A stretch of DNA of 64,000 nucleotides. Origin: Epithemia pelagica (taxonomy: Eukaryota > Protista > Bacillariophyta). A program made the translations under genes and the position numbers. The number at the start of each line of letters is the position of its first letter. Positions within the stretch are counted from its first letter, which is position 1. The DNA lies in contig OX337229.1 of NCBI GenBank assembly GCA_946965045.2, positions 2,604,001 through 2,668,000 of the forward strand, written 5' to 3'. This document shows, piece by piece, positions 1-64,000 of the stretch. The notes under the pieces are model-generated. The model was not told where the DNA came from. It made no database searches and was given only the letters and a program-made list of their open reading frames with translations.

Positions 1-612
1 CCAAGCGCCACAAGGGAATGCACCATTCCACCACACTATCCAGCCAGTTTTAAGGCAGATTCCCACCTCATACCTCACACCTGCTCCCTTAAACTTGTGC
101 GAGTACCATTTTGGATCAAAAGGTGACGGCTCCAAAATCCTGAAGTCAGTACCATCCAAACTAATGAAACAGACCTGTCCAGATACACTACAATCAAACC
201 TATTGTCCCATACAATCTGTTATAAGAACAACAGCAATGGTCAGATATGAGGAGGACGACTTCATTGCAAATTCATGTAGGGCCATGTACTTACATAATT
301 GAGACCACTATACAACAAATTTACAAACACTTTGACCCACTTCCTGTAGGTCTTCCTCGTTGTTTTGGCTATTGAGACCATAACATCCTCTGTAGCATAG
401 ACTTTCAGAAAAGCCAGTGTCCACAACAAATGACGAGGCGATGCACCTTTGGGCAATGAACTGTCCAGTTCATCCCACACATGAACACAGAGCAAAGGAG
501 ACATTCCAAAGTAAGAACGAAAAGCACGTGAGAAATCAAGTGAGTGTGAGTGTCTTGCTCTACCAAGCATTGGCAGAGCCAAGTTGATGAATGTTCGTTG
601 TGTCACCAACAT
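1..612 (-). CDS. Harbinger/IS5-like (DDE_Tnp_4) transposase, N-terminal part; exons 612-295 and 216-<1
   Basis: Exon 1 contains FRSYFGMSP...HLLWTLAFLKVYATE. A GT-AG intron occupies 294-217. Exon 2 reads IVWDNRF...ISLDGTDFRILEPSPFDPKWYSHKFKGAGVRYEVGICLKTGWIVWWNGAFPCGAW (first catalytic Asp in DGTD). Truncated by the window edge. Confidence 0.85.
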
Positions 613-952
613 GGTGGGAGAAAACCGCTTTGGAAAATTTATGTTTGCTCAGTGTGTGTCGCGATGCTGACCACACCTTTACTCTGATCTCGGTCTGTCT
701 GTGTGTAGTACTGTCAGTTCATTGGAACAGGTTTTTTGGAATTTCATCACGTTCATTTGATTGGCTGGTCAGTTGAGCAGCGACACTAAACTTTGTACTG
801 TTCTACATATAGTGACCAATTCGAATTCGTGTCCGGTCATTGGAACCGGCCTGGAACGGTGCAGAAATCGATTCAAAAATCGTTTTCATTCAAAAACTGG
901 AATTTCTGAATGGCCCTACCTCGCCATAATCCTTTTACTTTCTACATCTTAA

Positions 953-1175
953 GCGACCCACATATTGCCCTTATCTTGGGTTAACTGTGGGTCGCTTGAT
1001 TATATCATTTGAACCACTAGAAAGTGTCCTGGGTCGGTTTTGAAAAAACGACCTGGCTCGAAAAAATCGACCCAGCTCGTTTTTTTAAAACCGACCCAGG
1101 ACACCTTATAAGTGCCCAATTCACTTGGACGAACGACCCACGGTTGACCCAAGGTAAGGGCAATACGTGGGTCGC
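953..1175. repeat. Symmetric nested inverted repeat (dyad) between the two transposon genes
   Basis: Inner arms 1024-1051/1077-1104 match 27/28. Outer arms 953-994/1134-1175 match 38/42. Spacers on both sides are 29 bp. Confidence 0.9.
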
Positions 1176-1368
1176 ACTACTTTCAGAATTGGAGCCAAAT
1201 TGGGCATGGCCTCCTCGATTGAAAAATGGAGTCCATGATGAAAACCGACCCAGTCCGGATTTTGGTGAACTGTTTTTAGGGTCATAATTAGTTTTCGTGC
1301 AAACAGACCAGTCTGGTTTTGCACTCCCTCGCGCTTTTGTTTTACGTACTAATAGTACCTATACTCCG

Positions 1369-2441
1369 ATGACCAGGTCTGGCCGCAACACTTTGGGCGA
1401 GGGTGCCCTACTTTCGTGGAATTCAAAGTCAACAGATGCCGAATTCCTTGACAAAATCGTGTCAGAAGGCTTGATTCTGGAGAGCGCCACACCCAAATCT
1501 GTGTGGTTGGAACACGCTGTTTTCCAAAAGTACAAATTGGAATCATTCAGGTCGGCACTCAACAAAGCCAAAAGAAAATACCAAGTCCACTTGAAGGATC
1601 AACATGAGAGAGAGACTGGTCATGAGTTGTTGGGTCGTGGTGAGACGGCCCCATCTATGGATGGAAAGGTAAGGAACCCCAATGATGGAGATCTCAAACC
1701 AGCTCCTTCTTTGTTTGGGTCGTCCAAAGGACAAGGTAAGTGCCAGTGTACACTGTTTGTTTGATTGTTGAGTCACTGTCCTAACCTGTTGTGGTTTATT
1801 GTCTTTTATGACCAGGTGTTGCTGCCAAGGTCGCTCCTGAGTCTGTCGTCAGTGACGATGCTATGGTGAAGAAAAGGGCGGCAGGATCCATGCCATTACA
1901 GGAGACACTACAGGTACAACTACAACAAAAGAGGAAAAAGACGAATGAAGAAGACAGTGGTAATGACATGATGAGGAATTGGGAGCCTCCTCATGTCTTG
2001 ACACAGTGGGTCGACGACAAGAAACAGCGTCATTTGGTGATTTTGGTGGTGTTGCCTACAGGTATTGCACATGAAGACACAACAAATTGCTTGATTGAAG
2101 TGGATCCGAGCCAGCTACAGGTACATGTGAAGGTAATTTGGCCTGACAACGCAACTCATATCCATTATCTAACCCAACACATGCACAGAGAGTGGCATGT
2201 CGAGGAGAAAAACCTACGAATGAAACTTGCTTTGGAAGACGCCATGAATCAGATGCGAAAAAGAGAAACAGACTTTGTCAGGTCAAAGTTTTCTCTTTCT
2301 CTTCCTTTCATGGTCCAAAGCAGGTTCGACTACGAATTTATGTACGACACAACAAACGGATTCAGAGCGTTGTTGATTTCCCTACATGAGCCGGACGCAC
2401 AATTTGAAGGCGGCATGAAGCACAAGATGGTGCGTCTGTAA
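1369..2441 (+). CDS. Transposon accessory protein (N-terminal helical domain + HSP20/ACD-like C-terminal domain); exons 1369-1735, 1816-2441
   Basis: An in-frame GT-AG intron (1736-1815) joins ORFs 1297..1764 and 1863..2441. N-terminus WNSKSTDAEFLDKIVSEGLI...TPKSVW...FQKYKLESFRSAL. C-terminus LVILVVLPTG...IEV...VKVIWP...FSLSLPFMV...NGFRALLISL. Lies inside the TIR. Confidence 0.75.
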
Positions 2442-2945
2442 ATTAATGTAGTATGATTTGGGGCGGTTGCAAAAACCGGGTGGTGGTGGGCCTAAATCTT
2501 TCTATTAGTTCTCTATTTGTCCATGTTCATAGTTTATGCTATAGTACATCGATTAAGCGTTCTGGTCGTGTTCCGCTTTGTAGTCAGACTTTGCCTAGAA
2601 TGACAGCGAGCTGCTCAGGATTACCCCAGCTCCCAGCGGCGTATTTTTCGTGAATTGAAGCGAGGCAGCTCTTGGAATTTGGAATCAAGCCCCACCTCAA
2701 AACTCGAAACTCGATTTCAGAACTCAAAAACACATTCCCTGGACACAGGCCCTAAGGATTGCAGTTTCGGGACCGACGCGGAAGCTGGCGACAGAGAGTA
2801 AGCAAAAACACAAGAAGAAGTTGGAGACATTAGACTTGGAGACGACAACGGGGAAGCTTTGTTCAACGTCATTTTGCTTGGGAAAGGATCGATAAGCCGT
2901 TTTATGGATTTGGCAAGAGGAAAAGTTTGTTGTGCAATCGGCATC

Positions 2946-5275
2946 ATGCTTCGGCTTCTTGTTCTGTTAACGACGGCTGCGACGGTGGTTCGTGCTGCTC
3001 GATCGGGCGACGAAATGTTCGGCGACGATGAATACGGCAAGTTTTGGGCGTTCCACAGTGCCGGTGTGTCTATTATCAACCCAGACACATGTAAGGTTGA
3101 AACAACTATCATACAAGATCGCAACGAAGAACCGTTGCCGTCACGCTGGTTTGATGCTGTTTTTATAGAACTTGATCCTGTCGTTGGACCAGACGGAACA
3201 GAAGAAGAGCCACAAGGCTATGTTGGGATCAATTCAGCCATCCTGCTTGATACGGATGCGCAAGGGCAGACTTCTGGTGCAGGAGAAACGCTTATCTTGT
3301 CTACCAACGGCAAAGATCGCGGTGAACCTGTGGTTTCTCGTATTATCGTTGGTCCTCGCCCAGTGCATGTATATTCAGTTCAGGTGGGAAACCAAGTCGA
3401 AGTAAGTGCTCATCATGACAATGCTTAATTAATTTTTGGTGGGAATTCTCGAAAGAGACAGAACTTCCCTTCCTTGAATAGCTATTCTGCGCTAACTCAC
3501 ACCTATTCGTTTTGATCTCTTGTGTTAATGAAACAGTTGTGGTCTCATTCTGACGTGGATGGCCAGTTTTACATTGTGGATATGAAAAATGTTCGCGGAA
3601 GACGGAGAGAAACTGTACAGTCTTTTGTAGAACGACCAGCGCACGTTACGCTTATGTGGGATCGGCAGGATGAACATTTGCGAACGGCTGGCCCGAATGG
3701 CGGCCCAATTGGGTTTGGTACTTCGACTATGGAATCGCATCTCTTGGTCTTTGACCTAACGAACAAGGAGTTGATAACCACTTTCGATTTATCGACGGTA
3801 ACAACGTCGGGAACATGTTCGGGTACTCAGTACGTGGTTTAATCCAAATGGGTTGTTCATTCCCAAACAAACACTGACAAACTTCTGTATTTTTGTCGCA
3901 GTTCAATCTCCTACTCGGAAGCAAACAAACACGTTTATTTAGAATGCGTCCAAGATGGAGGGATTCTTGAAATAAATGTCGCTGATGCCCTGAATCCTGT
4001 TTTTGTCAACCAGCTTGTGGACATCAAAGGAACCGTCTGGGAAATTCCCTCGAAGGAGGCCATCAACAGGTTCATTGTCGTAACAGACAAAGACAAAAAC
4101 CTCGTCCATATTTTGACGCCTGGAATCAATGGACAACCTAGTCAAGTGAGCTACAATGCGAATGTTCCTGGTCATCCAGAATCTCCCAGTTTCTGGACGG
4201 ATGGAGAAAACAACACTCTTTGTATGCCCCTGACGGAGAATACTAACGTTCATCACCGCAATAAAGAAGAAGAGATTTTGTGTGATTATTACGGATGCAG
4301 CGGGGCGAAAACGTACGTTCTTTGGAGGTCTTCGTGTGTTACCTCACTTGCAGACTCTCATTCACAGTCCCACTCTCTTGTGCCAGTGAAGATGATGTAG
4401 ATGCTGGGCTTTGTTTGTACAATTCAACAGGAGATGCATTGCTGACTGTTGATTTAAGCCAAATCAATTTGGTTGCCTCCAAAGCTCCTCCTTTCAACAC
4501 TGCCTGTGCGAATTGCTTGAATGAAAATGATTATGACAAGGACACTGGTCTTTGCACTTGTACGCCCGAATGTGGTTCTTGTGCCGAAGACGAGTTTGAC
4601 GCAGCCAATACAGGTTTGAGGTGCTTCAATTGGACTGGTTCTTTGGACATCATGTCGACGATCGGAGGTGATGAAGTACCAGTTTCTCTAGATACACCCT
4701 TGCTCATTAAAAAAGGCGGAGCCGTGAAACAAGGATCCCCTAATGTGTCCTCGCCGGAGTGTGGATTTGGACAAAACTTTCGTCCACATAAGCGCGGCTA
4801 TATCTACGACGCTAGTGTGGCCCATGTTCCCATTGATTCAATCGTTATCGTCGATATGAGTACCCAAAAAGTTCATTGCCAAGTGGAGCTACCTGGAACT
4901 CCGTCGACTGTCATCTACGTTCCTACTCGGGGAAAAGAACGAAGTGACTTTATCGAAGAGCGCAAAGGAGACACGGATGATGGAGTCAAGAGCGGCGTCC
5001 GAGCAGGAATTGTGACAATAGGTGTGGTGTTGCTGAGTCTCATGGCAATCGCCGTCGCATACTGTGGAGAAGGTCGAAAGCAAAATGAAGAGCACCGACA
5101 CCTTCATAAAGATAACGAAGAAGAGAACTCGGACAATGGTGAAATCCCTCCTAGTAGTTCCCAAACACCTCGGCCAATATTACGAGAAGAAGGGTCTTCA
5201 AAAGCGATGGATTCGACCACAGCTGACGAAACAAGCAGAGGTGGGGATCAACAGGGAAAGGATATAGAGGCCTAG
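2946..5275 (+). CDS. ISIP1-like (iron starvation induced protein 1-like) type I membrane beta-propeller protein, copy A; exons 2946-3401, 3537-3829, 3902-4312, 4387-5275
   Basis: Signal peptide, repeated beta-strand/propeller-like segments, Cys-rich region, one C-terminal TM helix (GIVTIGVVLLSLMAIAVAY) and an acidic tail. Three GT-AG introns restore one ORF and match copy B in position and phase. The ISIP1 label rests on architecture and recalled similarity (about 0.6); the gene model itself is solid. Confidence 0.7.
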
Positions 5276-6278
5276 TTGTGCGAAGAAGTCACGTTTTGTT
5301 GACTTGACAGGAATGTTGCATTCCACACAACGGATTTCAACGAGCACGAATGTAGAAGACACTCTCCCTGACAAGTTGAACCACCCGTCAGTTGTCTGAT
5401 CCCTGCAGCGGTCTTACCGAGGACAACGCCATTCATCAATTGTGGACAAAAGAGGCAAACTACGAAAACGTTCTTGCCTTGTTGTCTACTCCTACTCATT
5501 CATGTTATTGGGTTGGACGACAGCCTTCGTCATTGGAGTTTCGTCCAATTTCAAAGTTACTTATATATTGTGCCTCATGCTTGGCAATCTGCTCCCATTA
5601 TAGGACCTTTGCTCATAGAAGTGTGATTGCTATCGATTGGTCCTACTTCTTGGTTGTTGACTTTGAGAAGTGTGATTTGCCGATTCGGTGCCATTCCTGC
5701 CCTGCCCTGGTTGACTATGGCTTGTCAACAGCACCATATAACATACGAGTACTCCACGACCAGACACTTTTCGTCTACAATAGGCGTTCCTCATGGCTGG
5801 ACTGTTGGGCATTCGGAAGCTCCTCAAAAGAATTTGTGGGTTCGCATTTTTTGCATCATCCAACCACAGGAGCAGGAAAGAGATGAGTTGAAACTCGAGT
5901 TTGCGTTGCTGGGGTAGGGACTAGGCATTCACATCTCACTTGGGGACGACCGGGGTTCATCTTGTAATGACAACAACCAGATGGTCCTTCGAGCAATGCG
6001 TTCGATATTATTTTCATCATCATGTCATTGTGTGAAGATTGTGAATGCTCATCACGTTCGTGTTTGGACTGCGTGTTTGGGTTTGGGTCATTATTTAATA
6101 GTACTGGTGACTGACCAATGGCACGGTCACGGACGGACATTGACAGACACATAAGCGACAAGACAATGACGGGTCATGAGTCATGAATAGTCATTTCGTA
6201 CAGTAATCATAGACTATCCAAACAAATGATTTTTGATAGACATCGTAGAGTCTCTCGAGTCTCACTAATTGATTTTCG

Positions 6279-7103
6279 TTGGGTATGATTTCCTTATGTC
6301 CAAGTTGTAACAGTAACACAAACAGTACGATTAACGTGCGTTGGCATTTGCCGACGACAGACAAAGACAAGACGGAAAAGAGAGCGCACAGCCCCCACAC
6401 CCCACCACTCCACTCCACCCCAACAACGAAGAAACAACGCTTCAGTCCCGCTCCTTCTTCACTTGTTGCTTGTTGCCCCCATCCACATCATAACCTCAAC
6501 GGATCAGAGAGCGACAAGCTTTGAATGACAATGAATATGATTACTCCACGAACGCCATGGTTGATAGTGGATACGAGTCAAAAAGGGATTCCCCAATCGA
6601 ACAACGTGGACGAGTATGATGGGAATTGTGCTTGTAAGAGGACGACCATCAAGGAAACAAAGATGAAAAATACCAACAACAACAAACCGCACGACTCGGT
6701 GATTCGCAATTCAAGACAATCTTCGTTTGTCTGTCCAAATTGTGGAGGGATTCAATTACAAGAATTGGTGGCAAGTGTTGCGTCGACCACGGGAGACACG
6801 GAAGATCCAAGAGAGTCGATCGACTGTTCCCTGTCTACCTCATCATCGTCGTCATCATCCTCCTCCTCCTACGATACCCCAACGACGCACCCTCGATCCA
6901 GAGGTATATCGGTAGATTCATCAATAACGGCGTTGACGAATACGGCAGTGGGCGCAAGACGGACCTCTCAATGGCACAAGGAAGCAAAACACACTCGTAT
7001 GGGCAAAGTCGTGTCAGCGGGATTAGTAACACCCACCTATGTGCAACCCAAGGGCGATGTGGAATACAAACGTACGTACACCCACAGCGAAATGTCATTA
7101 TGA
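6279..7103 (+). CDS. Hypothetical low-complexity Ser/Thr-rich protein (model uncertain)
   Basis: Adjacent same-frame ORFs 6279..6524 and 6525..7103 with a poly-Ser tract. No recognisable domain. Possible frameshift at the A5 run near 6580. Confidence 0.25.
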
Positions 7104-8062
7104 TACTCGATAGGTATCTCAATTCATACGGAATGTGTATCTTTATATTAATGTTTCGTTGTATTACATATTTGACAGCTCAACAGTGGGAACAAACGCC
7201 AGAACCAACCAACAACAGGATGCCAACACCCCAGTCTCACAAAATTAGACGGCGAAAAAAGCTGGCGTATGAGAGCGACGAGTAAAAACAACACCAATGG
7301 AAGCCATGCAAAGTCACACATACTCTCTACTCGTGTTCCCGTAAATGTTTGTTCTACATGTTGCTGTGCTGTGCTGTGTGCTATTTTCTACTGATTGGGA
7401 CGAAGAGTGGAATAAACATCTCCGCAATTTTCGTTGATGCTGAGAACAATCATCATTCAGGATTTGGGAGAAATTGTTTGGTCCACCACCCACCATGCCA
7501 TTCAATTTTCGATAGTTCGTGCCGTCAAGCAGTTGTTCGAGGCCTATCCTATCCTAATGCAGTCTCGTTTGGAATTGAATGCAGATCCGACAGGTGCAAG
7601 GGGGAAAGATTGCACTGTTCAAATATCTGTCGCACGTTATGGTGAAACATTGGGAGCTATCGACGCAGAGTAAACTTCTTAGCAAGAAACCATCCTTGTT
7701 AGAAAGTCGACATATAGTACTGCGGCGAAGTTCCTCTCCTCGAACTCTCTCTTATTTTGATATTTGATTCTATAGAACAGACTTCATGGAGTGAGTCTTC
7801 CAAAGCTACTCTTTCTAGAGGGTACTTCTACCTGTGTTTCGAGGAGGTAGGAGTAGAAGGTCAAAGTAGCAGCGGATGACGTACGGACGCTGTTGCGCGC
7901 GAGACGAGAGGAAGATTCAGACAAGATTCGTCACTCCATCAACATCCAAAAACGTAGCTTGTCGCGCCTTTCCAACTTTCCAAGTACGTTTTTCTCCCTC
8001 CAACTCTCTCTTCGCCTAGCACAATCAGATTATTTGCAGTCAGTCCCCCCCCCCCTATTGTC

Positions 8063-8971
8063 ATGTTGCTTGCCTCTCCAGTTCGTATTTGTCCCTTCCT
8101 CCTCCTGCTGGTTGGATTTTTTACTTCGATCCATGATGCAGTGGCCTTTTCGCTTGGTGTATCGGCTCCTGCCTTGTTGACCCAACGGCCCAATTTTCGG
8201 TATGCAGCTGCCATGGAATCCACCGCCGTTTTGACAGCGCGACATTCGATGCGATTGCATGCCGAAGCCGGCAAGGAAGAACCAATCTTCACTCCATCCT
8301 GCCCAGAGGAAAATCCGCAAAACTTTGGACCTGCCTCGACCCGTGATTCTACCGTCTTTACGTGTGGGCGTCCAGGAGGTGATCCAGCCGACAAGGATAC
8401 GAAAATTCCGACCCAGGCAGTCGTCGATGAATGGGTCGAATTCATGACCACTTCAGAACGACAAATTAAACATGTGGTAATTCTTTTATCTGACGAAGAA
8501 CTCGAGGCCTATGAGGAGCCTGGTCTGATTGCGGCCTACGAAGCTGCTGGAATTGTTGTTCATCACATTCCACTTGCGTCGGAGAATTCTTACCAAGCCA
8601 TTATGACTGATATCGACCAAATTGAAGCCAAGGGTGAACGGGTTGTTGCGCATTGCACCCATGGTGTTGGTCGTAGTGGACGCGTTGCTGCTGGGGTAAG
8701 TCGCAACGTCGCATTTTCGTCCTCGTGGTATCCATAACCCCAGCTCACTTTTGGTGTCTTTTTCTCCGACTGGATTGCTCTGACCATGAAACTCTTGGAC
8801 CGATTGGTATAAATAAATTGACGCTACACATTGACCTCTGTTCAAAATCAGTGGATTGTCCACAAATACGGAGTTTCACCTGAACAGGCCGTGGAGGAAG
8901 CCTTGGTAGCGCGAGAGAACAAGTTCGAACGCATGGGGGCACCTCAACAACTCGCCTCGTGGATGGAATAA
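8063..8971 (+). CDS. CX5R protein tyrosine/dual-specificity phosphatase with bipartite (plastid-type) leader; exons 8063-8695, 8852-8971
   Basis: P-loop VVAHCTHGVGRSGRVAAG|WIVHKYG. Hydrophobic signal peptide ends AVA-FS, followed by a Ser/Arg-rich transit-like region. GT-AG intron 8696-8851. Confidence 0.85.
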
Positions 8972-9239
8972 AAGTACTCCTACATGCGCTGGGATTATTT
9001 TGTTTCTTTTGTGGTGCCTTGGTTCGTATCAGAATGAGGCTACATTTATTTTAGCCGAAGGATTCATGTTTTCCTGTTTAACACTCATAGGAACACTGGG
9101 AACTAGGAGTACTAGGAGTAGGAGCATAGTACTAGGAGTAGGTAGTCATCAAAGACCCCAAAGGGTAGCAATCGTGCTGGTCTGTCGTCGTCCGTCGCCG
9201 CTGGTGCAGAAAATTTTCTGAAAATTTTCGTCGTGACAA

Positions 9240-11411
9240 TTGCAATGGCGACAGTCAACGGGGTGTTCTGCGAGAATGTGGAATCCACAGCTGGAGGAGC
9301 ATCTCAAGCAGTTCAGTGAGGACGACAACAAGGAAATTCAAGATGAATGTGCTAGTGATGGATCGAGTGAAGGAAATGGAGAAACAAATAGCGTCACTCA
9401 AGAGGTGCCATCCCTCGTTGACACCAACGGACTCGTTGCTCCGCGACGAACTTTGCCGCACGTGATGGTTCTTGTCCTTCTCTTGTTGAGTATGCTTTTG
9501 AGTGGCTTTTCTTTGTACGCCAATGGGAGCACAAGTCCCTTTGGCTCTGGTTTTGTCCTTGATTTCATCGAGTCAGCTCAGGATGGATTAGATGCTCGAT
9601 TTCTGCTGCTCCTTTTACCTTTGGTTCATTTCTGCCTGGTCTATGCACATTGGTCTCTTTTGGATAAAACGAAATCCTACACCCCTTCAAAGAAAGAAAC
9701 TGTATATTGCAAGGAATCTCACAAACTCTCATCAGAAGCTGAGGGAAACAGTGAAATCACTGCTTGTCGAGGCAAGATATCGGCACTATTGGGAGAAATG
9801 GGAGCACCGCCACTCGAGCCTCCTCCTACGGCACTTTATTTTGAAACCAACAAACTTAATCATATATCTCATGAACAGGGGATTTTGTTGCATGAATGCT
9901 TGGAGAATTATGTAGGATTCTTTCAAGTCCTTTCTTTAGCCTTGGAGGATTTACAAACCGCAACACGAATGCATTTGGGTTTGGGGTGGAAAGAACATGG
10001 TCCGTCGTATAGCTCAGCGGGTAAAGCAACAAAGAAGAGTCCCTGGAGAATGAATTCAGTGGATCGTGCCGAACGTGCCTTCGTGGGAAGGCTGCTTCGC
10101 CAACAACAGAAGCAGCAAGCTCATGAACAACTCGCAAGCGAAGCAGAGCCATCCAAGAACCGCAGTCGACGTCACATGCCTGCTTGTGGCGGTGTTCCCT
10201 TGAACTTGCTACGAAGGCGTCTCTATCATATTCTACTGCAACACCATACAATGCTCACCTCCATTCTTGATGAGAATACTGAGGAGGGAGAACGAAACAT
10301 GACACAAGACCATCCCGTGATTACTCTCACGCTGTTGCGATGTAAAACGGACGAAGTGATCAACCTGTTGAGTCGCGTAATGAGTTTATACCTCACTTTT
10401 CATTTGGAAACTGAGGATCACGCCATGTCTCATACTACACAAAAATGGAAGGTGATGGAGAAACTCACGCTCGCAGCCACCGAGTCGCGGCTCTATATGG
10501 AAAGTTGCCTTGGCAATCGTCCAATCAACACTGACCATGGAGAACATGGTGAGACCAGTGCATCATCGTCAGAGACAACTGCATGTGATAGAGTGTTGGC
10601 AGTTCGCTCGATAATTGAGCATGTAGATGGACTAGGAGTTGCGGCTAGGTCAATGGAAGAAGAACTGCACGAGATGAGCATGGCTTCTGCTCAGGACAGT
10701 CCAGACAGTAGCACGATGAAAGGATGGTGGGAACGAATCCGCACCATGGTACAGCAGTTAGAGTCGATGCTTGAGACGATTGAAGAAGATATCTTCTGTT
10801 TTCAGGTTAAGAGTGATCGCAGGGAAGGAATTGGATCGGGTGAGCATGTGGATAGGATGTCGCAGTCGCGACGAGTGGAAGAGAGCGGAGATTACTCCGT
10901 GGCATTAACCAACGAAGAGTTTCAATCTACCCATACCAGACCCCTATCGGGAGAACGTGACAGGGATGCATCCAAAACCTTGGTTTTCTTGGTTGGATCG
11001 GCGCATCAGACTGGCAAAGACGACGACGAAGATCTGGAGCCTCAGCGTAAAGTGTACGGAATGGATGATGATGAGCTTCTCCTTCTGGAGCTAAAGAATA
11101 GGCTTTGTGCCTTGCCTCGCGCGGAAGAAATCACTGTAGTCATGGGACAGACTCAAGATCAAAGAGCCGCAACGATGGAAGGATCCACCAGTGCGGACAC
11201 CAATGAAAATAAGGGAGAAGAGTCAGTAAAGAATAAGGTCAAGGCGGACGACGACGTCTGTGCGGTCGTAACGATGCCTTTAAACAACCCGCATGCAGGA
11301 TTATTTCAAGGAGAGTTGGCGGAGTCGTTGTCAACCATGTCGAGAAATTTTACGAACGAAGACGGTCATAGAATGAATGAAGATGATGTCTTTTCAGCAG
11401 CAAGTGGATGA
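9240..11411 (+). CDS. Large hypothetical protein with two N-terminal TM helices and helical C-terminus (possibly vezatin-like)
   Basis: 723-aa single ORF with TM segments near aa 75-95 and 120-140. The vezatin resemblance is only impressionistic. The start may be 9274. Confidence 0.75.
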   Translation: MQWRQSTGCSARMWNPQLEEHLKQFSEDDNKEIQDECASDGSSEGNGETNSVTQEVPSLVDTNGLVAPRRTLPHVMVLVLLLLSMLLSGFSLYANGSTSPFGSGFVLDFIESAQDGLDARFLLLLLPLVHFCLVYAHWSLLDKTKSYTPSKKETVYCKESHKLSSEAEGNSEITACRGKISALLGEMGAPPLEPPPTALYFETNKLNHISHEQGILLHECLENYVGFFQVLSLALEDLQTATRMHLGLGWKEHGPSYSSAGKATKKSPWRMNSVDRAERAFVGRLLRQQQKQQAHEQLASEAEPSKNRSRRHMPACGGVPLNLLRRRLYHILLQHHTMLTSILDENTEEGERNMTQDHPVITLTLLRCKTDEVINLLSRVMSLYLTFHLETEDHAMSHTTQKWKVMEKLTLAATESRLYMESCLGNRPINTDHGEHGETSASSSETTACDRVLAVRSIIEHVDGLGVAARSMEEELHEMSMASAQDSPDSSTMKGWWERIRTMVQQLESMLETIEEDIFCFQVKSDRREGIGSGEHVDRMSQSRRVEESGDYSVALTNEEFQSTHTRPLSGERDRDASKTLVFLVGSAHQTGKDDDEDLEPQRKVYGMDDDELLLLELKNRLCALPRAEEITVVMGQTQDQRAATMEGSTSADTNENKGEESVKNKVKADDDVCAVVTMPLNNPHAGLFQGELAESLSTMSRNFTNEDGHRMNEDDVFSAASG

Positions 11412-11735
11412 ACTCTTTTGTTACCCATGCCCCGATGTTACCCATGTCTGTGATCCTGTCACTGGCACTGAACAAGGCGAAATTGAAATCGGCTCTGTAA
11501 ATATAACGCTTGGTTCTATGCAAGGAATGACAGAGTACTCACCATATGGAGTGGACAAGCCTTTGTAACGGATTCAACGTCTGAAGTTCACATGATCTTA
11601 ACATGTAGCTTATCGCTTCCATGTACCCTACAAGTCTCAGGACTGGTAAGACGACAAGATCGGACATAAAGCTGGTTTTACTATTTTGTGTATGACTTGA
11701 TCGGCACGTTTGGTCCAGGGGTCAATAGTGAAGTA

Positions 11736-13965
11736 TTATGCATCGATTTGCTGCTGAGCGTCACTGGCGGTATGGGAAGTCTCCATGTCTTTGGACCCCT
11801 CCATGAAATCAGTGGGACCTTCACTCTCCTTTTTCTGGTTTGCACCAGCCGACCTCATGACAACAAATGCCATCAAGCCAATGAACGCAATTCCACCAAC
11901 AACGATGCCAACAATTGCACCAGTACTCAAACCATCATCTGAATCTCCGTTTCGAGCCTTGATGAATTCACTTCGTTCACTTCCTTTAGTGGGCACATAG
12001 GTTACACGTGACGGAACTCCGGGAAGCTCTACGTGGCATTTTACTTCTTGCGTGCTCATATCAAGAATCACAAGAGAATCTTCGGGATAATTGGCAACAC
12101 TTGCATCGTAGATGTAGCCTCGTTTATGTGTACGGTAAGTCCTTCCGAATCCGCACTCAGGGGAGTACGCGTAAGGGGATCCTTGACGAACAGAACCGCC
12201 TCCCTTGACGAGAGTTGCTTGATTGGTGACTCCTTCCAAGATTTCGTTGAGCTTGAAGCAACGGGAACCCGAGTTGGACGCGTCGTAGTCATCTTCAGCG
12301 CAAGAGCCGCAGGCAGGGGTGCAAATGCAGAGGCCGTTGTTATCTTCATCGTAGTTTCCTTCAAGTTCGCAACGCTTGCATGCATCGTTGAAAGGGGATG
12401 CTCCGTTCCTGACAGATTCAATCTGGGTCAGATCCGCGGTCAAAAGAGCAAGCTCATTTGTTTGATCATACAAGCAAATACCGTTGGCCACGTCTTCTTC
12501 CCTGTGGTTTAAAAAACACGAAAACAGTAAGCTTCCATGGTGCCAGAAAGCTCTCCCCATTCTCCTCAACTGCTTACGTACGTTGTTGCACCACTGCAAT
12601 TTGAAGCATCACATACAATCTTGCCGGCGTCGTCCATGTGGTTGGTGTTGGTATTTTCAGTCAATGGCATGCACACGGTGATGCGTCCTTGATCGTCGGT
12701 CCAAAAGTTGGGTGTCGAAGGATGACCTGGAACATCCACATTGTGACTAACGAGACTGCGTTCGCCATTGCCTTGAGGTGTAAAAATGTGAAGCGCATTG
12801 TTGCCCTTGTTGGAGCTGACAATGTAGTCTTCGTCAGGGGTTTCGTACAACGATCCCGTGGCCTCTTCGTGCTGTGCAACAAAGGCGGGTGCGGTGGGCT
12901 CATTCACATTGATTTCAATAATCCCGCCACCGCCAGTGCACTCCATGTAAATGTGTCTGTTGATGTCCGAGTAGGAAATGGCACTGCAACAGAAAAGTTG
13001 TGCGAGAGGAGTCGTGAGATGACCGGTAACAAGGAATTGCATGATCTTTTTGGAAGTTTTCACTTCGCAGCTCAACACTCTGAGCATGAATCAAAGGATG
13101 AAGTGGACACAGAGGACTTACTGGGTTCCGCGGCATGTTCCCTCTTTGACATCAGTCGAAAAATCAAAAGTGGTCAACAAAGACTCGGCTGTCAAATCAA
13201 AGACAAACATGTGGTTTTCACTGGTGGACGTTCCAAAGCCAACCGCGTTGCCATTAGGTCCTGACGTTCGAAGATGGTCATCTTCATCCCAAAGTAACTT
13301 GCCATGCGCCGGTGTCTCAATGTGCGCTTCCACCGCATTTCCCGTGTGCTTGGTAAGGTCTTTTAAGTTGATCACATAGAAATGACCATCGGCATCCGAA
13401 TGCGTCCAGTACTGTGGAATCAGAGAAGCATTAAGCACCATGCAATGTGAGTAGAGTGTTTAACAAAGGTCCTCGCGATACACTATATTCACCTGTTGCA
13501 ACATACCTCGACTTCTTCACCAATCTTGACGCCGTAGGAATGGACCGGGCGTGGACCAACAACAACGCGAGAAACGACTGGCTGTTGACGATCTTCCATA
13601 CTGGAGGAAAAGAAAATGGCCTCTCCAGCCCCCGAGGATAGTCCGTGTGCATCATCATCGACTGGAATGGCCGAGTTGATACCAACGTACCCTTTTCCAT
13701 CCTTCTCCAAGTAAATAACGTCGTAATATCGGGAGGGAAGTGGCTGACCGTCCCCATCAACCGATACGGTAGTTTCCACTTGACAGGTATCCGGGTTCAC
13801 AATAGATACTCCGGTGCTGTGAAAGGCCCAAAACTTGCCGTATTCATCGTCTCCAAAGGCTTCATCACCGTACTTGACTGCGTGGGAGGAAGAGACAGCC
13901 AGAACTCCCAACACCGCAGACAGCAAAGCTTTCTTACAATTCAACACTAAAGGCGTGAATTTCAT
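11736..13965 (-). CDS. ISIP1-like protein, copy B; exons 13965-13507, 13411-13122, 12983-12582, 12501-11736
   Basis: Shares blocks with copy A (GDDEYGKFWAFHS.GVSI.NPDTC.VETT, VGPRPVH.Y, W.HSD.DG.FY, SPECGFG...R.HKRGYIYDASVA) and the same three intron positions. TM helix AIVGIVVGGIAFIGLMAFVVM. Confidence 0.75.
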
Positions 13966-15975
13966 TCGAGAGCAGGGAGACGAAGCGCAAGATGAGACAC
14001 ACGTTGTGTTTCGGAGGAAACACAAACGTTCCGCATCCCGGAGAAGATGCACTTACCTCCAGCGAAAGGAATCATGTTTGATGCAAATGACTATGGTTGC
14101 TTATCAATCGATAGGGCACCCTTCCTCAGAGAGTGCTTTCTTGAAACTATGGCACCAACAATGAACAATCAGTGGAAACAAGGACCAGAGTCTCCTGGTT
14201 CGTTGATCCTGGTAGCTCTTCTACGAGTAGTCTCCGGGTTCCCTAAAACGAACATTTTGGAGAGGTTCCGCAATGCAGGATTTTAGTTTCCGAGAAATCA
14301 GTAGCTTGTCCACGTTAAATTCTACGTAATGTTCAAGCATCGACCTTGCATCTGGGATCAAGAGCAAAAAGATCTTTGGTATCTTCTCTTCACACCAACG
14401 GAAGGTGTCAGGCCTTGATACCCCCCAGCGGGGGTGAGTGAGTCCCGCAGGCCTCAGTCGGAAAAAAGCTGCACTCGAATGCACCTAAAAGTGCGACTTA
14501 CCGGGTCGCCCATGCTTGGAGGTAAGGCCTTTCATTCCTTCGTATTGGGCCTCAGTCGCGGGTCTTTTTGTGTCTCGATTTTGGGCAGCAATCAGCAATG
14601 TTGTGCCCCGTCTTGATCATCACTGCCATCGGCATTTCTTGCTACCTAGGAGTATCTCGTTACGCAAGTGGTTACGCACGTCTAAGCTCCCAACAACAAA
14701 CGTTGTATGATTAGCTTCCGTGGCAATCATCTTGCCGAGTGCATGGTTGTCTTGCTGAGGACGACAACGACTGAATGACTTTCTGGATCACACTCCCTTT
14801 ACACGCAACAGTGCCTGCTTGCGGTCGTCCAATCGAGATTTATTTGGAACGCAAAACTGGGTTGAGAAATGTTCAAGCTTGCGTCAAGATTTGAGTCGTA
14901 TAGAGCAGGACAAGGACACGGCATGATGATGGATCGTGCAACAACAGCAACGCAATAGCAACTTTGTTCCGTGTTGGAGCACTCCAAGCATCATGAACTG
15001 TTGTGATTCCCCCCGTTTGTGATTGGAGTTTGGTTTACCATGCTTTTTCTCGAACTGGACAATGAGGATCTTACTCGAACGTGTCTTTGTGGAACGATAG
15101 CAACACTAGCAGGAACCGCAAGATCAGCTCTCGAGCAGACAAGAGCCTACCGACAAGGGCAATCGGCCTCCTATGCCTGCTAGCCTTCAACTTGCCAAGA
15201 AGGCCTCTGTATCATATTCGGCTGCAACATCATACGATGCTTTTCTTGTCCATTCTGGATCCGAATTTCAACTTCTTTTGCGGGACAAACACCGCCACCC
15301 AGGAAGAAGAGAAGGTAATTATTTCCTTCCCCTGCAGAAAAAGAGGCAGCGCTGTGATCCAGCTGTCCTGTTGTATCAAGCAGGGACCAATTTTGATTGA
15401 CACTAGCAGCGGAGCCATCACCACATCTGGATCCTCGATAGGTACCCAGTCCAAAGGCATGTCTCGTGTAAGCTCAAACAAATCGCGTTTTCTACTTTCC
15501 CCTTGTGGAAAAAATGATGGCATTATTCTATGTCAGGTTGCCGACCTGCGGTCCCTCAGACCCTCACGGAGGTTAGGAGCACTCGTTTATAACTTGGCTT
15601 ATCCGTAGATACAGGGAAAGATAACATAGATCCGTAAAGAGACAGACACAATCGCCAACATTGTATCGCACAATTAATTCACAATCCCATTTTACTCGTG
15701 ACCCGTAAGACCGGTCCGACAACAATCAGTCGCATTTCGCATGCCGAAGTCACAACAGACGGTCATTTTTGTCTTCGAATTGGCGGGGTGTATTTCATAT
15801 TTCAAGAGATTTAATCACAACACCACAACACGCTTCGTTCTCTTGTGTAGACTCTTCTTGTTTCTCTCCGTACCCAAGAGATACCACAAAAGTAATACCT
15901 GCTTGTGTTACACAATCTCGGTGAAAGAAGAATCACAAGTCTTGGTGGCGACGACGACGACGATAACGCGACTGT

Positions 15976-17655
15976 ATGACGTTAATTACTCCGCCGACCC
16001 ACAACAGTGCATCCTTCCGACCGGTCCATCCCATGGTTCTTCGATGCAAGCGACAGTTTCGACGGTTTTGGAAGGATGTACAATCACCAAGCAGTGCCCT
16101 CCACAACAACAACAACAACAACAACAAGAGAAAAAAGTCTTTTGTCTTGTCCAAGTATCTGGTGGGAATTTTGGCCGTGCTGGGATTCCTGTGGGTCTCG
16201 TCGAGTCTGGTGGGCACCCGTCGTGGTACTGTTGCGCATTCCAAAGCTCGCGGTGGCCCATCGTACCGCTCCTTGTCGCTGCCCAAGCGCTTGGAGGATA
16301 CGACGTTTCTGAATCAAACGGAATTGGATCGCATCAATCATGAATTGGAACGACTCAGTCTCGAACAAGTGCTCCACTGGATCTATTCCGTGGTGATTCA
16401 AACCGACGACGAGAAAACGACGGCCCATCATCCATTGGTCGATGTCACGAGTTTTGGTCCATCGGGCATGGTGATTTTGCACCTATTGGACCAGTTGGGA
16501 TACACGGACAGGGTTCCTGTTATTACCATTGATACCTTGCATTTGTTTCCAGAAACCTATGAATTCATTCGACTATTTCAAGCAACCGACAAGCCAGGAA
16601 AAGTGTCTTTATCCAGACAAGACACCAATGGAGACGACGACAATGGCTTTGTATTGCCTTTGCTGCACATTTATCAACCCAAGGAGTATACTACCAAGGC
16701 ATCCTTTGATGCCAAATTTGGTTCCGACTTGTACGAAACCAATCCAGATAAATATACCTATCATTCCAAGGTAGAACCCATGTTGCGAGCCTTGGAAGAC
16801 CATCACGCAAAAGTCTGGATTACGGGTCGTCGACGCAGTCAAGGGTACGAACGAAGTAAAGTGCCGATTCTAGAGTTGGATGGCGGTTCCCCCGTGGATT
16901 CGCAAAACGATGGAACCGCCAAACGTTGGAAACTCAATCCCTTGGCGTATTGGTCCTACAATGAGGTCTGGGACTACTTGCGAGAACATCAAGTCCCCGT
17001 GAATCCTTTGCACGAGATAGGATATAAAAGCATTGGCGATACCATGACCACACAACCAGTGGACCGTGCCGCCGAAGAACGCAGTGGACGATTCGTGGGG
17101 ATGGATCGAACCGAATGTGGAATTCATGCGTCGGCCGCCAAAATTGAAGAAATGCAAAAGGGAGCCGTGGCACGGGTCACTACCCCACAAGCCAAGGATG
17201 CAAAATCCAAAACAGACCAACAGGCAGTGACACGAGTACAACAGACAAAAAAGAAGCGAGAACGTTTGCCTTGCACCAACTGTCTGGAGTTGGACCCCAA
17301 GAGTTTCTTGGAGCTATTAGAAACCGGTACCAAGGATATTCTGATTGAGTTTTACAGTCCATATTGTGGGCACTGCGTGCATTATGCTCCTACCTATGAT
17401 GACATCTCTTTGGAACTACAGAAGCATTCTTCTCTCATTCAAGTGGCAAGGTATGATGTGTTCACGCACAAAGTTCCAAAGGAGGCGAAAGAGCAGGGTT
17501 TCGAGGTTCGCGGTACCCCGACTCTCTACTTGGTACGACGACCCCGCCAAAAGGACTCATCCAAATTTGTCGCCGAAAGGTTACAAGGAGGGCGCTCCAA
17601 ATCGGCTGTATTGGAATGGGTGAATAAAAACAGCCTTGCTTCTGGTTCAAGCTAA
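15976..17655 (+). CDS. PAPS/APS reductase (FeS-less, MET16/APR-B type) fused to C-terminal thioredoxin (CGHC), N-terminal membrane anchor; copy 1
   Basis: TSFGPSG, TIDTLHLFPETY, SKVEP, WITGRRRSQ, KLNPLAYW, GYKSIGD, ERSGRF, TECGIH. No CC pair before KVEP. Trx domain EFYSPYCGHC. TM YLVGILAVLGFLWVSSSLV. Confidence 0.92.
   Translation: MTLITPPTHNSASFRPVHPMVLRCKRQFRRFWKDVQSPSSALHNNNNNNNKRKKSFVLSKYLVGILAVLGFLWVSSSLVGTRRGTVAHSKARGGPSYRSLSLPKRLEDTTFLNQTELDRINHELERLSLEQVLHWIYSVVIQTDDEKTTAHHPLVDVTSFGPSGMVILHLLDQLGYTDRVPVITIDTLHLFPETYEFIRLFQATDKPGKVSLSRQDTNGDDDNGFVLPLLHIYQPKEYTTKASFDAKFGSDLYETNPDKYTYHSKVEPMLRALEDHHAKVWITGRRRSQGYERSKVPILELDGGSPVDSQNDGTAKRWKLNPLAYWSYNEVWDYLREHQVPVNPLHEIGYKSIGDTMTTQPVDRAAEERSGRFVGMDRTECGIHASAAKIEEMQKGAVARVTTPQAKDAKSKTDQQAVTRVQQTKKKRERLPCTNCLELDPKSFLELLETGTKDILIEFYSPYCGHCVHYAPTYDDISLELQKHSSLIQVARYDVFTHKVPKEAKEQGFEVRGTPTLYLVRRPRQKDSSKFVAERLQGGRSKSAVLEWVNKNSLASGSS
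16104..16126 (+). repeat. (CAA)n microsatellite encoding poly-Asn
   Basis: acaacaacaacaacaacaacaag, read as HNNNNNNNK. Confidence 0.9.
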
Positions 17656-18067
17656 TAGGAGTCACCCAAATATGTTAAAACTCGCTCACAATTGCAAGAA
17701 AGTTGAACAAGCGTTGAGGGTTGAGGCTTCCTCCCCGAAACTGGTTTGGCCGTGATAATTGGCTCATCCACGCATACTGCGGAGATGACAGAGTATTCTG
17801 ATACAACCCATATACAACCAACGATGGCCTGGTAATAAAAGGGACCATGGCTACGTGCTAAGGTTGTTCGTAGGTAACAAACCGTGCTGAGATGCCCTTA
17901 AACTTTCATTCCTCGTTGTTGAAAGGAGTCGACCTACGGATCCTCGTTGATTTCCCTCTCACAAGATTTCCATACCTAGAAACAGTGACTGTCCTTTTTG
18001 CGTGACTAAGCTTTTATGCATATCTGTGAATCCTGTCTCTACTAGTGAGCATGACTATGGAAACTGT

Positions 18068-18740
18068 TTACTCATAGATCCAGGGCTTTTGGCAGCTTTC
18101 CCATTCCACCACACCTTCGGGGAACCAATGGGCAATTTCTTTTTCGGCGGATTCGACAGCATCACTGCCATGACAAATATTGCGTCCAACTTCAATGCAG
18201 TAATCACCGCGAATGGTTCCTGGAGCGGATTCACTGGGCATGGTGGCACCCAACATTTTGCGTCCCTCCTTGACAACACCCTTTCCTTGCCAAACCATGG
18301 CACAGACGGGGCCAGATGTCATGTATTCAATGAGACCAGGAAAGAACTTCTTTGATTTCAAATCTTCGTAATGAGTTTCCATGTGTTCCTTGCTGGGGCT
18401 GGTCAATTTCATGGCAATGAGCTTGAAGCCCTTTTGTTCAAAACGCTTGATGATTTCACCAATCAATCCACGTTGGACGCCATCAGGCTTGATCATAATG
18501 TCTGATTGTGTTTCGAAAACATGATAGATAGAAAGGGCAAGGATACTGTAAGTAATGAAAACCAAGAACGAAAACTGGTCCTACCATCAAGGGTGTCTTT
18601 CTACAGATTTGCAGTGAATCGAGTTCCCGATGACACCGCCACTTCCCCCACCACATCCTTTTCCAACGCGAATGAAATGAGTCACTTCCACCGCTGAAAC
18701 TCCATACAAGACCATCATTTCACTTACATGTTCGCTCCAT
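18068..18740 (-). CDS. NDK: Nucleoside diphosphate kinase; exons 18740-18728, 18501-18068
   Basis: Spliced [29 protein letters not shown]...PGTIRGD...GRNICHGSD (catalytic HGSD). Confidence 0.97.
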
Positions 18741-19333
18741 GGTCGTTCTCTGTTGTTGTCTCTCTCCAATACAGACAGTTGCAGCAGCTATTCAGAAAGT
18801 AAAGATTTGCGGCAATGACCACGTACTTTTGTCGCGGATCTGGATGGGCATCGATGCCCCATCAACGGCCGAAGGACAGAGCACATCATTTGGTCTTGCC
18901 AAGACCAAGTCGGTCGCGATCGCCAGCCCACCCCGCTGGGTTCGGATTACGCGCACATTCTTTCATTATTGTGCCACGATAAGCAAACGCCATGGGCCAG
19001 TGTCACAAGTTACAAGTTGGGGCAAGTCGCACGCCATTGCCCTTCCCGCTTTTTTTGTTATCTCAAGAAGGTTTGTGTTGCCACCACAACATAGACCATA
19101 GACATAGCACTCATCGACAAGCTATAACCAAAACCAAAGAGCTCTTGCGCTGTCAAGCTCCGGTGCCCTCACCAAAGTCTGCTCATAACGGAAGTTCAGA
19201 TTCTCGGTTTGGTTCGTATCGCACAAAGTTAAGAGACGTTGGAATTCGCATTGGTGCAGTCTCTCCAATTTGGAAAGCAGAAGAAACAACTTCAAACCCT
19301 ATACTACGCTCGTTCCACCAAACACAGCTAAAC

Positions 19334-20980
19334 ATGGTGATATGGAAAGATGAAATGCGACGTGCACGGAAGTTGCACCGACCATCGTTGAAAGATTGGG
19401 AATGCGACGGCTTGTACGATGTGTTTCCAGATTACGTCCAAGATATTTTGCGCGGTGACGCTTCCACAACTGCTAGACCTCCTGCCTCTTTGGTGGGCGG
19501 TGGCAGTTTTAGTGATGCGGACAAGGGCGATGGCAAGACTCTTCTTGAGAATTACGAAGCGTTTATACCCGATCCGGCACATACCCCGGTAGTGGCAGAA
19601 CAAGTTCCAGCCGTGTTGGAAGGACACAAGGTGTCTCCGGAGGAGTTTTGGTCCGAATATGAGGCACGAAAAATACCCTGTGTCATACAACATATTCCCT
19701 TTGGTTACGAGGGAGGTCAAACGACGGCCAAACCATGGCCGGCCTTGTCGCAATGGCCTTTGACACAGCTTCGACACGATGAAGATTTGAGAGATCGATT
19801 TTTTAAATGTGGAGAAGACGACAATGGCAAATCAATCAAGGTCAAACTCAAACACTTTTTGCGTTACCAACGTCACAATCGCGACGATTCACCATTGTAC
19901 ATTTTTGATACCTCCTTTGATGAAGATGCCTTGGCCAAGCGCTTGTTACAAGATTATCGTGTTCCCATATATTTTCGCAATGACTTGTTTGACTTGGTAT
20001 CAGAGTCTCGTCGAGCACCCTATCGATGGTTCCTGGTGGGACCAGCTCGTTCTGGGACCACTGTTCACATTGATCCGTTAGCCACCAATGCTTGGAATAC
20101 ATTGATTCAAGGAAAGAAGCGATGGGTGTTGTTTCCACCCCATGTTCCCAAACAGGTAGTCAAAGGGAAGGGTTTGATCAGAGACGATGAAGATGATGAA
20201 GCCATTCATTATTTCATGTTTATCTTGCCCAGAATCAAACGCAAGGCAGCAGCCGCGGCTGCGGCCATGAAACAACAAGAACAAATGTATCCAGGAACAG
20301 ATTCTCTGCATGATCATGATCGTTATCATCGATACGACAAGAATGGACAACCGCAGCCTCAACGCTCGTCCAGAGTCTCTTCGTATTCTTCTAAAAAGTC
20401 TTCCAAGTCCAAGTCGAATGAAAATGATCATGCGTTGTATCGTCATTTTTGCTGTTACGAATTTACACAAAATGCTGGAGAAACTGTGTTTGTTCCTAAT
20501 GGCTGGTGGCATGCTGTGTTGAATTTGACTGACACGGTAGGCGTGACGCAAAATTTTTGCTCCGAACGCAACTTTGACGTTGTTTGGCGTCAAGCCCGAT
20601 CGGGAAGACCCAAAATGGCGTGGAAATGGTTGCAACAACTCGAGACTAGTCTCAAGCATGGACACTTGGCACAACGCGCACGAGAGCTCAATGCTACAGA
20701 TGGGTTTGCCATGAAATACGACCCTGTGGAAATTGTCAAGCGACGAGAACAAGAACGACTGGCCGCCAAGAAGTCGCTCGAAAAGAAGCCCAATCATGGC
20801 GAGGATTCCAATGACGATGATAGTACCGACAGCGATAGCAGCAGTTCCAGCAGCTCGAGCAGCAGTAGTAGCAGCTCGAGCAGCAGCAGTAGTAGTAGCA
20901 GTTCCAGCAGTGAAGAAGAGGAGGACGAAGAGGAAGATCAAAAAGAGGCCCGTCGACGAAAGCAACGCCGTAAGGGCTAA
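19334..20980 (+). CDS. JMJD6: JmjC-domain protein JMJD6/PSR-like
   Basis: FKCGEDDNG.SIKVKLK, DDSPLYIFD, RWFLVGPARSGTTVHIDP, GETVFVPNGWWHAVLN, TQNF, followed by a poly-Ser tract and basic NLS typical of JMJD6. Confidence 0.92.
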   Translation: MVIWKDEMRRARKLHRPSLKDWECDGLYDVFPDYVQDILRGDASTTARPPASLVGGGSFSDADKGDGKTLLENYEAFIPDPAHTPVVAEQVPAVLEGHKVSPEEFWSEYEARKIPCVIQHIPFGYEGGQTTAKPWPALSQWPLTQLRHDEDLRDRFFKCGEDDNGKSIKVKLKHFLRYQRHNRDDSPLYIFDTSFDEDALAKRLLQDYRVPIYFRNDLFDLVSESRRAPYRWFLVGPARSGTTVHIDPLATNAWNTLIQGKKRWVLFPPHVPKQVVKGKGLIRDDEDDEAIHYFMFILPRIKRKAAAAAAAMKQQEQMYPGTDSLHDHDRYHRYDKNGQPQPQRSSRVSSYSSKKSSKSKSNENDHALYRHFCCYEFTQNAGETVFVPNGWWHAVLNLTDTVGVTQNFCSERNFDVVWRQARSGRPKMAWKWLQQLETSLKHGHLAQRARELNATDGFAMKYDPVEIVKRREQERLAAKKSLEKKPNHGEDSNDDDSTDSDSSSSSSSSSSSSSSSSSSSSSSSSSEEEEDEEEDQKEARRRKQRRKG

Positions 20981-21560
20981 ACATTCACAACACGATGAAT
21001 CTCATGACGTCTCATTTGCGTTCATGAAAGGACTAGGCGTCTTTTGTGTGGCGAAAGTGTCAACCGCATTTGGAGTGACACATCAAAGATGCGGCTTTGT
21101 ATCCAGCTCGGAAGGACATAGTACGACAACACAGCGTTCCTCTTCAGTGATACCGAGGAAAGAGCACGATGAAGAAACATCACTCGGTTCTCGCGTGGCC
21201 ACGAGAGAAAAAACCTTGCAAAGGGAATTTGAAACAAGGAACGACAGTATAAACGACTAGGTAGGCGTGAACTCTACTGCTGTCTAAATATGCATATACT
21301 GCAAGCGAAAGCGTGGCGGACCAATTCTACCGTAAGTTGAAGCCTGCACACACAAAGCAGCGTAGTTCAGAGCATGCTGAATGTGGTCTTCTCATGGAGC
21401 ATCGAACATTCCTTCCGAAGCACCTTTAGTGTCGATTTCAGCAAACTTCGACTTACCAGTACCCAGCAGACATATTGCCACAAGTTGGACTGGAGTAAAC
21501 ACGCCGTGCGTCTTTGGTAGATGTGTTCCCATTTACCATATTGTACGTCGAGTGTAACAT

Positions 21561-23368
21561 CTAACCAGAACCTGTAGTTGAAGTGACCCATTCTAGGATG
21601 GATTTGGCCGATCTCGTGGTACCTTCGTACTCGACAACTTTGAATTGAGGCAAGCGTTTCACCACATACAAGGAAGGGGTTGATTCTACTACCAGGCCCA
21701 TACCCTGAGCTGTTTCCGGTACGTCATGATACGTAATATCAAAACGGGCCACTTGAATTGTCGAATGGGCCATTAATTCCAACGCAACCACTTCATACGT
21801 GGGAGCAAACTCTTGACAATGTCCACACATTGGACTGTGAAATTCAATTAACATATCGGTGGTACCTGTTTTTAAGACATCCACTAGACTTGATGGGTCC
21901 AACTCGAGACATCCCGAACACGGCAGAGCCACAGGTCCATTTTGCTGATTCCCGGTTGTGTCCGCACTGGAGCTTCCACTTTTGCCATCGGTTCCAAACC
22001 AGCTACCAAAAAACGCCCCTCCACTGTTGAGAGATGAGAATCTTGCTTGGGAGCTTTGCCTGCCTCGGCCAGCATCTTTTGGATCTTTGCTCGTGTCGAA
22101 TGAATGCCGCATTCTGTGCGAGCCATACCGACGAAGCGTCCGCTGCGTTCCCCAGCAGACCCTTCTACCGGTTGTGTGGTCATGGTATCACCAATACTCT
22201 TGTACCCGTTATCGTGAAGAGGGTTGTAAGGAACTTTGTGTTGACGAATGTACTCCCAGACTTCGTCGTAGGACCAATGCGCCAACGGATTCAGTTTGAA
22301 GCGTTGTTGATGATTGTGCGAGCTTCCAGTCGTTCCCTCACCCGATGCCGTGTCCGAAGAATCATCCACTTCGAGTATGGATAAGCTACTCCTTTCACCC
22401 CCTTGGCTTCGCCGTCGTCCTGTAATCCATATTTGAGCGTGATGGTCACGTAGGGATCGCAAAGTAGGTTCCACCTTGGACAAGAAGGCATACTTTTCAG
22501 GATTTGTTTTGTACAAATCGGCACCGTATTCTTTGTCAAATTCAGTCTTGGTAGAATGTCCTTTGGGCTGATACACTTTAAGCAAAGGCAGTGTAAACAT
22601 TCCATTGTCACTATGTTGCACCAGATTATCGGATGATCCTTTCGGACCAAAACCTCGAATGAAATCATAGGTTTCTGGGAACAAATGGAGCGTGTCAATG
22701 GTAATGATTGGAACGCTCCGAGTGTATCCCATTTGGTGGAGTTTATGCAGTAGTACCATTCCAGAAGGGCCAAAGCTCGTGACGTCCACCAAAGGATGTC
22801 GATTCGAAATGGAACCACTGTCGCCACCTGAATGATCGACTTCGACAGCTGTATAGGCCCATTGAAGAACCTGTTCCAAACTCATTTGTGAGAGTTGTTG
22901 GTTTATACTGCCCAGCTCAGTTGAATCCAATGTTTTTGGTAGTCGAGAAGGCAAAGAGGACGCAAAGCTACCATGTGATTTGTGTTTGTTGTTGTAGTAG
23001 ACACTGGCCTTGTTCATGTCGACTCGATTCCGAAGAAAGCCTGATGTCGATCCGATCCTGACAGACACGGCATTTTGATTACCCATCATTAATACGATGC
23101 CAAGGAAAGAAAAAGCTGCCATTACTCCGAAAATGATTTTCTGCCGCTGTCTACCATGTTTCTCGGATGATTTGGATGTACGAAAGTCCATCCAGAGTCG
23201 TCTCACAAATCGATTACATCGAAGACAAAAGGGACTCTGAGAAAGGTGGTAAAAAGAGTTCGACGACATGTAGTCGTTGTTGCTGCTCATCATGAGACTA
23301 TTGCTACTTCGACTTCGACGACGGGCGTTGCTCGTCCGACTCGGCGACGAGGGTAACAGCATCGTCAA
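21561..23368 (-). CDS. PAPS reductase-thioredoxin fusion, copy 2, with an apparent frameshift in the linker (~22030-22070)
   Basis: ORF 21884..23368 carries the TM and reductase motifs through TECGIH. The Trx domain (LPCSGCLELDP...EFHSPMCGHC) is in another frame (21561..22112). No plausible intron found at the shift. Confidence 0.85.
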
Positions 23369-23631
23369 CAGATCTCATGACAATCAACAAAACACGCGCA
23401 ACATCATCGAGAAGAACCTATCACCACTCCAACTAATGTACCAATGACCCTGGTCGCTGTGAGAAGTGAGAAAATGTGACCAAGCACGGCCCGTGCGTCA
23501 CGCACGCCGTCCGTGCCTGTGTCTCACACCCAAAGGCGGACGACATTTTCCTTCCGATCTCCGATCGTCACATTGCATTACATTCATTCCCCAAGATCTC
23601 TGGTGGTCACATCTCTTCCGTGGTTTTCGCC

Positions 23632-24865
23632 ATGAGCCGCATATCCATGACCAGTCGTCATCACATGAACGGTGGTGCTACGTCCTCTTACACACAAGCA
23701 ACTAGTTCTCATCATGGATCCCGCGTCCATGCCGGGCCACGAAGCAGCAGCGGTACAAACAAACAAACCAGTGGAACTGGGAACAACGGGAATATTTTAT
23801 CATGTAATAACTGCCGCAAGCCTCTTGCCACAACCGTATTTCTCTGTAAATGTGACTGCGTCTTTTGTGAAAGTAAGTCCTTGTTCTAAGCGTCTTTTGT
23901 TTGTATGGCGTTCGAGCTCACGTTTCTCATATACCTCTCTTCCTTTCGCAGGTTGCACGTATTCCCATTTCAGTGACAGTTCCTCCTGTCCTGCATGTGG
24001 AATGACGCTAGGAGTAGATGACTTTCTTGAATTGTGCATTGCGGATCCATCTTCGAAAGAGAGTGGTGCAAAGATGGCCTTTCAAGATTTGCTGACCAAG
24101 ACTCGTTCCGATTCGACCCATGTGACACACCAAGATATGTGTATGCACGCGCTTAAATCGATGGATCAGTGTCGTCGATCGTGCAAGTTTATCTTGAAGC
24201 AGATGGTCATGCAGCAAGCACAACAGGCACAGAATTCCGGTTCCGTCCACCGCGCGTTCGACAAATTACAAACCGAATACACTCAACTCCAACAAGCCAC
24301 GACAAGTGAGCGACTTGAAGCCCAACAAGGAATGCAAGAGTTGCAGAACCGTAATTCTGCAATGACAACCCGAATCCAGGAGATGGAGCAGAAAATAAAG
24401 GATCAGCAGCGGCAAATTTCGCAGTTCCGAGAGCACTTTCGACAGTCCACTGGTTCAACGCGAAGCGGTGGATCGAACTCCAGCATGAACAACGAAAAAC
24501 GTCAGCCAGAGCATCAAGGGATGAATCATAGGGTCCCATCACATGCTCCTCCTCCGATGCATGCATTTGTAAAGAAAAAATCCATGGAATCGAGTCGTCA
24601 AACTAGCAACAAGCGCCTCACACCAATGGGCCAGTCAGGTGAAAACTATCATTCAAGCAAGACGATGACTCATCCTTTCGCCCCAACGCCAATCCATTTT
24701 CCGAACTCACTTCACCGACCCTCTTCTGGAGGATCCGCAGGTTCGCGCATTCGTGAGATTTCAAGCACATCGAGTTACTCCTTTGAAGCAGGGCGAAGGG
24801 CTGCTGAACGAATCTCACCAGCCATGGCGTTTGCAAAGCCTTACCGTCCACAGCCATTCCATTGA
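23632..24865 (+). CDS. HEI10: RING-finger + coiled-coil protein, HEI10/Zip3 (CCNB1IP1)-like; exons 23632-23872, 23952-24865
   Basis: Spliced RING CNNCRKPL...LCKCDCVFCE|SCTYSHF...SCPACG, then a coiled coil and a disordered Ser-rich tail. Confidence 0.65.
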
Positions 24866-25016
24866 AATGGTAGCCATGTGGTACTCGAGGGCAAAATGAG
24901 ACTGAAAGACGGTTCGCTTTACATGTTTCAACTGCAAGTTGGTCAATAACCGTGAAATCCTTAATCGATAACCACCGAAGTAACATTTTGCCTTCACCTC
25001 AAGTAGGATCGTGTTT

Positions 25017-26153
25017 TCACATCACAAGCTTCCCTCGGGAAAGAATCACGCGACTAGTTGTGGAATGTGATGTCGACAATTTCCATCGTTCTGGTTTGTG
25101 TGTAACCGCTATCACAATGGCACCCGTTTGTTCCACCATGGTTTCCAAGGAAGCTTGCACATTCTGAATTACGACCGAAGTTTCCTTATCGAGCCACTCA
25201 TCCAACAGTAGCAGCGGGGCTGAAGCAATGAATGAGCGGTCCATCTCGTTCTCTATGTCCTCGCCATGCTGGAAGCTATCCTCTCTTCTAGAAGGTATAC
25301 ATGCGCCCATCCACATACTCTCCACCGCAGCCTCCAAAAGTCGCACGCGGAAGGTAAGGGATTGACTCCAGGTCTTACCGGAGAGAGCGTACTCTCTCTC
25401 GTCTAGGTTAAGGAAAAAAGGAAGAATCTGGTCCACCAATTGACGACACTGCTCCTGTCGTGGAGAAAACGATGAAGCTGGCGATTGGGCCCTGTTTGGA
25501 TTGCCTGATCGTGACAATAACTTGAGCACGATCAAGTCAGAAATAGAAGTCTTCTCCTTCTTTCTGGTTGCGGAATGATAAAAGTCATCATATTTCGGTG
25601 TGTCAACAGATGCATCCAAATAGATAGCGTGTGGGCGAGGTGAACGAGTCGTATTGTTGTCCTTATTCAGGCATGACAATAGCAGAGTTCCTTGAGCGTC
25701 TTCAAAGACTGGGGATTCAAGTCCATTCGCCAAAACCTGCAACAAAGTGGATTTCCCGGCTGTAGAATCTCCCGTCAGCAGAACCAGTTGTGGATCATTT
25801 AAGGACAAGGTTATATTGGTCAAGGCAGTGAGACGGATGCGTGGCATAGCCGAAAACAAGCGTCGAGTCCATGGAGATCGATATTCGACCGATACATCCG
25901 ACAAATGAATTTGAATGGGCAGAATTTGAAGATCATCGTTATTGGCTCCAATTTCGGGTTGTTCTGGTGGGTAGGCCAGTAGATGCTTTGTTGTTTTCGT
26001 TGTTGTCGTCCAACTATTCCGTTGCTGTGTATCGGTTCTTTGTCTTGCTGGATTTGACAAAAGAGATGTTACCCAGGCAGACGTGCTATGCTGGTAAATC
26101 AATGCAACAACAAGGAATAGGCGAGAGGTAAACTTGAAACCAGACCACTCCAT
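25017..26153 (-). CDS. Stand-alone ABC-type ATPase domain protein with signal peptide/plastid-like leader
   Basis: Walker A LTGDSTAGKST, Walker B LLLLDEW, H-loop VTHKP, terminal LSRGKL. The ABC signature is degenerate (WSQSLTF). Leader ends TSA-W. Confidence 0.75.
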   Translation of the reverse strand: MEWSGFKFTSRLFLVVALIYQHSTSAWVTSLLSNPARQRTDTQQRNSWTTTTKTTKHLLAYPPEQPEIGANNDDLQILPIQIHLSDVSVEYRSPWTRRLFSAMPRIRLTALTNITLSLNDPQLVLLTGDSTAGKSTLLQVLANGLESPVFEDAQGTLLLSCLNKDNNTTRSPRPHAIYLDASVDTPKYDDFYHSATRKKEKTSISDLIVLKLLSRSGNPNRAQSPASSFSPRQEQCRQLVDQILPFFLNLDEREYALSGKTWSQSLTFRVRLLEAAVESMWMGACIPSRREDSFQHGEDIENEMDRSFIASAPLLLLDEWLDKETSVVIQNVQASLETMVEQTGAIVIAVTHKPERWKLSTSHSTTSRVILSRGKLVM

Positions 26154-26413
26154 CTTTATTTCTCGCTCTCGGAAGTGTCAAGAAGGCTCTTCAATCCCTC
26201 TATTACATCCATGATCATGGGTGACGTACTCTTCAGTCACCTTTCAAATTTTCAGGGGAGTGAAGCTACCCTTGCTACCTTACGACGGAAAAGGGTTAGG
26301 TTATACCCACATATATCCAGTCGTAAGTCATGGTAAGGTTAGGAGCAAGTTTCAAAGTGGGTTTGCGTCTCTATTCAGTTTTGAACTATCTCAATGACCT
26401 GGTCATCTTGTCT

Positions 26414-29400
26414 TCATTTCTTATCCTTCTCATCGTCACCCGATGTGACGTAGTCCGGGTTGTCCTTGACAATAACGATACCCTCCAACACCGGACTGGT
26501 ACTACCACTCGCCGCCACCACTTCCTCGGTACCCAGTTCCGCACGATCTGTGGTAGCCAAGAGAACCGGCGAAGTATGCGTTTGGAACCCAGTAATGCGT
26601 CGAGGCTTTCCTGCCTGCCCAACTGTCTCCAATGCTTGACCAACGCGAACCGTGACGGGGCGCCATTCCATGACAACATCGTCCACTTCAGGCTCTACTG
26701 CATCCTCGCCATCAGCGCCTGGGACTGGTGCATCGTTGTACGAAACTGTAATAAGCATACGAGGATGCATGGCACAGGTGAGGTAATACAAAAGGTAATG
26801 ACTCTTGTCGAGCAAAGTTTTCTTCAAATCCAAACAGGAGTGCAACAAGACCAGCATACCGCCAAGAGCGGAACCTTTCAGCAGCATGCGATCGGAGTGG
26901 AAGGGACTCAAGGTCATTAGTCCCTTGCCCATGTGCAAGAATCCTTGGGCCAGTCTGACGCAGAATACATGTCCGGCATCCTTGGCATAGAATTCACTCA
27001 ATTGACGCAACAAACCAGCGACACGAGAATTATTGGTACCGGCACTGGCAATGCCCAAGCCTAGGATCGCATTCTGCGCGAGTTCGGCATCGGGATCGTG
27101 CGACAGACGAGATAGCTGGTCAATGACAGAGAACTCAGGGTTGGAAATGTGCAAGGTGGCGAGGGCCAATGGAACCGCACGCTTGATGGGCAATTCACAA
27201 TAATGCAGCAAATGATCAAATGAACGCAACGCCATTTCACTTCCCACATCTTCGCCCATGGTTATAAGGGCAATTCCCATAACGGCAGCCATTTGATGTT
27301 CGGCATCTTCTGTGAGGTGCTCTGCACATTCATGCAACATTTTTTGCACCAAAAGTACATTCCCACTTCCAGCATAGGCGCATGTTTCCAACATAGTGAC
27401 TGCGTACTTGGGTATCTTTTTGTGTTCGATTGTTTTGAGTGCTTCAATCATGGCATCGGCCTTTTCCATCTGTCCCAAAAACAAAAGTGCCAATCCTAAG
27501 CACAAATATCGCGTATGCGAGTGGTCCAGTTCTTCGTCTGTTGCTTCCATGAGTCGTTGTACAATCGTGCCACCAACAGTATCGTCACATTTGCCTACGA
27601 AAATCATGCCCAATGCCAAACCAGCTAGTGAAACTTCCAACATTTTGGTACTCGTAGTGCCGCCCGAACTCTCCACCATGGGCGCCAGGACTTCCAAGAC
27701 GTCCTCACGTGCCGTACCTGCATAGGCAATGCCCAAACCTGTGCACGCTGCACATTTGATAATATGTGGTGATTCACTTCCACTTTCAACATGCTCCGTC
27801 AACAAAGCGAGCGCCGGATCGGCATCGTTGCGGACACCGCAACTTAGGATGCCCACAGCCAAAGTGGCTCCGGCTTTGACGTAATCTTCTGAAGAGTAAA
27901 GGTATTTGTCAATCTGTGTCAAACCTTCTTCCACATTCCACAGTAGAATCGAGCCTAATGAGGCAGCGGCCGAAAGCATACCATGGTCTTTGTTTTTGTA
28001 GAGCCATTCATTGTCGTTGTTGCTGCTTGAACCATTGCCACTGCTTTCGGATGTCGACGAAGATGACGTCATGAGCTTGTCGTGTCCAAAGCCAGCATTG
28101 ACAAAGGCATTAACAAAAGTACTCGCCAAGTTGGCTCTAGCAGAATCAATTTGAACGTCTCGTCGAGATGCAGATGTTCGTGAAAATCCTCCTGTTTCGG
28201 CCAAATGACTTTTGTAGATATCTTCCGGAGTCTTTGGGTCTAGGACATCCAAATCCTGCGCCAACTTATGGAATTGCTCATGTAGTTTTTCGTTACCAAT
28301 CAATTCATTCATCAACTCAACCTCCGCTTCCAAGCCCTCCATGTCATCGGGAACTTCGAAATATACACCGTGACGGCCCAACAGCAAACACATTTGTCGG
28401 CGCATCAATTTGTCAGTGCATTCTTTCAGGAGGTTTGGTATCATCTCCTCTTCGCGACCACTTTCTAGGCGTAGTCCAACACGCAAGGCATCAAAGTATT
28501 GACCCTGCTTCCGATAAATTTCATACGCAGTTTCCAACATTTCCTACACATGACAACAAAATAAACCATTGCGTCAGGAACAAGGAACCAATGCCAGACA
28601 CGCGGTAGGCCGTCTCTATACTTACCACAAAGTCATCGGGATCACTCATATAGTCTGCCGTCTTGACCAAATACAGACAAATCCTGTGCGCATTGGTTTC
28701 ATCAATCAATTCGTCCTGCATTTGCAAAAGGTATTGCAATCGTTGAACTTCAATCAAAAGATCCACAGCTTCGGCTTCTGCATTATGGGATACATGAAAA
28801 GGAACAATGCGTTGCACAAGATCCAGCAAATCTTGAAAAGGCTCATCTCCACCATCAGGATCAATGCCTTGCTCTACGACACGTGCATTGTACTCTTGTC
28901 CAATTTCACCGGCCAACGAACGGACGAATTCATGTCCCCAGCTTCCCAAATTGTCGTCTACTTCCTTTTTGCCCTCCTCCTCTTCAGTTTGCATTTTATC
29001 TCCCTCTTTTTCTGTTTTCAACTGAGCATGATCTTTGACGGCTGATAATTTGAATTTGAGAGATTCTCGAGGTTGCATATTGGCCGACGGTGACGTGGAA
29101 AGAGTCATGGCCAAGACGGCCAAAACATCGGCCAACCGTGCACGAAGTTCCAGGACTTGCCCTTTGGCTCCAGTGACTTTGGTAGCCGCTTCTAGTTTCT
29201 CATATGTTACTTTGAGCAAGGGATAATGAGGTCGCAAAAATTTGAGAGGTTTGGGGACCGAAGTCATGGAGCTCGTAGCCGTTCGTAGTTCTTGCACCAT
29301 CATTTGCAAGGCTGTCAACCGCAATTCGGAGGTTACAGCAGAATCTTGAGCTACATTGGCTACCGTTTCGACACAAGTTTCCAATCGTTCTTTCAACTCT

Positions 29401-29561
29401 CTGTCTTCTTCGGACAAGGAATCCGGTTTCAATAAATCTTCGCTTGCCTTTTGCTTTTTCGTTTTCTTGGCATCATCATTCTTGTTGTTTTCCGTGCTTT
29501 CGTCTTTGCCAACCTCTTCGGTTTCCGTTCCTTCTTTCGTTTCGTCCGACTTAGGTGCCAT
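26414..29561 (-). CDS. RPN1: 26S proteasome regulatory subunit RPN1/PSMD2; exons 29561-28626, 28543-26414
   Basis: SMTSVPKPLKFLRPHY, WGHEFVRSLAGEI, HNAEAEAVDLLIEV, DSARANLASTFVNAFVNAGFG, GKPRRITGFQTH. Confidence 0.97.
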
Positions 29562-30396
29562 ACTTGAATAACTTTTTCCAAATTGCTACTTCTCGCGTAC
29601 AATCGTCGGCGTTTTCAAACAGGACTTTCTGCTTCCTGAGTACAATGCGTGTGCAGACAAGAGCGAATTGCAGTGATATCACCTAGCCTCAGGTCTTGGA
29701 ATTGGTCAATCAACCGATATTCTTTTAATCCCAGAAGAGAAACTCGTACAAGCTCTCTCGAATGGTGTCTATTGAGCCCAAAGTTGGTCTCGTCCCTCTT
29801 TCTCTTTGTGGTCAGCCACAGATTTGGATGAGGGGAAATGCGAAAGGTGTCGAACTCAATGGACGTCCTCTGAAAGGCTGTTAAGACGCGTTCAAAATGT
29901 GACCCAAATGCGTTTTCCGGGACTATGATCCGGGTAGGCTGGGTAGACTTTGGTTGGGTCAGTGCAGAAGCGTCGTTAGACCATGTAAAATCAACGCCTA
30001 CAAATAAAAGTGTCCACTTCATGCACATGCCTACCGGTAGAAACTTGTATTTCGTCTATTGTATATGAATACAAATTAGTCGGCAGCGGAATCTGATAGT
30101 TTGCCTGATGCGTCGTGTCCATAAGGCAACAACATTTTCGTCCATGGACATGAGGAAAGAAGGATTCACCCAAAGCAAAACGATCTTGAGCAGACCAGTT
30201 GAAATCTACGAGAGGGATGCGGCATTGATTGCGTTCTCCAGAAGACATGGCAAGATTTCTGGACGAGAAACAACGGGCTTGTTTTTCATTTCACGTGCCA
30301 GCAACATGCACATGTTGATTGCGGATGACTCTTGTGGCTCTGCCATGCCTGTTTCTCTCTCTGTTGCTCAATATAACCTTGCCCAACGAATACTCA

Positions 30397-31173
30397 TCAA
30401 GAGCCATAGGGCGCACACAATCGGGCGCTTTGGTCCAGCAATCCACTGCATAAAATCTGTCGACTCACTGTCAAAAAGAACTCAAACGAGAAAATGGGGA
30501 CAAAGAGGGCCAACAACCCCACCAGTACCAAGGGATTTTCCCAGTTGGAACTCCCATCAGACTTGTTGGTACCTTTTCGTAGACGCTGATTGTACCACAC
30601 ATAGTTGTCTGGGCGAGACATCTCTTTCCAGTCATCAAATAAGAAGGGAGGCTCGGAACTATTCGTGTCCGGCACAACAGTTTCATTAGCACTCGTTGGT
30701 TCCGAGAATGATTCGTTGAATGTTTCATCGCCCCTGACGCTTGTAATATTATTTGTGGATAGCGATGGATCTAAGGGTGACAACGCAGAACTCCTGGAGA
30801 GCACAAAATCGTTTTGATTTCGTGAACTTTGTAGGTAGACTCCAAGCCAAGCCAGAAGCAGCGCTACAACAAGACCTCCCAACAACTCTTGGTCTGGAAG
30901 AACATTATCTAACGAAGTTCCATCATTTTCGAGAGCTGTGAATATGGAAGGCCCCCGTATAGCATGACCAAGTTCCGTACCACAACCATGGTGGGCAAAC
31001 GTCACTGCATCAGGAATGTGAGTTCGAGGTTGACAGTACGAGAAAGCTCGCCAGGAGCAAGCTTCCTGCGTGTTACCATCATAGCTCTGAGATCCAGTTC
31101 GTGAGAAATGCTTTTTGTTTCTCCCATCAACGCATTTAGGATATGGATCAATGAATGCACCCATCTTCCTCAT
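30397..31173 (-). CDS. Hypothetical two-TM membrane protein
   Basis: 258-aa ORF with two hydrophobic helices (LLGGLVVALLLAWLGVYL; VLVGLLALFVPIFSFEFFL). Start uncertain. Confidence 0.65.
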   Translation of the reverse strand: MRKMGAFIDPYPKCVDGRNKKHFSRTGSQSYDGNTQEACSWRAFSYCQPRTHIPDAVTFAHHGCGTELGHAIRGPSIFTALENDGTSLDNVLPDQELLGGLVVALLLAWLGVYLQSSRNQNDFVLSRSSALSPLDPSLSTNNITSVRGDETFNESFSEPTSANETVVPDTNSSEPPFLFDDWKEMSRPDNYVWYNQRLRKGTNKSDGSSNWENPLVLVGLLALFVPIFSFEFFLTVSRQILCSGLLDQSARLCAPYGS

Positions 31174-31349
31174 TTTGTCAGGTTTTCAATCGAACAACGA
31201 TGACATACGAATGTATGTGACATGTGGCTGCTCGCACCTGTGTAGAGAGTCGCGCGCGCCGACCTCTCGAATGCGCGTGCCACGCTATCGTTCTTCCTCC
31301 AAGTTTGGGTACTACGTCATTCGCTTCATCCCATCTCTTCTATTCTACC

Positions 31350-31949
31350 ATGAAGCGAACATTGGTTACGCGGACTTTTATCCACTCTCTTGTTCTCCCC
31401 GTATCGGAAGCATTTGACATATCTCGTCGAGGCATACAAGAGATGACTTCTTCGTTAACATCAGGCACAAGTGGCGGTGGCCCCAGTGGAGCAGGCCAAC
31501 CAGGATCAAATACTGCTGTCTGCGCTTCCAAGTCCGCCTGCATCCCATGCTCGTCAATGGACCCGTCGTTCAAACTCAGCACGGAGAAGATCAATGATCG
31601 TCTTGAGACATCTGAGAAATTGCGATTGTGGGAATTGGCTGTGATGCAAAATGGCAGCGGTGCAGACATGCCAATGATCTCGCGACGTTTTGTGGCACGA
31701 AATTTTCAATCCGCCTTGGATGCCATCAACGCAATGGGTGCCATCGCGGAAGCCCAAAATCATCATCCTGATTTTCACTTGACCAGTTATCGCAATGTCA
31801 GGATCGACCTATACACGCATTCCATAGGGGGAGTGACCGAGAGTGATTTGATATTGGCTGAACTCTTGGATGAGGTATCCGTTGACTACAGTCCCAAGTG
31901 GCTCAAAGAACACCCAGAGGCGAGTCTAACAGCAGTGAAAAAGCCTTGA
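31350..31949 (+). CDS. Pterin-4-alpha-carbinolamine dehydratase with N-terminal targeting leader
   Basis: RRFVARNFQSALDAINAMGAIAEAQNHHPDF...LYTHSIGGVTESDLILA (HHPD and THxxGG motifs). Confidence 0.9.
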   Translation: MKRTLVTRTFIHSLVLPVSEAFDISRRGIQEMTSSLTSGTSGGGPSGAGQPGSNTAVCASKSACIPCSSMDPSFKLSTEKINDRLETSEKLRLWELAVMQNGSGADMPMISRRFVARNFQSALDAINAMGAIAEAQNHHPDFHLTSYRNVRIDLYTHSIGGVTESDLILAELLDEVSVDYSPKWLKEHPEASLTAVKKP

Positions 31950-32028
31950 TCAAAAATAATTTTGTTGTTGAGGCAAGACCAGAATCCTACTTACTTGCAG
32001 GCCCACAGTGTACCATAATGGACAAATT

Positions 32029-32640
32029 TTATCTTTCTGCCTGAGCTTGCCCATCAAGTCGAAGGTATACCATCCAGTTCCACATGTCCTCATGAACTGA
32101 GAACGATTTCCATACCAGGAATACGCAATAATAAAGAAAGACGACAAAGCTCCACATTCCAAGGGTGACCCACCATACACGTGGTGTAAGCATAGGGTAA
32201 ATGTGAATGCCAACCCGGTCCAATATGAATGTATACCATACCATGTAGGTCGATAGGGATATGTATGCTAATGCCAAATCCACCCATTCCACGGGTCGAG
32301 GGGGACTCGCCCAGAGAATATTCAGAACAGCGTACAGAATGTTGAAGACATGTCGCTGCATCACTCCATAAGACGAAGCAAACTCATAAAATTGCTTCTG
32401 ACGTTCATCGTTCTTCAATCCAACAAAGTAAACATAAGGAAAGAGGATTGTATTCCAAACCACAAACGTACAGGTTGCCGAACATGCCACTGGAAATCGA
32501 ATGTACTCAGCCCATTTTGCCGCCGTAGACGAGACGGGGGCCAGAGTACAGAGGACATGGCGTATCCAAAGAGCAGTCCAGGATTGCACGGTATAAGTGA
32601 TCCAAGCCATGGTAAATAAATAGGAGTAGGAGTACTTCAA
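32029..32640 (-). CDS. Multi-TM protein (FAR-17a/AIG1-like), N-terminally truncated tandem paralogue of 33078-34157
   Basis: Shares TYT.QSW..L..RHVLC.LAP, RFPVACS.TCTFV.WN, LNILWASPPR, DR.G.H.YP..TPRVWW with the neighbouring gene but lacks its N-terminal exons. Confidence 0.65.
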   Translation of the reverse strand: MKYSYSYLFTMAWITYTVQSWTALWIRHVLCTLAPVSSTAAKWAEYIRFPVACSATCTFVVWNTILFPYVYFVGLKNDERQKQFYEFASSYGVMQRHVFNILYAVLNILWASPPRPVEWVDLALAYISLSTYMVWYTFILDRVGIHIYPMLTPRVWWVTLGMWSFVVFLYYCVFLVWKSFSVHEDMWNWMVYLRLDGQAQAER

Positions 32641-32745
32641 GAATTAGAATATGAGGCATACGAGCTCAACTATTTCTCTTGATTATCGCCTTGAAAATGA
32701 AATCTAGTTGGCAAGCTCGATTTCAAACGGATCCTTGAGCCGCAT

Positions 32746-33030
32746 CTAACAGATGCACTTTTTGAAGTCTTCGGAAAAATAGAGGGTGGATCGCGACTCT
32801 TCATTTCTTGCTTCCCTTCCCACCTTTGGTCCGCGGCAGTCAACAACAAGATGGTCTTTCTTAATGACTTTGCGGTATTTTCCTTTATGATCTTCAAAAC
32901 GCGCAACATGCTCCCCAATCTTGTCCCCTAGGCGCAACAGTTCCAAGCACCATTGTTTATCGCCGTTAATGTAGAAGTCAAGTTCTCCGGTCACAATTTT
33001 GGACAGATGGGATTGCATAATCATCAACAA
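32746..33030 (-). CDS. Short hypothetical ORF between the two AIG1-like paralogues
   Basis: 94-aa ORF with protein-like composition. It could be an exon or remnant; no domain recognised. Confidence 0.3.
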   Translation of the reverse strand: MLMIMQSHLSKIVTGELDFYINGDKQWCLELLRLGDKIGEHVARFEDHKGKYRKVIKKDHLVVDCRGPKVGREARNEESRSTLYFSEDFKKCIC

Positions 33031-33077
33031 AAATCACGCGCTCTTTACTACGTCAAACAGTATAGTAAACAAAATTT

Positions 33078-34157
33078 CTATTTTAGAATCTCAGAATCCA
33101 AAAGGTGTTTCCAGAGGAAGAATGTACCCAGGTATGCCAAGACGAGAAAGCTCCACATGGGTATGACTATCCACCAGACCCGTGGGGTGAACACGGGGTA
33201 AAAGTGCACACCGAGGCGATCCATTAACATGAGATACCACAGAATGTAGACGATAGCCAAACTGAAAGCGAGGGCAAAATCGACCCACTCCAGTGACCGT
33301 GGGGGACTCGCCCACAGAATGTTCAACACGCAAAAGACAATGTTGAAAAAGTGAATCTGCACCAGCCGGAAGGAGAAAGCAAATTGAAAAAATCGCTTCT
33401 TTTGTTCCTCGGTTTTCAAACCAATCAGATAAGCATATGGGAAGATTACCGCATTCCATATCACAAAAGTGCAGGTTGACGAACAAGCCACAGGAAATCG
33501 ACTGAACTCAGCCCATTCCAACGCCTCTGAAGAAAAAGGAGCTAATGCACACAGCACATGACGGGCACATAGAGATGTCCACGATTGAATCGTATAGGTC
33601 GCCCATGCACGGTAGGACAAAGGTCCCACAACCACGAGGTACATGATGTACATCATCCAAAGAGATACCAATACGTTGTATGACCACTTATATGTGAACG
33701 GTGATGGATACTCCAACTCTGTCGAAAAGTCCGTCGACCATAGAGGCTGACTCACCTCACTTAACAAGAAAGCAGAAGACAGGGCTGCAATGTAAACGAG
33801 ACACTGAAAAGGTCAAGCATGGGATCAGTGGCCATAATATTCGTACGTGCGGTTTGGTATGACACAATTCTTACTGTCAAGATACAAACAGCGGACAAGC
33901 ACCAAGGCCCGACACGAAATTTCTCAGGTACCCAGTCAAAGTTGCCAAGAAAAGACCCATTGTCCACCAAGACCCATGGCTCTTTAGGATCTATCAAACG
34001 TGTATATCGGAATGATTGAACAAACTCGGCTGACGTAGGGGGAGCCGATCCCGGAGCTCGCTCCTCTTCTGTGCCACTGTTCTGCTCGGTCTCTTGTCTC
34101 TTCCTCGCAAAGATTGTCTGAACGCTCTTCAGGTGTGCAGGGCAGTGGCTTTTCCAT
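33078..34157 (-). CDS. Multi-TM protein (FAR-17a/AIG1-like), multi-exon
   Basis: Main exon 33078-~33750 with about six TM helices. Upstream coding segments (PWVLVDNGSFLGNFDWVPEKFRVGPW; MEKPLPC...) are bounded by plausible GT/AG sites. Family call is tentative. Confidence 0.7.
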
Positions 34158-35630
34158 TTTCTCTGAGCGGATAATCACAAGGAAGGACCATTGTGGCGAT
34201 TTCGACGACGCACTAGAGAATCGTGTGCGTATTCGTTCCAGCAACGCTAAATGCGACCAAATTATTTGAGTCATGGGTTTTTGGTCGTGGTCCCATTATG
34301 GTTCGCAGTCGCAGGGGGACAAGCTTCGCTTTTCGTACAAGTAGCATCTTGAGAGTCGACGAACGGCTCTTCCGTCCTGTTTTCTTTTCGGGAACAAGAA
34401 AACCCATGAGCTCGTATCAATGAAGTCAAGCGAATCGAAGCGAATCCTCGTGTGTCATGCTGGGATTCACACCCCTTGTTTTTCCAGCTGCCCTAAGATC
34501 GATGACGATCGTTCCCATCATTCTCGAAAGGAAGTTATCATGTGAATCGCTTCCTGCTCAATCGAAGTCCGAGTAGACCGACTTTCGACTCCAAGGGATT
34601 ACTTCGCGATTAGTTATAAATGCTACGAACAAAAAGGGTACTTTTTGCAAGACTTGAATGCATAGTACAACAAGTGTCATGATTGTTGATGACCAGAAAT
34701 GACCGTCTCAACACAACGGAGAGAAGAATCACCAATCAACTACGGGGCACTTCAAAGGATGCTCCGGTTCCAAACGATTCACGACAAGGTTCATTCCACT
34801 CGTTTAGGGAGGCAATATTATTGAACGAGGAACGAGGAACGAGGAACGAGGATGCGTATGTATGCCAAAGATGCATGGTCCATTCAATGGACTCAATACG
34901 GCTTCGGTCAGCCGACCGTTGCAGTCGGTTGGAGTCGCTGGCTTTCTTTTGGAATGAGAGAATGAGAGTCCGTTGGATCTTCAATAGAGTCGTTTCGTTG
35001 AATTGCGATGTTGGGAAAGATACTTTTTATGATTTGAGATGTTATCAGTACCAGTTACCAGTACGCCATTTGCATCTGCGCGGGCCACGTCACGGCGGAG
35101 CAGTCCCCATGGTCGTTGCCTATTTTCTTGGCGACCGGTCCTCCGGCGTTTGGTCTTGGTGAGGGGGGCAACTCAAACATACATACGAAAGCTTGCCGGC
35201 GCATTGACGGATGAGGCGTACGCGTGTCGGTATCACATCTGCTAAGTACTGTACTGTAGGGAAGAATCCTGGACAGTACAAACATGCTGCTCAGCTGGAG
35301 TAACGCGGAATTGAAAAAAGACTCTCAGAGTCAGAAAGTACACCACAAGGAAGCTGATACAAATTGCGAATTGTTGCGACACGATAAATTACACTCTAGA
35401 GTTTAAGGATATGTTTCGTACAAGTGGAGCATACCTTTCTGTTAGCGTTGAAGAACGGAAATCAAGAGAAACCCTACTAGGGAGTATTTGACATTGTTGA
35501 TTCCAACCTTACTTATGTGAGCCACCATCACACATCTCGACTTTTCGTGTTCCTACTCGCCATTCATCAAAAAGAGACCAAGAACGACCTGACCTCACAC
35601 CCTCACCAAAGAAAGATCGTGACCTTCCCG

Positions 35631-37335
35631 ATGACTACCATTTGTAACCGCTCGCACAAGAAAGCAACTGCAATGATGACATCCATGCTGAGCGGAAAGA
35701 AGCGCAAGAAACCACCGAAGACAAGCATTTTGACGACGATCCCAGATCCCGACTTGTGTGTCAGGAACACTTGTTTCCCCCCTCTCGATGTACCTCGTTC
35801 CAAAAGCACGGCATCGAACATCATTCGGAGCAGTCTCCCATCTTCATCATCGATCCGATTCCTCGTTGACCAGAAGAAGAAGAAGCAAGAAAGCCTCGTT
35901 CTTGGCGCCGTCGATGGACCTGCATGCGAAGACGATCAGGAACAAGTCCAAAGGCGCTTGGCACGACGCAAGGTACGTGGTGTGACTGACACTGCCGTCG
36001 TATACGATGATCTCCCTGTAGTTCATCGACACCTTTCGGCGTGGAAGATGACACGGAAAACGTTGTAACTCATTTTACCTTTTCGTCTTGTTGGAATCCA
36101 CAGAAACGTTTTGAGGCTGATAAACGTGTCTCGAAGCTGGTCACAGCGGCAAAAGACTCAAAAACCAGTTATACTTTGGATCCTTTGTATAGCAAGAATC
36201 TCCCACCAAGATCTTCAGAAGAGCTCTATGGCGCAGAAGCCGTAACTGTTGGTTCGGCCTTGGTGGGTCGCAGTGCGAACCTTGAGAAGCCCTATCTTCG
36301 ACTGACCACGTTTGCTGACCCCAACAATGTCCGGCCTCTTCCAGTGCTTGTGAAAGCCCTGGCTCATATCAAAAGTCGGTACCTGGCTGAGGAGGACTTT
36401 GAATGGGCTAATGAGCAACTGAAGAGTTTGAGACAAGATCTAACAGTGCAGCGCATTCGTAACTCATTTGTATTGGAAGGTACGTATTAGTTGCGCCGTT
36501 TGTGCTGGGATCGGTGTTGCAGGTCTTCCATTGATCAGTTTCTCACTCTGGCCATGTTTCTTGACTACCCACAGTCTACGAAACCCACGCGCGAATGCTC
36601 TTGGAACATGGTGATCTGAATGAATTCAACCAGTGCCAAACGGTTATTCGCGATTTCTGTGGTCGAGGCGCAGCTGCTGACACCAAGACAAACCGTTCCA
36701 AGGACCAGGAACCCAGCAAGAAAGAAAAGCCGCTGCAGCAGAGCAAGGAAGCTGCTGATGAGTTTGGTGGATATGCCTTGTTATATGCGTTGGTTCGCAA
36801 TTCATGGTTGGAGCTGAACCAGACGTTGCAGCAACAACAAGAACAACAGAACGAAAGAGAAGACAACAAACAACAATATGAAGCTGAACACTCTTCGTCA
36901 TACCTACATGCTCTTGGCGTTGTCCGGGCGGTACTGGAGGACGATTCAGTTGCTTTCTTTCGCTTGTACGGCGTTGCTCCGCACATGTCGGCATACTTGA
37001 TGGACTTTCTGGTCAATCGAGTTCGAAAAGCTGCTTACCTTCGAGCCATTGCTTCGTACAGGCCCAACATTGGGACGGAGCAGTTTCGAGAATGGTTTCG
37101 CTTCGATGATTTGGAGCAGACTCGGCAGTTCTTGAAGCAACAAGGAGCAGTTTTCTTGAACGTCAGTGACACAGCCGCCTTTTGGGTCGATTGCAAAGCA
37201 AGTTATGCGAAACTGAACCAAGATGCAAAGATCACGGAGGCCAGTCCCACCAAGCGACGCAAACGAACCAAGAAGCTACCAACCGTAAGCAGCAGTAGTG
37301 GCAGCAGTCTTAGCAGCTGCTCCGTTGGCGCTTAG
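35631..37335 (+). CDS. SAC3/GANP/THP3 (LENG8)-family PCI protein; exons 35631-35972, 36104-36479, 36575-37335
   Basis: LEKPYLRLT...VRPLPVL...EQLKSLRQDLTVQRI...VYETHARMLLEHGDLNEFNQCQ. Confidence 0.9.
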
Positions 37336-37702
37336 TACATGGTTCATGAACCTCAATTTCATGCTGTTTATACAAATGCACAGGACTGCCTGAACAGGGG
37401 AGCCACGAAAAAGGTAAAGACATAGATCTTAGATCACCAGAAAGCACAAGCTCCCTGTCCTTTAACAGATTCCAATGGGGCTCCATTTAGCTTTATATAA
37501 GAATACCTACTAGATTGAAAAGGTCGAGTATGTACTACGTCCAAAAGAGAGAAGCGCATAAAAATGGTAGTCAACATATCGGACAGCTGCTCTGTACCCA
37601 ACCGACGATGCTTGTCCGACTTTCAGGCTGACAAGCAAGTTTCTTTCATAAGACTCGTGAGGAGCGTCAATCACCAGATAATCGGTGTGGTTGTCCGAAA
37701 CA

Positions 37703-39043
37703 TTATTCCTCATCGGATAAAAGTTCCTCCTCTTGGTCAACAAGATTGTCCAACAAGTCTTCAACTTTTGCTTCCGCTTCTTCATCGTCGTCACCCGCCC
37801 GTTTGGGTGGGATGTTCTCGGTGAATTCATCTTCATCATCTTCCAACGATTTCAACAAATCTTCCAAAGACTGCATCCTCGGTTTGTCAATGTTTTCCTT
37901 ATCTTCCTGTGACATATCACTAAGCAAATTTCCAGCGTACAAGTCTTTCAAAAAGTCGCCTTGACCTTGCACAAAGACATCGAATTCAGAGGGCTGTGTT
38001 ACGGCCCAATAACAAAAGGAAAAGAAGGCGACACCGACCGACAACCGAATCCATAATTGACCAGACTTGGTTGGTTCGAACGAGAACACAGGTACAAAGG
38101 ATTCATAGAATCCCAACGTTTCATCGAACAAATTAGGCAAGAACCAGAATTCATACCCCGCAATCCAGATGAACAGAAACAACAAGGCTCGAACGAGAAC
38201 CAAACCGAACACAAACAGCAGGAATGTCACGGCCAAATACCAGACAAAGACACGAATGTACATAGGCCAAACTGGTTGCAATGCCATCAGAAGGGCGCAA
38301 ACAATAAGGGCACCTGTCATCATATACATTTTCGTCTTGTCACCTTCGTACACCCACACAAAGAATCCTGCTTCGTCAAAGGAGCGCACACTGGAAAGCT
38401 GATGGCGTATTGCGTTCAGATTTAAGCGTTTCATGTCAATCGAGTGTTGGCCGTCAGATAGAGATGCTCCACGGTCACGATCCATTATTCAATCAGAACA
38501 TACCTCCAATTCCCCTTTGGCAACCTTCTCGGCGCGTACAATAAACTGGTCTTTGCACAGTGTTTTACAAACCAGAATTGCTTCCTGTCGACTATCAAAT
38601 CGAGGCATTTTGTTTGGCCACTTGGTGCCCTTTTTGGGTTCATGCAGGAAATCCACCAATTTCTCACCTGTAAACGTACAAAAACGAACGTTAAACCAAC
38701 GAACAGCAATACAAGATAAAATCATGAATTCACAAGGTCGTTGTTTCCTGAGAGAGCGTTCAAACACTGCAGCTTAGTGCACAAATACTCTCGACTTCCA
38801 TCTCCCTCCTGCCTTTCCACTCCAATGAAATTCCTTCATACTCCAGCATTCTCGCCCAAAGCGCCACTTGCCTTTGATATAGTAGACACGCTGTCCCATG
38901 CAGACCGCTTCTCTCAGTTTGGGACCTTGTCGACTGCGCAAAAAGTTGCAGAGATGCTTTTGGTTTGATAGCTCTTGATAAAATTCGACCGTCTTGCCCA
39001 AGGAGCTACTGCTCGAAGCTGCTTTGGAAATTGGTTTCGACAT
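37703..39043 (-). CDS. SEC62: Translocon subunit SEC62; exons 39043-38872, 38667-38504, 38398-37703
   Basis: RVYYIK|GEKLVDFL, FFVWVYEG, two TM helices, LQPVWP, EFWFLPNLFDE..GFYESFVP, acidic tail. The first intron is best modelled as GC-AG. Confidence 0.9.
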
Positions 39044-39649
39044 GATTAATCTTGGAGGAAAAGTGACGACTTGATGTTCTTGGTTGATAACTCAGGAATG
39101 ATGTCCAATACTGCGTCGGAAAACTTTGGTCCTAATCAGAAGGATAGGTGAGCGATCTTTCCGAAGTCGGTTTATCCAACAGGTGTTTCAAGCCAAGCCA
39201 CAACTTTCGAAACGGTAGGACGAAAGTCGCACGATGGAGTTCCAATAGAAAATCGTCCAACTTGAACTGGTTGAATGGTTTTCTAGAGGGTGACGAGGGA
39301 CGACGAAAACATCCCGACTTTCGTCGTGCGTTGAAGGATGGTGTGTCTGTCCGTCGACTGATCCATTCCACACATTCCACATGTCCATCCGTCCGACCAT
39401 CAATCCGTCCATTGGTCAGCTTCACTCCATCTTGTGTCCGTTGGAACCAAAGACCGACAACGACCGCCATCATTTCAAATGCGTGTCGTCATCGTCTCCA
39501 TCATTTTTTGGTTTTTGGATCACAACCACAAACACTCTGTGGACAAATCTTTTCTTCAAACTCCCACATTGTTATCACTCACAGATTCAGCGGCTCATCC
39601 TACTGCACAGGATCCTCACAATCTCTTAGAAAGTCGTGGGAGATAGACC

Positions 39650-40983
39650 ATGTTTTCAGGAAGATCAACCGCAATGTTTTCGCGGGTGGAAAACCAAGTT
39701 GCCATGGCATCAATGGTATCCGCTGCCACGTTTTGGATGCAATGGCAGTTGCACCAAGATAATTTAGGAAGTTTGCCTCAGTCTCGTGTTGATGGGCATG
39801 TGACAATGTGCGATGCCGAAGCTCCACCACCGCCCGAAAAGTTTAGTAGTCAAGACATGGGTTATACTCCTACTCCTTCGAACTTTGATAGTTCTCATCA
39901 TGGAGGAGCAGGACCTGACAACACCACCATGTTCTATGGACAGTGCTTGGCTCGACAGTTACACCGCCCCAAACTTCCTTACCCAGCTTGGGATTATGAC
40001 TGGGATCATCGTGGAACAGAAGAAACCACGCAAGAAGCCTTGTCGGGCCAGTCGCAGTTCGCCAAGTCAAAATCCCTCGGCAAGACACGACATTTGCTTC
40101 TCATTCGACATGGCCAGTACGATGAACGGTACAAGGACGACCGAAGACGCAAGCTGACGCCTTTGGGGCGTCATCAAGCCGAGTTGACTGGACAACGATT
40201 GGCTGTCTTGGCTCGTGGAGGGTTGCAAGGAGGACCGCAATTGTCCCCCACCAAAAAGGACAATGTTGTAGGGGCTGGGCCGCTTCATATCAAATGTATT
40301 CACGTCAGTGATATGGAACGAGCCAAGGAAACGGCTCGCATCATTCACTCACACATACCACATGTTAAACTGAATGATCCAGATCCGATGCTCAACGAAG
40401 CACTCCCAGCACCGTGAGTTTCCTCTAGTGAACGCTGTTTTGAACATGAGAATTTACTCTTATTCGCTGTTGACTTCATATTCTCAAACTTTTTTGTTGC
40501 TTCACTTGCTATCACAGTATGATCCCTATTCGCCCAGATATTCGTGCGGTGAGAGAGATTGATGCCAATCACAGTCGTGTCGAAGCTGCCTTTCAAAAAT
40601 ACTTTCACCGTGCTGATCCGAACGACAGCGAGAATGAAAATCACTCGCCCGAGGCCATTGAACCCAACAGTAGCAACAGCAACGACACCGATGTCGAATC
40701 ACCAGACGACGATGATCTACTTCCACCTGTTCCCGTGGTTCCTCAAGATCCCAAACATGAATTTGAAATCGTTGTGGCCCATGGTAACATTATTCGCTTC
40801 TTCTTCTGTCGGGCCTTGCAACTTCCTCCTGAAGCTTGGTTGCGCATATCTACCTTCAATTGCTCCATCACCTATATTATGATCTACCCCAATGGTTACG
40901 TTTCTTGTCGTATGCTTGGCGATGTGGGACATTTGGGATACGATAATACCAGTTTCTCTGGAAGTCATGGGTACAATTGGTAG
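39650..40983 (+). CDS. PGAM5: PGAM5-like histidine phosphatase; exons 39650-40413, 40518-40983
   Basis: RHLLLIRHGQY, LTPLGRHQAELTGQRL, SDMERAKETA, IVVAHGNIIRFFFCRALQLPPEAWLR, LGDVGHL. Confidence 0.9.
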
Positions 40984-41336
40984 AGCAATCAGTTGTCTGA
41001 CAAGAAATGATCCTATTTCACCACTTTCCCATTAAGCAAACACAATTACTAGTAATCAGAACACAAATCACCGATAAGTTCTTTTGGTATGTATGGGTTG
41101 ATTCTACTGTAAAACTGAGCAAAGTAGTTTAAGAGGGTGCCGCTATTACATGGAAGTATATTTACATCGTGTTTCATGGGCTCTACTTCGATACTGAAGG
41201 GACAACATTTAAAGGGTACATTCTTTCCAACAGCGTCACCGTCTCCCTCGCCCACACTATACAGTGTCCCCTCTTTTCCGGGCTTCAATGCTCATTTGCG
41301 AAAGGTGTGATTGTAGGCCCTGCCCTGGATTTTTCT

Positions 41337-42377
41337 TTAGCCAATGTGAGCATTGCTGAAATCCATCTCGGGATGTTGTTGTTTGAGTTTTTCGAGCATT
41401 GCCATTTTCTTCTCATCCTCACTGGTTGGCAAGCCCATGGCCTTTTGACGCTGATCGTGCCACATTTTCTCCACAGTTTGACGCACTTCACCATCCAAAT
41501 CGTCCAAGGAAGAGTTTTCTGGTTTTATGGTGGACACATCAATTTCGGGATCACCTTCACAGACCGCACTCCACCATTCACCCATACCACCACCGTCATT
41601 CAACTTTTGAAGTTGAATCACCAAACGGTTCCCATCTTCCACCGTCCAAAATGAATCATCCATGATGACAATCTTCTTGAAAGGAGCATTGATGATGTCT
41701 TCCTTTTGACCGCGAAGAGCAACCTTGAGATGCTTCTTTCCAATCGAAATGTTCAAGTCCCTTCCACGTGTTCCCTCTGGCAGAGCAACAGTAACAATCA
41801 ACTCATGCAAGGTCTGAGTCCAGACATACTTGCCTGGAACTGTGCCTCCATTTCCAGGAGGTGGAGGAGGACGATCGTCATCGTCGGCTTCCTTCTTCTT
41901 TGGTTCGGTTGCCTGCCCTTCATTCCCATCTTCAGTTTTGTTGGTCGATTCAGTCGTTGGTTTCGACTCAGAAGAAGCCTCATCTTTCGACACGCTCTCC
42001 TTCTTTTCCGAGGAAGTAAGAGCTGCTGATGATACGTCAAAGCCCCCGTCATTTCCCATTTCAATGACATCGTCTTTCTTAGCTGCTTCCGCTTCTTCTT
42101 TCTTCTTCTTCGCCTCGGCCGCTTTCTTTTTCTTTTCCGCGGCGGCCTTCTTCTTTGCTTTCTCTTCATGATGTAACTTGGCATGCTTTTGGAATACATG
42201 GTTCATCTTTTCCCATGCACCAGATGCATTCGCATCCGCATTTTTTGGTCCCTCGAAAAAGTCAGTTTTTCGACGAAGGAAGGAGAACATAGTATCCAAC
42301 AAGGGTTCAATACCACGGGCTTGCTGAGCGACGCTCATGTAAAGCCCGTCAAAGCGATCGTCTGTCACGTAGTCCAT
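41337..42377 (-). CDS. NUDC: Nuclear migration protein NudC (N-terminal NudC + CS domain)
   Basis: DRFDGLYMSVAQQARGIEPLLDTMFSFLRRKTDFF, GNGGT...YVWTQTL, LDDLDGEVRQTVEKMWHDQRQKAMGLPTSE. Confidence 0.95.
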   Translation of the reverse strand: MDYVTDDRFDGLYMSVAQQARGIEPLLDTMFSFLRRKTDFFEGPKNADANASGAWEKMNHVFQKHAKLHHEEKAKKKAAAEKKKKAAEAKKKKEEAEAAKKDDVIEMGNDGGFDVSSAALTSSEKKESVSKDEASSESKPTTESTNKTEDGNEGQATEPKKKEADDDDRPPPPPGNGGTVPGKYVWTQTLHELIVTVALPEGTRGRDLNISIGKKHLKVALRGQKEDIINAPFKKIVIMDDSFWTVEDGNRLVIQLQKLNDGGGMGEWWSAVCEGDPEIDVSTIKPENSSLDDLDGEVRQTVEKMWHDQRQKAMGLPTSEDEKKMAMLEKLKQQHPEMDFSNAHIG

Positions 42378-42395
42378 TGTGATACTTACCAAGTT

Positions 42396-42439
42396 GGTCG
42401 ATGTAAGATTATGAGATGGTCGATGTAAGATTATGAGAT
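42396..42439. repeat. Exact 22-bp tandem duplication upstream of NudC
   Basis: ggtcgatgtaagattatgagat x2. Confidence 0.9.
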
Positions 42440-42953
42440 GGTGTGTTGGAGTTGTGCAGGACAGATTTGTTTTTTCAGGTCTGAAGATTTCAAGAGAATG
42501 AAACCGACTGAAAACTCACCTGGAAGGTGAAGAGCGATTGGAATGGACCTGCGTTTCTCAGCGGACAAAACAGATCGTGAATGAAAAGGAGTGCTGTCAC
42601 CGTCTTATCGTAATGACTTGTCCCGTATGAGACTTTGGAATGCTTGAGAGTACTACCTGTTTTGACCAAGGAGCTTGGGTAGCTAAGGTTACCTATTTTT
42701 TTAAATGGTCCTCTGTGTCTGTCCTGTCACCGGGATGTCGAAATGTAGCCTTGGCCTTGGCGGTGGGGTATCGGACCTTGTACCTTAAGGGTTTTTATCA
42801 AAGACTAGGTCCATTATTAGCTGAAGCAAAGGCTTCCAGTATGGGACGAGGTCTACGAACCAATATTTAGGCTTGTGCGCTCACACTCCTATCACCCATT
42901 GTTCAAAATGCTGACCAATATACGCAGGCTTTCCATTCACGTTCCCCATGAAC

Positions 42954-44150
42954 TTATGCCTCAGCAAGGTCAACAGGCACAACAAAAATGGCACGGTATT
43001 TAGCTGGCTTCTTTTTGCTCAACAGTCTGTCAAAGTAGTTTTTGGCATTGGTAGCGCCCGAATCCTTGAGCTCATGAGTCTTGGCAATGGTCATCTGGCA
43101 TGGGAAAACCTCGCCATTGGAGTGAAAGTAGAAACAGTCAAATGGGGGAAAGTTGTTTGTTGTTGGCCACAAAAGGCGCGGAGAGTAATCATCACATACA
43201 CTCTTGTACGGCGCGACAGAAGCCGTCAGGATATTGCTTTCAATCACAACTGGGTCAGCCTACATTCTCCATTCTCGACAACTCAAGGGTCACGCAGCGA
43301 TTTTTCGTATCCAGGCTTCTCATAGCATGTTTCCCCCCTGTCTGTAGCACCATGATGGCGTACGCCTTAAAAGCGCACCCGCATATTCTTCTGCTCCTGA
43401 CAATGGAGTCATGTTACTTCTGGTTGATCGAGATCTGCCATCGTCTCTTTGGCTAGCTTCTTTGCGACTTGTTGTTCTGTATGTTGAGAAACCAATTCAA
43501 AACTAGGAGAATCCTTGTAGTTCTTCCCCCATCCTGGTTATGCCTGTTGCACTGACTTAGAAACAGACGCATCGACTCTGGCCTTCGCGATATCGAACGT
43601 AATTCCTCTCATAAAAGCAAAATTGTTGTCCTCCGCATCGTTATTAATGCCTGGAATTTTTTCGATTTGATGCGCCTCTGCGACTTCGAGGGGAGGCATA
43701 GTGAACTCGCGATGGTAAAATATGGCATTCTTGAGATTTTCGACAAACAAACCAGGCGGGGCTGCAACAACAATTGTTCCCCCGAATCGTTCGACATCCA
43801 CAAATGTCATTGAACATCCATCCATGACAATCAAATCCAGATTAGGCTGTTCCTTTTCTAGAGATGATCGAGCGCTTGGAAAGAGTCTCGAAGTCCCCTG
43901 CCATACCACGCAAGTGACATCCTCCATGCGCGGCGTGCCATTTGAGAATAACCCAAACCATGACTCTGACCCTCGTGTTCACCCATGTCCCATGACGAGT
44001 TTCATACTCCTGGTAATTCTACTTAGTCCAATTTCATATTCCTGGTGGTTCCGTTCCATGCGTACATCCACCAATCAAGCTTCATTCTCTTGGTGGTTCC
44101 GTATCACACGTACATCCACCATCCAAACTTCATATCCGACATTGTGGTTC
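42954..44150 (-). pseudogene. Crinkler/RHS-type NTPase + restriction-endonuclease-fold gene remnant
   Basis: Fragments in order: degenerate Walker A (FSNGTPRMED), GTIVVAAPP, FTMPPLEVAE, then LWPTTNNFPPFDCFY...QMTIAKTH...IFVVP. Interrupted by stops and frameshifts. Confidence 0.55.
44033..44145. repeat. ~48-bp imperfect tandem repeat (about 2.4 units)
   Basis: ttcatattcctggtggttccg...cgtacatccacc / ttcattctcttggtggttccg...cgtacatccacc / ttcatatcc...gtggttc. Confidence 0.75.
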
Positions 44151-46627
44151 AACCCATCCAACGGTCTAATCCACAATATGCATCTCTCCTGATGGAAAAC
44201 AACATAGAAAAACCATCTCAATCTCTCTGTGGTTCGGCAAGACCATTTTGCTGCTTACTCCACAGTTCCATACACCAATCGACTCCATTTTGGAGCCGAA
44301 TGCACGCAAATCATAATAAATAGGGGCAAAAAGGACCATTTGTGCCCTTTGATTCACAAAATCAACCACTGCGAAAATCAAGGTCATTGTACCTCCATTC
44401 AACGAGATGGATCCATTTTCGGAGCAATTTCTCCTTCCTTTTCACATGACCATTGCAATTTTCGTGCACTTCAATCATCCTCATGCTGAAATACGAGCAT
44501 TTGAAAGCAGAGACAGTCTTCATCTTTGCCATAATGGCAACAATTCCCATGAATGAAGGCCATATCCTGACGGAAAGTAGCGTCGCCAGAAGTCGTTGCT
44601 TGAAATCGTGTGATCAGAAAATTCTAAGCCCTTGACAAAATCTCAACAAAAGCCAAAATCAAGGGATTTTCACGACCATCGGGTCAAAAACAATATGCAA
44701 ACCTTGAGGAACAAAGGGAAGGAATCCAACATGGCAGGACACGAGTCCTCAACACAGTTAGTCAGAGGATTCCTTTTCTGCATCAGCTTGTACCAAAGAC
44801 TGAAGTACATGTATTGTCAACAAGACCACCTTAGATGATGAAGACAGAATATTGTGAAGCCACCGATGCCAACAGAGCATCAACAATGACTGTGTCCTCA
44901 CGGCAAGAGACTTTGAGCTGTTATCGTCCTTCGCAGCATCGGCCCTACTCAACCCGAGGAAATGCCCAATTGCGACCGGCTGGAGAAATACCGAACACTT
45001 CTCCCAACAAATTTGCTTGCGGGGTCACAACAACCTTCTGACTCCATCAACATGTCATTCGTTATCTGACGGAAAAGCAAGACTTGGAACTCCATATTCC
45101 AAAATGGTGGTTTCAGCAAAATCTAAACTTCGACAACATCAAAACACGCGCATGTGACATGACGGCACACAAACGGTGAATGATTTCCACCATTGCCGAA
45201 CTTGCTCGAGATCAAGAAAAACAACCAAGTCCCATGGGAATTTCTTCTCCACATGTTGCCTCGGCCAGCAATGGTCGACACCAAAGACCATGGGCTAGGC
45301 CACCAATTCAAATATTCTCGACCAACGCCACAGCAGTAAGCTGAACCAAATTCCATAGGTCCACACTCATTCTTGTCCCCATCATAGACGAGGATGCTAA
45401 GCCACCTTATGAAGGACAATCTTCTTGTGCACAATCTCCGGAGCACTCATCGGAGCATACCATGTGTCAGGTCTTCAAGCTTCCATCTTATTCCATTCGA
45501 TTCTTGCCTATCCGAAGCCCATCGAATTGGCTTTTCAAATAGAAGCCTCGTAAAGTCATACCATTCTAGTCGTCCCATGAATCGGGCGAGACATACATGC
45601 GAGCAATGACCATAGACCTTAGCAACGATGGCAAGGAACAAAGTCCTCAAAACATTCTTGGCCATGACAAACATTCCATGGCACCGTCATCTGTCGAGCA
45701 TTCACGACAATGGCCAGCACTTCAAAACGCGGGCTCAAGCAAAACAAACATGATGCTCCCCAATTGGAACACGAAATCAGTGTTCGTGCAAACAAGTCTC
45801 AATCACAACCCATCTGTCAACCACAGACAGAGTTCCACAAGGCAAACTCGAGAAAAGCAATGTCGGCACGCAAAGCATAGCATGACAGACATGCCAACAA
45901 CCACACACCACGAGACAGCGAATGCATAAAGCACATCAGTCCCCATTCAAATGTGGGTCATCCACGACATCTCGACCAACAAGACACAGTTCTTCATGCG
46001 ACAAGGACTGAATGCCCACCATACTGGGGAACCTCAACAATCAACCTTGTAATCCATGCCATGGAGTTATTGTTCAGGGGACATACGGCAAGTCCCCTGT
46101 CTCCGATGGACGTTCTGTAGCATTTCAGCTGAGACAGACCCGACAACAAAATTCTTGATCGAGCATCGTCCTCTTGATTCAATTTCCATATAACATGCAA
46201 CAAAGCAATTACCATATGAGCAGCAACCAACAACTTAGTTGGCAAAGGTCGACTCCAACAATCTGGACTACTTGATCTCAGAAGCACAACAAGCATCATT
46301 TTCGTCGCAACACCCACCATTCTGGTATGGGTCACTTCTTTCATATCAGCGACCAAACAAACTCAGTCCTCTTCGACAATGATGAGGAACCATCATCTTA
46401 AGTGGTTAAAACTTGACAGCATGACAGCACCGTATGCTCTAGGGCAAACAACACATCCAACTTCTGGTCGTCCCATGCAGAGGATTCTTGAGAGGCAGCT
46501 CAAAGCATATGGACTCAACCAACAAGCGATCACAACGATACTGATACCTCCCTCACTGGCTTTATCACAACCTCACACAGAAAAGAGGAAGACCATACAC
46601 AGTGCAAGTCACCAACTCATTCTCAAC

Positions 46628-46784
46628 TGAAAAGGGAATGGTTTGTAAAATTATGACTAAGTAAACGTATTACGAAATGGAGTAGGGCCTAAAGATATGG
46701 TGTGCGTTGGCACTGACTTGGTACTGACGATTGCGAGTCTGACGTAGGGCTAAGGGGTCACCATTAGGTCGCTCTCCCTTGTCA
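46628..46784 (-). repeat. Copia 3' LTR (157 bp)
   Basis: Identical by eye to 61490-61646. PPT GAGAGGGAG lies at 46785-46793 on the minus strand. Confidence 0.97.
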
Positions 46785-46874
46785 CTCCCTCTCAGACGAG
46801 CATTCGGATGAGAACATGTAAGTAGATTGTAAATGTAGTGATGAAAATAAAAGAAAAGGGAAAGAAATGGCGTC

Positions 46875-47246
46875 TCACCACCCACAGAGCAGTTTTCGAA
46901 TGATTTCGAAGGTCGCTTGGGTGAGGCCTTTGGTAAGGATATCGGCACGTTGTTGGGTCGTATCCACTTTGACAATTTTAAGTCGTTCGCTCAAATGAGA
47001 ACGAAACCAATGAGTCTTCACCGCGTAATATTTGGATCTAGGAGTGATCCGACCGGGTTCCATATTTGCGAGCGTCAAGGCTCCTGCATTGTCCTCCCAA
47101 ACGGTGGTTTTGAAAGTTGTTTTGTAATCTTCTGGTAGACCGACTCCTCGTGCCACATGAGTCAAGAGTTCTTGTAAGGGAAGAACTGACTTCAAGGCTT
47201 CACTGAGGGCATTATATTCGGCCTCCATTGTACAGGAATGCATCAT
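46875..47246 (-). pseudogene. Copia RNase H C-terminal fragment
   Basis: TMEAEYNALS, WEDNAGA, RSKYYAVKTHWFR, QRADILTKGL. Joined out of frame to the post-integrase linker. Confidence 0.93.
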
Positions 47247-48173
47247 TGAGGGAGTCGCGCTTTACTTTTGTTCGCGCGTACGTCTCAGACTCGTGGGAAA
47301 AATGAGAGAGTGCAGCCCACCGTGCTTGCGAGAAGCTTGCATATTTGGGATTAGGCTTGCGAACTCTCTTGCCACGACCAAAAGTCATTTCGTCTGGCGG
47401 CTCAAAGTGTTGTCCTCTTCGCTCCTTCTCCTGTTGTCGTTCATTTTCTTCGTCGTCGAACACAACCACTTCATCTTCGGAGGCCATTGTCGTGTTCTGT
47501 CCGCCATCGTCCCATACTCCATCCATCTGCCACTGTGGCATCTCGTTGTCTAGAGCCTGTGGAGCGTTTGGGGCCACACCATCCAGGGGAAATTGGTGAG
47601 GGAATAGAGGCTCAGGAGGAGGAACAGAGTCGTCGTCAAGGGCGAAAATGGGATCGGGACCTGGAGCGTCCTCAACATCCGGTGCGTCTCCCTCTGGAGC
47701 CAAAGGGACCACGGCTCCCTCTGGAGCCAAAGGAGGGGGCGGAAGAATAGGCTGAGGGATAGGAAGGCCGTTGATACGTTCGGCCTCGTTGCGTTGTCGT
47801 TGCAGCGCATCCAGCTCGTCGTTCGTGAGCCAATCGTGATGAAGCGGCGGCGGTTCCGGTTCGCCATCGTAATCTCCATCATCGAGTCGCTCTAGGCCAG
47901 TAGAAAGAAGGCTGTCCCAAATGGGACCGGTGAACACATCGGGCTGGAGGGCCCCTCCAGTTTCAGCATTAGGGACACTAGAGAAGAGGTCGTCATAGAC
48001 CACATGGAATTGGGGACTGACGAATCCCGTGGTCAGGTTGAGGATAAGGCCCACGGTGCTTGAATGGTTGGGGGAAACTCCCAAGTATTGCCCTCGGCGA
48101 GACCGCGGGTGCCACTTAGGTAGTGTTTTGCCATCTTGAAGGGACGGGTCTAACACATAGACGGGGCAACCCC
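47247..48173 (-). pseudogene. Copia integrase C-terminus and linker (continuation of pol after the YR insertion)
   Basis: GCPVYVLDP..Q....LPKWHPRSRRGQYLG.SP.HS, VSPQFHVVYDDLF, GRGKRVRKPNPKY. In frame with HVW at 57262. Confidence 0.93.
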
Positions 48174-48401
48174 GCACCGTACCCCAAAGGTCAAGAAGGG
48201 ACCGACGGACGAACGACGAAGAAGAATGACGTTGTCACTCAACAAGATCTCATCTCCACGTCAGGATTGGTTGGGTGAAGTTGCAAGATACTTCCCCAAC
48301 CAATCTCTACGGACAAAAGAATTCATAAGTTCACGAAAGGAAGTAACTGCAGTGAATACACGGATCTGATCACCCAGTGTTTTGTTGTGGTTTTTCTTTT
48401 T
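48174..48401 (+). repeat. Split direct repeat A1 (228 bp)
   Basis: Identical to 56585-56812. Confidence 0.95.
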
Positions 48402-48593
48402 GTTTTCTTTTTTCGCTCCCTGTCGACCGTGCCAACCACTCTTCCGTCTTGTGTTCTTCTTTTTTCACTATGAAGTTTGATTGGGTCGGGACTTCGGAAT
48501 CCTCGCCCTCTGTGGGGTCGTCAGGTGAGTCTGTTAGTGTTGCGACCGGGGGGGGGTGTCCTGCGTTCGGGACCTCTCTACGGTATCCTTCGG

Positions 48594-50825
48594 ATGGATG
48601 AATCCGAGTTTGTGGGCTTATGTCGGGGTGTAATTGGGTCGGGGCAGCGTATCTGTCTACGTCAGGATTGTACTATTGCCTCCCATACTTCGAAGAAGAT
48701 GACCTGGATGGCGTTAGCAGGGGAGGAATCCCATTGCCTTTTCATTCGGGGCGCAGCTGGAAGCGACGCTGATTCTTCAAGCACCATGTTCTCCTCTCCG
48801 GTTCTTCCCGGTTCATACATTCAAGATGCGGAATGGTCCGAACTCGAAACATCCCCAAGAAGCCTCGAAAGTTGGCAGGCCACATTCTCGGCAATTCGTG
48901 ATACCTTCATATCTTCAGGACGGGATGCAATCGATGGACGAACGGTCGCGGATCTCCTTGAGACCACTAAATCCGAAATCAAGTTTGTCTTTACTCCGGC
49001 TCGTAAGAAGGTCAAGCTGGCTCCGATTCAGGACAACGAGATGGATGGTGATCGTAAGCTGTCTCCTTCGTCTTCGATGGAATCGTCCGTGTCCACTTCA
49101 TCTTTATCATTCGTGAAGGTTCCACATGAGCTTGGGACGCAGCCTACGTCTGCGTTTAAAAATCTCTCTCAAGGAGCTTGGAAGGATCTGCTCTCAAACG
49201 TGGCCGTACTGAAGGGTGCTGTCGAGGAAGAGCAATCAAAGCGACGCGGTGCCCATTCACGAGTCGATGAACAGTTGGACGAGATACATGTTAAGTTATC
49301 AGTCCTTCACGAGCTGCTGGGTGAAAGACCGGCTGCTTTTGGTACACTGTCGGCGTTTGGTCTGCTGGGACAATTATCCGAGACGGTGGAGTCCATGGTT
49401 CAGACTGTGGTGGACATCAAACAGAGGGAAGCATCGGCGAGTATCCACCCCGAGGTCAATCAACGTCTCCTTGTTTTGGAAGATCATGTCGACGATTTCT
49501 CGAGCGAAGTGGACAAGCTTTGTCGGAAGCAGATCGAACAGTTCTTCACGAGTGGTGATTTCCGCAATCATTTCATTGACCCGACCATGAAACTGCTCTC
49601 GAGATCATCGTTGACAACAATGGACCCAGGTGGCAAGTGGGATGGAGAGTTGTCGGATTTGAAGACGCGGGTAGCCACCCTCGAAAGCGTTGGACCAACA
49701 GGAACTCCGTCTACGTCAACAATGGGTCAGGTGCCCATGTTTGCCTGGGGAGCAGGTGCCGGTCGACCTGTGGTTGCTTCTCCGCCGACAACAATACAAA
49801 GTGGTACTGGTTCTGCCTCGTCAGCTGCCCTGGTTGCGCTGCAAGAAGAAGTGAAGCAGCTGAAAGCAGACGTGAAGGATTTGCAGGATCAGGCCGAATC
49901 CGATGCCATTATCGTTGGCTCTATCGTTTTTGCCTCTCGTAAATTTTGTGATGCATGGCTGGTGTTGCATGGAGCGGATGGCGATCCACACGTTTTCGTT
50001 GACGCGGTTTCCCTCCTGTCATTGGCGACGTCGGATGCTAGCCTCGACGAAGGCCATGCCGCCAATCAGCGGGCGACGACGGCCAAGGTCAAGGACAAGA
50101 CGCCCTACCACACGGCCTTCATCGCTTCATTCAACCTAGAAGTGCCGCCGCTACTGGGTAAGGGTAGCGATTCATCGCTCACAACAAATTCTCGAGCCCT
50201 AGCTGGTGTACCTAAGTTTGTGGATTTCCACCCTCCTTCTGGAAGGGAGGGAATCCACCAACGAATCTTGGACTATGTTAAAGATGGCCGGAAAACCATC
50301 GAACAGGCCATTGGCGAGTTGTTTGGGTTCGGATCCGAACCATCCAGTGTGGCCAAGGAACTATTGCTATTAAGCAAAACGTTCTGGGATGACCTATGCC
50401 ACTGGATGGTGAGGTATCACCGAGAGGTAAAAGAAGAAAGTGATGCGAGTGAGCACGAAGTTTGGGTGCTAATATCTCACTGCGTGAGAGCAGTGTTTAA
50501 GAGTCTACGGGATGCGCGGGCACCTGGACGAGCAACCAATACGGCTGGAGGTATGCTTTGGGGCACCCTACGAGCCCATGAGGTGATGCGGGAATACAGA
50601 GCTCATGAGTTTAGTGGGCATCCGAAGATAGCTCTCATTCTCCATGAGCATCTGATCAGGTTTTCAACTCCTCGTTCCAAATTTGATTCTCTTCAGTTGG
50701 AGTTCACCGAGCGATTGGAAAAAGTTCAACGCTCGATCAATCAAGCGGTTGCGTCTGTCAATAAAAAGAGTGGTGGAAACAATAAATCGTCCACTGGATT
50801 GGAAGCGAAAACCAAGGGAGGTTGA
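48594..50825 (+). CDS. YR-retrotransposon ORF1 (Gag-like)
   Basis: First in-frame ATG at 48594. N-terminal CRG...C....C...H motif and coiled-coil segments. Ends in TGA in frame with ORF2. Confidence 0.85.
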   Translation: MDESEFVGLCRGVIGSGQRICLRQDCTIASHTSKKMTWMALAGEESHCLFIRGAAGSDADSSSTMFSSPVLPGSYIQDAEWSELETSPRSLESWQATFSAIRDTFISSGRDAIDGRTVADLLETTKSEIKFVFTPARKKVKLAPIQDNEMDGDRKLSPSSSMESSVSTSSLSFVKVPHELGTQPTSAFKNLSQGAWKDLLSNVAVLKGAVEEEQSKRRGAHSRVDEQLDEIHVKLSVLHELLGERPAAFGTLSAFGLLGQLSETVESMVQTVVDIKQREASASIHPEVNQRLLVLEDHVDDFSSEVDKLCRKQIEQFFTSGDFRNHFIDPTMKLLSRSSLTTMDPGGKWDGELSDLKTRVATLESVGPTGTPSTSTMGQVPMFAWGAGAGRPVVASPPTTIQSGTGSASSAALVALQEEVKQLKADVKDLQDQAESDAIIVGSIVFASRKFCDAWLVLHGADGDPHVFVDAVSLLSLATSDASLDEGHAANQRATTAKVKDKTPYHTAFIASFNLEVPPLLGKGSDSSLTTNSRALAGVPKFVDFHPPSGREGIHQRILDYVKDGRKTIEQAIGELFGFGSEPSSVAKELLLLSKTFWDDLCHWMVRYHREVKEESDASEHEVWVLISHCVRAVFKSLRDARAPGRATNTAGGMLWGTLRAHEVMREYRAHEFSGHPKIALILHEHLIRFSTPRSKFDSLQLEFTERLEKVQRSINQAVASVNKKSGGNNKSSTGLEAKTKGG

Positions 50826-53800
50826 CAAGCGACGCCGGCCATCGACTCGTCTACCATTTCGGGGAGAAAGCGAAAGAAAATAGAACAGTCCCTCCCATCG
50901 AACTCTCCTTCACCCACTGCCTCTCCCTTCAGCGATAAAAATAGCGAAGATAAGATAGCGATAATGAAATCATCTCCATCAACGATCTGTGATGCTGGTG
51001 TTTTGGAGAAGAAACCAGGAGTATTCAAGGCAGGCGCAGGAAAACAAAAGATTGGAATAGTATGCCGCACCATCCCGTTCTGGTTCTGGGCCGTGTCAAC
51101 CCTGGGATCTGTAATTTGGATTGACAGGACAGGTGAACACGATGAATCGATCAACGAGACCGCATCGGAACAATGGACTCACCTGCTCGTGCGAAAGAAA
51201 CCACGAACGGTGGGAACCAAGCGAAGTTCAAATGGAAAGGCGAAACCGGTTTGGCAAAACAAAATGGAACCGAAGCAAGACGATGAAGGACATTGGAACG
51301 AAGCCGATACGGTGTTTTTCGATGATGTCTCCCCAGGCCCACAGCACCCAGTTTGGACGGCACATGCTGGACCCAAGTTTGTCATCTGGTGGAAAAGCAG
51401 AGCGTCCGCAGGTCCTCCTCCATCACTTGATTCATGGAAGACGGCCAAACTGAGGTTGGATCATGGAATCCTGGGAGGCGTCACTACCAATGTGGATTGG
51501 ATGTTCATATCGACGAAGTTGTGCTCAAGGAACGACACCAGTCGTTCGTTAGAAGAATGGTGGCAGGGATCGATTGAGCCAGGTCTGTCATCCACTACAG
51601 TTCGAGGCATCATTGACCCCACGTTGCATGGTCGAGTAAAGGCAAAAGTTGTTGGAGCCGATGGTTTGCTTGATAGAAAATTGAATTGGAAAGTTGACAG
51701 ATGGCAGGACCATACGCTGCCCAGTGTCTTTTCTCCCACGGGGCTTGTAACACGCAAGTTAGGAATACGGGAGTTGGCTTTGGCTCTGGACTTTCCCGCT
51801 GTGTTAAGCAAGCAAGCAAGAGATAGCGAACTACGGAACTGGGTATCCAAAATTGGTCCACCATTCAAAACACGGATTCAGGTGGTGCACTTACTTCGAA
51901 GATATTCAGAAGGATACGAACAAAAAGCACCAACTTCTGAAAGCAAGTCTGAAACGAACTCAAGAGAAACGTTGGGCGACTATGGAATGAAGGAGGACGA
52001 CGGCGAGGTTGTATCTCCCGACGACATGGATCCAACGTTGATTGTAGTATCGAATTCGGAGGAAAGAGAAGAAGATAGAAACTTAAAAGCCACCAAGTCT
52101 GATGACGCTTCGATTCCATTCCATTTGTGGAATGATCGAATTTTGAGCATCTTTCAATTCGAAACGGCACCGGAGGTTGAGAAGGCAATCAACGCATTAG
52201 ACAGCATTCGCAAGGGAGCGCTGCGCTATTGGAAGAGGTTGGTGGCACAAGATTTTTGGACGTGGTGGCGACTCCATTATAAAAAGATGGAGGACAAGGA
52301 AAGAAAATCCACAATTGAATCCGGTTTGAGTGCTCTCCGACACTCAGCCCTGGCATCCTGGTGGGACTGGGATGCTGGATCTTCCCCTTTTTTCTGGAGG
52401 ATGCCGGATTTGTCCTGGATGAAGGAGATGCGGGACGGAGTGAAACCAATGTGGACAGGTCCGCCTCCACGATACCGAATCCCTCAACGCCAAAACCCAG
52501 ACCCCGTGAGTTTGAGTTTAGAAAAGAAGAAAATCGGAAAAGTGAGAAAAAGAGGATACATCGCTCCTCGTGCAGGGATTCTATCACTTACAAGTTTCTT
52601 TTCGGTCCCAAAAGGGACTGATGATATAAGGATGGTGTATGATGGCACGAAGAGCGGATTGAACCACGTGTTACACGCTCCATGGTTTGGGTTGGCAACA
52701 GTCGACACCATGCTGAGGACCGTGGAAGCTTGCACGTGGTCAGCGGACAATGATTTCGGGGAGATGTTCCTAAACTTTTGGATACACCCCGAAATCCGAA
52801 AGTACACGGGTGTGGATTTGACCACCCTGTTTCCAGAAGAACCGGGAGACGAAAACGGCGCGAAGGGAAAGCGAAAATGGGAAACTTGGGTCCGCTGTGC
52901 AATGGGAGTTACTGTCTCCCCATACCAAACGACTCAATGCTCACAAAGAGTCAAGCGAATTGTTTTTGGTTGTCGAACGGATCCGAATAATATCTTTCGT
53001 TGGACCGAAGTGCGTTTGAATCTTCCAGGAAATGAAGACTACGACCCATCCAAGCCGTGGATATGCAAGCTCCGAGAAGATGGTCGAATTGCAATCGATG
53101 TCCACACATACGTAGACGATCTTAGAGAAACTGCGCCAACTCAAGAAGAAGCCTGGCTAGCCGCGAGCGCTATGGCCAAGGGATCATCTTACTTTGGACT
53201 GCAAGACGCGGCGCGAAAACGGAGACCACCAAGTCGCTCGCCAGGAGCATGGGCAGGAGCGGTTGTGGAAACAACGGACGATGCCATATACAAGACAGTC
53301 TCCCAAGAACGTTGGGATAAGACTCGAAAACACATAAGCACACTTCGAGAGTGGGCTAAATCTGAAAAAGAAATCGATCGAAAAGAGTTAGAAAGTATAA
53401 GAGGCTTCCTTGTGTACGTATCCTTGACTTACCAAAGTCTCGTGCCGTACCTAAAGGGAGTCCACCTAACTCTCGAATCATGGAGACCGGACAGGGATGA
53501 GGATGGATGGAAGATGAGGACGAAGGAACGCGATGAGTTGCTGAACAACGAAGATGTAAGAGAAATCATCCAAGGACCGCCCCCCAAAACAGTAAGAAAG
53601 GCCAGACGATTCGAAGACGACGTAAAGGCCATGGTCGAATTGACGGCAGCAGAACAGCCTCCAAGATTGTTGGCAAGACCAAAGAAGGGAGCGAGTGTTG
53701 TAATCATATTTGGGGATGCGTCGGGTGAAGGGTTCGGATCCTCACTTTGGATGTATGGCTCAGGTGACGTTGAAACCGAGCATGGATTATGGACGCGTGA

Positions 53801-54641
53801 ATACGGAGCACGCTCATCCAATTTCAGGGAGCTTTATAACCTGATATTACGATTGGAATCGTTGGTGTCAGGAGGAAGACTGAAACAAGGAACTGAAGTT
53901 TTCATGTTTACTGACAACGCGACAGCGGAGGCTGCCTTTTATCGAGGTACATCCTCCACGAGATTACTGTTTGAATTGGTATTAAGAGCAAGAAAGTTAG
54001 AGATGAATGGAAGCATCTTCATGCGAGTGGTCTGGGTGGCAGGCACTCGCATGATATCACAAGGCACGGACGGACTGTCTCGAGGAGACTTAATGACAGG
54101 AGTCATGTCCGGAAATTCGATGCTCTTTTACGTACCTCTGAATAAATCATGCGAGGAGCGACAACCGGGTGTGGTTGAATGGCTCATCAATACCCATGGT
54201 GGAGGATTCTGGAAATTCCTGGACCCACAGGATTGGTACGACAAAGGTTTCGAACGAGGAAGATTCGTCTGGGCACCACCGCCCGCAATAGCTGACGTCG
54301 CAGTGGATCTCCTTTGCGACTCAAATCATATACGCCCCGACAACGCCCACATCTTTGTTTGCCCAGCACTTATGAGTAATCGATGGAGAAAGAAACTGGG
54401 AAAGGTCGCAGACTTTGTTTTTACCATCCCGGTTGATTGTGCAATTTGGAGTAAAGAACAACATGAACCACTAATAGCTGCGTTTGTTTGCCCCCATTTA
54501 TCTCGCAGGCCATGGCAAGTATCCAAAGCAAACAGGATACTGGATGAAGCAAGAGCTGACGTGTCTGAAATGTGGGCATCCAGTCCACCCCATGATGGGC
54601 GTTGTTTGCGCAAATTATGGCTGTACCCGGGGTACGAGTAA
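50826..54641 (+). CDS. YR-retrotransposon ORF2 (Pol: N-terminal extension, reverse transcriptase, RNase H, MT-like C-terminus)
   Basis: RT: FFSVPKG...RMVYDGT, DNDFGEMFLNF, MGVTVSP, TYVDD. RNase H: FGDASG, NFREL, FTDN, DGLSRG. C-terminal FVWAPPP. The frame is open from 50826; first ATG at 50964. Confidence 0.95.
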   Translation, partial: QATPAIDSSTISGRKRKKIEQSLPSNSPSPTASPFSDKNSEDKIAIMKSSPSTICDAGVLEKKPGVFKAGAGKQKIGIVCRTIPFWFWAVSTLGSVIWIDRTGEHDESINETASEQWTHLLVRKKPRTVGTKRSSNGKAKPVWQNKMEPKQDDEGHWNEADTVFFDDVSPGPQHPVWTAHAGPKFVIWWKSRASAGPPPSLDSWKTAKLRLDHGILGGVTTNVDWMFISTKLCSRNDTSRSLEEWWQGSIEPGLSSTTVRGIIDPTLHGRVKAKVVGADGLLDRKLNWKVDRWQDHTLPSVFSPTGLVTRKLGIRELALALDFPAVLSKQARDSELRNWVSKIGPPFKTRIQVVHLLRRYSEGYEQKAPTSESKSETNSRETLGDYGMKEDDGEVVSPDDMDPTLIVVSNSEEREEDRNLKATKSDDASIPFHLWNDRILSIFQFETAPEVEKAINALDSIRKGALRYWKRLVAQDFWTWWRLHYKKMEDKERKSTIESGLSALRHSALASWWDWDAGSSPFFWRMPDLSWMKEMRDGVKPMWTGPPPRYRIPQRQNPDPVSLSLEKKKIGKVRKRGYIAPRAGILSLTSFFSVPKGTDDIRMVYDGTKSGLNHVLHAPWFGLATVDTMLRTVEACTWSADNDFGEMFLNFWIHPEIRKYTGVDLTTLFPEEPGDENGAKGKRKWETWVRCAMGVTVSPYQTTQCSQRVKRIVFGCRTDPNNIFRWTEVRLNLPGNEDYDPSKPWICKLREDGRIAIDVHTYVDDLRETAPTQEEAWLAASAMAKGSSYFGLQDAARKRRPPSRSPGAWAGAVVETTDDAIYKTVSQERWDKTRKHISTLREWAKSEKEIDRKELESIRGFLVYVSLTYQSLVPYLKGVHLTLESWRPDRDEDGWKMRTKERDELLNNEDVREIIQGPPPKTVRKARRFEDDVKAMVELTAAEQPPRLLARPKKGASVVIIFGDASGEGFGSSLWMYGSGDVETEHGLWTREYGARSSNFRELYNLILRLESLVSGGRLKQGTEVFMFTDNATAEAAFYRGTSSTRLLFELVLRARKLEMNGSIFMRVVWVAGTRMISQGTDGLSRGDLMTGVMSGNSMLFYVPLNKSCEERQPGVVEWLINTHGGGFWKFLDPQDWYDKGFERGRFVWAPPPAIADVAVDLLCDSNHIRPDNAHIFVCPALMSNRWRKKLGKVADFVFTIPVDCAIWSKEQHEPLIAAFVCPHLSRRPWQVSKANRILDEARADVSEMWASSPPHDGRCLRKLWLYPGYE

Positions 54642-56052
54642 AATGTGCGTCAGCGCTTGGCACGCTGGATGTTATCGCCAAGATGAACAAGACAGATTTC
54701 CAATCTTGGAAGCCGGCGATTTAGACGATGCCTTGTTGGATAGCGAGGGTCATGGCGGGATGGAAGATGATGAAAATCGCTTCCAGGAAGCAAGGGACGG
54801 GGACCACCTAATGTGCCCTTTTCAGTGTGATTCCTGTACCTTCTATAACTTGAAGGGGCGATACGAGAGAGCGGATTCAGAACAAGATAAGTTGTTGGGT
54901 GTTTGCATCCGAAGAGCGATCCTGGACTCGTTTTGGGCGAGAGAGAGATCGACGGTTGAGAAGAACAATAGAGAAATGAAGAATCTGCGAATCTTGGGCG
55001 AGACAATCGGTCTTGATGAACCACTACCAGAGCGCGGGCCATTCCCAATCGGAGACACGCAAGGAGTCGGAATCGCAAGTTTGATGCTGATGAAGACGTT
55101 AAGCGTCGGAAGAAACGCCAAGCACATTCAATATGAAACCGCGAGAAAAGTAAGGTCGGTGGTTTCGAACTTTGCCCATACATTGCCGGGATACTCTGGA
55201 TTATCGACCATGGGAGCAAGCGATCGGTCCTCGTTGACATTTACGGCCAGCCCTACAAACAGCCTGTGGTTTAAACGTTTCATGACTGGATGTCACCGCC
55301 GTATGGGTGATGTCTGGATACCAGATCGAGCAGTCACGTTAGAGGAAGTCCATTGCGGCTTGGAAATCTTAGAGGGGGAATGGAAGAAATCGCCTCAAGG
55401 ACAACGACGACTGGAACTGGCACTCACCGGCGCTTTAGTGGTAATCGGGTTTTGCGCAGCGTTAAGGGGGGAAGAAATTCCACAAGTGGATGTTGGATTG
55501 TTGCGAAAATACTGGATGGAGGGAGTCAACTACACACCGGCCCCGCACATACCACTGTCACTCGCAGGACGATTTAAACAGACCGATGGTACTTTTCGAC
55601 TGTACATCCAGCCGCTCGCAATAAGGACAGGCTCGGGCATCGAGATACGGATTTGGATCGGGCGGGCCATAAAGGAACTTGAACTGAGAAAAGTAACAAA
55701 CGGCCCAATGTTTCGCCGAGTCGACAAGGGAGGAAAAGCCAAACGAGCTCTCGTGGGCGACCTGGATTACCTGTTCCATAATTTATGGAAGCGCATCCAG
55801 CACAGAAGGCCTGACTTGATCCCGGACAATACCAAGATAGAGGAAGCGTTCAGCGCGAGACGGTCCTTCCGACGAGGAGCGACCACTACCGCTCAGAACC
55901 GAAAGATCAAAACTGAGATTATCGAAATGAACAATCGGTGGCGCAAACACATCAGGAGCCGGGGTGTGTTGCCTGGAATGAGCATGTTGGAACGATACTC
56001 CGATGCAAAGACCGCCGTGGAAGCACTGATACAATTTTCGGCAGGTTTGTAA
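54544..56052 (+). CDS. YR-retrotransposon ORF3 (tyrosine recombinase with Cys/His-rich N-terminus)
   Basis: Catalytic-type residues in ALRGEE, SFRRGATT, NNRW, ERYSD. Overlaps the ORF2 3' end by about 100 bp. Confidence 0.93.
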   Translation: MKQELTCLKCGHPVHPMMGVVCANYGCTRGTSKMCVSAWHAGCYRQDEQDRFPILEAGDLDDALLDSEGHGGMEDDENRFQEARDGDHLMCPFQCDSCTFYNLKGRYERADSEQDKLLGVCIRRAILDSFWARERSTVEKNNREMKNLRILGETIGLDEPLPERGPFPIGDTQGVGIASLMLMKTLSVGRNAKHIQYETARKVRSVVSNFAHTLPGYSGLSTMGASDRSSLTFTASPTNSLWFKRFMTGCHRRMGDVWIPDRAVTLEEVHCGLEILEGEWKKSPQGQRRLELALTGALVVIGFCAALRGEEIPQVDVGLLRKYWMEGVNYTPAPHIPLSLAGRFKQTDGTFRLYIQPLAIRTGSGIEIRIWIGRAIKELELRKVTNGPMFRRVDKGGKAKRALVGDLDYLFHNLWKRIQHRRPDLIPDNTKIEEAFSARRSFRRGATTTAQNRKIKTEIIEMNNRWRKHIRSRGVLPGMSMLERYSDAKTAVEALIQFSAGL

Positions 56053-56152
56053 ATGGGAATCAGGGCAGAAAGAGATCAAGGACAACGAGAAGCGGCGAAG
56101 CAAGAGAGTTGAGGACAAGAAAGAATGAAGAAGCGCATGCATAACCGAAACG

Positions 56153-56584
56153 GGGGAATTGGCTCGTCACTACTCTTCCGAGTTGGGACTAGCTCGCTTG
56201 TCGTTGCCAGCTTGCCTGATGAAAATCAAGAATGAAATCCTCCAAACGTTGACCATGGCTTGGCAGCCTATGGAAGATACGGCAGAGCACTTGTGAAGAT
56301 ATTTCGAGGTGTCTCTGGCTCCGCACTGGGGTTTGGATTGGGATGGATACTTGGTTGGCGTCACACTCGCGCGTAACGGACAGACTGCGTCGGGATCCGA
56401 GTCCCGCCACGTCTGGAGCGAATCACGATTCTCGCCCACCTTGGGAAAGGAGGGTGGAGGGCATAGCCCCCCCAGAGTATTGGTATGCATAGTAATATAT
56501 ATGTTGTATCTATTTGGAAGTGAGTCTCGTGAAGAGATTGTTGAGAGAGCACGTCCGTTGGATGAGAAGCGAGGAACTAGTACC
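56153..56584 (+). repeat. Split direct repeat B1 (432 bp)
   Basis: Identical by eye to 56830-57261. Confidence 0.95.
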
Positions 56585-56812
56585 GCACCGTACCCCAAAG
56601 GTCAAGAAGGGACCGACGGACGAACGACGAAGAAGAATGACGTTGTCACTCAACAAGATCTCATCTCCACGTCAGGATTGGTTGGGTGAAGTTGCAAGAT
56701 ACTTCCCCAACCAATCTCTACGGACAAAAGAATTCATAAGTTCACGAAAGGAAGTAACTGCAGTGAATACACGGATCTGATCACCCAGTGTTTTGTTGTG
56801 GTTTTTCTTTTT
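56585..56812 (+). repeat. Split direct repeat A2 (228 bp)
   Basis: Identical to A1. Confidence 0.95.
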
Positions 56813-56829
56813 GGCCCACCCACCCGCCC

Positions 56830-57261
56830 GGGGAATTGGCTCGTCACTACTCTTCCGAGTTGGGACTAGCTCGCTTGTCGTTGCCAGCTTGCCTGATGAA
56901 AATCAAGAATGAAATCCTCCAAACGTTGACCATGGCTTGGCAGCCTATGGAAGATACGGCAGAGCACTTGTGAAGATATTTCGAGGTGTCTCTGGCTCCG
57001 CACTGGGGTTTGGATTGGGATGGATACTTGGTTGGCGTCACACTCGCGCGTAACGGACAGACTGCGTCGGGATCCGAGTCCCGCCACGTCTGGAGCGAAT
57101 CACGATTCTCGCCCACCTTGGGAAAGGAGGGTGGAGGGCATAGCCCCCCCAGAGTATTGGTATGCATAGTAATATATATGTTGTATCTATTTGGAAGTGA
57201 GTCTCGTGAAGAGATTGTTGAGAGAGCACGTCCGTTGGATGAGAAGCGAGGAACTAGTACC
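56830..57261 (+). repeat. Split direct repeat B2 (432 bp)
   Basis: Identical to B1; forms the right end of the element. Confidence 0.95.
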
Positions 57262-59437
57262 AGACATGACTCCGCTGAAGGTGATGTAAAGTAGGGAAGG
57301 TAGTACCGCTAAACAATTCCAAGGGGGCAATAAAGGTGCCACGCTTGGGAAGGTTGTTCCACAGCCAGACGGCGTGTCGTAGTGCAAAGGGCCAAAGGCT
57401 CAAATCGTGTGCATGTTCGGGCCAGTGAAGAACCGCATGAAGCATCATTGTGCGGGCCCAATTCGTTACAGTTTGGATGCCACGTTCGGCAACACCGTTT
57501 TGGTGATGTGCCCCGACACCCGAAAAAGAAAGGGTCTGGTTGGCCGCATCGACAGCCTCGACAAATTTGGCATTCCCAAAGGGTTTGTTATCCACTAGGT
57601 ACGACTTAACTGTCACTCCATGGTCAAGGGCATATCGTTCGAATTCCAACTTTGCTTCAACGGTCTCACCAGTGTTAAGGGACACCTGGTGGACACAGTA
57701 CATAAGACCAGAGGCATGGTCCACAAATAGAGTTCCGCCCGTGTACTGGTCTTTCTTCGGTTCTTTTCCTTTCGTGTGCGGCAAGCGACCAGTTAAGGGT
57801 GACTGATATTGGTCAATACTCACTCGGTCACCGGGAGTTAGATTCTCTGACTTGGTGACCATTTGACGTCCTTCCTTAGTATTAGCGTGTTGCGTGTTTG
57901 CTCCACGACGTCGTTGCTTCCCTAGTTGACAGGCAGTACAGCGTAGGTTCCGCGTCGGGCAGCTTGACACTTGTGTGTGTCGAGTGTGCAGGACGCGTCG
58001 ACGATCCATCCTTGGATCGCGACAGAGATCTTGAATCCATTCAAAGTGCGCGTGCCCTAGGCGCCAGTGCCATGAAAGCAACTCGCGCTGCGCCGCAGTC
58101 ATATTTTGGTTCGTCTCCGCTGCCACCGACATGAAAGCTTCCATCTCTTGGATGGACATCACATCTTCAAAGGTCAACCCCATCTGCGTTTGCGTGCTCG
58201 GCAACATCAAGGGAAGGTTGCTCTGCCAATTGAACGGGAAAGTCAACTCGCTACCATCGTGCAATGTGAGACGGCAACGGGCGTGATCAAGCGACAATCC
58301 ACCGGCTTCTTTTTCTTGGAAGTACGATTGTGGACTGAACAAGCGTATGCTTGCGTCTGGGACGTAGTAGGCTTTCGTCCGGATTGTTCGGACGACGCCA
58401 AAGACATCGCGAATGATCCACTGGACCATGCCAACACCCACCACTTTGGTTGTGCTTGCGAGACCGTTCAGTTCGGTCGTATCGCATGGCTTGATAGGTC
58501 CATCAAAGTCATTGAGCGTTGGGGTCAAGGATGTGGAGGCTCCAGTGTCGATTACGACTGGATAGTCTTGTTCATTGGACGTGTTGAGATACACCGACAT
58601 ACGATGATGGAGGGACGTATTGTCTTGATAACCGGAGGTCGTCGAGAGCTTTATCGCTGCAATCATGGCCTGAGAGACTCGTCGACTTCCTTTCTTGCGT
58701 GTCCGATGTAACAATCCACCACCAAGTTCCTTAATTGCACGGAACTGCGCTATAGGGTCCATTGTTTGCCTTGGAAGATCGTTCAGTTGGATTGCTGCGA
58801 TGAGCTCGTCCATATTCCCAAAGCACTGGGAAAGACGGCCGTTCGGTAGCTTCCAACGATCTGGTCCTTCTGGAAGCAGCGTCGGTTCGTACATCCACAA
58901 TGTAGGGGAAGAATCCGGTCCACCATGGTCGATCTCACCATTTCGGTCGTTTCGTTGCGTTTCTCGACGAGAAGATGCCTTGGGCCTTGTTGTTTTCGCG
59001 GGCTTAGGTCGTCGTCGGACTCTCAACGGTTGCTTCTTGGTATACGGGGATCTACCTTGGTCCACCGTACCAGCCCATGTGACAGTCGAATGGGTGACTA
59101 TGTTAAACATCAAAAGGGCTGTTGTGAAACGTTTTCGCACATGATAGGTTTTGGTCTTGTAGGATCGGCGTGCTCGGACGGGCTTGTATAGAAATGAGGC
59201 GAAAAAGGTGCGCCGTCCACCTCCCTCTCGCGAACGAGGCACAACGGATAAGAGCAAGACCAAAAGGGGGAAAAGAATGAGAGATCCAGGAATGGAGGGA
59301 ACGCTAGCTCCGGGCCAGAACGAAACACCACACACAAACAACAACCAAACAAAAGAGAGAAGAACCCAGGTATCCCTCCTGGGAACACAGCAATGGAAGA
59401 GAATATGGCCTACATCGACAAGTCGACGGCCACACCA
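57262..59437 (-). pseudogene. Copia pol 5' part (hydrophobic leader, aspartic protease, integrase), split by the YR insertion
   Basis: VVIDTGAS (PR), WHWRLGH and CTACQLGK (Zn-binding), VSIDQ / YLVDN / QNGVAER (IN D-D-E). Open from the codon after the gag TGA. Confidence 0.95.
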
Positions 59438-61275
59438 TCACGGGAGGGCTTGGAACTGGGCCATCAGAGTATGGACAGTCCGTTCAATGGCTCGACGGTT
59501 ATTGGCCTCGTCGTAGCCAGCGGCAACGTTTGCGGAATCAGCAATCTGCACGCGACGAGATCCGGAATTGGTGGAGGTACCAGATCCGGTTGTACCTGTG
59601 GCAGTGGCGTCAGTAGGTGTGCTGGCAATGTCCGCCCATCGTTTCGTTTCGGCATTCCAGGACATAGGAGTGCCATTGATCACCCGCCGATTGTTTTCGT
59701 CAGCAGTAGGAGGTCGCCATTTGTGGCGACGTGACCCAGTATTTGATGATGAACCGGTGGTTCCAGTCTTGTTCTTGGCGTCGTTGAATTTCTTCCGATT
59801 CGCCTCGATAAGAGCTTCATTGCGTGGCTTCTGGCAATAATTCCGGTTGTACCTGTGGCAGTGGCGTCAGTAGGTGTGCTGGCAATGGCCGCCCATCGTT
59901 TCGTTTCGGCATTCCAGGACATAGGAGTGCCATCGATCACCCGCCGATTGTTTTCGTCAGTAGTAGGAGGTCGCCATTTGTGGCGACGTGACCCAGTATT
60001 TGATGATGAACCGGTGGTTCCAGTCTTGTTCTTGGCGTCGTTGAATTTCTTCCGATTCGCCTCGATAAGAGCTTCATTGCGTGGCTTCTGGCAATCTTTG
60101 AGGGTGTGCTTTCCGCCACAATTCCAACAGGTAGGACCTTTACGATTAGAACTACTAGTCTTAGAAGTTTCGGAGGCGTTAAAGGACGACGGACTTCCAC
60201 GGGTTTTGGCACCAGTCCATTCATTGGCACGGCATAGAGAGAGATACTCTTGCTCGGCCAGATCCAAGAGAGACTCCACCTTGGGGATCGTGAACTGCGA
60301 CTGGATGGATGAGCCGGATCGGGCCAATGCACCGGCGATACGAGCTTGACTTTCGATCAATTCGAACACCTTGTTGAATTTGTCCACAGAACTCGTTTGA
60401 AGAACAGAGAGAACGGTCTTGTCGAAGTCTTTGGGAACCATGTCAATGGCTTCTAAGCGTTCGTGTGCTCCTAGAATCAGACTCACAATCTTGGAAACGT
60501 TTTCGCCGCGAACTTTTGAGATCTTGAGGTTCTCAACTGTGTCAACTAGTGACTTAGTGGCTTGGTCTGTATGAGTTACAAGAAGCTTCATCATGATTAT
60601 GAAGACTAGAGGACCTCCTTGCTGTTTGGTCTTGTATCGCTTGTAGCGTTCGTAGACTTTTGTCCACAGTGTATTTTTCATACTGACCTCAAGCTGTTTT
60701 GCAGTCAGCATGAGATTCTCCCGATACCAGCTCTTCTTTGGCCAAGTAGAGTACCACTCATTGCTCAATGCGACCTGTTCTTCCGTAAGATCGGAATAAT
60801 ACGAATAAAGGTCTTTAGGTTGGTGATTCTGGTCAGTCTTCAATGAGGGACCTGTGCCATCAGGTGTCACAATCATAAAGACGTCATGCATATCATACAT
60901 GATATGCTGACTCTTCAACCTTGAGACCATCAAGTTGAGGTTATAGCATTCTTCGAGTTGCTTCACGTCCGTAATGTTGGTGGACAGAAGGTCGAATTTG
61001 GCTGGGGTAGAAGTTGAAGCCTTGGCAAAGAGTTCTTGACGCTTCTCTGCGCCCATCCCTTCACGGTCTTCTTTCTTGAACAATGCGGTTTCCACGTTCT
61101 GTGCTGGCGTCGCTTGATCGTTAACCTCAATGGTCTCGCCATTGATCACAATGGGGGCTGTAGTACTGGTTGTCGACATTATGCTACTAGCTACGCTTAC
61201 AGTATCTGACCACCCTGCTTCAGAATCCAAATCAGAGTCTCGTAATAGGTTCAGAAGGTCTTGAAGTGTTTCCAT
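59438..61275 (-). pseudogene. Copia gag with a frameshifting 257-bp internal duplication
   Basis: QQGGPLVFIIMMKLL, zinc knuckle CWNCGGKHTLKDC. Removing one duplicate unit gives a continuous 526-aa gag ending ALP-TGA at 59438. Confidence 0.92.
59585..60095. repeat. 254-bp near-identical tandem duplication (period 257) in gag
   Basis: 59585-59838 vs 59842-60095, with only a few substitutions. Confidence 0.95.
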
Positions 61276-61477
61276 TCACCGCAAAACTGCAGCTGTTCTT
61301 CTTTTCGTCGTGTCTTCGATGCTCACCGTTTATATAAACGGGCTCTCGTGGTTCTTGCAATTCGGTAGGACTTGGGGACTTCAACGGGCTCTTTCCGACG
61401 GCTTTTTCTCAACGTCAAGGTCCGGTTTTCTCCTCTTTCGCAACCAAATTGTGTGTTATTTTACGTACGTGATACTT

Positions 61478-61489
61478 GGGCTCATAACC
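61478..61489 (-). promoter_or_regulatory. Primer-binding site (half-tRNAiMet type)
   Basis: GGTTATGAGCCC immediately after the 5' LTR. Complementary to the initiator tRNA-Met anticodon arm, as in Drosophila copia-type elements. Confidence 0.9.
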
Positions 61490-61646
61490 TGAAAAGGGAA
61501 TGGTTTGTAAAATTATGACTAAGTAAACGTATTACGAAATGGAGTAGGGCCTAAAGATATGGTGTGCGTTGGCACTGACTTGGTACTGACGATTGCGAGT
61601 CTGACGTAGGGCTAAGGGGTCACCATTAGGTCGCTCTCCCTTGTCA
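61490..61646 (-). repeat. Copia 5' LTR (157 bp)
   Basis: Identical to 46628-46784; followed on the outer side by the TSD TCAAC. Confidence 0.97.
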
Positions 61647-62132
61647 TCAACCACGACTAAATAGAGTCGAAGGAAGGGTCACACTCTTGGTTCACCCTTA
61701 TCCTCAATTGACGACGAAAGGTCGTCCAAACGACTGCCAGAAATTATGACAGCCACACTACCATCATTTTGATGGTAGTTGTCCTCAGCAACGGACACAC
61801 AACAACGGTGGGATCGACACCACGTAAACAACAGATCAACGTGATCTCATGCTCATGTCAACTGCCAGACGAACAGAGGCTTGGCTTCAATACTCGTTGC
61901 CTGTCCATCTCTTTGGCGGTGTATAATACATATCACCAATCCAAACACAGAGCAAGCAAATCTCACAGGGAATTGCCATCCATGGCACCAGTACCCAGAG
62001 CGAAAGAAAACTTAGATAGCAGTAACACTTACTGTAGACTAGCTTGAGCTCTTGAGGTGATCAAGCTCGTGAGGTCGAGCCAGTAGAACGATGATGATAC
62101 GATGGTAATGCAATGTGGACAATTTCTAAGAT

Positions 62133-64000
62133 TGTGAGCATTAGACTAAAGTTATTTCGAACGACGGCTCTTGTGATTTTTCAAACTGGAACGCATCCAC
62201 ATGTATAGTCCATGTAGCACATGAGATACACATAGACTAACCGACCAAAAGAAATTGCTAACACATAATGTGTGATTGCTAACACATAATGTGTGATCGA
62301 CTGAGGTGCGATACACATTGTGTGTTGCACATAATGTGTCACACATACGGTGGTGCGTTCTAGCCGTTGACCGTTGTGCACATAGATTTCCATAACTCTC
62401 CCTCTCACAATGGTGTCACCAACCTTGATTCTGCTTCCGATTCGCAATAAACTTTTCAGCGACCAAACCTTTCGTGAGATAGTCGGCACGTTGGTCATGA
62501 GTGGAGATTTTCGAAACCTTGGCGAAACCATTATTGACATATTCCCAGAAGAAGTGTAACTTGCAGTTGAGCCACTTGGATCGATCAGTGAGGCGTTGAT
62601 TGTTCGCGAGGAGGAAGGCCGAATTGTTGTCTTCGAAAACCTCTGCAAGAATCTGGGGTGTATCGGTGGTGAAAGGAAGGCAAGCGACCATGTCCTGGAG
62701 AACTCGTTGAACCACGATCAATTGTCGCATGGCGGCAGACAAGGCGACGTACTCGGCATGGAACGTTGAGAGGGCTGTTTCGGTCTGGAGTTTGGACTTC
62801 CACAAGAGCGGGCTACCACAGAAGAAGAGGATGTAGACTGTCCTCGACTTTGCACTTGTTGGGTTATCTTGGTCCTCTCTGCCGTGCAAACCGGCAAAGT
62901 CCGCGTCGACATAACAATCAATCTTGTAGTTGTTGTTGGGTGTGAAGATTGTTCCACGGTTGACGGTGCCGGACAAGTACCGAACGATCATCTTCACAGC
63001 AGAGGCATGGGATTGTTTGGGTTGGGATCCAAAGCGCGCAACTTGGCTGACGGCGAAAGCGATGTCAGGCCGAGTATTCGTTGACAAGTACAAGAGCATT
63101 CCAATGACCGAAGGATAGGACCAAGCTTCTTTCATTGGAGGGCCAGTAGGATCGGACCCGAGTGCAGTCGTCGAGGCTGGTGTTTTGTTTGGGTTGCAGT
63201 TGTCCATTTGTGTTGCTTGGACAATCTTGCTGATTAAGCTGGGTTGTGTCATGGTGATGGTGTTTGCCTTCTTGTCGACCACAAATTTGATACCAAGGTA
63301 CTCCGCAAAGTCACCATCTTGGGTTAGCTCAAACCCTTTCTTGTTCAACCGAGCGACAAAGTCATCGATGTCCTTTTGCTTTGGAGCAGCGACGCCGCAG
63401 TCATCAACGTAGAGGAACACGATCATGTTTGCTTTAAGGAATAGGCAAATGTCATGATCACTCTGTTTGAAACCGTCTTCCAAAAGGGCGTCTCGTAGAT
63501 GCTCATACCATAGTCTGGGAGCCACCGACAGACCGTAGAGACTTTTCTTCAATTTGAGACAAGTTGGGAACGGCTTGGACGAACGGTATCCACGAGGTAG
63601 GTGGATCCATACAGGTTCCTTTAGCGTGGCTTGAACGAAAGCATTCAAAAAGTCAACACAAATGAGAATCCAATTCTGTGTGAGAGCAAAGATAAGGACA
63701 AGACGAATGGTGCTCCAAGAGACAACAGGAGCAAACGTCTCGAACTCTCCCTCTTGCAGATCGCCTCTTACACAATACCGCGCCTTGTGCTTCTTGATTT
63801 CACCTGTCGGACTCCGTTTGTACTTGAACACCCATGTACCGGGGAGTACTTTGGATGTAGCGTCTGTAAGCGGGACTTCAATCCACGTGCCCTTGAGTTC
63901 AAGTGCTCCAATCTCCTTTTGGGCGGCGGCTTTCCACTGAGGCAAGTCCGAATGAGTCAGAATGTCGTCAAAGGAGAAGATGTCGGGATCAGAAACCGCG
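62133..64000 (-). mobile_element. Second Ty1/Copia element, 3' end (RT, RNase H, PPT, putative 3' LTR ~62133-62392); rest outside window
   Basis: Open pol to the window edge, PPT GAGAGGGAGAG at 62396-62406, candidate LTR with TG...CA ends. LTR limits cannot be verified without the other LTR. Confidence 0.85.
62416..64000 (-). CDS. Copia pol, RT + RNase H (5'-truncated by window)
   Basis: KARYCVRGD, DFLNAF, LKKSLYGL, LYVDD, YVDADFAG, STFHAEY, EDNNSA, ADYLTK. No stops. Confidence 0.97.
   Translation of the reverse strand, partial: AVSDPDIFSFDDILTHSDLPQWKAAAQKEIGALELKGTWIEVPLTDATSKVLPGTWVFKYKRSPTGEIKKHKARYCVRGDLQEGEFETFAPVVSWSTIRLVLIFALTQNWILICVDFLNAFVQATLKEPVWIHLPRGYRSSKPFPTCLKLKKSLYGLSVAPRLWYEHLRDALLEDGFKQSDHDICLFLKANMIVFLYVDDCGVAAPKQKDIDDFVARLNKKGFELTQDGDFAEYLGIKFVVDKKANTITMTQPSLISKIVQATQMDNCNPNKTPASTTALGSDPTGPPMKEAWSYPSVIGMLLYLSTNTRPDIAFAVSQVARFGSQPKQSHASAVKMIVRYLSGTVNRGTIFTPNNNYKIDCYVDADFAGLHGREDQDNPTSAKSRTVYILFFCGSPLLWKSKLQTETALSTFHAEYVALSAAMRQLIVVQRVLQDMVACLPFTTDTPQILAEVFEDNNSAFLLANNQRLTDRSKWLNCKLHFFWEYVNNGFAKVSKISTHDQRADYLTKGLVAEKFIANRKQNQGW

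Follow-up and report, generated by a model that had tools for sequence, protein, structure and literature searches.

Two diatom FeS-free APS/PAPS reductase-thioredoxin fusions with a conserved basic tail and a predicted type II membrane anchor

Where in the cell does a diatom reduce sulfonucleotides, and are the enzymes encoded at this locus of a kind already described? The window, a stretch of 64,000 nucleotides of Epithemia pelagica DNA to which all positions below refer, holds two paralogous genes that raise both questions. Gene A (15976..17655, + strand) is an intact open reading frame of 559 amino acids, stop included, which requires no intron and aligns end to end with its homologues. 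Paralogue B (21561..23362, - strand, first ATG at 23362) has the same architecture and is identical to gene A at 50% of positions in the reductase and 42% in the thioredoxin domain. Pfam assigns gene A to PAPS_reduct (PF01507; 6e-39, 134 bits against a curated cut-off of 22.5) and to Thioredoxin (PF00085; 1e-13), and paralogue B matches PF01507 with 136 bits. By sequence, both are diatom members of a known family of FeS-free APS/PAPS reductase-thioredoxin fusions.

This fusion has been published as the APR-B-type 'APS reductase' of diatoms, haptophytes and dinoflagellates and is the sole type of sulfonucleotide reductase in T. pseudonana, so that the original prediction, which knew of no described system like this, does not stand on that point (PMC2275785, PMC3901274, PMC11350084). 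Like the published fusions, the window's proteins combine an FeS-less PAPS_reduct domain bearing ECG(I/L)H with a C-terminal thioredoxin CxxC, and they come from the same algal groups. The same architecture is found in more than 100 homologues, a recurrence that places the pattern far beyond chance; homologues from Thalassiosira, Skeletonema, Cyclotella and Symbiodiniaceae fall in the same (unrooted) tree as gene A. Word searches for homologues found no named T. pseudonana or P. tricornutum orthologues, and the link to the published isoforms runs through close relatives (T. profunda, T. antarctica, Cyclotella and Skeletonema). The published enzymes differ in being described as soluble and either plastid-targeted or cytosolic, with the tail, helix and second CxxC described below unmentioned, whereas the clade of gene A uses CGHC and has long low-complexity inserts. 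Full-text searches of the literature accessible without subscription found no membrane anchor or ER/Golgi location for an algal APS/PAPS reductase. What appears undescribed is the family-wide tail and membrane-spanning segment, not the reductase-thioredoxin fusion.

The reductase domain of gene A (aa 114-385; 16315..17130) contains the motifs TSFGPSG (16447-16467), IDTLHLFPET (16528-16557), ERSGRF (aa 368-373; 17077-17094) and the putatively catalytic ECGIH (aa 380-384; 17113-17127), all on the + strand; paralogue B likewise has ERSGRF and ECGIH (22114-22100, - strand). The complete list of cysteines in gene A comprises C24, C381, C433, C436, C464 and C467: there is no CC pair and there are no FeS cysteine pairs (CC...CxxC), and C381 is the sole cysteine of the reductase domain. 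The best solved relatives, at similar E-values, are the fungal PAPS reductases 7rge (1e-38) and 2oq2 (4e-37) and the moss APR-B 4bwv (6e-34). The AlphaFold2 model, with pLDDT above 90 across the reductase and thioredoxin domains, has the adenine-nucleotide alpha-hydrolase type of fold of solved PAPR and APR structures; by Foldseek its reductase part matches 2oq2 with an E-value of 4e-22 and TM of 0.78-0.81, 7rge with TM of 0.87 and 4bwv with TM of 0.74. These matches, with the missing FeS cysteine pairs, bear out the proposal that the reductase is FeS-less and MET16-like. Residues E380, C381, G382 and H384 are invariant among 82 aligned sequences, and the RSGRF and ECGIH of gene A fit the published consensus of the C-terminal lid, namely R(S/E/A)GR(W/F) for the substrate and ECG(L/I)H with the catalytic cysteine (PMC8173546).

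Three known enzyme types frame this domain. MET16 (2oq2, 7rge) is the best match in sequence and fold and shares TQPV...ER(S/A)GR...ECGIH as well as the absence of an FeS cluster, but at about 260 aa it is soluble and cytosolic, works with free thioredoxin and has neither an anchor nor a fused redox domain. Moss APR-B (4bwv) is similar in fold to the gene A reductase, is FeS-less yet reduces APS, and has been grouped in one clade with the chromist enzymes (Patron 2008, PMC2275785); it differs in being plastid-targeted, in lacking both thioredoxin domain and membrane anchor, and in having an Asp at the P-loop position aligned with the G-M of gene A, where the family reads FGPSG-M/L and yeast MET16 reads FGLTGLV. 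Plant-type APR, an FeS reductase with a C-terminal thioredoxin-fold domain of glutaredoxin function, follows the same two-domain logic of a reductase with a built-in disulfide reductant, but it binds [4Fe-4S] through CC...CxxC, absent from gene A, and is soluble and stromal (PMC6827007).

Downstream of the reductase, a flexible Lys/Gln-rich linker of low pLDDT (aa 386-430; 17131..17265, + strand) leads into the thioredoxin domain (aa 431-554; 17266..17637, + strand), which opens with LPCTNCLELDP (aa 431-441; 17266..17298, + strand) and includes CGHC within EFYSPYCGHC (aa 464-467; 17365-17376, + strand) and the cis-Pro motif TPTLY (17515-17529, + strand). The extra CxxC (C433, C436) lies 31 aa upstream of the thioredoxin CxxC; paralogue B has the counterparts LPCSGCLELDP (21926-21894, - strand) and CGHC (21827-21816, - strand). 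In plant-type APR the redox motif is CPFC. Searched alone, the domain finds PDI-family a domains as its best PDB matches (TXNDC5, 2e-25; PDIA3 a', 3e-14), single PDI a-type domains scoring 3e-14 to 5e-10 as against 8e-8 or weaker for classical thioredoxins. It is therefore PDI-type rather than classical, as originally proposed, whereas CGHC is not supported as a signature, since the family motif varies among CGHC, CGAC, CGGC, CGSC and CSHC. In the 82-sequence alignment E458, the buried Glu ahead of CGHC, is invariant or almost so, as are C464, C467 and P515, and at least 90% of the sequences retain C433 and C436. The E-F-Y-x-P-x-C-G-H-C...AP signature and the cis-Pro loop of gene A are also those of the a-type domains of the ER proteins PDIA3, PDIA4 and TXNDC5; gene A differs from them in having a single a-type domain, without b domains or a KDEL-type tail, fused to a metabolic enzyme.

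In the assembly, a 1-nt frameshift of paralogue B at 22036/22037 (within 22036..22043, - strand), absent from the original prediction, parts the reductase frame from the thioredoxin frame. It is polymorphic: in a contig from sequencing run X2 an additional base after 22036 brings both parts into one frame, and contigs from X1 and X3 match the window; the read-through allele is present in one of four DNA runs. This comparison covered 16130-22129, the first 51 codons of gene A lying outside it, and all four runs covering the region behave as DNA, the intergenic stretch being continuously covered. An intron was ruled out as the source of the frame change, because in the alignment with homologues the two frames lie only about 6 nt apart and the 1-nt allele restores the frame. 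An apparent joint in the run contigs, 16572>17032, was rejected as a deletion; it is a paralogue B contig cross-matching the conserved IDTLHLFPET region of gene A. Both paralogue types are kept in another diatom assembly with conserved neighbours (RPN1; NDK), and in the tree it is paralogue B, not gene A, that is the closer orthologue to the Epithemia proteins and to P0002, a protein of another diatom.

Ahead of the reductase, gene A begins with a basic tail (aa 1-54; 15976..16137, + strand), predicted to be cytosolic, in which M20 is a second candidate start and KRKK abuts the hydrophobic segment. The tail contains LRCKRQFRRFWKD (aa 22-34; 16039..16077, + strand), an instance of the motif LRC.R..RR.W.D common to gene A, paralogue B and P0002, and is modeled by AlphaFold2 as a helix at aa 19-36. 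A single hydrophobic helix, the candidate signal-anchor, follows (aa 55-80; 16138..16215, + strand; Kyte-Doolittle 2.13), with an AlphaFold2 helix at aa 55-78 and a hydrophobic run at aa 61-80; its crude Hessa sum is +0.18, compared with about 10 or more in soluble domains. The stem between this helix and the reductase (aa 81-113; 16216..16314, + strand) is of low AlphaFold2 confidence, basic and Ser/Thr-rich, with one sequon, NQT (16312-16320, + strand). Paralogue B has the tail motif LRCNRFVRRLWMD (23224-23186, - strand) and a 19-aa hydrophobic segment (23137-23081, - strand) with a crude insertion energy of -1.5. Every motif that had been named for gene A is present in its place, and the plan ascribed to both paralogues recurs in B from tail motif and hydrophobic segment through ERSGRF, ECGIH and LPCSGCLELDP to CGHC.

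The same arrangement extends across the family. Defining an anchor as a 19-mer with a Kyte-Doolittle value of at least 1.8, we found one ahead of the reductase domain in 76 homologues, at a median of 41 residues from the N-terminus, and the uncharged run has a median of 22 aa, a membrane-spanning length. All diatom clades sampled carry it, and tail and helix are both contained in the transcript-derived 'complete' ORFs P0012, P0026, P0093 and P0159. Tail motifs are conserved clade by clade, those of Thalassiosirales reading M(M)ARRH- plus [DE]F[EA][EA]NI. Thalassiosirales also have anchored paralogues that lack the thioredoxin domain. Over 15 residues to either side of the segment, the mean net charge is +3.70 for the N flank and +0.91 for the C flank, and the N flank is the more positive in 58 of 67 proteins, a statistic that overstates independence because the homologues are mutually related. 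For paralogue B they differ clearly, with +5 in the N flank and, according to the limits set for the segment, +1 or +2 in the C flank; for gene A they are nearly balanced and marginal (+5/+4 with either bounding). With a basic tail followed by a membrane-length helix in both paralogues and in the family, the enzyme looks unlike a soluble protein. The charge distribution points to a type II orientation, in which the tail would be cytosolic and the reductase and thioredoxin domains luminal; the positive-inside rule thus favours, now family-wide, the originally proposed plan of a cytosolic-looking basic tail, a signal-anchor and a luminal catalytic part.

We infer from sequence the catalysis, substrate, uncleaved membrane insertion, orientation and compartment of the A and B products. 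The reading that we prefer, with a probability of roughly 55%, is that both are fusion reductases of the known family that are anchored in type II fashion, with their catalytic domains in the lumen of the endomembrane system. Such a conserved anchor fits poorly with the assumed location in the plastid stroma. The published view is that the hydrophobic stretch and stem form a bipartite plastid presequence (signal plus transit peptide), leaving a mature assimilatory APS reductase that is soluble in the stroma. Signal-plus-transit extensions occur on sulfate-assimilation enzymes of secondary algae (Patron 2008, PMC2275785), one T. pseudonana isoform is predicted to be plastidial (Bromke & Hesse, PMC3901274), and the literature puts sulfite reductase in the plastid. 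The stems of A and B are themselves transit-peptide-like, being basic, hydroxylated and acid-poor (of the first 30 aa, 6-7 are basic and 1-2 acidic). Gene A also has a short core of 13 strongly hydrophobic residues followed by SSSLVG, so that, its flanks being nearly balanced, the stretch could be a signal peptide that has a long n-region and is cleaved; candidate cleavage after the small residues SSS would leave Leu at +1. ASAFind tolerates Leu at +1. Against this, the core does not start at the extreme N-terminus but at aa 61 in A (aa 42 from M20) and aa 76 from the first Met in B, recessed, as in the family at large, behind tails with conserved motifs, and the uncharged run is long enough to span a membrane. 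An ASAFAP-type plastid signal after the hydrophobic stretch is not conserved across the family, and in B, P0002 and most clades the segment is followed by neither a conserved aromatic motif nor an ASAFAP motif; many stems of the family are short or acidic, those of Thalassiosirales being just 15-25 aa long and including acidic residues. The anchor is present, moreover, in Pyramimonas, a green alga whose member has flanks of +4/-4, and in Paulinella, both non-users of such presequences, which argues that it is not part of a complex-plastid presequence. We consider a cleaved plastid presequence unlikely. For the clade of A, B and P0002 the tail might instead be a mitochondrial presequence and the helix a stop-transfer, giving an inner-membrane enzyme that faces the intermembrane space, a compartment open to cytosolic nucleotides and glutathione that would suit the CGHC domain. 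As in organellar presequences, the first 25 aa of these three tails lack acidic residues, and they contain 3-5 basic ones; the AlphaFold2 model shows a basic amphipathic helix at aa 19-36 and, in the literature, Euglena sulfate assimilation is mitochondrial. However, at least two acidic residues occur in the first 25 aa of 52 of 79 family tails, including those of Symbiodiniaceae and Thalassiosirales, and the conserved motif is found 20-50 aa into the protein instead of at its very start, so that this destination strikes us as improbable.

The protein could also be anchored in reverse, its tail crossing or lying in the membrane while the reductase and thioredoxin domains face the cytosol on the ER, the chloroplast-ER or another organelle. 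Cytosolic APS/PAPS and glutathione would then be freely at hand and supply trivial, one T. pseudonana isoform is predicted in the literature to be 'probably cytosolic', and the flanks of gene A are nearly equal. NxS/T sequons, whose enrichment would have pointed to a luminal stem, are not enriched in the stems of the family but depleted (32 observed, 47.8 expected). The charge bias of the family, most striking in Pyramimonas, points the other way; translocation of the tails is disfavoured by their length (a median of about 40 aa) and strong basicity; and the PDI a-type domain is typical of the ER lumen. We hold a cytosol-facing enzyme to be rather unlikely. The original prediction envisaged a non-assimilatory Golgi or ER PAPS reductase, distinct from the assimilatory enzyme, that tunes luminal PAPS for sulfated polysaccharides. 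A short basic tail, helix, stem and catalytic domain in type II order is indeed the plan of Golgi transferases, and the P-loop resembles that of MET16 where moss APR-B has its Asp. On the other hand, the literature gives diatoms no other type of sulfonucleotide reductase and reports very fast APS reduction by T. pseudonana extracts, so that some family members at least must be assimilatory; the anchor occurs in every diatom clade sampled, and the gene shows no tie to sulfotransferases or PAPS transporters. The idea of a Golgi PAPS regulator is speculation, with little chance of being right.

Under the preferred reading of luminal, type II-anchored enzymes, the conserved motifs and the solved homologues suggest how the fusion may work. 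The reductase and thioredoxin domains would lie in the lumen of the ER, the chloroplast-ER or a later endomembrane compartment, where the RSGRF motif and the core that binds the nucleotide would keep APS or PAPS in place. From the C-terminal lid, which is mobile, Cys381 of ECGIH would attack the sulfate, forming an enzyme S-sulfocysteine and releasing AMP or PAP. The fused PDI-type domain (C464/C467) would resolve the S-sulfocysteine, letting sulfite out and being left as a disulfide, and would be re-reduced by glutathione or a partner protein, with the upstream C433/C436 as a possible relay. As to substrate, a possible preference of the chromist family for APS over PAPS may be read from the activities of T. 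pseudonana extracts given in the literature.

Diatoms and dinoflagellates have a large part in the marine sulfur cycle, and in the literature the fusion family is their only type of sulfonucleotide reductase; metabolic models and reviews treat it as a soluble enzyme and assign the step to plastid or cytosol. If the anchor is an unusual cleaved targeting signal, gene A is an ordinary assimilatory APS reductase. A wider generalization, which we put forward tentatively and think doubtful, is that diatoms, dinoflagellates and some other algae reduce sulfonucleotides not in the stroma but in the ER or chloroplast-ER lumen, by a type II-anchored fusion of a reductase and a PDI-like domain. If luminal tethering is true, the path that APS/PAPS and toxic sulfite take through the cell would need revision, with import of APS or PAPS and export of sulfite to the plastid sulfite reductase both needed. 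The electron donor would become an open question and the PDI-like domain would gain a rationale; APS or PAPS could even act as an oxidant, loading a disulfide onto the PDI-type domain at each turnover. The first reductive step of sulfur assimilation would then move into the endomembrane system.

Gene A is a single open reading frame of 559 amino acids (15976-17655, forward strand) that matches the Pfam families PAPS_reduct (PF01507, 6e-39) and Thioredoxin (PF00085, 1e-13). The motifs listed in the original prediction were all located: LRCKRQFRRFWKD in the N-terminal tail (residues 22-34), a hydrophobic run (61-80), ERSGRF and ECGIH (368-384), LPCTNCLELDP (431-441), and CGHC (464-467). The protein contains six cysteines (C24, C381, C433, C436, C464, and C467), and a search of its 559 residues for a CC pair found none. 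In an AlphaFold2 model based on an alignment of 82 sequences (mean pLDDT 79.7), the reductase domain (114-385) and the thioredoxin fold (431-554) are modeled confidently, the stem and a Lys/Gln-rich linker are disordered, the tail motif lies within a helix (19-36), and a second helix (55-78) stands isolated.

Paralogue B was identified by tblastn of the window at 23362-21561 (reverse strand), where it is 50% identical to gene A over the reductase domain and 42% identical over the thioredoxin domain. The tail motif recurs there as LRCNRFVRRLWMD, together with a 19-residue hydrophobic segment, ERSGRF, ECGIH, LPCSGCLELDP, and CGHC. In the assembly, a 1-nt frameshift separates the reading frame of the reductase part from that of the thioredoxin part, and alignment with Epithemia and P0002 (another diatom's B-type homologue) proteins bounds the shift to 22043-22037 (reverse strand), an interval too short for an intron to be the source. 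Four public sequencing runs were aligned to 16130-22129; all cover the intergenic DNA evenly and therefore represent DNA. The frameshift is polymorphic: contigs from two runs (X1 and X3) are identical to the window at this site, and that from a third (X2) has one additional base after 22036 that places the whole gene in a single frame, so that at least one allele or strain has an intact B. The X2 contig also carries an in-frame GTG insertion after 16222 (forward strand), in the stem of gene A, and several nearby SNPs, which suggests frame-preserving allelic variation there.

Between or beside the paralogues are genes for a nucleoside diphosphate kinase (NDK; 18068-18565, reverse strand; 1e-54), a JmjC/cupin hydroxylase with a long poly-Ser/Glu tail (18992-20980, forward strand), and the proteasome subunit RPN1 (26414-28540, reverse strand; apparently two open reading frames, continued by 28521-29561). 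Both paralogue types occur in another diatom assembly (ENA ERZ25042306; loci L001, 7534-11977, and L002, 9605-19820), where P0002 adjoins RPN1, as B does, and the A-type P0006 is near NDK, as A is; the copies therefore go back to an old duplication and have both been maintained. The reading frame of P0006 continues for 132 codons ahead of its called start, and the tail motif LLVQCQYFFRNYLWW lies in this extension. B is the slower-evolving copy in the tree (75% identity to the Epithemia protein), and gene A has a longer branch within the same well-supported five-member clade.

A word search identified 200 proteins from diatoms, Symbiodiniaceae, and other algae, nearly all containing PF01507 and PF00085. 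Patron, Durnford & Kopriva (2008; PMC2275785) described isoforms that lack the FeS cysteine pairs, many of them carrying a thioredoxin moiety at the C-terminus, and reported a relationship to moss APR-B and a sister position to fungal PAPS reductases. Two FeS-less reductases of this kind, each with a thioredoxin domain, are present in T. pseudonana, whose extracts were noted to reduce APS at very high rates (Bromke & Hesse 2013; PMC3901274); the same architecture is repeated in a 2024 review (PMC11350084). Gene A is an additional member of the 2008 family, and the fusion itself, which had been thought undescribed, is thus published in all three sources. By sequence and fold, its reductase domain is about equally near fungal PAPS reductases (7rge, 1e-38; 2oq2, 4e-37; TM 0.78-0.87) and moss APR-B (4bwv, 6e-34; TM 0.74), with the catalytic motifs defined in PMC8173546 intact. 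At the P-loop, the family's FGPSG-M/L resembles yeast FGLTGLV, whereas moss APR-B has an Asp at the aligned position; a preference for APS or PAPS is not readable from the sequence.

When the thioredoxin domain of gene A was searched alone, PDI-family a domains (TXNDC5, 2e-25; PDIA4, 5e-23; a single PDIA3 a' domain, 3e-14) matched far better than classical thioredoxins (8e-8 or weaker), and a PDI-like signature (E-F-Y-x-P-x-C-G-H-C...AP) and cis-Pro loop are present. The proposed PDI-type character thus stands for gene A, but CGHC is not a constant of the family, other clades having CGAC, CGGC, CGSC, or CSHC. A second CxxC (C433/C436), about 31 residues upstream of CGHC and conserved in at least 90% of aligned sequences, is suggested to serve as a redox relay or structural disulfide. 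For one Pyramimonas parkeae family member (P0118/P0159), the precomputed Pfam list adds PF04756 (OST3/OST6, an ER-luminal thioredoxin-like OST subunit) to PAPS_reduct and Thioredoxin.

The N-terminal tail and helix are found across the family and are not peculiar to genes A and B. Among 76 homologues with sufficient N-terminal sequence, the best 19-mer N-terminal to the reductase domain scored at least 1.8 on the Kyte-Doolittle scale; the 19-mer lies within an uncharged run (median 22 residues) and starts a median of 41 residues from the N-terminus. By a crude Hessa-scale sum, the median of these segments was near +2, versus about +10 for the best soluble-domain segment (gene A, +0.18; paralogue B, -1.5). 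The 15 flanking residues had a mean net charge of +3.70 before the segment and +0.91 after it; the N-side flank was more positive in 58 of 67 proteins, which are related sequences and not 67 independent trials, and this bias is present in every major clade. Tail and helix both fall inside transcript-derived reading frames flagged complete. Thioredoxin-less PAPS_reduct paralogues in Thalassiosirales (P0125-P0146, e.g., Mediolabrus P0146) keep an N-tail of about 100 residues and a membrane helix, and have an acidic tail at the other end in which NVTCDI.KARQGEC is conserved. Conserved N-tail motifs are clade-specific: LRC.R..RR.W.D in genes A and B, an M(M)ARRH start and [DE]F[EA][EA]NI..MV in Thalassiosirales, and an MKRRMEH start in Symbiodiniaceae (tails with clade motifs or RR include P0029, P0033, P0039, P0057, P0070, P0078, P0099, and others). 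RR occurs within residues 2-6 of 23 of 85 full-looking tails versus 6.7% of background windows, resembling the di-arginine ER signal found at the N-terminus of type II proteins, a lead only.

These data are best fit by the topology originally proposed, a predicted type II signal-anchor that places the catalytic domains in the lumen; the family-wide anchor and flank charge bias favor it, but gene A is its weakest case (its core has 13 strongly hydrophobic residues followed by small ones, and its flanks are +5/+4). Confidence is lowered by the stems of A and B, which are basic and acid-poor like transit peptides, and by the A, B, and P0002 tails, which resemble organellar presequences in having no acidic residues in the first 25, although 52 of 79 tails family-wide have at least two there. 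A further reason for caution is that stem N-glycosylation sequons were not enriched in the homologue set. The same layout occurs in Paulinella micropora and in the primary-plastid green alga Pyramimonas parkeae (flanks +4/-4), so the segment is not simply the signal-peptide part of a presequence for complex plastids. Published accounts give signal-plus-transit extensions (PMC2275785), or a plastid isoform alongside a probably cytosolic one (PMC3901274). A search of the non-subscription full-text literature turned up no paper in which an algal APS/PAPS reductase is said to have a membrane anchor or to reside in the ER or Golgi, a provisional result; a family-wide anchor with predicted luminal topology appears to have been overlooked. 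We regard luminal sulfonucleotide reduction as a tentative reading, with a probability of roughly 0.3.

The idea of a separate, non-assimilatory regulator of Golgi PAPS is argued against by the distribution of the family, which is reported as the sole type of sulfonucleotide reductase that T. pseudonana has (PMC3901274) and is anchored in all diatom clades sampled, so that at least some anchored members must be the assimilatory enzyme. That role heightens the interest of where these proteins reside, and the predicted luminal topology of the family is directly testable.
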